Source of the DNA: a virus
Lineage: Duplodnaviria; Caudoviricetes
DNA: 26,750 bases
IMG/VR virus record: IMGVR_UViG_3300017713_000069
Location: 1-26,750 of that record
Strand: one strand, 5' to 3'
This document shows, piece by piece, positions 1 to 26,750 of this stretch (within the stretch, counting starts at the first letter, position 1; each line of letters opens with the position of its first letter). The notes under the pieces are model-generated. The model searched no databases and had not been told where the DNA came from. It was given only the letters and a program-made list of their open reading frames with translations. A program made the position numbers and the translations under genes.

Positions 1-49
1 AAAGAAGTGTACAATGGGTGCAAACAACTTCTTCTTGTTTACAGATTAG
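1..49 (+). CDS. 3' end of probable major capsid protein (partial)
   Basis: Frame from nt 2 reads KKCTMGANNFFLFTD* (TAG 47-49). The GANNF ending resembles C-termini I recall from capsid proteins of crAss-related Bacteroidota phages. It is followed by a strong terminator and the tail module. Only 15 codons are visible. Confidence 0.6.
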   Translation, partial: KKCTMGANNFFLFTD

Positions 50-59
50 TATATTACCC

Positions 60-92
60 AAAGGGGGTGTCCTTAAAGACACTCCCTTTTTT
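60..92 (+). terminator. Rho-independent terminator after the capsid gene
   Basis: AAAGGGGGTGTC-cttaaa-GACACTCCCTTT: 12-bp stem with one G-U pair, running into T6 (87-92). Confidence 0.9.
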
Positions 93-117
93 ATTATTTT
101 AATTAAATTATATTCAA

Positions 118-873
118 ATGAAAAAAAGAAAGCAACTTGTAGATAAAGCCTACAAACTAACCAGAAACGCAGCACCATTATCTTTTATGCTGCCAACAAG
201 ACATAATCGTAGAAACCCTCTATTATACTTTGACGAGGAGACGGGAACAAACAGGCCGCTACGATATGCACGAAATCAAGCTTCTCCTTTTGAAGATGAA
301 CAAGACGGTAACGCTATCGTTGAACCTATCATTTTTGAAGATGGATTTTTAAGCGTACCTAAAACTAACCCCGTGCTTCAGGAGTTTTTACATTATCACC
401 CTATGAACGGAAAACGTTTTATAGAGGTTAATCAAGAGGCTGATGCGCAACAAGATGTGGATAAATTAAACTCACGTGTAGACGCTTTGATTGAAGCTCG
501 AAGTCTAACTATAGAGCAAGTGGAAAATATATCCAGCGTTTTATTTGGCATAGACCCATCTAAGATAACATCCTCAGAATTGCGTAGAGATTTGCTTGTG
601 TTTGCAGAAAATCATTCACAGGATTTTTTATCAGCTATTAACGACCCGATGATGAAGCTTCAAGCTACCATCACTCAATTGTTTAATAAAAAGATTTTAG
701 TTTATAAGAACTCTAAAAAAGACGTATACTTTAACACGTCTTCAAACAAAAAACGTATGTTGACTTTACCTTTCGGTGAAGACCCGCTATACGTTATAGC
801 TTCATACCTTCAATCTGATGATGGCATAGAAGTATTAAAGTTTTTAGAAAAAAAATTGGAAAATGAAAAATAA
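118..873 (+). CDS. Conserved virion-module protein downstream of the capsid gene (crAss 'gene 75'-like position), function unknown
   Basis: 251-aa ORF with an A/T-rich leader. Assignment is by position between capsid and ring genes only. Confidence 0.6.
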   Translation: MKKRKQLVDKAYKLTRNAAPLSFMLPTRHNRRNPLLYFDEETGTNRPLRYARNQASPFEDEQDGNAIVEPIIFEDGFLSVPKTNPVLQEFLHYHPMNGKRFIEVNQEADAQQDVDKLNSRVDALIEARSLTIEQVENISSVLFGIDPSKITSSELRRDLLVFAENHSQDFLSAINDPMMKLQATITQLFNKKILVYKNSKKDVYFNTSSNKKRMLTLPFGEDPLYVIASYLQSDDGIEVLKFLEKKLENEK

Positions 874-885
874 GTTATATATTTG
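856..885 (+). promoter_or_regulatory. Bacteroidota primary-sigma promoter (-33 TTG, -7 TAnnTTTG)
   Basis: TTG at 856-858, 19-nt spacer, TATATTTG at 878-885. Matches the established Bacteroidota consensus TTTG-N19-21-TAnnTTTG. Confidence 0.65.
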
Positions 886-889
886 AACA

Positions 890-972
890 TTCGATTTTTT
901 TATTAAACATAATTGATTGCTCATAGTCAATTCTCCAAAAGGAGGTCACGGAAACGGGGCCTCTTTTTTTTT
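890..972 (+). ncRNA. Candidate ~80-nt small RNA
   Basis: Lies between the promoter at 856-885 and the terminator at 937-972. No + strand ATG in the interval. Internal 9-bp hairpin at 911-932 (AATTGATTG-ctca-TAGTCAATT, two G-U pairs). Confidence 0.45.
937..972 (+). terminator. Rho-independent terminator
   Basis: GAGGTCaCG-GAAA-CGgGGCCTC stem (942-963) with a GNRA tetraloop, followed by T9 (964-972) and preceded by A4. Confidence 0.85.
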
Positions 973-973
973 G

Positions 974-991
974 CTTATCTTTGTACAAAAG
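974..991 (+). promoter_or_regulatory. TAnnTTTG promoter for the tail genes
   Basis: CTTATCTTTGTACAAAAG, with the -7 element TATCTTTG at 976-983. 17/18 identical to 9850-9867. Sits directly after a terminator and 18 nt before ATG 1002. Confidence 0.75.
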
Positions 992-1001
992 ATATTTACA
1001 G

Positions 1002-1937
1002 ATGAGTATGATAAATTCAGTGCGTGAAACCGTACTGTCATTGTTGAATAAAAATAACTATGGCTACATTACGCCTAATGATTTTAACTTGTATGCTAAG
1101 CAAGCTCAGTTAGATGTATTTGAGGATTATTTTTATCAATACAACTATCAAATTAATCAAGAGAATAAAAGACAATCAGGCACGGGTTTAGCGGACATAA
1201 CCAAAGGATATGAAGAAGTTATAGATAGCTTTTCAGAGATAGAATCTTTAAGCCACTCTGCTTTAAATTTATTTAACTTACCTTCAGATTATTGCTTAAT
1301 AAATAAATTAAACTACTACCCTAACTTTATTACGAGCGGAACAATAGACCAGGCTGGCCCAACAGCTTCTACTACTGTTTCAGAAACAGGAGCAACGTTT
1401 ATTAGTTCAGGTGTAAAAGTGGGAGATATTGTAAGTAATTTAACTACTAATGAATTTGGGTATGTAACACAGGTGATTTCTGAAACAACTTTGGTTGCCA
1501 CACAGCTGTGGGAACTTGGGAACGAATATTCAATAGTAACAAATAAAAACGTTCGTGAGATAGAAAGAGTTTCTCAGCAAAAAATATTTAAGTTAAACGC
1601 ATCAAACTTGACAAAGCCAACTGCTTTATTCCCCGCATATTTTTTAAATGGAAACACAACAACTGTATATCCAGATATAATAACAAATCCAGGGACTGTT
1701 ATTGCTCAATACGTAAGATATCCTAAACCACCAAAATGGACGTATTTTAATTTAGTTGGAAGCGAACCTACATTTAATGAAACTGCAGCTGATTACCAAG
1801 ACTTTGAGTTGCCTCAAGATGATGAGCCAACTTTAGTAATGAAAATATTACAGTTTGCAGGTATGTCTATAAGAGAGATTGAAGCTATAAAATTTGGTCA
1901 ATCACAAGAAATGGTAGAAAATCAAAATGAACAATAA
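1002..1937 (+). CDS. Tail ring / head-tail connector protein (crAss-like ring protein)
   Basis: ORF track 981..1937 starts at a TTG inside the promoter, so the real start is more likely ATG 1002 (or 1008). Motifs NKNNYGYITPNDFNLYAKQAQLDVF and YVRYPKPPKW, plus gene order. Confidence 0.7.
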   Translation: MSMINSVRETVLSLLNKNNYGYITPNDFNLYAKQAQLDVFEDYFYQYNYQINQENKRQSGTGLADITKGYEEVIDSFSEIESLSHSALNLFNLPSDYCLINKLNYYPNFITSGTIDQAGPTASTTVSETGATFISSGVKVGDIVSNLTTNEFGYVTQVISETTLVATQLWELGNEYSIVTNKNVREIERVSQQKIFKLNASNLTKPTALFPAYFLNGNTTTVYPDIITNPGTVIAQYVRYPKPPKWTYFNLVGSEPTFNETAADYQDFELPQDDEPTLVMKILQFAGMSIREIEAIKFGQSQEMVENQNEQ

Positions 1938-2860
1938 TGGCATATATTAGCGCATGGCAATATTACGAGAATGAAGGTAACGCACCAGAAAATGAAAACT
2001 GGGGGTCTTATCAATACGTGAGCCTGGAAGATATTGTCAACAATTTTATGTTGATGTATGCGGGCAACCATTCTTTAATTAACAACGAAGAGCGGTTTAA
2101 AGTTTTGTTTCATGCTAAAAGAGCAATTCAGGAACTAAACTACGATGCGTTTAAAGAAATTAAAATATTAGAACTTCAAGTGTGTGACAATTTAAGATTT
2201 GTTTTGCCACCGGATTATGTTAACTGGGTAAGGATATCTATATATAAAGACGGTGTGCTTAGACCTCTTACTGAAAACATACAAACTAATTACAGCGATG
2301 CGTACTTACAAGACCATGAGTGTAAAATATTATTTGATGACCAAGGAAATGTTTTAAAGCCATCTACATCTTTAATTGATTTACAACGAATTGAAGGCAC
2401 AAAAAAGAGTATTTACTTAAACCAAAACAGCCCTTACAACAATATGGAAGGATACTGCGTTGATGGGTATTGGTGCTTTGATTACGCCATTGGCGCTCGT
2501 TATGGTTTAAATACAGAAACAGCTAACTCTAATCCTACTTTTCGAATAGACTCAAAAAGTGGAGTAATTAACTTTAGCTCAGGAATGGCAAAAGAATTTT
2601 GCATCCTTGAGTATGTCTCAGACGGAATGGAATCTGGAGATGATTCTAAAATAAGCGTTAATAAATTGTTTGAAGAATATATTTATGCGTATATCCAGTT
2701 TGCTATATTGAATGGTAAGTTAGGGGTTCAAGAGTATATTGTAAATAGAGCAAGAAAAAGAAGCTCTGCTTTACTTAGGAATGCTAAAATTAGAATTAGT
2801 AACATACACCCTGGCAGACTACTTATGAATATGCGAGGTAAGGATAAATGGATAAAGTAA
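1937..2860 (+). CDS. Tail tubular / ring protein (P22 gp4-like, crAss Ttub position)
   Basis: 307 aa, TAATG-coupled to the upstream gene. Motifs LPPDYVNWVRIS and ILEYVSDG. Immediately precedes the muzzle gene. Confidence 0.7.
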   Translation: MAYISAWQYYENEGNAPENENWGSYQYVSLEDIVNNFMLMYAGNHSLINNEERFKVLFHAKRAIQELNYDAFKEIKILELQVCDNLRFVLPPDYVNWVRISIYKDGVLRPLTENIQTNYSDAYLQDHECKILFDDQGNVLKPSTSLIDLQRIEGTKKSIYLNQNSPYNNMEGYCVDGYWCFDYAIGARYGLNTETANSNPTFRIDSKSGVINFSSGMAKEFCILEYVSDGMESGDDSKISVNKLFEEYIYAYIQFAILNGKLGVQEYIVNRARKRSSALLRNAKIRISNIHPGRLLMNMRGKDKWIK

Positions 2861-2861
2861 T

Positions 2862-5800
2862 ATGCCTACTACTCAAAGAAATTTTATAGCTGGACGAATG
2901 AACAAGAGCGTTGATGAACGCCTTGTGCCTAATGGTGAATATATAAATGCTGTTAACGTTAGGCTTGGCTCTACCGAACAATCAGAAGTCGGGTCGGTTG
3001 AAAATTCAAAAGGAAATCAAAAGCTTACTTCAATAGAGTATTTAAACGTGCCACTAAGCTCAGAAGCAAAATGTATTGGCTCTTTACAGGATGGTCAGCG
3101 CGAAACAATAATATGGTTTGTGCACGACCCTGCGTTTACAGGCTCACCTACTGGGAAGCTCGACATGGTCGTTTCTTTCAATGTAGTGGAAAATACACTT
3201 AATTATCATTTAATAAGTGTAAATGACGGTGGAGGAGTTAACACAACTTTAAATTTTAATGACAAGTTTTTAATCACGGGTGTCGATAGGGTGGATGACT
3301 TATTGTTTTTTACAGACAATATAAATCCCCCAAGATTTATAAATATTTTAAGACCCTACGACATTCCAATAGGGACTCCTTTGGTTGATGTCTTTACATC
3401 TGAAGAGATATTAGTAATTAAAAAACCACCAGCCACATCACCATCTATATCTTTACGCGCCTTAAGTGGTGAAGAAAATTTTTTAGAAACAAGGTTTATT
3501 AGTTTTGCGTACAGATATCAATACGAAGATGGAGAATACTCTGCTTTATCCCAATTTTCAGAACCTGCTTTTCAGCCTGTTGGATTTGATTTTAGCACAG
3601 ACTCAGGTCTTAACGAGGGCATGCAAAATGCCTTTAACTCAGTTCAGGTAACATATAATTCAGGTTCAAATTTAGTAAAACAAATAGAAGTAGTATTTAA
3701 AGAATCTACAAGTAGTGTTATAAAATCTATTGAAAAATTTAACAAGGAAGAATTAGGTCTGGCTAACAATACAAATTATAATTTAGATTTTACAAACAGT
3801 AAGATATTTACCGTGTTGCCCAATACTGAAATAGTAAGGTTGTTTGACAATGTTCCTTTAAAAGCTCAAGCTCAAACTATTATGGGTAATCGGTTGGTTT
3901 ATGGCAACTATGTTGACGGTTTTGATTTAATTGACTTAAACACAAACCCAGTAAAATTAGAATACACCGTTGGTTTAGTGTCTGAAGAGATTGGAGCTGG
4001 AGATGTTTCTGATGAAACTGCTCCGCAAGATTATTCTATTGATGGCCCTGTTACAATACAAAATGCAAGAGTTAATTTTGACTTAAATGGATTGGAATTG
4101 AAAGCTGGTGCTACCATTACTTTTGATATTCGTTTTGACCACTCTCAATTTAGTGGACAAACTCCTTTTCCTTCAGAAACAACTGACAATATAGACATAT
4201 CATTTGCTTTTAATTTACCAAGTGATTTTAATAGTGTATATGAATTAGCTACAGACCCATTATTTACTGAAAGCGTTGGGACAGCAGCCAATATAAAACC
4301 TGTTTCTGGTCAGCCAGGTGATGAAACTTCTTGTGACGGTACAACTTTTACAGATTCTTTCAACTGCTTGATACCTCAAAACTTAGATTCATTAACAAAA
4401 TTTGCCAGCGGAATATCAGCTAACGGACAGGCAATACAGATATTTACTTCTCCAGGCAGTACTGAAATAGGTTTTTCATTGCTATCAATGGCTTATGTAG
4501 ATGATATAACAACCCCTACACAAACGGTTTATGAGTATTATGACATATCGTCTGCCGAAGGGTTTTATTTAGGATTAGGTAATCCAAAAAGCTTACATAG
4601 TAATAGAGACTATGAAATAGGCATTGTGTATATGGATGAATTTAATAGGTCTACTACAGCTTTAGTTAGTCCTAATAATACCACGCATATTCCTTGTGCC
4701 CTTTCAAGCTTTGCTAACAGAATAAAGGTTGAAATACCGCCTACTCAGTTAGCTCCAAAATGGGCTACAAAATACAAGTTTGTAATTAAACCTGATTTAG
4801 AAGATTATAATACAATATATACTAACATATTTTTTCTTGACCCCACAACTAATGCTACGTTCTTTTTATTAGATGGTGAAAACTCAAGGAAAGTAGAGGA
4901 GGGCGATAGGTTAATAGTAAAAAGAGATACGGAGGGGGCGACTACAAAATGTAGATTTGCCACAGTATTAGAAAAAGATGCTCAAACCGCAGACTTTTTA
5001 GACCCCGCTCCAAAAGATGGCCTTGGTGAAGATGTGCCTATCCCCGCTGGTACTTACATGAAAATATTAGCTAATGATTTTAACATTATTCAAGGAGATA
5101 ATCCTGTAATACAGGCAGGACAAAAGAAATCTACGGGGACAAGTGGTGGCTCATATCCTGTTGTTAGATACCCTTGTAACATTCCAGACCCCAATATATC
5201 TGGTAGTTTTATAGACTACACAATCCCTGCTGGCTCAAGAATAAAAATAGAAGCAGATTTTAATAGACCAGGGAAGGGGAGAAAGTGTGACGGCAGAAGA
5301 TATCAATTAGACTTAAACTTGACTTCATCTCAAGAATATGAAAACTTTAAAGAATGGTGGGATGGAGATAATGTTGAGACAAGATTAGGAGATGGCACAG
5401 CAACTGTTTCTGGAGACCCTGATTGCCCCGTACCGTATTTTCAAAACTTTTATGACGCTTCTTTTGCGGCTGATGATAATGATATAGATAGAAACCCGTG
5501 TATTTATAATTGGAGATACTATAGAGACTCCACAACAAATGAATTATTATTATTAGTTAGCGGAACAAACTCGTGTTCCGGAGCAACAAACGGCTCAAGA
5601 GACAGAAGGGCTCGTGTTAGTTTAACCATTTCTGTATTTAGGGCAGACAACACTATTGTTTTTGAAACTCAACCAGAGGACGCTACTCCAGATTTGTGGT
5701 ATGAGTCTTCTCAATCTTTTGAGATAGACACTGTAAATGGTTTTCATACGGGTAATGTTCAAAATCAAACCAGCGTACAATCTGCTGTTATTGACACTGC

Positions 5801-7295
5801 ATTTTTTAATTGTTATTCTTTTGGCAATGGTGTGGAAAGTTACAAAATAAGAGACTCAATAATAGGCAAAGAATTGGCTTTAGGTGAAAAAACCACCTCT
5901 ACTTCTGAAATAGATTTTAAAGAAGCGCACAGATTTGCAGACTTAACTTATAGCGGTGTTTACAATGACGAGTCTAATGTTAATAAGCTGAATGAATTTA
6001 ACTTAGGATTGTTAAACTTTAAACCTTTGGAAGATACGTTTGGCCCTATTAGAAAATTGGATGCAAGAGAAACAGATATACTTGTATTACAAGAAGATAA
6101 AATATCTTATGTATTAGCAGGGAAAAACCTTTTATCAGATTCAACAGGCGGAGGACAGGTAGCGTCAATTCCTGAAGTTTTAGGCACTCAAATCGCTCGC
6201 ATAGAACAATATGGTATTAGTAACAACCCAGAAAGTTATGTTCAGTGGGGGTACGATAAATTTTTTACTGACGCAAAAAGAGGTGTGGTATTAAAATTAT
6301 CTGGCTCAGGACAAAGCGAGCAGCTTACAGTGGTGTCAGAATTTGGAATGAGGTCTTATTTTAGAGATTTATTTATTGGAGCTCCAAACACCCAAAAGCT
6401 CGGAGGGTATGACCCGTATATGAACGAGTACGTTTTAAGCTCTAACATAGAAGAACTACCTGTAGATGTTCAATGTTTTGGATGCGGTTTTAAAAGGACA
6501 TTTTCAATTGAAACAGGGGAAACGATTGACTACTGCGTAAATACAGGTCAGCTTGTTGGGGATGTAAATGTAGATGTTATTATAACTGGAGGTAGCGCTT
6601 CGGTAATTGCTGAATATAATGGATTGTCTCAAAACATCTCATCAACAGGGACTCTTGTTATTGACAAGAACATAGTAAACAACGAAGAAGTAAGTATATC
6701 TTTAGGAGGAGTTACTGGAGCTATAGTTTCCGTTACAGTTAACTGTCCCGTTGCAGAAGAAATTACGATTACTCAAGTTTGCATTACAAATGCTACAGAT
6801 GCAGGGCAATTTATACATAATGATTACAGATGGGTAGATGGAACTTTTGTTTCTCCACTTCACTCTGAGCAAGTAGAATTTATAGATGATACTGCATCTA
6901 TAATTGTTTCACAATTTTCATCAATTACAGGGCCGCAAGGTGCAGGAGTAATTCCTGCAGATTCTGCTGATGTAAGTGTTATTAGCAGAAAAGCTCCACA
7001 AGATGATTTTGTTTTTGACCCTGCACAAAACGAATTATATTATTTAAGGACAGACACGGTTTATCAAAACACTCCCGCAGATATAATAAGTCTTTTGAAT
7101 GCTGCTGTTTCATTAACTATTGATACCTCTCAAGCGCCAGTGGCATATTCGGGTGAATTTCCAATGCCTAATTCTGGAAAATACCTATATTTGATATATG
7201 ATTACAGAAGCTCAGTAGAGGCTACTTTATGCTATTCTACAGCAGACTTAGAAGATGTTTGCTGTAATTGTAACGAACCTATACCACTATTCTAA
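2862..7295 (+). CDS. Tail stabilisation / muzzle protein (P22 gp10-like, crAss Tstab), N-terminal part plus Cys-containing C-terminal extension
   Basis: 1477 aa. N-terminus FIAGRMNKSVDERLVPNGEYINAVNVR, internal FAYRYQYEDGEYSALSQFS, GNRLVYGNY, YGISNNPES, FFTDAKRGVVLKL and GGYDPY are characteristic of this family as I recall it. Confidence 0.8.
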   Translation: MPTTQRNFIAGRMNKSVDERLVPNGEYINAVNVRLGSTEQSEVGSVENSKGNQKLTSIEYLNVPLSSEAKCIGSLQDGQRETIIWFVHDPAFTGSPTGKLDMVVSFNVVENTLNYHLISVNDGGGVNTTLNFNDKFLITGVDRVDDLLFFTDNINPPRFINILRPYDIPIGTPLVDVFTSEEILVIKKPPATSPSISLRALSGEENFLETRFISFAYRYQYEDGEYSALSQFSEPAFQPVGFDFSTDSGLNEGMQNAFNSVQVTYNSGSNLVKQIEVVFKESTSSVIKSIEKFNKEELGLANNTNYNLDFTNSKIFTVLPNTEIVRLFDNVPLKAQAQTIMGNRLVYGNYVDGFDLIDLNTNPVKLEYTVGLVSEEIGAGDVSDETAPQDYSIDGPVTIQNARVNFDLNGLELKAGATITFDIRFDHSQFSGQTPFPSETTDNIDISFAFNLPSDFNSVYELATDPLFTESVGTAANIKPVSGQPGDETSCDGTTFTDSFNCLIPQNLDSLTKFASGISANGQAIQIFTSPGSTEIGFSLLSMAYVDDITTPTQTVYEYYDISSAEGFYLGLGNPKSLHSNRDYEIGIVYMDEFNRSTTALVSPNNTTHIPCALSSFANRIKVEIPPTQLAPKWATKYKFVIKPDLEDYNTIYTNIFFLDPTTNATFFLLDGENSRKVEEGDRLIVKRDTEGATTKCRFATVLEKDAQTADFLDPAPKDGLGEDVPIPAGTYMKILANDFNIIQGDNPVIQAGQKKSTGTSGGSYPVVRYPCNIPDPNISGSFIDYTIPAGSRIKIEADFNRPGKGRKCDGRRYQLDLNLTSSQEYENFKEWWDGDNVETRLGDGTATVSGDPDCPVPYFQNFYDASFAADDNDIDRNPCIYNWRYYRDSTTNELLLLVSGTNSCSGATNGSRDRRARVSLTISVFRADNTIVFETQPEDATPDLWYESSQSFEIDTVNGFHTGNVQNQTSVQSAVIDTAFFNCYSFGNGVESYKIRDSIIGKELALGEKTTSTSEIDFKEAHRFADLTYSGVYNDESNVNKLNEFNLGLLNFKPLEDTFGPIRKLDARETDILVLQEDKISYVLAGKNLLSDSTGGGQVASIPEVLGTQIARIEQYGISNNPESYVQWGYDKFFTDAKRGVVLKLSGSGQSEQLTVVSEFGMRSYFRDLFIGAPNTQKLGGYDPYMNEYVLSSNIEELPVDVQCFGCGFKRTFSIETGETIDYCVNTGQLVGDVNVDVIITGGSASVIAEYNGLSQNISSTGTLVIDKNIVNNEEVSISLGGVTGAIVSVTVNCPVAEEITITQVCITNATDAGQFIHNDYRWVDGTFVSPLHSEQVEFIDDTASIIVSQFSSITGPQGAGVIPADSADVSVISRKAPQDDFVFDPAQNELYYLRTDTVYQNTPADIISLLNAAVSLTIDTSQAPVAYSGEFPMPNSGKYLYLIYDYRSSVEATLCYSTADLEDVCCNCNEPIPLF

Positions 7296-9037
7296 TGGCA
7301 ACAGAGGGAACATATTATTTAAACGGCCCAGACCTTGTTAGTTCTTCGGCAATATTTACCGACCCTGACATGAATGTCTGTGCTCCAGATGGTTTTTATT
7401 CTAATGGCCAAATTGTTCGTGAACAAGTTAACTGCATATTGTTACCTCAACAAGACTGCCCTACGTGTGCAGTACCTTGTGGACAAATAGCTGGATTTTC
7501 AAGCAATGTAAATGGCACGTTTTTAGGGCAAACAAGTGTGGGGGCAGACTTGGGCGCTGTTATAATATATTCTATTGTGGGAAACTCAATTCCTGATGGC
7601 GTTCTTGTAACATACGATAATCAAACTTTTAATCAGCTGACATTTCAAGGAAACAACGGAACCCCCATTGGTTTAAATAGTACAATTGGAAGCCCTACAT
7701 ATTATGGTAGTGCTCAACGAACACCTACCACAACAAATAATTTACCTGTATACACAATTCAATCAGATGGAAATTACATTCAGTCTTCACTGCCAAACAG
7801 AAATATAGTTGTTGACTCCAACAATGTTGACCTTCGTGGCGGCGGCGGGGCGACTGTTTACACTCAAGTAATACCAAAGGCGACATCTGTTTCAATAATG
7901 AACATAGATTACTTTGGCCCAATAGTAGGCACATTTTTTCAATACGAAGCAAGCTGTCCAGCTGCATTACCTTCATTTCAGGGGGCAGCTATAAAAGGAA
8001 ATACAGATTGCGCCAATATTGATACAACTTATTATTTTGCTCCTAACGCAACGGTTACTGGAGCTTTTCCTAATCAAACATTTGTACCTGACACAAATAC
8101 AGTACCTATTGTTGGTAACTATGTTTATTCAGATGCTAATGCTGGTAATGGATTGAACTTAACAGCAACGCCACAGTATATTATTTTAGCCGACAATAGT
8201 TATTTAGAAATTGTTCATGGTATTGTAGTTGCTGTAGGTGCTCAATGTACAAGTCCACCATTACCATGTTCTGGGTCTCTAAATCCCCCCGTAGGAAATC
8301 AAGGGCACTATACGGTAGAATTAGACGCAGGCTCTACTCAAAATGACGTAGGCGCTGTAATGGTATATTTTGACCCTCAAAGTTTTCCAGACGCAATTAG
8401 AGTAGAATATGACGGCGTATATTACAACACGCTTTCAACTCCTTCTTTAGGCTACAGACAAAGTCAAAGTGGTATAGCTGGTGCGTTTACATTGTTGGGA
8501 GACCCTAATAATAATTGTTGGGCGGGTCAAGTAGGTACAAATACTTATAACAGGTCTATTTTAAGGCCAACAAATACGTGGGCAGCAAATAATCCATCTA
8601 CAGGAAACTACACTCTCAACACAACAGACAACCAAACAAATGCTGCTACACAAAATGTGTTTAGTTACATAGTAATACCAAAACCAAATGCTACCCCTAA
8701 CATTGTTACTGTTGAGGTTTTAGGGCCATGCCCAGGCACAGGTTTTAATTTAGCTATTGATTGTCCAATACAATTACCATCTTTTCAATCAAGTACCGTT
8801 CAATCTAATAACGATTGTACAGCTTCATTTTCTCAGGTATATTACTTTGCAAAAGATTATGCAGATAGAGCTGATGCTACAGTGGTTTATCCTAAATTAT
8901 ACTACTTTGTATTTGAAGACCATGATGGTATAACACCATTAGCGCAAGGTATTTATATTATGGATAACAATGATTTTATACAAGTAGATGCTAACGGAAT
9001 AGTAATCGCCACTGGAGCGTGTGCACCAATACCTTAA
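7295..9037 (+). CDS. Cys-rich beta-structured tail fibre/appendage-like protein with two tandem ~260-aa domains
   Basis: 580 aa, rich in G/N/T/P/C. TAATG-coupled to the muzzle gene. Internal duplication is visible. Confidence 0.6.
   Translation: MATEGTYYLNGPDLVSSSAIFTDPDMNVCAPDGFYSNGQIVREQVNCILLPQQDCPTCAVPCGQIAGFSSNVNGTFLGQTSVGADLGAVIIYSIVGNSIPDGVLVTYDNQTFNQLTFQGNNGTPIGLNSTIGSPTYYGSAQRTPTTTNNLPVYTIQSDGNYIQSSLPNRNIVVDSNNVDLRGGGGATVYTQVIPKATSVSIMNIDYFGPIVGTFFQYEASCPAALPSFQGAAIKGNTDCANIDTTYYFAPNATVTGAFPNQTFVPDTNTVPIVGNYVYSDANAGNGLNLTATPQYIILADNSYLEIVHGIVVAVGAQCTSPPLPCSGSLNPPVGNQGHYTVELDAGSTQNDVGAVMVYFDPQSFPDAIRVEYDGVYYNTLSTPSLGYRQSQSGIAGAFTLLGDPNNNCWAGQVGTNTYNRSILRPTNTWAANNPSTGNYTLNTTDNQTNAATQNVFSYIVIPKPNATPNIVTVEVLGPCPGTGFNLAIDCPIQLPSFQSSTVQSNNDCTASFSQVYYFAKDYADRADATVVYPKLYYFVFEDHDGITPLAQGIYIMDNNDFIQVDANGIVIATGACAPIP
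7475..9034 (+). repeat. Protein-level tandem duplication (7475-8263 and 8264-9034)
   Basis: Collinear motif pairs: PCG/PCS, LGAVIIY/VGAVMVY, IPDGVLVTYD/FPDAIRVEYD, VIPK/VIPK, GPIVGTFF/GPCPGTGF, CPAALPSFQ/CPIQLPSFQ, YYFAP/YYFAK, GIVVAVG/GIVIATG. Confidence 0.85.
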
Positions 9038-9041
9038 ATAT

Positions 9042-9845
9042 ATGTCAAATATAACAGTAACATTTAGCGAAAATTCAAAAGGGTGGCCATCTTTTTATAC
9101 TTACTATCCTGATTACATTCAGGGTATGAATCAGTTTTTGTATACATTTAAAGGCGGTAACTTATACCAACACAACTCTGACAATGTTTCCAGAAACAAT
9201 TACTACGGTGTTCAGGGAGAGTCTAAAATGACCAGTGTGTTTAATGAATCGCCACTTGACAATAAGAAGTTTAAAACACTTATGCTTGAGGGAGATGATA
9301 GTTGGTCTGCAGAACTTTCAACTGACTTACAAACTAATGGCTTTATAGATGCCAGTTATTTTGAGCAAAAAGAATCTGATTGGTTTGCTTTTGTTAGAAA
9401 CAATTCTACAAATCCAGCTGGAGAAAATCAATACGCAATGCGTTCACTAACAGGTATTGGCGACAGCACAACTGCCAATAATGATACAACTACCGCTACA
9501 ATAACTTTTAATTTAAACTTAGGCTCTATTATATCTATAGGAGACCAGTTGTTTTTTGCGGACAACACGCCTCCAGTTACTACGCTAACTCCACAATTTT
9601 GTGGACAAATAACGTCAGTTACATATAGTAGTATCACAAACACTTCAACTGTAGTAGTAGATAACCAGGTTCAAGGTGCAGTTCCGATTCCATCGCAAAA
9701 CTTTTATTTTCTATATATAAAAGATGCTGTAGCGGAATCACAAGGAGTGTTAGGGCATTACTGTGTTTTTGAATTAACAAACGATTCAACTGTGGCTACA
9801 GAGCTATTTGCTGTTAAATCAGAAGCTTTCAAAAGTTATCCTTAA
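9042..9845 (+). CDS. C-terminal part of the tail stabilisation/muzzle protein, encoded as a separate gene
   Basis: Start reassigned to ATG 9042 (267 aa). TVTFSENSKGWPSFYTYYPD...LYTFKGGNLYQHN...NNYYG...KKFKTLMLEG...FEQKESDWFAFV...GHY...ELFAV matches the segment that I recall following GGYD in single-gene muzzle proteins. Confidence 0.65.
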   Translation: MSNITVTFSENSKGWPSFYTYYPDYIQGMNQFLYTFKGGNLYQHNSDNVSRNNYYGVQGESKMTSVFNESPLDNKKFKTLMLEGDDSWSAELSTDLQTNGFIDASYFEQKESDWFAFVRNNSTNPAGENQYAMRSLTGIGDSTTANNDTTTATITFNLNLGSIISIGDQLFFADNTPPVTTLTPQFCGQITSVTYSSITNTSTVVVDNQVQGAVPIPSQNFYFLYIKDAVAESQGVLGHYCVFELTNDSTVATELFAVKSEAFKSYP

Positions 9846-9849
9846 AATT

Positions 9850-9867
9850 CTTATCTTTGTAGAAAAG
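9850..9867 (+). promoter_or_regulatory. TAnnTTTG promoter for the cupin/ejection-protein operon
   Basis: CTTATCTTTGTAGAAAAG in the 23-nt intergenic gap. TATCTTTG at 9852-9859, ATG at 9869. Confidence 0.75.
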
Positions 9868-9868
9868 T

Positions 9869-10405
9869 ATGGGTATATTAAGTGTATTCAAAAGGAAAAG
9901 GAAAAAACCTGAAGATATACTTCAATATGTTCACCAAAATAGAGGGTTATTGTGGGAAAATATTAGTGTCTTTAAAGACACTGTATTGCAACACGAGGGA
10001 AGTGTAAAAAACCACACGCCTGAAATGGAGGAACTTATGCCTGTTGAGCACAATCTCCAAGATGGTCTATACACCAGGGAGATATTTATGCCGAAAGGGA
10101 CACTGGTGGTTAGCTATATACATAAGCAAAACCACCCATCATTTTTTCTTAAAGGAGAGATGTCAGTTCTTTTAGATACAGGTGAGGTAAAAAGAATTAA
10201 AGCACCAATGAAGGTGATGACTGAAATAGGAACACAAAGAGTTGCATATATGCACGAAGATTGCACGTGGGTTTGTGTTTATAGGACAGATGCTGAAAAT
10301 ATTAAAGATGCGGAAAAGGAAGTTTATACAGAAAACTATAAAGACTTACCTGAACACGTTATAATAAATAAAGAACTACTATGTCAGGAGCAATTGCAGG
10401 ATTAG
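9869..10405 (+). CDS. Cupin-fold (double-stranded beta-helix) protein
   Basis: 178 aa. HNLQDGLYTREIFMPKGTLVVSYIHKQNHPSFFLKGEMSV...APMKVMTEIGTQRVAYMHED fits the cupin pattern with HxxxH. Confidence 0.75.
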   Translation: MGILSVFKRKRKKPEDILQYVHQNRGLLWENISVFKDTVLQHEGSVKNHTPEMEELMPVEHNLQDGLYTREIFMPKGTLVVSYIHKQNHPSFFLKGEMSVLLDTGEVKRIKAPMKVMTEIGTQRVAYMHEDCTWVCVYRTDAENIKDAEKEVYTENYKDLPEHVIINKELLCQEQLQD

Positions 10406-11220
10406 CTATAGGGGTGGGAACAGCCACCATGAGCTTCGTTCAAGCTGGAAAACAAAAAAGAATGATGGAAGACGCTGAACGGGCGGCTCAACAAGCTATG
10501 GCTGAAGTTGAAAAAGAACTTACCAAAAATGAATATGAAGCTTTGGCTATTCAAAAAGAACCATACGAGATTGCTCAAGATACACTAAAGTCGCAGGCAG
10601 CTACTGAGTTACAAGCTGTTAGAGAAGGCTCTCAGCGTGGAGTATTGGCTGGTTCACAAAGAGTAGGACAGGGAGTATTAGCGGCGGCTGGAGAACAGCG
10701 GACAGCTATGGGTAAAGAGCTTGGTGATTTAGACAAGTTGGTAGCGGCAGAAGAATCCAGGAAGTCAGACATTAAAGCTAACCTTAAGTTAGGGGAGGCT
10801 CAAGGGGCTCAACAAGCCATGAGAGATGCTCAGGCTGCAAGAGACGCTAACTTACAACAAGGTATAATGGGTGTGGCAAATGTAGCGCAACAGGGCTTAT
10901 CTATGCTTCCAGATTATGGTATGAGTTCAGAGGCTCGTGATATTAATGCTATGCAGCGTGATGTTAAAAAATCCGCTAAGCAAGACTTCTTGAATGCCGG
11001 GGGTACAAGAAAAGAATTTAGACAAAGTTATAATCCAGATACTGCATTTCAACAGGCTATAGGAGGAGTGACAATGACTCCAGGGCAGTTCAAAACATTT
11101 GGAAATAACAATATTGCATTTGATGAATTAGGTCAAATGTCGATGACAAATATTCAAGACCAATTGCTTCAAATGACACCCGAACAAAGACAAATGATAT
11201 CTGGTTTATTAGCCCAATAA
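10381..11220 (+). CDS. Internal virion / ejection protein (small, pilot-type)
   Basis: 279 aa. Hydrophobic Gly/Ala N-terminus (MSGAIAGLAIGVGTATMSF) followed by A/Q/E-rich helices. First of three ORFs of increasing size, the usual podovirus ejection-protein layout. Confidence 0.65.
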   Translation: MSGAIAGLAIGVGTATMSFVQAGKQKRMMEDAERAAQQAMAEVEKELTKNEYEALAIQKEPYEIAQDTLKSQAATELQAVREGSQRGVLAGSQRVGQGVLAAAGEQRTAMGKELGDLDKLVAAEESRKSDIKANLKLGEAQGAQQAMRDAQAARDANLQQGIMGVANVAQQGLSMLPDYGMSSEARDINAMQRDVKKSAKQDFLNAGGTRKEFRQSYNPDTAFQQAIGGVTMTPGQFKTFGNNNIAFDELGQMSMTNIQDQLLQMTPEQRQMISGLLAQ

Positions 11221-11228
11221 TTATATAG

Positions 11229-13154
11229 ATGGCAAAAAGTTATTACGGTTACGTAGAAAGAGAGGCCTCTTCAGGGGTAAACTGGGAACAGATAGGTTCA
11301 GAGCTAACATCCAAACTAAAACAAGCTGGAGATGAAAGAGCGGCTCGTAGACAAGCTATTGATGATGCTTCTAAAGAATACCAAACTACATTAGACGATG
11401 CTCCTTCCGGGGATTTTAAACCTGCAAACCAATTTGCATTAGAACACGCTGCATCCGCACAACAAGCTCGACTTATGCAAGACAGACTTTTAAAGTCAGG
11501 TCTATTGAAATCAAAGGACTATACTATACAGAGACAAAATTTAACTGACGGAACAAATGAACTATTCGGTTTGTCTAAAGAGTATCAAAAAGAGTACACC
11601 GAAAAAATGGCCAGGCTAAAAGCTGGCGAGTCTCAAGAATTAGAAGGATGGTTAATGTCTCAAATAGAAGGTTTATCTAATTTAAGAAACACCGGAACAT
11701 ATATAAACCCAGAGACAGGGGTTGTAAGTATTTCAAAAGTAGTAGACAAGGATGGCGTAAGAACCATGAGCGAAGACCCTAATGATTTTATGACTGTTAA
11801 CCAATTAAGAAACAGGCAAAAAACTAAGTATGACAACTTTAAAGTTGGCGCTACAATGCAAGCTGAGGCTGATAGACTTGGAAGCTACATAACTACCCTT
11901 CGTAGTGCTGGTGGCCCAGGATATTCAGGTCAATTAAAAAAATTGCTTGACCCCACACAAAGAGGTAAACTTAGTGGAGACCAAGCAAAAGCTGTAGATA
12001 GCTTTACAAAGATGGAGGATGATATGATTAACTCTTATATTACAGCAAATCCATTAAACGGTTTAGCGGTATTAACAAACTACGTAACTACTAATCCAGA
12101 AACAGGGAAACGATACGACCTTACGTTTGACGAGAAGGCTGCTAAAGCAGACCCTAATATGATTTTAGTACGTGATGATGGCAGCGGAACGATTGAACCT
12201 GTGTTTACTGAAGCTCAATCTAAGGTTGCGTTTGATGCGGTTAGAGCAAACTTCAGAAACCAGATTGACCGAGAGGAAACAGTATCTACTTACACTGAAC
12301 AACAAGAAACTGCTACACAAGAACAAGCTGGAAGGCGTGAAAAAGCAGAAGATAATGCGCTTAGCTCTTGGAACGACATTGCTTACGGCACTCCAGAAGA
12401 AAAGTCTACAGCCATCAATCAATTGCTTGGAACAGATAAAGCCAAAAAATCTGGCGTGATAGCTATTGACACTTCAGTACCAGGTGAAGTAGTAGTAACT
12501 TACACTGACTCTTCTAAGAACAGAACAATAAACTACGACCCAGATAATATAACTATTCAAGAGTGGGCTGAGCTTGGTAATGAGATACACGGAGTGGACG
12601 ATGTGGCTACAGTTCTTGAGCGTTCAGGAGGCGCAAGATTTGTAAAAGATGCAGAAGGCAATAGAATACCTGCACCATTAGACTTTTCTGAAACTTCCAT
12701 GACAGATGTGTTCGCAACCAGAGAAGGGAAAACAGAGAGAGAAACTGCTACGCAAACTACTACAAGATTGTTAGAAGAAGGTATACCTGATTTAGATTTA
12801 TCGCAAGAAGAAGAACCTTCTATAGCTTTGCAAAAATACTTTGAATCTAATCCTCCACCATTTGGCTTAAAAATAACTGATGTATTTGGCCCCCAACAAA
12901 AAAAGGTTGAGGTTAGTGGTACTGTAGCGGGTAAAAAAATAAGCAGAAAATTTGATGTAAGCAAGCCTGGTGCAATGAAAGAAATAAGAGATTACATTTT
13001 ATCGCAGACTGATTTAGAGTCACTGGCTTTAGACCCTTCAATTGCAAGTCAAAGAAGAAACTTATCATACACACCTCGCTCGCAAAGACAAGCAGGTAGT
13101 GGGGATGCCGGAGGAGGCACACCACCTGTAATAAACACATCAGGATATAACTAA
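11229..13154 (+). CDS. Internal virion / ejection protein (middle)
   Basis: 641 aa, helical and charged, lacks Cys. Positioned between the pilot-like and giant genes. Confidence 0.55.
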   Translation: MAKSYYGYVEREASSGVNWEQIGSELTSKLKQAGDERAARRQAIDDASKEYQTTLDDAPSGDFKPANQFALEHAASAQQARLMQDRLLKSGLLKSKDYTIQRQNLTDGTNELFGLSKEYQKEYTEKMARLKAGESQELEGWLMSQIEGLSNLRNTGTYINPETGVVSISKVVDKDGVRTMSEDPNDFMTVNQLRNRQKTKYDNFKVGATMQAEADRLGSYITTLRSAGGPGYSGQLKKLLDPTQRGKLSGDQAKAVDSFTKMEDDMINSYITANPLNGLAVLTNYVTTNPETGKRYDLTFDEKAAKADPNMILVRDDGSGTIEPVFTEAQSKVAFDAVRANFRNQIDREETVSTYTEQQETATQEQAGRREKAEDNALSSWNDIAYGTPEEKSTAINQLLGTDKAKKSGVIAIDTSVPGEVVVTYTDSSKNRTINYDPDNITIQEWAELGNEIHGVDDVATVLERSGGARFVKDAEGNRIPAPLDFSETSMTDVFATREGKTERETATQTTTRLLEEGIPDLDLSQEEEPSIALQKYFESNPPPFGLKITDVFGPQQKKVEVSGTVAGKKISRKFDVSKPGAMKEIRDYILSQTDLESLALDPSIASQRRNLSYTPRSQRQAGSGDAGGGTPPVINTSGYN

Positions 13155-13158
13155 TAAT

Positions 13159-16100
13159 ATGAACGAACAAGCTTTTATAGATGCTTATAATATGTTCCTT
13201 CAAGGAGGGTACAGAGGGTCTCGTGATGAATTTAGAACTCTGATTGAATCTAATCCAGATGCGATGAATGATTCTTTTGAGATTTTTAAAAGCGGTGGAT
13301 ACAATGGTAGTATACAGGACTATCAAGTATTAATCGGCGTAGCTCCTGGTGAAGTAAAAAAAAAAGACAAGCCCGTTTTGGATTCAGCTGGGGACGCTGG
13401 TTTATCGGGGTTATCAGATACTGAGCGTCAAGACACTCAGCAAATATCTTTACAGCCACAAGTCGAAGTGGCCCAAGACAACACACGGGTAGCACAGCAA
13501 AAATTTATTGACCCGCGCGTAGCCATTGAACAGCAAGAGCAGAGAGATGCTTTTGAGGCTCAAAGAGAAATAGATATGCAGGCTTTTAAAAAAGAAGAGC
13601 AGGCGCAGATTGAGGCTGATGCAGAGGGAAGAGAAAAACAATCACAGGCTTTACTACAAGACGTTGAGTTTTCAACAGTTTTAAATAACATAGACGCTTC
13701 GCTTATAGATATGGAAGAAGAGTCTGTTGTTCCATTTATGATGGACAACTTTCAAAAGTACGGATTTACTTTTGAGGAAACAGGCATGGGTGATGCTATG
13801 ACTGTAACCACTGCTGACGGAAAAGAAACCATAACAATAGACCTTGACCCGTTCCTTTCAAAAACAGAAGTGCTGGAGTCTAAAAAATTAAAAGACTTTA
13901 TTACACAGTTTGCGATTGAATCGGAAGAGGTAACTCCAGAGGAAAGTCTTAACCAAAAAGCTATGCGTGCACAGCAAATGCGTAAGTATGCAAGGCTTAA
14001 TGCGGATGGCTCACAATCAAGTGTATTATTCACTTCCTTTGAAGAAGATGGAAAGCATAAGGTTATTCCAACCTTATTTCCAAAAGACCCTAACTTATAC
14101 GGCTCTAATAAAAACACTTGGCTTGAGCTGGGGTTTGATGAAGCTAAAAAATTAGCGGAAGAAAGAGGGGAAGTTTTTGAGTTTGAAACTGAGGAAGAGG
14201 CTCAAGAGTTTGCAGAAGGTTCTTGGAAAGATAGACACTCTTCAGATGCTTTAGGAAACTCAGTATTTGGCGAAGAGGGGTATGACTTTTCTTCAGAAAA
14301 AAAACAGTATCAAAATTATTTAGATGTTCGAGATAAAATAGATTTTATTGAGGCAGAACAAGCTGAGTTTGGCACAGAATATTTGTCAGAATTAACAGAG
14401 GAGGAGCGTAAAAAATATGGCAATCTTTATGTAAATGGAATCATGCGTGATGACATTGGTGTGGTTTTAAAGGAATTGAAAGAACAAGAAGACACTTTGT
14501 TTGATTTGGTTATGGATGATGACAAAGTAAGATTGCGAGAGAAGTTAGATGTCGAGCTTGACAAAAAATATAACGCTATAGCACAAACAGCAGCTCGCTC
14601 AAACAATTATGCTGACCTATCTTTAGATAATTTAAACCTTCAATCATTACAAACATTTGGCGTAGGCTTAGACCAGTTAAACACTATTGTACCTAAAGAC
14701 GATACTGAAGCTAAATTAATTGAAGCGCTATCTGTACAAGCTACAGAGGCTAAAACACTAAAAACAAACGCCGCACAAAAATATGAACAAGCATTAACAT
14801 TCTACGATGCTAAGCATGACCAAACTATTAGAGGAGAGTTTGAGGACAACTGGGCAGCGGTATCGTCAGAACTTAAAAAAGGACTGGACAATGGTAATGC
14901 CGCAGAGGTAATACTACAACTGTCAACAGGAATGGCTTTTGATTTCGAAAAATTAGACATCAACAACCCGGATGATGTAAAGAAAGCTGCCAAGATGATT
15001 GCTCTTTTAAAAGGTAAGGCCGCTGAAAAGAAAGATGCTCGTGTCATGTCAAGATGGAATAGAGCCAAAGGATTTAAAGAAACTTTTCAAGTTGTAAAGG
15101 ATAACCCATTGGAGTTAAGTTTGGCATTGGCTATGAACTCAATAGGGCTTATGCTTCCATACGGGATAGAATTTATTACATCGGGCGCTTTGGGCGGGAT
15201 AGCAACAGGCGCAACTTATGGAGCTGCTGCCGGAGCTGCTGTCGGTGGTGTAGGTGCTGCACCAGGCGCTGTTGCAGGAGCAATCGCAGGGTTAGCAAAA
15301 GGCTTGAGGGCTGGATTTGCAGCAACATCTTTTGCGATGGAGTATAGCAATGCTTTTTTTGACGCAATGCAGGCTCAAGGATTAAACCCTTTAGACCCTC
15401 AAGATGTAGAAGACGCTGTAATGAGTGAAGAAATTTGGGCGGTAACAAAACAAAGGGGTGTAGCAAGAGGTGTCCCTATTGCTGTTGTAGATTATATATC
15501 TTTTGGATTAGCAGGTAAGATATTTAAAGCGGGAACATTTGCAAGCAGAGGCCGAAGAGCAGTAACCATGCTTGCAGAAAGGGGTGTATATGACCCCATT
15601 GCAGAATCAACTGGTGAAGCTTTAGCTCAAATAAATGTGGGTGATGAGATAGATTGGAAAGAGATAGCCGCAGAAGGGCTCGGAGGTTTTGGAAACAACT
15701 CTTCTGGTATGGCTGTCAACACTTTTGTCGATACCCGTAAACTAAGCAACATTGAATTGGCTGATGCTTTGACTGATGTTACATTTGTGGCTGACCAAAA
15801 AAATAGTGGCACACAAATATCAAACTGGGCAACTCGCATGGAGCGACTTGGACAGATTGATGCCGAGCAAAACCAAAGGATACAGGAAAACTTAGGGCTG
15901 TCTAAAGACGCAGATAATCTTTTAGATTTAGGTAGAGCTAAAAACAAACCTATAAACAGGGAGTTAAAAGGTCGTGTGATGCAACTACTTGCTGCAAGAG
16001 AAGAGTACAGCGCAACCGCCAACAGAAAATCAGTGTTTGGTAAACAAATAGCTGACATAAACAATGAGCTTGAATACATAGCTCAGAATAAAAAATTATT

Positions 16101-19100
16101 ACCTACAGAACAAAGAGCTTTATTAGAAGGTATATTTGAGCCGACTGCTGAGGTTCGTCAAGACGTGGGTAGATATCGTATTGATGGCAAGCGTGTGACC
16201 AGAGAAAAGTTTATAAAATATATAAATAAAAATTCAAAAGAGCGTTTGTTAACTAAAATGCTTACTATTGATAACGATGAAGAAGTTAATAACCTTGTAA
16301 AAAATAAATTAGATGCCGTTCAAGTCAGAGAAACAGAGACGGTGGATGTGGGCGAACAAGCCAGAGATGGCCAAGAAGTGGGAGAAGGAGTACCCCAACT
16401 CGAAGCCGCGCAACCTGAGACCACCGAAACGCAAGATACTACCATAGAAATAGAAACTAAAATTAAAGATGATGCAAAACAAACAAGTGAAACCCCAGCA
16501 GGAAGCAGATTATTCAGCGAGCCCGTTAAGGATGCGAGCTCAATTGCTCAAAGAACTGCAGAAAGAACAGGAGTTGATTTCAAAGAAGCAGAGAGACTAA
16601 GTAAAATTGACGAAGACAGAGCCAGGAGGATAGCTCAAACTTATGAGAAGTTAGAGTCCAACCCTCAAGACCCTGAAGTTCAGAGCTCCTACAGAGCTTT
16701 GATTGATGAAACAGTAGAGCAGTATAATGACATTATATCAGAAGGATATACCATTGAGCTTGTTGATGAGAACCCCTACAATAATTCAGCTGAAATGTTA
16801 CGGGATGTTAATGAGAATAAAACATTAAAAATATTTTCTACTGAATCAGGGTTTGGAACTGAAGGAGTTACCGATACAGACAGGGCTAATAATTTAATGT
16901 TAGAAAGCACCACGTTTGTAGACAAGAATGGAAGACCTATGTTGGCGAATGATGTCTTTAGGTTTGTTCACGACTTCTTTGGACACGGCACATTGGGCAA
17001 TAGCTTTGGGCCTATTGGTGAGGAAAACGCCTGGAACGTACACTCAAGAATGTATTCTCCTTTGGCAAGACGAGCCATGACCACAGAGACACGAGGGCAA
17101 AACTCTTGGGTAAACTTTTCTGGAGTAAACAACAAAGCTCAAGATTTAATAAACGACTCAAGAGCATTAAGAAAAGAAGGTAAGTTTGAAGAAGCACAAG
17201 CCAAGGTAGATGAAGCTATGAAGCTGTTTAAGTTTGCTGACCAAAAGAACGCTCTAATGCCAGAGGAGTTTGTTCAGTTAGACGAGGAGGTTGATGTTAA
17301 GCCTACTGAAGCTCAAAGCTTAGAGGCTATTGTAGAGCCGGGTAGACCTCAACAAGAACAAACAACTGAACAACTAACACTTGAGATAGACCAAACAAAG
17401 GGTAGGCGTGGGATAAATCAAACTGAATTTTTTGTAGAGGCCGCTAATGAAAACGTAGATAACGCAAATAAGCTGACTGCGTTTATGGGTAAAGTATTCC
17501 CTGGTGTTGTTATTTCTACTGACCAACAGACGTTTGACGAAGTAGTAACTTCTGACCAAGTACAAAAGTATAGTGTGGGTGAAAATATTATTTATGGTAT
17601 GACTGTTAATGGTGACATATATATCAACCCACAAGTTCATAATAGCGAATCTAAAATGTTTAACACCGCCATTCACGAAATGGGTCACGTGTGGGTAAAG
17701 CATTTAAAGACTACAGAAAAGGGTCGTGCTATTTACAATCAGGGTATTACACTTGTAAAAGAAACTCCGTTATATTCTGAGCAATTAAAAAAATATAAAG
17801 GAGACGAGACCAGGGCCGCTGAAGAGGCTATGGCTATTCTTATTGGAGACAAGGGGCAGTCTATAGCTGACGCTGCTGTAAAAAGTAAATTCCAACAATG
17901 GCTTGCTGGTATGTGGAACTATATCAAGTCACAGTTTAAAATGTCTAAAGACTTAAGTGTTGATGAAATTCAAGACATGAATCTTGACGGGTTTATCGGT
18001 ACTGCGCTTGCAGATATATTTTCAGGTAGAGAAATAAAACTAACAGACCAACAGCTTACTGAACTTAAAGATGCTGACGTTGCGTTTAGTAGCGGAGTGT
18101 CAATGGAACAAATAATAACAACAGGTAGACAAAACGGATTTACTGACGCCAGTATAAAAGAGGTGCTTATAGGTAGAGGTTTTAACAAGACCGACATAAA
18201 CACAGCTATGGAGGTAAGGGTAAACGATATCGTAATGCCTAAAGAGTTTAGTCGTGTTGAAGGTGGAGTACAAGAAGCTACTAAATTATTTGAGGATGTC
18301 AGGAATGATTTGAATGAGTTTACTACAGATGAAACCTCTATGTCTGAAGTCAGACAGAAAGGCTTAGACTTAATGAAAGCTCACCCAGTGTATCAAGCAC
18401 AGCCGGAGCAGGTTCAGATGGAGCTTTTAAGCGCCTTTGACAGAACTATAGGTACACGAGCCAACCCTACTGTACAAAAAGAAATATCGTCCATTAGAAA
18501 GGCTCTGAGGGAGCGTAAGGCTGGACAAAAATTAGTTAAAGAAACGCAAGCTAAACTTACTGCGTTTATTAAAAGTGCATTACCTGTTTCAAATACATAT
18601 ACTCAGGCACAAATCAATAAGCTTATTAGGCGTGTAGCCAAGGCTACTACTGACACACTGCAAGCTGACGCTGAGTTTGTATTCAAAATAGTAGAGCAAC
18701 AACAGAACAAGATAAAGAATGCTATACTAAAGGATATGCTTAAGGTTGTAAGGACTAAAGCAAAGGCTGCATTCTCGGAGTCTGGAAAGAGAAGAGCTAA
18801 AGGATTAAGCAAAGAAGGTCAATCTTATTTCGGGCAAGTGCAAAAAGTATTAAAGGCCGCAATGACAAATGATGTTGAGGCAATGAACGACCTGCGCCAA
18901 ACTCTGATAGACAATGACTCAAAGATAAATGAGCTAATAGAGAAGAGACGTAATGGAGAAGCCATTACTCAAAGAGAACAAGACTTAGTTTTCTTAGCTA
19001 TGGCAATGGATAACTTTGGAGATGTAATGAATATGGACTTAGCTCAAGTTCAAGAGCTTATGTCTATGGTTAATAATATTAAAGCCTCATCTATAGCTAC

Positions 19101-21573
19101 GTTTAAATCCAGAAGGATGGAGCGTGTGCAAAAATATAGAGAGCAGTCTGACCAGGCAACGGAACAAATTAAAGACACTAACCCAGAGTTATTTGACGAG
19201 GAAGGAAACTTGTTGACGCAACAAGAATTAAGTCAAAAAAGAAAAGTAGTTCAAGAGCATTTTAAAAAGTTTAAAATCGGTCAAGGATTAATTGCTCTTT
19301 CAAAAGAAATGCTTTTCAAAAACACTAAAGAATTTTTAAGACAATCAACAATGTTCTTGAAACACTTGGGTACTCTTACAAATTTAGTTGACAGGGTAAC
19401 CAAGAACAAATCTATATTTACAGACAAGGTATATCGCTCTCTTAATAGAATGGACAACGACTACAACGCCGGGGTGTTTGAATCTGAAGACAAAATGAAT
19501 ACTATAGCAAATAGTATTGACGGAATAACAAAAGGGTATAATCAAATAAAAAGAATGATACCCACCGATGTGTTTACTCTAAATGTAAAAAACACAAAAA
19601 CAGGGCGAGTCCGTAAAGATAAGTTTAGCGGTGACCAGCTTATGCGTATTTATGCTTTAAGTAAAAATGATGTTCAAAGAGAAAAGCTTATAGCTCAAAT
19701 AGGAGAGGAAGGCATACAACAAGTAGAAGAAAGCTTAACGCCTGAGCTAAAGGAGTTTGTAGATAAAACTGTAGACTTTTTAAGCAATGAATATTATGAG
19801 GGAGTAAATTCTGTATACTCTCAAATGAATGATATAAACTTAGGGTATGTAGAAAATTATTTTCCAACCATCACGGAAACAGACAAACTTCCTGAAAACT
19901 CAATAAATGAGGGAGATTTTGATGGGATATTCAACGCTGAAACAGCGCCAGCTTTAAAAGAAAGAACTGATAGAACATCAGACATAGACTTAGATGTTGC
20001 TGATTTTACCTCTGCATTAGACAACCATTTCCAAACCATGGAAAAATATAAGTCTTATGCTGAAGGAACAAAAATGCTTAATGCTTTCTTTCAAATACCA
20101 GCCGTGGACACTTTATTGACTGAGATGGGCATACTAAGGAACATGAAGAAGGCTGTTAACTTTGCAGTCAACCCAAATGCAGGGATGAAAGATAGTCTAA
20201 GCATCAAAGCATTAGATGTGTTGCAAGTAAAATTTACCGGGTTTGCTTTAGCTTTTAAAGCCATACAAATATTAAAGCAAGCTACATCTTTTGTAAACGC
20301 ATATTCAGATTATTCTTATTTTCCTAAAGACTCCAAAACACCTCAGCCTTTAAGAAGCGCATTAGACCTGCCAATGTTTATGATTGACGGGGCTAAGGTT
20401 GTTCTTAGCCTGGCCAAAGATTTAGTTGGAAAGGATGGTGCTATACACCAAGCTATGGAAATTTCCCCTACGTTTAGAAAAAGAATTGCACAGGGGTTGG
20501 AGGGAGATATTCATGGATTAGAGAGTGGCTCAAAAACTTTTAGGCCTGTATCCAAATCAAACACAAAGGTTGGTAGAGCCATTAGGCTTTTTAAAACAGC
20601 TGCTGCTTCTCCTACTATAATCGGAGATGTTCTCGGAGTTATGGGATATATGATTAACTACAAAAGAAATATAGCTAACGGCATGAGCAAAGCCGAAGCG
20701 GTAGAAGCATTCAATGATTACAACGCGACACAGCAATCACGTAGAGGGGCTGATAAGATACCATTGCAAATGAATAGTAATGCACTTCAAAGAACTTTTA
20801 CTATGTTTGGCAGCACTTTATTCTTGCAGATAAACAAAGTAATGCAGTCCGGAACTAATATAATAAGAGCGGCAAAGGATAGAAAATTTCCTCGTGTTAA
20901 AGATGCAAGAGATTTTTATATAAACCTTGCGGTTGCCAACGTTCTTTTTGTTGGAGTTTCAAACATAGCTAAGTTTGTCAAGGGCGATGAAGAAGATAAA
21001 GAAGCGGCTATAAAAAAGATGTTAGAGGCAATGACGGGTATGAATTTAGCTTATCAGATACCTTTAGTCGGGGGGGTTGTTGAAGGTTTTGATGTGGCAG
21101 GCAAGATAATAGCCGCAGCAAAGGGAGAAGAATATAAGAGAGGAAAAATATATGACGATAATATCGTTAACCCTATTGAATCCGTGATGCGTAAAATAAA
21201 AAAGGCCATGGCAAATGAAGAAGGCTTCTTTAAATCACAAATACTCCCTATAATGGAAGTAGTTATTGGAGCGCAGGTAGACCCGTTTATTGGCTTAGCT
21301 AACTTGTTTAGCGAAGACGCTACCCCCGAAGAGTTTGAGGACAATATGTATGACGTGATTGGTATATCTCCATCTTATCGTCCAGAGAAAGACAAATCCA
21401 AGAAAAAGCCCATGAGCAAAACTGATATGAAAAAATTCTTCCCTCAGACATACGATGACTTGTATGGCCCCCAAGGTTCTTTAAGGGAGGTTGAAGAAGT
21501 CAAAAGAGAAATAGCAAGAGAGAAAAGACAACGAAAAAAAGAACTGAAAGAAGAGATATATGGTAATCAATAA
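13159..21573 (+). CDS. Giant internal virion / ejection protein, polyvalent type, with glycine-zipper segment and zincin-like metallopeptidase motifs
   Basis: 2804 aa. Gly/Ala hydrophobic stretch ~15115-15340. HDFFGH..GEENAW from 16969. IYINP..HEMGH..EEAMA with HExxH at 17674-17688. Long helical C-terminal region. Confidence 0.8.
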   Translation: MNEQAFIDAYNMFLQGGYRGSRDEFRTLIESNPDAMNDSFEIFKSGGYNGSIQDYQVLIGVAPGEVKKKDKPVLDSAGDAGLSGLSDTERQDTQQISLQPQVEVAQDNTRVAQQKFIDPRVAIEQQEQRDAFEAQREIDMQAFKKEEQAQIEADAEGREKQSQALLQDVEFSTVLNNIDASLIDMEEESVVPFMMDNFQKYGFTFEETGMGDAMTVTTADGKETITIDLDPFLSKTEVLESKKLKDFITQFAIESEEVTPEESLNQKAMRAQQMRKYARLNADGSQSSVLFTSFEEDGKHKVIPTLFPKDPNLYGSNKNTWLELGFDEAKKLAEERGEVFEFETEEEAQEFAEGSWKDRHSSDALGNSVFGEEGYDFSSEKKQYQNYLDVRDKIDFIEAEQAEFGTEYLSELTEEERKKYGNLYVNGIMRDDIGVVLKELKEQEDTLFDLVMDDDKVRLREKLDVELDKKYNAIAQTAARSNNYADLSLDNLNLQSLQTFGVGLDQLNTIVPKDDTEAKLIEALSVQATEAKTLKTNAAQKYEQALTFYDAKHDQTIRGEFEDNWAAVSSELKKGLDNGNAAEVILQLSTGMAFDFEKLDINNPDDVKKAAKMIALLKGKAAEKKDARVMSRWNRAKGFKETFQVVKDNPLELSLALAMNSIGLMLPYGIEFITSGALGGIATGATYGAAAGAAVGGVGAAPGAVAGAIAGLAKGLRAGFAATSFAMEYSNAFFDAMQAQGLNPLDPQDVEDAVMSEEIWAVTKQRGVARGVPIAVVDYISFGLAGKIFKAGTFASRGRRAVTMLAERGVYDPIAESTGEALAQINVGDEIDWKEIAAEGLGGFGNNSSGMAVNTFVDTRKLSNIELADALTDVTFVADQKNSGTQISNWATRMERLGQIDAEQNQRIQENLGLSKDADNLLDLGRAKNKPINRELKGRVMQLLAAREEYSATANRKSVFGKQIADINNELEYIAQNKKLLPTEQRALLEGIFEPTAEVRQDVGRYRIDGKRVTREKFIKYINKNSKERLLTKMLTIDNDEEVNNLVKNKLDAVQVRETETVDVGEQARDGQEVGEGVPQLEAAQPETTETQDTTIEIETKIKDDAKQTSETPAGSRLFSEPVKDASSIAQRTAERTGVDFKEAERLSKIDEDRARRIAQTYEKLESNPQDPEVQSSYRALIDETVEQYNDIISEGYTIELVDENPYNNSAEMLRDVNENKTLKIFSTESGFGTEGVTDTDRANNLMLESTTFVDKNGRPMLANDVFRFVHDFFGHGTLGNSFGPIGEENAWNVHSRMYSPLARRAMTTETRGQNSWVNFSGVNNKAQDLINDSRALRKEGKFEEAQAKVDEAMKLFKFADQKNALMPEEFVQLDEEVDVKPTEAQSLEAIVEPGRPQQEQTTEQLTLEIDQTKGRRGINQTEFFVEAANENVDNANKLTAFMGKVFPGVVISTDQQTFDEVVTSDQVQKYSVGENIIYGMTVNGDIYINPQVHNSESKMFNTAIHEMGHVWVKHLKTTEKGRAIYNQGITLVKETPLYSEQLKKYKGDETRAAEEAMAILIGDKGQSIADAAVKSKFQQWLAGMWNYIKSQFKMSKDLSVDEIQDMNLDGFIGTALADIFSGREIKLTDQQLTELKDADVAFSSGVSMEQIITTGRQNGFTDASIKEVLIGRGFNKTDINTAMEVRVNDIVMPKEFSRVEGGVQEATKLFEDVRNDLNEFTTDETSMSEVRQKGLDLMKAHPVYQAQPEQVQMELLSAFDRTIGTRANPTVQKEISSIRKALRERKAGQKLVKETQAKLTAFIKSALPVSNTYTQAQINKLIRRVAKATTDTLQADAEFVFKIVEQQQNKIKNAILKDMLKVVRTKAKAAFSESGKRRAKGLSKEGQSYFGQVQKVLKAAMTNDVEAMNDLRQTLIDNDSKINELIEKRRNGEAITQREQDLVFLAMAMDNFGDVMNMDLAQVQELMSMVNNIKASSIATFKSRRMERVQKYREQSDQATEQIKDTNPELFDEEGNLLTQQELSQKRKVVQEHFKKFKIGQGLIALSKEMLFKNTKEFLRQSTMFLKHLGTLTNLVDRVTKNKSIFTDKVYRSLNRMDNDYNAGVFESEDKMNTIANSIDGITKGYNQIKRMIPTDVFTLNVKNTKTGRVRKDKFSGDQLMRIYALSKNDVQREKLIAQIGEEGIQQVEESLTPELKEFVDKTVDFLSNEYYEGVNSVYSQMNDINLGYVENYFPTITETDKLPENSINEGDFDGIFNAETAPALKERTDRTSDIDLDVADFTSALDNHFQTMEKYKSYAEGTKMLNAFFQIPAVDTLLTEMGILRNMKKAVNFAVNPNAGMKDSLSIKALDVLQVKFTGFALAFKAIQILKQATSFVNAYSDYSYFPKDSKTPQPLRSALDLPMFMIDGAKVVLSLAKDLVGKDGAIHQAMEISPTFRKRIAQGLEGDIHGLESGSKTFRPVSKSNTKVGRAIRLFKTAAASPTIIGDVLGVMGYMINYKRNIANGMSKAEAVEAFNDYNATQQSRRGADKIPLQMNSNALQRTFTMFGSTLFLQINKVMQSGTNIIRAAKDRKFPRVKDARDFYINLAVANVLFVGVSNIAKFVKGDEEDKEAAIKKMLEAMTGMNLAYQIPLVGGVVEGFDVAGKIIAAAKGEEYKRGKIYDDNIVNPIESVMRKIKKAMANEEGFFKSQILPIMEVVIGAQVDPFIGLANLFSEDATPEEFEDNMYDVIGISPSYRPEKDKSKKKPMSKTDMKKFFPQTYDDLYGPQGSLREVEEVKREIAREKRQRKKELKEEIYGNQ
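13162..13335 (+). repeat. Tandem 30-aa repeat at the N-terminus of the giant protein
   Basis: NEQAFIDAYNMFLQGGYRGSRDEFRTLI vs NPDAMNDSFEIFKSGGYNGSIQDYQVLI: 11/28 identical, ungapped. Confidence 0.8.
13356..13424 (+). other. A10 slippery run with -1 frame extension RQARFGFSWGRWFIGVIRY* (candidate programmed frameshift or transcriptional slippage)
   Basis: GTA AAA AAA AAA GAC, with A run 13356-13365. The -1 frame is open from 13353 to TGA 13422-13424. A TGA at 13350-13352 and the lack of a start codon mean it is reachable only by slippage. Confidence 0.5.
16313..16447 (+). CDS. Nested +1-frame small basic protein MPFKSEKQRRWMWANKPEMAKKWEKEYPNSKPRNLRPPKRKILP (44 aa)
   Basis: ATG 16313 to TAG 16447 inside the giant gene. 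A-rich leader GTAAAAAATAAATTAG. 73/135 G+C (54%), far above the surroundings. Resembles a small phage protein family beginning MPFKSEKQRR that I recall as stand-alone genes. Confidence 0.7.
   Translation: MPFKSEKQRRWMWANKPEMAKKWEKEYPNSKPRNLRPPKRKILP
16469..16600 (+). CDS. Second nested +1-frame small ORF MMQNKQVKPQQEADYSASPLRMRAQLLKELQKEQELISKKQRD (43 aa)
   Basis: ATG 16469 (or 16472) to TAA 16600. Starts 21 nt after the first nested ORF in the same frame. A-rich leader AAATAGAAACTAAAATTAAAG. Confidence 0.4.
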   Translation: MMQNKQVKPQQEADYSASPLRMRAQLLKELQKEQELISKKQRD

Positions 21574-21941
21574 TACCTTGCGTACTTAAATAATTTTTGC
21601 TTACCATAGAATACATATAGCTCTGAGTTTAGCTCGCTGTCACCGTACCACTTTACTTCTCCGGTAACATCATTAATCTTTGCGTACATTATACCATCTA
21701 AGCATGACCAGATTATAACGGGGTTCAATCTTTTGGATGAAAGTTTGTATAGTTTTTGTAAACTAATTTTAAGAGGGTAACAATCTTTTAATGTGCGGCT
21801 TGTTTCTATTACCTCTATATAGGCTATTAAACTTTTCTTTTCATTATATACCCTGAAGTCTACATCGCTGTCTGAAAGCCTGGTGAAACTACCTTTAAAT
21901 CTATCTGTAAAGGTTGTGATTGCTTTTAGTTTAGGGTTCAT
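21567..21941 (-). CDS. PD-(D/E)XK-like nuclease-fold protein, possibly inactive
   Basis: 124 aa. DVDF...IAYIEVI has the acidic residues but Ile where the catalytic Lys is expected. 3' end overlaps the giant gene by 7 nt. Confidence 0.45.
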   Translation of the reverse strand: MNPKLKAITTFTDRFKGSFTRLSDSDVDFRVYNEKKSLIAYIEVIETSRTLKDCYPLKISLQKLYKLSSKRLNPVIIWSCLDGIMYAKINDVTGEVKWYGDSELNSELYVFYGKQKLFKYARYY

Positions 21942-22660
21942 TACAAACTCATTAACCTGTTTATTGCAGTGTGCCCCCCTATAACCACACCACAGCCTAT
22001 GGCTTGCTTTTTAAAGTTCTTAGCGTAAGCTGCTGCGTATGCTGTGCAGTCTATACCACAGCCGACCTGCATACCAAACACCCTAAAGTTTCTGCCAACC
22101 ATCCACTCGGTATATGCCTGTGTATGTATGTGTCCTTGCACCGTAGACATCATATCGTTCTTTGCCTTTGTTCTGGCTGTTCCGCCTTCACCGTGGACAT
22201 ATTGAACGTTGTCATATACAATACGCTCTATCCAATTCCACTCAGTTCCTAACACTTCATTGTATGATTTTATCCAACGCTTCGGTATCTGAGATTCAAA
22301 TGCTTTACGCATAATCATTCTGTCGTGATTACCTATAAGAACATCTGCTTTTGGAAAGGCTTCTACCCAATCTTGAATAGAGTTGATGGCTAAGTCAAGC
22401 TCGTCTCCACCCCCCATTCCGTCTGGGTCTGTAGTATGAAATGAAGAATAATGATTATCAATTATATCTCCTATAAATATAACTTGGTTGCAGTTATATA
22501 TAGCGTATGTTTCTTTGCAAAAATCCAGGTATCCGTCAAGTGAAAATGGAGCGTGAATGTCTCCTACTATAAGTATTCTTCTTTCTTTTTGCGTGATATT
22601 ATTAAAAGCTGCAAGCTTGTTTCCTTTTAGGCGTGGCCTAAAATCTTTATTATATGTCAT
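21941..22660 (-). CDS. Calcineurin-like metallophosphoesterase
   Basis: All five motifs present: GDIH, GDIID, GNHD, HG, GHIH. 239 aa. Confidence 0.9.
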   Translation of the reverse strand: MTYNKDFRPRLKGNKLAAFNNITQKERRILIVGDIHAPFSLDGYLDFCKETYAIYNCNQVIFIGDIIDNHYSSFHTTDPDGMGGGDELDLAINSIQDWVEAFPKADVLIGNHDRMIMRKAFESQIPKRWIKSYNEVLGTEWNWIERIVYDNVQYVHGEGGTARTKAKNDMMSTVQGHIHTQAYTEWMVGRNFRVFGMQVGCGIDCTAYAAAYAKNFKKQAIGCGVVIGGHTAINRLMSL

Positions 22661-22838
22661 CGTCTACAGAGTCTATTAAAGTTTTAAGCTGTAAGATAAG
22701 AGACTTAGCTTCTGACTTGCAAGCTGTGTAGTCCCTATCAATAAGAGACTCGTAGATTTCGTCACAAGAGTCGTGGAGAGCGCCTGTGATTAAATTCACA
22801 TGCTTTATTCTCTCTTTCTCCAGTGCTGTTGTTTGCAT
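22650..22838 (-). CDS. Hypothetical small helical protein
   Basis: 62-aa ORF tightly packed in the minus-strand operon. Confidence 0.7.
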   Translation of the reverse strand: MQTTALEKERIKHVNLITGALHDSCDEIYESLIDRDYTACKSEAKSLILQLKTLIDSVDDDI

Positions 22839-22839
22839 C

Positions 22840-23073
22840 TTATCTGTCCATAGCGACTAAAAAATCATTACCCATCTTGTAATCTATCCCTTTTATTAAA
22901 CGATAAATCTTTCGTGAATTTTTCTTGGCTGTTTCTTTTTCGGTCTTGGTTGAGTCAACACCTAAATTTGTATACATATTACAGTCGATTCGAAGAAGCT
23001 CGTTAATCTTCTGGCGGTCATTCCAGCTTTTAAACTCTGCAATCTTTTCTATATCATCTATATTATAACCCAT
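22840..23073 (-). CDS. Hypothetical protein
   Basis: 77-aa ORF tightly packed with its neighbours. Confidence 0.75.
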   Translation of the reverse strand: MGYNIDDIEKIAEFKSWNDRQKINELLRIDCNMYTNLGVDSTKTEKETAKKNSRKIYRLIKGIDYKMGNDFLVAMDR

Positions 23074-23596
23074 TTAGATATGCGTTTAGTTTTTTGGTTA
23101 CTTGTTTTACTTGGTGTGGTCTAACTCTATTTTCTATTAAAGAGTAAAGTTCACCAAACTCTTCATTACGTTTTTCGTAATTTTCTTTTTCTTTTTTTAA
23201 ACGATTATTAGTCAAAGTTAAAACATTTATTTGTTTTTCCAAAGAAAATGTTAGTTTTTTGACTTTATCAAATTCCATAAAGTTCACCGGGTGGTGTTGT
23301 GTGAAAGCATTTAGACAATGATTATACTTTATCAAAGCTAAATCGTTTTGTTCTATGTAATGAAAGTTTTTTAAGTAGTGAAGGATGGTGGCGTGGTTTT
23401 TATTTAAAGACCTGCCTATGCGTGATACAGTCATTCTACCCATGTTATGAAGTATATGACTATATATAATACGGGCCTCGACTATTTCTCTTTTCCTTGA
23501 GGGGTCTTTTAATTTTACCCCGCATACCCCCTCTACTATTTTTTTAAGTTCTTCTGAGGTCGGCTTTATCTTCTTTGTGTGTATTTGAATTTCCAT
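23063..23596 (-). CDS. DnaA C-terminal (domain IV)-like HTH protein with coiled-coil tail
   Basis: SRKREIVEAR...TVSRIGRSLNKNHATILHY matches the DnaA domain IV signature. No AAA+ domain. Confidence 0.8.
   Translation of the reverse strand: MEIQIHTKKIKPTSEELKKIVEGVCGVKLKDPSRKREIVEARIIYSHILHNMGRMTVSRIGRSLNKNHATILHYLKNFHYIEQNDLALIKYNHCLNAFTQHHPVNFMEFDKVKKLTFSLEKQINVLTLTNNRLKKEKENYEKRNEEFGELYSLIENRVRPHQVKQVTKKLNAYLNGL
23213..23243 (-). promoter_or_regulatory. Intragenic full-consensus Bacteroidota promoter
   Basis: Minus strand reads TTTG (23243-23240), 19-nt spacer, TAACTTTG (23220-23213). Confidence 0.6.
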
Positions 23597-23915
23597 TTGA
23601 TTGTAGTGTTTTATTTAAGTTATAATAATCTAAGTACTCATCAGAGTCAATAAACTCTAAATCTAAATAGATTGTGTTTTCTTCTGGCTGTCTGACAAAC
23701 TCGACAGTAAAATATACAGGCGGATTTGTTTTGGTCACAACCCCTGCAAAAATCTGTGACCACCCAGACTGCATTGGTAAAAAGTCTGCATTCCAGTCAA
23801 TTTGTTTTGCGATATCAATACCTATGTCCGTAGGCATTTCCCTGAGCTGAGAGATGAACCAGTCATCTACCTCGTACTCTACCTCACCCTCTAAAAATCT
23901 CAACTGTAACGCCAT
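23544..23915 (-). CDS. Hypothetical acidic protein
   Basis: 123-aa ORF filling the gap between the VRR-NUC and DnaA-C genes and overlapping both. Start is uncertain. Confidence 0.65.
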   Translation of the reverse strand: MALQLRFLEGEVEYEVDDWFISQLREMPTDIGIDIAKQIDWNADFLPMQSGWSQIFAGVVTKTNPPVYFTVEFVRQPEENTIYLDLEFIDSDEYLDYYNLNKTLQSNGNSNTHKEDKADLRRT

Positions 23916-24123
23916 GTTTTTTTAATTCTTTAATTCTGTATTCCTGCAAAGCTGACACCTTACCCGTTGGTTTTTTCACTTCACTGAACAACACATCTGC
24001 TTTTGGTGCTATAGCTATTAAATCAGGTATACCGTTTTTATTAGTCTTGATTAGTTTGATAACGTAGTAACCCTGCGACTCAAGCTGTTCAATTCTTTTC
24101 TTCTGTATCTGCTGCTCAGTCAT
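23884..24123 (-). CDS. VRR-NUC family nuclease (resolvase-like)
   Basis: MTEQQIQ...GIPDLIA...FSEVKKPTGKVSALQ: E, PD, EVK and SxLQ motifs. Adjacent to an SF2 helicase. Confidence 0.85.
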   Translation of the reverse strand: MTEQQIQKKRIEQLESQGYYVIKLIKTNKNGIPDLIAIAPKADVLFSEVKKPTGKVSALQEYRIKELKKHGVTVEIFRG

Positions 24124-24126
24124 ATA

Positions 24127-25362
24127 TCACAAAGATAACAAATCCTTTTTGAAGTGTCTGAGCGTGTAATCTTTCTTCTTAATTACCATGTCATATATCT
24201 TCTTTTCAATACCTCTGTCTGCGAATATCCAATACACATCACTTTGTAATCTGTCCTTGGTTGTCATTCTATCCCTGGATTGCCAATAACTTGTTGCGCT
24301 AAAATCTATGTTAAAATAAACAAGCGCCTCTGCTTGTCTTAAGCTAATGCCTTCGCGTCCAGAAACAATCTGCAGTGCTATACACTTATCAGTGTCTTCA
24401 AAGACACTTAATTCCGTAGTAAGCTTTTCTCCATACACCTCTTTCAAGGCTTTTAGCTCTGCTTTAAACTTATAAAATATACCAATCTTTTTATTTTTAA
24501 ATTTATCTATTATAAATTCTGCTTTAGTTAAATCTATAATAGTAGAACTTCCGTCTTCAAATATAATTGTTCCGCTATATAGTTGATGTAGCTTCTGCAT
24601 TAGTTTTGCTGGAGTATCTGCAAGTATGGTGTTATTACTACCCTCTACCACTAAATCTTTTTGTAGCCGCTTGGCGACATAATAAGTAGTGTCATTCATT
24701 CTAACATTAAGAACATGCTCCCTTGTGTCAACTTTAAAGCCGGCTTCTTTTTGGGTGTAAGATATCATATATGGTTTCATTAAGTCTAATATACTTTGTT
24801 TACCCCTGCTGTAATCCCTTATGTAAAGTGAGTTTATTTTTTTCTCTTTAACATCTATATGTGCTTTGGAGAACTTATAAAAGTTTACAAACTCTCTGAA
24901 TGGGTTAGTTGGAATACCAAACACCTGGTGGTACATTTGACTGTACGACTCAGGTGTTGGCGTTCCTGACAACAAACAGACATAACAATCTGCTTTCCTT
25001 ATTATCTCTTTTACTTGCCTTGCTCTTTTACTTGGCTTAGGGAATGCACCCATGCTGTGAGCTTCGTCAAGTATTATTATATCCCAATCGTGTGGAGGTT
25101 CTACTTTATGTAAGGACTCGTAGTTTATAACACAAATGTTATAAGGCGGACTTAACATCTCGTAATCTTTTACAATACTGCTTATGGCTTTTTTCTTTGT
25201 AACAAACAAAACTCTTTTTGAGCCCAGTTGTTCCGCTATGCCTAAGCTTGTTAGGGTTTTGCCGGTTCGTACCTCCATTGCTAAATATACAAACTTGTGC
25301 TTACGCAAAACGTTAGTAGCGGTAGTTATTATTTCGCTTTGGTATTGTCTAAACTTCATCAA
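24127..25362 (-). CDS. Superfamily 2 (SNF2-like, DEAH) helicase
   Basis: FRQYQ (Q motif), MEVRTGKT (I), ILDEAH (II), LSGTP (III), SGREGISL (V), QSRDR (VI). 411 aa. Confidence 0.88.
   Translation of the reverse strand: MMKFRQYQSEIITTATNVLRKHKFVYLAMEVRTGKTLTSLGIAEQLGSKRVLFVTKKKAISSIVKDYEMLSPPYNICVINYESLHKVEPPHDWDIIILDEAHSMGAFPKPSKRARQVKEIIRKADCYVCLLSGTPTPESYSQMYHQVFGIPTNPFREFVNFYKFSKAHIDVKEKKINSLYIRDYSRGKQSILDLMKPYMISYTQKEAGFKVDTREHVLNVRMNDTTYYVAKRLQKDLVVEGSNNTILADTPAKLMQKLHQLYSGTIIFEDGSSTIIDLTKAEFIIDKFKNKKIGIFYKFKAELKALKEVYGEKLTTELSVFEDTDKCIALQIVSGREGISLRQAEALVYFNIDFSATSYWQSRDRMTTKDRLQSDVYWIFADRGIEKKIYDMVIKKKDYTLRHFKKDLLSL
24130..24137 (-). promoter_or_regulatory. TAnnTTTG element 6 nt upstream of the VRR-NUC start (leaderless or very short leader)
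   Basis: Minus strand TATCTTTG-TGATAT-ATG. No clear -33 element. Confidence 0.5.
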
Positions 25363-25678
25363 AGTTGTGCTTAAAGTTTGTTCTTTCTACTTGCATCTTA
25401 AACCATTCGAAAGCCCTCATGCCTGCTATATGTGTGTCAGTAGGAACAAAATATCTCCACCCTTTAGAGTATCCATTTGGTATGTAATAAAAAAAGAAAG
25501 CCGCAAGCTTGCCGCTGTCTTTTTTAAACACCACACAAGCTGTATGGTCTGAAGTGGGTATAATCTCTTTTATGGTAAACGTTTCGTTCTGCCAATTCTG
25601 CTCTCTATTTGTTTTTGAAAACCTTCGAGCCACATCTTTAGCAAACTCATTAAGTTCTACTGCTGTTTGTTTTTTCAT
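25349..25678 (-). CDS. Hypothetical protein
   Basis: 109-aa ORF in the operon, overlapping both neighbours. Confidence 0.75.
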   Translation of the reverse strand: MKKQTAVELNEFAKDVARRFSKTNREQNWQNETFTIKEIIPTSDHTACVVFKKDSGKLAAFFFYYIPNGYSKGWRYFVPTDTHIAGMRAFEWFKMQVERTNFKHNFDEV

Positions 25679-25889
25679 TTAAGTATGATTTAATTTTTAT
25701 ACATTTATCGTAATCCTCTGTTTCTTCAAAGTATTTTAGCAAATCTTCTACATCTTTTTTTCGAGCGGGTAAAGAAGGGTTATGAATAAAAATACCCACA
25801 TCTGTATTTGTTATAGTCTCTGGTGGTATCCCGTTAATTATAACGTCATAAGAATTTAAAAAAGCAATGTGTAGCTCCAGTTCATTCAT
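25650..25889 (-). CDS. Small protein with C-terminal UVR-like helical hairpin motif
   Basis: Start reassigned to ATG 25889, TAATG-coupled to the primase-helicase stop (79 aa). Ends LLKYFEETEDYDKCIKIK. Confidence 0.55.
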   Translation of the reverse strand: MNELELHIAFLNSYDVIINGIPPETITNTDVGIFIHNPSLPARKKDVEDLLKYFEETEDYDKCIKIKSYLNEKTNSSRT

Positions 25890-26750
25890 TACATTAAAGA
25901 AGTTTGAACGTGTACCTCTTCCTCTGTTTTCAATCTTATCCATTTGCCGGCTGCATCTCTGTTTTTTTCTGGAGCAACCCCTGTCTTGTAAACAGCATAA
26001 GCTTCAAGCCATTTATTAAATCTCACTTGTGTAATAGATAGTCGTGACTTAGGCCCGTAATCTGAATAGTCTGTGATAAATTCATGATACAATGGGTTTG
26101 TGTGCATTTTTTCACCCCGAGGTATTATTCTACTTGCATCTGTTCCTTGTATCAATCCTACCCACTCAATAAATTCATAAGAGGTTTCTGCTGACAGTTG
26201 TCGTACCGCAAGGTTTACAAACTTACTCCTCAAAAGCCCTGTGCCTAAATAACTTTGCATGCAACCCACCATGTAGTTATCAAACTGACACCAATCTTCA
26301 TCATTCCAATCGCCAAACATTAACTTGTCAAACTCATCTAAAGGTGTAAAGTTTTTGTTGTAGTGTTGGTGTAACTCTAACTCCCACTTACGTCTGGCAA
26401 ATGAATTACCAGCTCCTTTGATGGCGTAATTAGTTGTAATAGCAATCTTAGGAGACTTGCTAAAGGGTATTTTAATAGCGTCTTTGTTTTTCTTTTCTAA
26501 GGTCAATCCCTCAGTTACTACAGAAAATAACCTTTCAAAATCAAAATGTTTCTTTACATCATCAAAAACTAATATCTGAGTGTCTGCTGAGACAAGCTGA
26601 TATGCAAAAGACTTTTCAAAAGCAAACGACTTTCCGTCAATAGTCACAACTTTTTTCATGTGTTGCAAAGCATTCATGAACAAGCCTTTACCTGTGCCGC
26701 CCTCTGGATTGTCGGATATAACTTCGTCATTTAAAATAACCGCAGGACAG
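25889..26750 (-). CDS. Primase-associated SF3-type helicase domain (C-terminal part, 5' end outside the window)
   Basis: Frame stays open to the window edge: CPAVILNDEVISDNPEGGTGKGLFMN (Walker A GGTGKG), ILVFDDV (Walker B), IAITTNY (motif C), SFARR. Confidence 0.85.
   Translation of the reverse strand, partial: CPAVILNDEVISDNPEGGTGKGLFMNALQHMKKVVTIDGKSFAFEKSFAYQLVSADTQILVFDDVKKHFDFERLFSVVTEGLTLEKKNKDAIKIPFSKSPKIAITTNYAIKGAGNSFARRKWELELHQHYNKNFTPLDEFDKLMFGDWNDEDWCQFDNYMVGCMQSYLGTGLLRSKFVNLAVRQLSAETSYEFIEWVGLIQGTDASRIIPRGEKMHTNPLYHEFITDYSDYGPKSRLSITQVRFNKWLEAYAVYKTGVAPEKNRDAAGKWIRLKTEEEVHVQTSLM

Follow-up and report, generated by a model that had tools for sequence, protein, structure and literature searches.

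Organization of the locus

The window, by which we mean the whole 26,750-nt stretch of DNA that was analysed, carries a marine phage virion module made up of ring-like structural genes, a muzzle-like gene, two small virion genes and an ORF encoding 2804 aa; the last four of these, and the slip-site features at the start of the long ORF, lie on the + strand. The muzzle-like gene (2862-7295) encodes a tail protein resembling the crassvirus muzzle (PF25731), which ties the phage to the podoviruses of Flavobacteriia. It has matches in 87 phage records, mostly from Flavobacterium and Cellulophaga phages, and given that the closest cultured relatives by this gene infect Cellulophaga or Flavobacterium, the host of the window phage is probably also a member of the Flavobacteriia. 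A separate gene at 9042-9845 matches the C-terminal domain of the crassvirus muzzle (PF25729), and a 580-aa gene belonging to no family sits between the two.

Further downstream are genes for a 279-aa virion protein with a hydrophobic N-terminus (10381-11220, phrog_13764), likely the first ejection protein, and for a 641-aa protein (11229-13154, phrog_35506), likely the second, which occupies the position of the MS-detected gp121 of phi18:3. The giant ORF (13159-21573) comes next and completes the trio of virion genes that follows the tail muzzle gene, the arrangement expected of podovirus ejection or cargo genes, and its position matches that of gp123 of phi18:3, which is annotated as an MS-detected virion protein. 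Judged from this position and from the domains of its relatives, the frame-0 product is likely a virion protein of the cargo/ejection class and the last of three such proteins. Either ART-PolyVal or DUF7178 is found midway along the relatives, suggesting that the middle of the giant protein may be a swappable payload region. Residues 1139-1322 (window 16573-17124) match phrog_3170 in a region unlike the family consensus, and among the 14 window proteins scanned there was no match to a tape-measure or chaperone family.

The probable slip site and the hidden frame

The giant ORF opens with a small domain (13159-13356) of two 30-aa helix-GYxG-helix repeats that have 11 of 30 residues in common and are predicted to form four helices, which bears out the compact two-repeat domain described in the initial annotation; it belongs to no Pfam or PHROG family. 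The domain ends, within the first 3% of the gene, at a run of ten As (A10, 13356-13365) in the sequence GTA AAA AAA AAA GAC, which is read V-K-K-K in frame 0, contains the heptamer A_AAA_AAA, and is the sole run of at least nine As on the + strand of the window. In the -1 frame a TGA (13350-13352) is followed by S-K-K-K, a 19-residue tail (13365-13421) and a second TGA (13422-13424). The tail (feature 13365-13424, 19 codons plus the stop) has 6 aromatic residues, 4 Arg and no acidic residue, and carries a Gly/aromatic/Arg motif predicted to fold as a beta-hairpin. Irrespective of the point within the run at which the frame changes, the -1 product is 88 aa long and shares its N-terminal domain with the giant protein. 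The run, the two stops, the tail and the 88-aa product are all as first annotated, and the -1 frame does lack a start codon, as had also been noted, for which reason independent translation of this frame was rejected. An internal promoter-like site at 13277-13305 is one of 5 such sites found, where 2.4 are expected by chance.

The main contig reads A10 in four of four DNA runs, with no indel listed, and the run is thus not an assembly error, it being understood that contigs lose rare variants and that near-identical records may be the source of the window DNA itself.

Conservation of the run

With the window giant protein, 43 of 120 listed homologues were aligned. For the analysis of loci, the best 80 of 180 confirmed were fetched by mid-protein patterns, so that the set is unbiased toward the motif; the window and one GenBank record bring the total to 82, near-identical copies of the window being counted in. 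A run of at least nine As lies within the first 150 codons in 75 of the 82 loci, and the other seven comprise three cut by contig ends, two in which an A10 was missed by the start caller and two with an out-of-frame A9. In all 79 loci with an intact 5' end, such a run closes a small N-terminal domain. After thinning to 51 representatives, the run lengths were A10 in 43, A9 in 3, A11 in 3, and A12 and A13 in one each.

The surrounding genes avoid such runs. KKK elsewhere in the same genes is encoded entirely by AAA in only 1 of 85 instances, despite AAA making up 58% of Lys codons, and just three other runs of at least nine As occur in 426,837 nt of these genes. A conserved homopolymer of nine or more As or Ts in a coding sequence, set in a background that avoids them, is what is expected of transcriptional slippage. 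Runs broken by AAG codons and scattered stops in the -1 frame, either of which among homologues was to count against the initial annotation, were not seen in the relatives, and its claim of a conserved slip site is strongly supported by the conservation of the run, with the reservation that relatives are non-independent samples and P values are inflated.

Selection on the -1 peptide

Across the relatives the -1 tail conforms to the motif [YF]-G-[IF]-x-[FI]-G-R-W-F-[IF]-G, with a stop 4-7 residues on. The tails of the 51 representatives are 17-53 codons long; by comparison, 11.7% of 1307 control positions are open for 17 codons. Anchoring was possible for 47 tails, and in all 47 the stop falls 4-7 residues past the last Gly. 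When 6 of the 51 were dropped to leave the 45 tails with canonical spacing, mean BLOSUM similarity was 3.66 in the -1 frame, 1.22 in frame 0 and 0.97 in the +1 frame, two Gly columns being fixed by the anchoring. Variation is greatest at the third base of the -1 codon.

A comparison of pairs, anchored on the run alone with the motif ignored, gave the same frame. Among the ten closest disjoint pairs, silent and replacing codon changes numbered 17 and 6 in the -1 frame and 5 and 19 in frame 0; over all 20 pairs the counts were 45 and 86 in the -1 frame and 26 and 116 in frame 0, random changes being expected to be silent about 21-24% of the time. A frame-free pattern scan, its pattern built from the same family and its match set overlapping the loci fetched by mid-protein patterns, placed the motif in the -1 frame in 106 of 106 distinct matches, and the long ORF continued in frame 0 in 105 of these. 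The inverted arrangement, in which the short product would be in frame and the giant one reached by a shift, was considered and found in none of the 106. A looser FGW pattern returned 120 matches, mostly chance; 24 had the right layout, 19 of these with the motif in the -1 frame, and about 11 true members were judged by eye.

These comparisons show purifying selection on the -1 peptide, and the silent and replacing counts together with the BLOSUM similarity strongly support the suspicion in the initial annotation that the selected frame is the hidden one. Given that the motif is found in the -1 frame and that selection acts on that frame, the 'EDGSL' linker mentioned there for related giant proteins reads as the shadow of G-R-W-F-I-G. 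On the opposite view, a conserved frame-0 linker, S-E-D-G-S, would give rise to the -1 motif incidentally, and the run would serve just to throttle output of the giant protein or be there by chance. A recurring S/E/D/G pattern is indeed present in frame 0, and random stretches of these A-rich genes are at times open when read in -1. Yet if only the frame-0 peptide is held fixed, about 3.5 of 51 tails would be expected to be open, and the third base is free at the invariant -1 Gly codons, so that frame 0 reads E, D, A or V there. The by-product explanation is already contradicted by the similarity in the -1 frame and by the changes between close pairs, and we regard it as extremely improbable. 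That the run throttles output of the 2804-aa protein, as had also been proposed, can be no more than a side effect, since throttling needs no conserved peptide. On these sequence comparisons the 88-aa protein is very probably made.

The +1 frame is also stop-free across the tail more often than expected (48 of 51 representatives, against about 25-26), and its continuation in the window (13364-13492) would give a 110-aa product. Where it is open, its stop lies at least 4 codons beyond the -1 stop. Among silent -1 positions, T is used in 11 of the 159 cases in which a +1 stop would result and in 105 of the 378 in which none would, many of the cases coming from one motif position, and the same comparison further down the linker gives 28% and 32%; the +1 null does not hold both peptides fixed. 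These counts suggest that messages with A9 may also be translated, the slip occurring in both directions.

Cultured phages

In each of the nine cultured phages examined (phi18:3, phi13:2, phi19:3, phi46:3, Gundel_1, phi38:1, Calle_1, elemoA and Panino), the run is present together with a tail rich in aromatic and basic residues that is read in the frame -1 to the giant ORF; the nine amount to about five independent types and represent Pachyviridae, Pervagoviridae, Elemovirus and Panino. In phi38:1 the A10 run lies in gp101, and the predicted -1 product includes the peptide AFGIEFYLWSGSFK; that of elemoA includes NSFGFSYTTTR and NNWGFGIFCWER. The tail is annotated in none of the nine records. 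Residues 168-1047 of the window giant protein gave no tblastn hits in these nine phages, and their N-domains look unlike that of the window. The tails of elemoA and Panino are long enough for two hairpins, and two Gly/aromatic hairpin motifs or three strands are found in some tails (L087:12733, L093:27493, P0242, P0243); tails of the latter kind may form a small beta-sheet and not a single hairpin.

An out-of-frame A9 occurs in five cultured records (L086:15507, L088:9268, L089:9313, L090:10250 and L093:27493), where it separates the N-domain from the giant ORF, and four of the five annotate the N-domain as a separate small gene. In phi18:3, phi13:2, phi19:3, phi46:3 and Panino these are likely homopolymer undercalls. 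The four Cellulophaga phages concerned were, we presume, pyrosequenced; the Panino genome was put together by Canu from Nanopore reads alone (PMC11590407), and its A9 is therefore likely an undercall. The slip site explains a recurrent annotation fault, in which the out-of-frame A9 of five cultured records cuts the N-domain off the giant ORF.

Polymerase or ribosome

The best explanation overall, to which we assign even weight, is that A10 is a likely programmed slip site from which one gene would yield two products that have their N-domain in common. At the conserved run, part of the mRNAs would gain one A from RNA polymerase, so that the gene would encode, besides the 2804-aa virion protein, an 88-aa protein that begins with the same N-domain and ends in a selected tail predicted to form a beta-hairpin; the ratio of the two would be governed by the length of the run, which is kept close to 10. 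The initial annotation had offered ribosomal -1 frameshifting and polymerase slippage side by side. Of these, polymerase slippage fits better, given the run length of 9-10, the weak A_AAA_AAA heptamer and the absence of stimulators, which favour it over classical -1 ribosomal frameshifting; the slip is probably transcriptional.

The same short protein could be made by the ribosome, either by sliding over the three AAA codons or by tandem slippage of tRNA-Lys into the -1 frame on A_AAA_AAA. An in-register heptamer that conforms to X_XXY_YYZ is present in all 51 representatives, mostly in the weak form (A_AAA_AAA in 48, and A_AAA_AAG, A_AAA_AAC and A_AAA_AAT in one each), and in 48 of 51 the last A of the run completes a frame-0 codon, G being the next base in 47, a register that a ribosomal mechanism would account for and that polymerase slippage does not require. 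Yet no run is shorter than nine, although the heptamer needs just seven As, and the stronger A_AAA_AAG occurs in the single case given above. Classical -1 frameshifting further calls for a conserved 3' structure, an SD-like stimulator or both, an upstream SD being one stimulator of frameshifting of the E. coli dnaX and IS type, and neither is conserved among the representatives. SD-like 4-mers lie upstream in 7 of 51, compared with 19% in controls, and the downstream sequence has a mean folding z of -0.04, with 1 of 51 below -2, in folds limited to stem-loops. The CAGC/GCTG arms of the hairpin put forward as a stimulator in the initial annotation are present in the window, but the 70-nt slip region there folds no better than shuffles (z of -0.99), and the structure is not conserved. 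Sliding in the E. coli PURE system needs at least 11 As (PMC4363877), a length reached by 5 of 51 runs, though the threshold in Flavobacteriia may differ. E. coli RNA polymerase, for its part, is reported to slip preferentially on poly(T) and weakly on short runs of A (PMC6260861), and this counts against polymerase slippage; the thresholds for slippage derive from E. coli and Thermus and not from Flavobacteriia. On this evidence the ribosomal route is the less likely of the two, though it carries real weight.

Were the run instead a replication-slippage tract subject to phase variation, the short protein would come from A11 genomes and the giant protein from A10 genomes. Some database proteins do come from assemblies with an indel in the run, 14 of 45 short proteins having matched the tail pattern, and an out-of-frame A9 is seen in 2 of 80 loci besides the five cultured records. 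Against this, seven such indel proteins that were looked up are single-member clusters, the Panino A9 is the likely undercall already described, and a genome without a likely essential virion protein should be unable to propagate alone. The DNA is moreover uniform at the run in the four DNA runs, which is the DNA half of what slippage producing heterogeneous mRNA predicts. We consider phase variation highly unlikely, and retain polymerase slippage as the preferred mechanism.

Predicted structure and proposed function of the short protein

AlphaFold2, run on 17 database proteins, predicted four helices, at a pLDDT of about 83, and a hairpin of two strands that turns at G-R, at about 55, the tail strands falling at residues 74-78 and 81-85 with low confidence. 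Strands of 5 residues are too short to span a bilayer alone. A predicted four-copy complex of the short protein scored 0.01, which we count neither way. Foldseek gave no match in the PDB at E≤0.001, a PDB sequence search gave a best E of 0.11, and the Atlas search gave no usable match; the best VIA match (Z 4.4, rmsd 3.3, 59 residues aligned) is a common helical arrangement. A BAM beta-signal was rejected for the tail, the last residue of which varies widely. The N-domain appears exchangeable, seemingly unrelated repeat types standing before the same slip cassette (the window compared with L227, L264, L289, L305, L091 and L093).

A role for the short protein was proposed from the position of the gene after the muzzle and two small virion genes, from the hairpin model, and from the occurrence of related N-domains beside transmembrane helices, described below. 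The cargo proteins of muzzle-tailed crassviruses (gp45-gp50) are expected to form an ejection channel (PMC10172136). They resemble the present case in having a muzzle-type tail followed by cargo genes, and differ in that the slip cassette was not found: the cargo genes of crAss001 and phi14:2 have no coding-strand run of at least nine As in the 50 kb of each examined. The position among virion genes and this expectation for crassviruses favour a co-packaged, envelope-gripping partner. We tentatively propose, at somewhat less than even weight, that the shared N-domain would bring the short protein into the particle together with the giant one and that at DNA ejection the cationic aromatic hairpin of the short protein would grip a membrane or LPS surface and tether or organise the ejected giant protein.

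A competing possibility, which we rate a little lower and which concerns function only, is that the short protein acts unpackaged inside the infected cell, as a cargo assembly chaperone in the manner of lambda gpG/gpGT or as a cationic, membrane-weakening lysis helper. The tails are about 17% Arg and 25% aromatic, a composition resembling that of cationic hairpin peptides, and the lambda G and GT products are ratio-controlled and absent from virions (PMC5009743). Set against this, the N-domain also belongs to a protein that has MS-detected virion proteins as its positional counterparts, and captured N-domains adjoin transmembrane helices, which suggests, indirectly, action at the envelope. Co-packaging with the giant protein remains the reading that we prefer.

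Comparison with known systems

The closest mechanism is that of Thermus thermophilus dnaX and the closest phage precedent is lambda G/GT. T. thermophilus dnaX is likewise a long ORF with an internal homopolymer of about 9 bases and a shorter product with the same N-terminus, tau and gamma arising by transcriptional slippage (PMC5009743); its shifted frames stop almost at once, however, and gamma is a truncation, whereas the phage -1 frame has its own selected peptide and the site lies near the very start of a virion gene. E. coli dnaX and IS-type sites also enter the -1 frame on Lys codons to make a short product by a shift, but use A_AAA_AAG with stimulators (PMC5009743), neither of which is general among the phages, where that heptamer is found in 1 of 51 and a 3' structure or SD-like element is not conserved. 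Lambda gpG/gpGT shares with the phage site a recoding site widely conserved among phages and two products with a common N-domain in a set ratio, but there it is a short ORF of long-tailed phages that the shift lengthens, and both products are missing from the virion (PMC5009743); in the present podovirus-type phages a giant ORF, of 2804 aa in the window, is cut short, and the likeness noted is one of arrangement. In Shigella spa13, transcriptional slippage tunes parts of an injection machine, the type III secretion system, and the slip is required for the long functional product (PMC5009743), whereas in the phage the unslipped mRNA gives the long product. What sets the phage case apart from these precedents is that a selected peptide is gained while a giant virion ORF is truncated.

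Comparative analysis thus confirms a run and a selected hidden frame that are real, conserved and unannotated and that very probably bring about recoding, for which we propose the mechanism and function given above. Our literature search found no description of the slip site; most subscription papers and supplements lay outside the search, and proteomics tables could bear on the claim. The recoding would give phages of at least two named families and Elemovirus, including the model phage phi38:1, a conserved protein that had been hidden, and the site would be a second one, next to the tail-chaperone frameshift, at which recoding is broadly conserved in phages, in another gene class and probably by another mechanism. 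The claim of a slip is testable with existing public data for phi38:1, these being infection RNA-seq (SRP066570; PMC5335546), in SOLiD reads whose calls of long runs call for caution, and infection and virion proteomics (PMC13288928).

N-domains in membrane proteins

All 20 of 20 proteins compared match a phage N-domain, and reversed controls gave 0 hits. Twelve of them (P0275, P0126, P0155, P0269, P0272, P0276, P0278, P0279 and P0285-P0288) are membrane proteins with 1-4 N-domains of phage giant proteins, of various types (iE 2e-5 to 4e-43); in the other 8 no TM-like window is seen, and these resemble phage fragments. A transmembrane helix and four N-domain copies, of at least three types, are present in P0126, and P0155, P0275, P0276 and P0278 carry different cassettes on a common DnaJ-plus-transmembrane scaffold. 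Two near-exact copies are found in P0279 (DUF6804), and P0269, P0272 and P0285-P0288 each have one copy between two helices.

We hypothesize that these proteins may be decoys, sensors or superinfection-exclusion proteins, and they point to a possible new host defence. More speculatively, and in our estimate improbably, the muzzle-tailed podoviruses of Flavobacteriia would build an ejection machine from one slippage-split gene, comprising a short isoform with a membrane-gripping hairpin and a giant payload joined by a fast-changing N-domain, and hosts would have captured arrays of N-domains as membrane-anchored decoys or sensors that intercept ejection. If true, this would be an undescribed anti-phage system and would explain a swapped N-domain beside a fixed slip cassette. 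PADLOC gave no hit on the N-domain membrane proteins save one weak match, a scan of metagenome contigs for P0272 found nothing, and alignment A3 matched 0 of 24 genomes. P0285 matched 1 of 401 genomes, that one being the chosen centre genome, and such fusions therefore look rare. The sole fusion seen in genomic context, P0275 (L340:3626-5116), has DUF4268 and type I restriction genes as neighbours in a Flavobacteriales MAG.

Follow-up and report, generated by a model that had tools for sequence, protein, structure and literature searches.

A Small Gene Nested Out of Frame in the Giant Virion-Operon Gene of a Flavobacteriia Podovirus Belongs to a Large Phage Peptide Family

Results

The Nested Gene and Its Surroundings

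We analyzed a 26,750-nt stretch of viral DNA (hereafter, the window). Muzzle-protein matches and gene order identify it as the virion operon of a podovirus of Flavobacteriia, a relative of Elemovirus and phi38:1. Its genes run in the order GroES, terminase, portal, a gene here termed scaffold-position, capsid, tail genes, and a giant gene, an order shared with a near-identical contig and with cultured phages of the Elemovirus and Pervagoviridae (phi38:1)-like group; the capsid protein of the window is 47% identical to that of elemo. The giant gene (13159..21573, + strand; 2804 aa) is the final gene of the + strand operon; its syntenic counterparts are gp18 of elemo and gp101 of phi38:1, each annotated as structural protein. 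The giant gene may encode an ejection protein, a label used in a preliminary description of this DNA that derives from position and from synteny with these "structural protein" genes.

ORF translation placed a small ORF (16313-16447, + strand) wholly within this 2804-aa ORF, on the same strand and in the +1 frame relative to it. It runs for 44 codons from ATG to TAG and specifies a basic peptide of what we call the MPFKS family; coordinates, frame, and peptide were all as first described. The conserved core (codons 1-26, 16313..16390) comprises a short N-terminal arm and two predicted helices joined at an Asn-x-Pro, and is followed by a variable Lys/Arg/Pro-rich tail and the TAG stop (16391..16447), over which constraint on the peptide frame persists. 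The peptide (5.5 kDa, pI 10.8) has 14 K/R vs. 4 D/E, in keeping with its earlier characterization as basic. Over the same bases (16312..16449), the host frame encodes residues 1052-1097 of the giant protein, a linker with 13 D/E and 2 K/R in 46 residues, which reads as previously quoted and is indeed acidic and tolerant.

Directly after the nested gene, the giant protein carries a phrog_3170 domain (window 16573-17124, residues 1139-1322) that is also common to free-standing proteins of Bxz1-like mycobacteriophages and to a Rhodococcus phage E3 protein annotated as structural, and the giant protein as a whole looks like a mosaic of mobile domains. We also noted a 95-codon +1-frame ORF (12172-12459, + strand) inside the 641-aa gene that precedes the giant gene; it has no TAAAA leader.

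A Large Family with Nested and Free-Standing Members

The peptide had been said to resemble a family of small, free-standing phage proteins. This likeness is real: the family is large and has both free-standing and nested members, so that homologues of both kinds, as anticipated for BLASTP and TBLASTN searches, were found. When candidates were compared, 86 of 92 matched the family at E ≤ 0.001, and the window peptide has the family's N-terminal MPFKS-x-x-Q core, Asn-x-Pro, Trp23, and basic tail. A profile search returned 4190 cluster representatives (50% clustering), 1632 of them at 1e-10, and we estimate that ~6800 IMG/VR stretches contain the family pattern, while a Pfam search gave no Pfam family matching the MPFKS peptide. 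All short products have a net charge of +5 to +22, and phages of Bacteroidota, cyanobacteria, and Streptomyces have almost the same core. An atlas comparison led to unnamed viral clusters and, as a lead, to DUF3008 at 0.85.

Among the best 80 viral loci, 30 copies were free-standing, 8 were nested in giant genes, and 42 lay in the ~400-codon scaffold-position gene between portal and capsid, for which there was no PHROG match and of which a cultured homologue is annotated "structural protein." Free-standing copies occur in five GenBank phages (P-RSP2, C75C1, psg01, FlowerPower, and S-CBS2), being annotated in two and unannotated in three. The free-standing genes encode the same peptide with different codons, and the frame equivalent to the host frame is interrupted by stops in 32 of 34 of them; the peptide family is therefore no shadow of a host motif. 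In two scaffold-nested phages, we further observed same-strand, out-of-frame ORFs of 186 and 235 codons in the terminase gene (L071:1453-2013 and L044:1397-2104); these had no PHROG match, and their mutual similarity may merely reflect the terminase frame.

Long proteins bearing the motif were also found (342), and the motif was N-terminal in all 120 of those listed, with varied C-terminal parts that include lysozyme and NUDIX domains. In 40 of 169 long fusions (P0087-P0346), the MPFKS module is followed by a second helix motif with abundant Ile, Arg/Lys, and Glu, vs. 0.8 expected from shuffles; other long fusions carry short double-Gly motifs. The second helix motif may resemble T4-type prohead-protease sites.

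More distantly, the window peptide matched phrog_1375 (E 0.0006) and phrog_5320 (E 0.01), and 44 of 55 family members matched phrog_1375 weakly (best E 3.7e-6). Alignment of the actinophage branch, present in 478 records, with the MPFKS family by hhalign gave a probability of 89.7 and E 1.8e-6. Against the family profile, just Troje and PG1 scored well; Patience gp10 reached 10.3 bits and is linked through Troje and PG1. PHROG 1375 and 5320 are thus likely distant relatives that form a separate cluster. Their proteins, among them Patience gp10, PG1 gp76, and SirHarley gp9, share with the family a 30-column core (37% identity between consensus lines), a strongly basic character, and a frequent place in the head module, but they are free-standing, are extended by a basic stretch at the N-terminus, and have a longer tail of Arg/Lys.

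The Nesting Is Conserved

To gauge conservation of the nested state, we used 63 giant-gene loci found via the next domain of the giant protein. A +1-frame nested ORF was present in 39 (three being near-copies of the window), a free-standing copy in one, and no match in the remaining 23, several of which are truncated upstream or come from other phage groups that share the domain alone. The nested gene was likewise present in 19 of 20 genomes with a capsid protein ≥67% identical to that of this phage, where one of the 19 had been selected via the peptide and the lone absentee genome is 47% complete. Across all records searched, there was at most a single match per record. All scored copies start with ATG, a count that is partly circular because the filter demanded a match from profile position 1.

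In the cultured phage elemoE_6-9C, the giant gene harbors a variant with Cys (NC_055854.1:52512-52640), nested in the same frame and unannotated. Its copy is matched in 68 Flavobacterium records, and among the 39 matches listed, the sole annotation was the host "structural protein." Thus, elemo shares both gene order and the nested gene with the window, whereas phi38:1 gave no match for the nested peptide despite the same gene order, from which the gene appears dispensable in the wider phage group. The elemo copy falls in a nested Cys subfamily (L097, L113, L123, L125, L140, L154:35173-35301, L288, and L289) whose peptides have two Cys and an insertion of 2-10 residues between the helices; a disulfide could stand in for helix-helix packing there.

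A second nested gene downstream was considered and rejected: neither the 34 giant-nested nor the 39 scaffold-nested copies were followed by a conserved ORF, and past codon 50 synonymous change was back. Six other +1-frame ORFs (≥30 codons) of the giant gene were not conserved in four relatives, where aligned, a rough control since the same alignment misplaced the real nested ORF in two of the four.

Both Frames Are under Selection

We then compared host four-fold sites within the first 26 nested codons with those in aligned flanks, using 12 non-overlapping pairs of giant genes and 19 pairs of scaffold-position genes. In the giant genes, 1 of 137 such sites had changed inside the nested region vs. 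488 of 1748 outside; for scaffold-nested copies, the corresponding numbers were 2 of 194 and 341 of 1342. When binned by position, synonymous change in giant genes dropped from ~25-30% to 1-8% over codons 0-49 and then recovered, and 17 of 19 scaffold pairs showed the same dip. Host codon changes within the nested region were nonsynonymous in 40 of 43 cases. Conversely, changes counted by codon position of the peptide fell mostly on the third (31, vs. 13 and 12), and identity was 0.61 for the nested peptide vs. 0.42 for the host frame. The nested frame, with its start, leader, and peptide sequence, is under purifying selection, and the host frame is selected too, loosely, just keeping open an acidic linker. 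The synonymous freeze in the host is confined to the small ORF, and with the conserved ORF and a Bacteroidota-type start of its own, it bears out the proposal of a real dual-coding locus.

The same double coding accounts for base composition. The jump to 54% GC reported earlier is genuine and unusual (54.1% in the nested ORF vs. 39.1 ± 4.8% for 135-nt windows of the giant gene, of which 1.4% reach 53%), but it is not the maximum of the giant gene, which is 61.5% at 15179, and it is a by-product. Across copies, the small gene has 50% GC when nested vs. 41% when free. At host first codon positions, T was found in 0 of 698 cases where a stop would result (partly by definition of that class) and in 4-7% of the others, compared with 20% in free copies, and G was favored; D/E made up 18-23% of nested linkers vs. 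10% in the same frame of free copies. The GC jump thus follows from T avoidance, G preference, and D/E richness in the host frame.

Translation Start and Transcription

The nested ATG is preceded by a translation-initiation leader (16298..16312, + strand), which is unstructured and has TAAAAA at 16298-16303 (−15 to −10). TAAAAA is the core initiation motif of Flavobacterium, with a spacer peak near 7 nt, according to PMC6028130. Among giant-nested leaders (n = 33), 64% had TAAAA between −20 and −5, as did 69% of scaffold-nested leaders (n = 36); the motif was present at 28% of ordinary starts (n = 198) and at 5.5% of other +1-frame ATGs (n = 5790). The window leader is predicted to fold hardly at all (−0.3 kcal/mol, a weakness seen in 2.4% of giant-gene windows). 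On a whole-leader profile, enrichment was moderate, 24% of giant-nested and 8% of scaffold-nested leaders lying above the controls' 95th percentile; the window leader lies at the 97.7th percentile of controls. The A-rich, Bacteroidota-type leader noted previously is therefore real, given the TAAAA enrichment and weak folding, and the nested gene has a predicted initiation signal of its own. We regard it as very likely that the gene is real and translated.

An internal promoter had also been claimed, at a promoter-like string (16290..16305, + strand) whose tail is the initiation motif. We took the TAnnTTTG -7 pattern as given in the preliminary description; a sigma-70 scan is uninformative for this host group. 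The string at 16290-16304 has one mismatch to TAnnTTTG, as have 248 sites on the + strand (9.3 per kb). Exact TAnnTTTG occurred in 0 of 35 giant-nested and 1 of 37 scaffold-nested leaders vs. 3% of controls, and one-mismatch forms in 10 of 35 giant-nested leaders vs. 30.5% of control windows. Compared with the 16-nt pattern of the intergenic sites at 976 and 9852, the string has 3 mismatches, being one of three such sites and among the five best window matches to this fuller pattern. With its core mismatch and a core pattern that is not conserved among relatives, the promoter claim did not hold up, and a working promoter at the nested gene is unlikely. The late-promoter-like intergenic sites are copies of the motif TATCTTTGTAnAAAAG (976-991, and 9852..9867 on the + strand, the nearest upstream), and the latter is likely the source of the mRNA that would carry the nested gene. 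The near-identical contig has a third variant of the TATCTTTGTAnAAAAG motif (L149:4920), ahead of its scaffold-position gene, and the tail of this motif may double as a TAAAA initiation motif. Four RNA runs, all consisting of contigs, gave small cover in short, low-depth pieces.

Two readings would dispense with translation of the small frame as a separate gene. One holds that the freeze reflects an element in the DNA or RNA, such as a promoter, packaging, or structural signal, and that the small frame is untranslated here. The promoter-like string lies upstream at a distance like that of real intergenic sites, and 4 of 35 giant-nested leaders have ≤4 mismatches to the fuller pattern vs. 22 of 1500 controls, as this view would have it; against it, changes concentrate at the third codon position of the peptide, peptide identity exceeds that of the host frame, and free-standing genes yield the same peptide through other codons, which leaves it very improbable. 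Programmed frameshifting into or out of the nested frame, giving a fusion with the giant protein, would have a parallel in other phages, where long proteins naturally carry the motif fused at their N-terminus. An in-frame TAG directly precedes the nested ATG in the window, however, and ≤10 codons are open upstream of the ATG in 30 of 34 giant-nested copies; slippery heptamers were present in 2 of 35 giant-nested copies vs. 24.5% of control windows, with none in the window's copy, so that we hold frameshifting to be extremely unlikely.

Age and Movement of the Nested Gene

In phages related to this one, the single copy is nested in the giant gene, sits 1-2 nt behind it, or is nested in the scaffold-position gene. 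In a quick tree of capsid proteins (51 rows, without bootstrap; partial and frame-broken capsids under 330 aa excluded), the giant-nested genomes formed one branch (support 99), apart from the scaffold-nested genomes. A scaffold-nested copy was seen in 0 of 80 loci with capsids near that of this phage, not all of which span that gene. One capsid match (G048:C1:17535-18972, L256) is broken into several frames, probably by sequencing error, and was excluded from the trees.

Of 38 records picked for the similarity of their capsids, 13 yielded a match, which was nested in a long frame in 8 records and free-standing in the other 5. All five free copies begin 1-2 nt past the stop of the giant-position gene, and one of the five adjoining giants has no tblastn match to the giant gene of the window. 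A second quick tree (without bootstrap) put the free copies among the nested ones and, on its well-supported branches, requires two or more changes. Within this clade, nesting therefore looks ancestral and release derived, or else the giant-gene region recombines; the gene has probably moved in and out of host genes by recombination.

The preliminary description called the gene overprinted. The polarity is probably the reverse, as the small gene is widespread and the host linker is found in nested copies alone. Free-standing and fused homologues exist in unrelated phages, unlike what de novo overprinting would leave. The size and wide distribution of the peptide family make the host linker the likely newcomer, and since the free state occurs in unrelated phages of the wider family, the small gene would be older than any linker that surrounds it. 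We infer that the small gene predates the linker reading through it.

Structure, Neighborhood, and Relatives in Particles

AlphaFold predicted helices at residues 6-15 and 17-26 and a loose tail (mean pLDDT 79.9). Against a viral structure library, only same-family or chance matches were returned (best E 0.038); the best PDB fold match to the two-helix model had Z 2.2, and PDB sequence searches gave nothing below E 0.1.

We also scanned 98 neighbors of 26 free loci (from 118 neighbors of 31, five near-duplicate loci having been dropped). The nearest long ORFs included a head-and-packaging gene at 14 loci, GroES at 4, and replication genes at 2, and were uninformative at 6, a count made without a background control on viral fragments, which are enriched for head genes. 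In SirHarley, the actinophage relative immediately follows the portal gene; in Konstantine and Patience, its place is between the portal and protease genes, while PG1 gp76 is outside the head module. The window gene fits the profile of a basic core protein, being small, strongly basic, and encoded in a head or late module.

For Patience, PMC4324244 (Table S1) gives stringent gp10 spectra of 4 and 2 in infected cells and 1 in particles, compared with 30-257 particle spectra each for gp111, gp11-14, and gp17; its authors called a 3-spectrum protein a possible contaminant. The latter proteins, which are gp10's neighbors, translate as Arg/Lys-rich. Patience gp111, gp10-14, and gp17 (L302:6881-10470) form a protamine-like cluster of Arg/Lys-rich particle proteins between portal and protease, several of which share an Ala-Ala-Leu-Lys-Lys-Ala-Gln-like helix.

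Discussion

We propose that the nested gene would be translated from its own TAAAA-led ATG on late mRNA, and that its product, a 44-residue basic two-helix peptide, may bind DNA and be packed inside the phage head, where, as a small internal head protein, it would neutralize or organize the packaged DNA. Basic charge, position in head modules, and the Patience gp10 signal favor this reading, which we prefer and to which we give about an even chance. The earlier suggestion of a DNA-binding or core protein thus stands as a best guess from charge and gene position, further support being one distant relative's weak mass-spectrometry signal. Two caveats apply: the near-invariant aromatic core exceeds the needs of mere charge neutralization, and the Patience gp10 particle signal is one spectrum, below the infected-cell counts.

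Another possibility is that the peptide is real but acts late in the infected cell, unpackaged, on a conserved host target, for example, the ribosome, RNA polymerase, a chaperone, or a protease. Phages of Bacteroidota, cyanobacteria, and Streptomyces share a near-identical core although their capsids are unlikely to share a pocket, gp10 spectra are higher in cells than in particles (PMC4324244), and 2 of 26 free loci are among replication genes. Such a role is nevertheless fairly unlikely, given that the gene sits in the head modules of unrelated phages, that the tails are uniformly basic, and that DNA is likewise a universal target. Alternatively, the first ~25 residues could be a docking or head-loading tag, so that the free peptide would be an assembly factor for scaffold or ejection proteins and the same tag would bring larger fused cargo proteins into the head. 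The N-terminal position of the motif in every one of the 120 long proteins listed, whose C-terminal parts vary, agrees with this, as do the second helix motif in 40 of 169 and the fact that, in this clade, the gene keeps to the giant gene, either within it or immediately behind it; but the ranking favors N-terminal matches, loss of a stop codon could simply yield long forms, and actinophage members carry basic extensions ahead of the motif, and we consider a tag improbable. The basic head-internal DNA-binding protein therefore remains the reading that we prefer.

Nesting of this kind has precedents. Gene E of phiX174 is nested in the scaffolding gene D, and in classical overprinting the nested frame is the new, lineage-restricted gene. 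The MPFKS gene resembles the E/D pair in its out-of-frame nesting and its own start, and in sister lineages, the host is a scaffold-position gene; it departs from classical overprinting in that the nested gene is widespread and the host linker is the restricted text. A second parallel is lambda Rz1, which lies inside Rz in the +1 frame, an embedded two-component spanin; overlapped and separated forms of spanins also occur (PMC6139136). Like the embedded spanins, the window gene is a small gene fully inside a larger same-strand gene and is overlooked by gene callers. Unlike them, its peptide bears neither a lipoprotein nor a membrane signal, with no Cys and no hydrophobic signal, and has no spanin family match, and its host is a 2804-aa gene of the virion operon, not of a lysis cassette. 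According to PMC6139136, moreover, no spanin family has both embedded and separated members, whereas the MPFKS gene is embedded and free within one clade and embedded in two unrelated host genes. Finally, genes 91 and 20 of Patience hold out-of-frame ORFs whose expression was demonstrated by mass spectrometry (PMC4324244). These share with the window gene the same strand, an own start, and a tailed-phage setting, but are poorly or not conserved, while the window gene is strongly selected across many genomes.

In the open-licence literature, we found no description of the nested arrangement, and the accessible parts of PMC11965321 and PMC13419713 do not mention the MPFKS family. Gene nesting in phages is itself already known; what differs here is the probable polarity, the two unrelated hosts, and the presence of nested and free forms in one clade. 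To our knowledge, nested genes in tailed phages are known from few fixed pairs.

Since one phage group includes nested states in two unrelated hosts as well as the free-standing state, how nesting arises and is lost can be compared directly from genome to genome. Annotation overlooks the nested copies of this very large family, for which there is no Pfam entry. The nested form is present in culture, in elemo phages that grow on Flavobacterium sp. BAL314, and the distant free-standing form occurs in hundreds of M. smegmatis mycobacteriophages (478 records). More tentatively, and on balance doubtfully, the MPFKS peptide may be a near-universal head-loading or DNA-packing module of tailed phages, its gene a movable cassette that enters and leaves the linkers of large virion genes repeatedly. 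If so, each insertion would write a new acidic linker into its host protein, overprinting in reverse, and thousands of gene copies would be escaping annotation.
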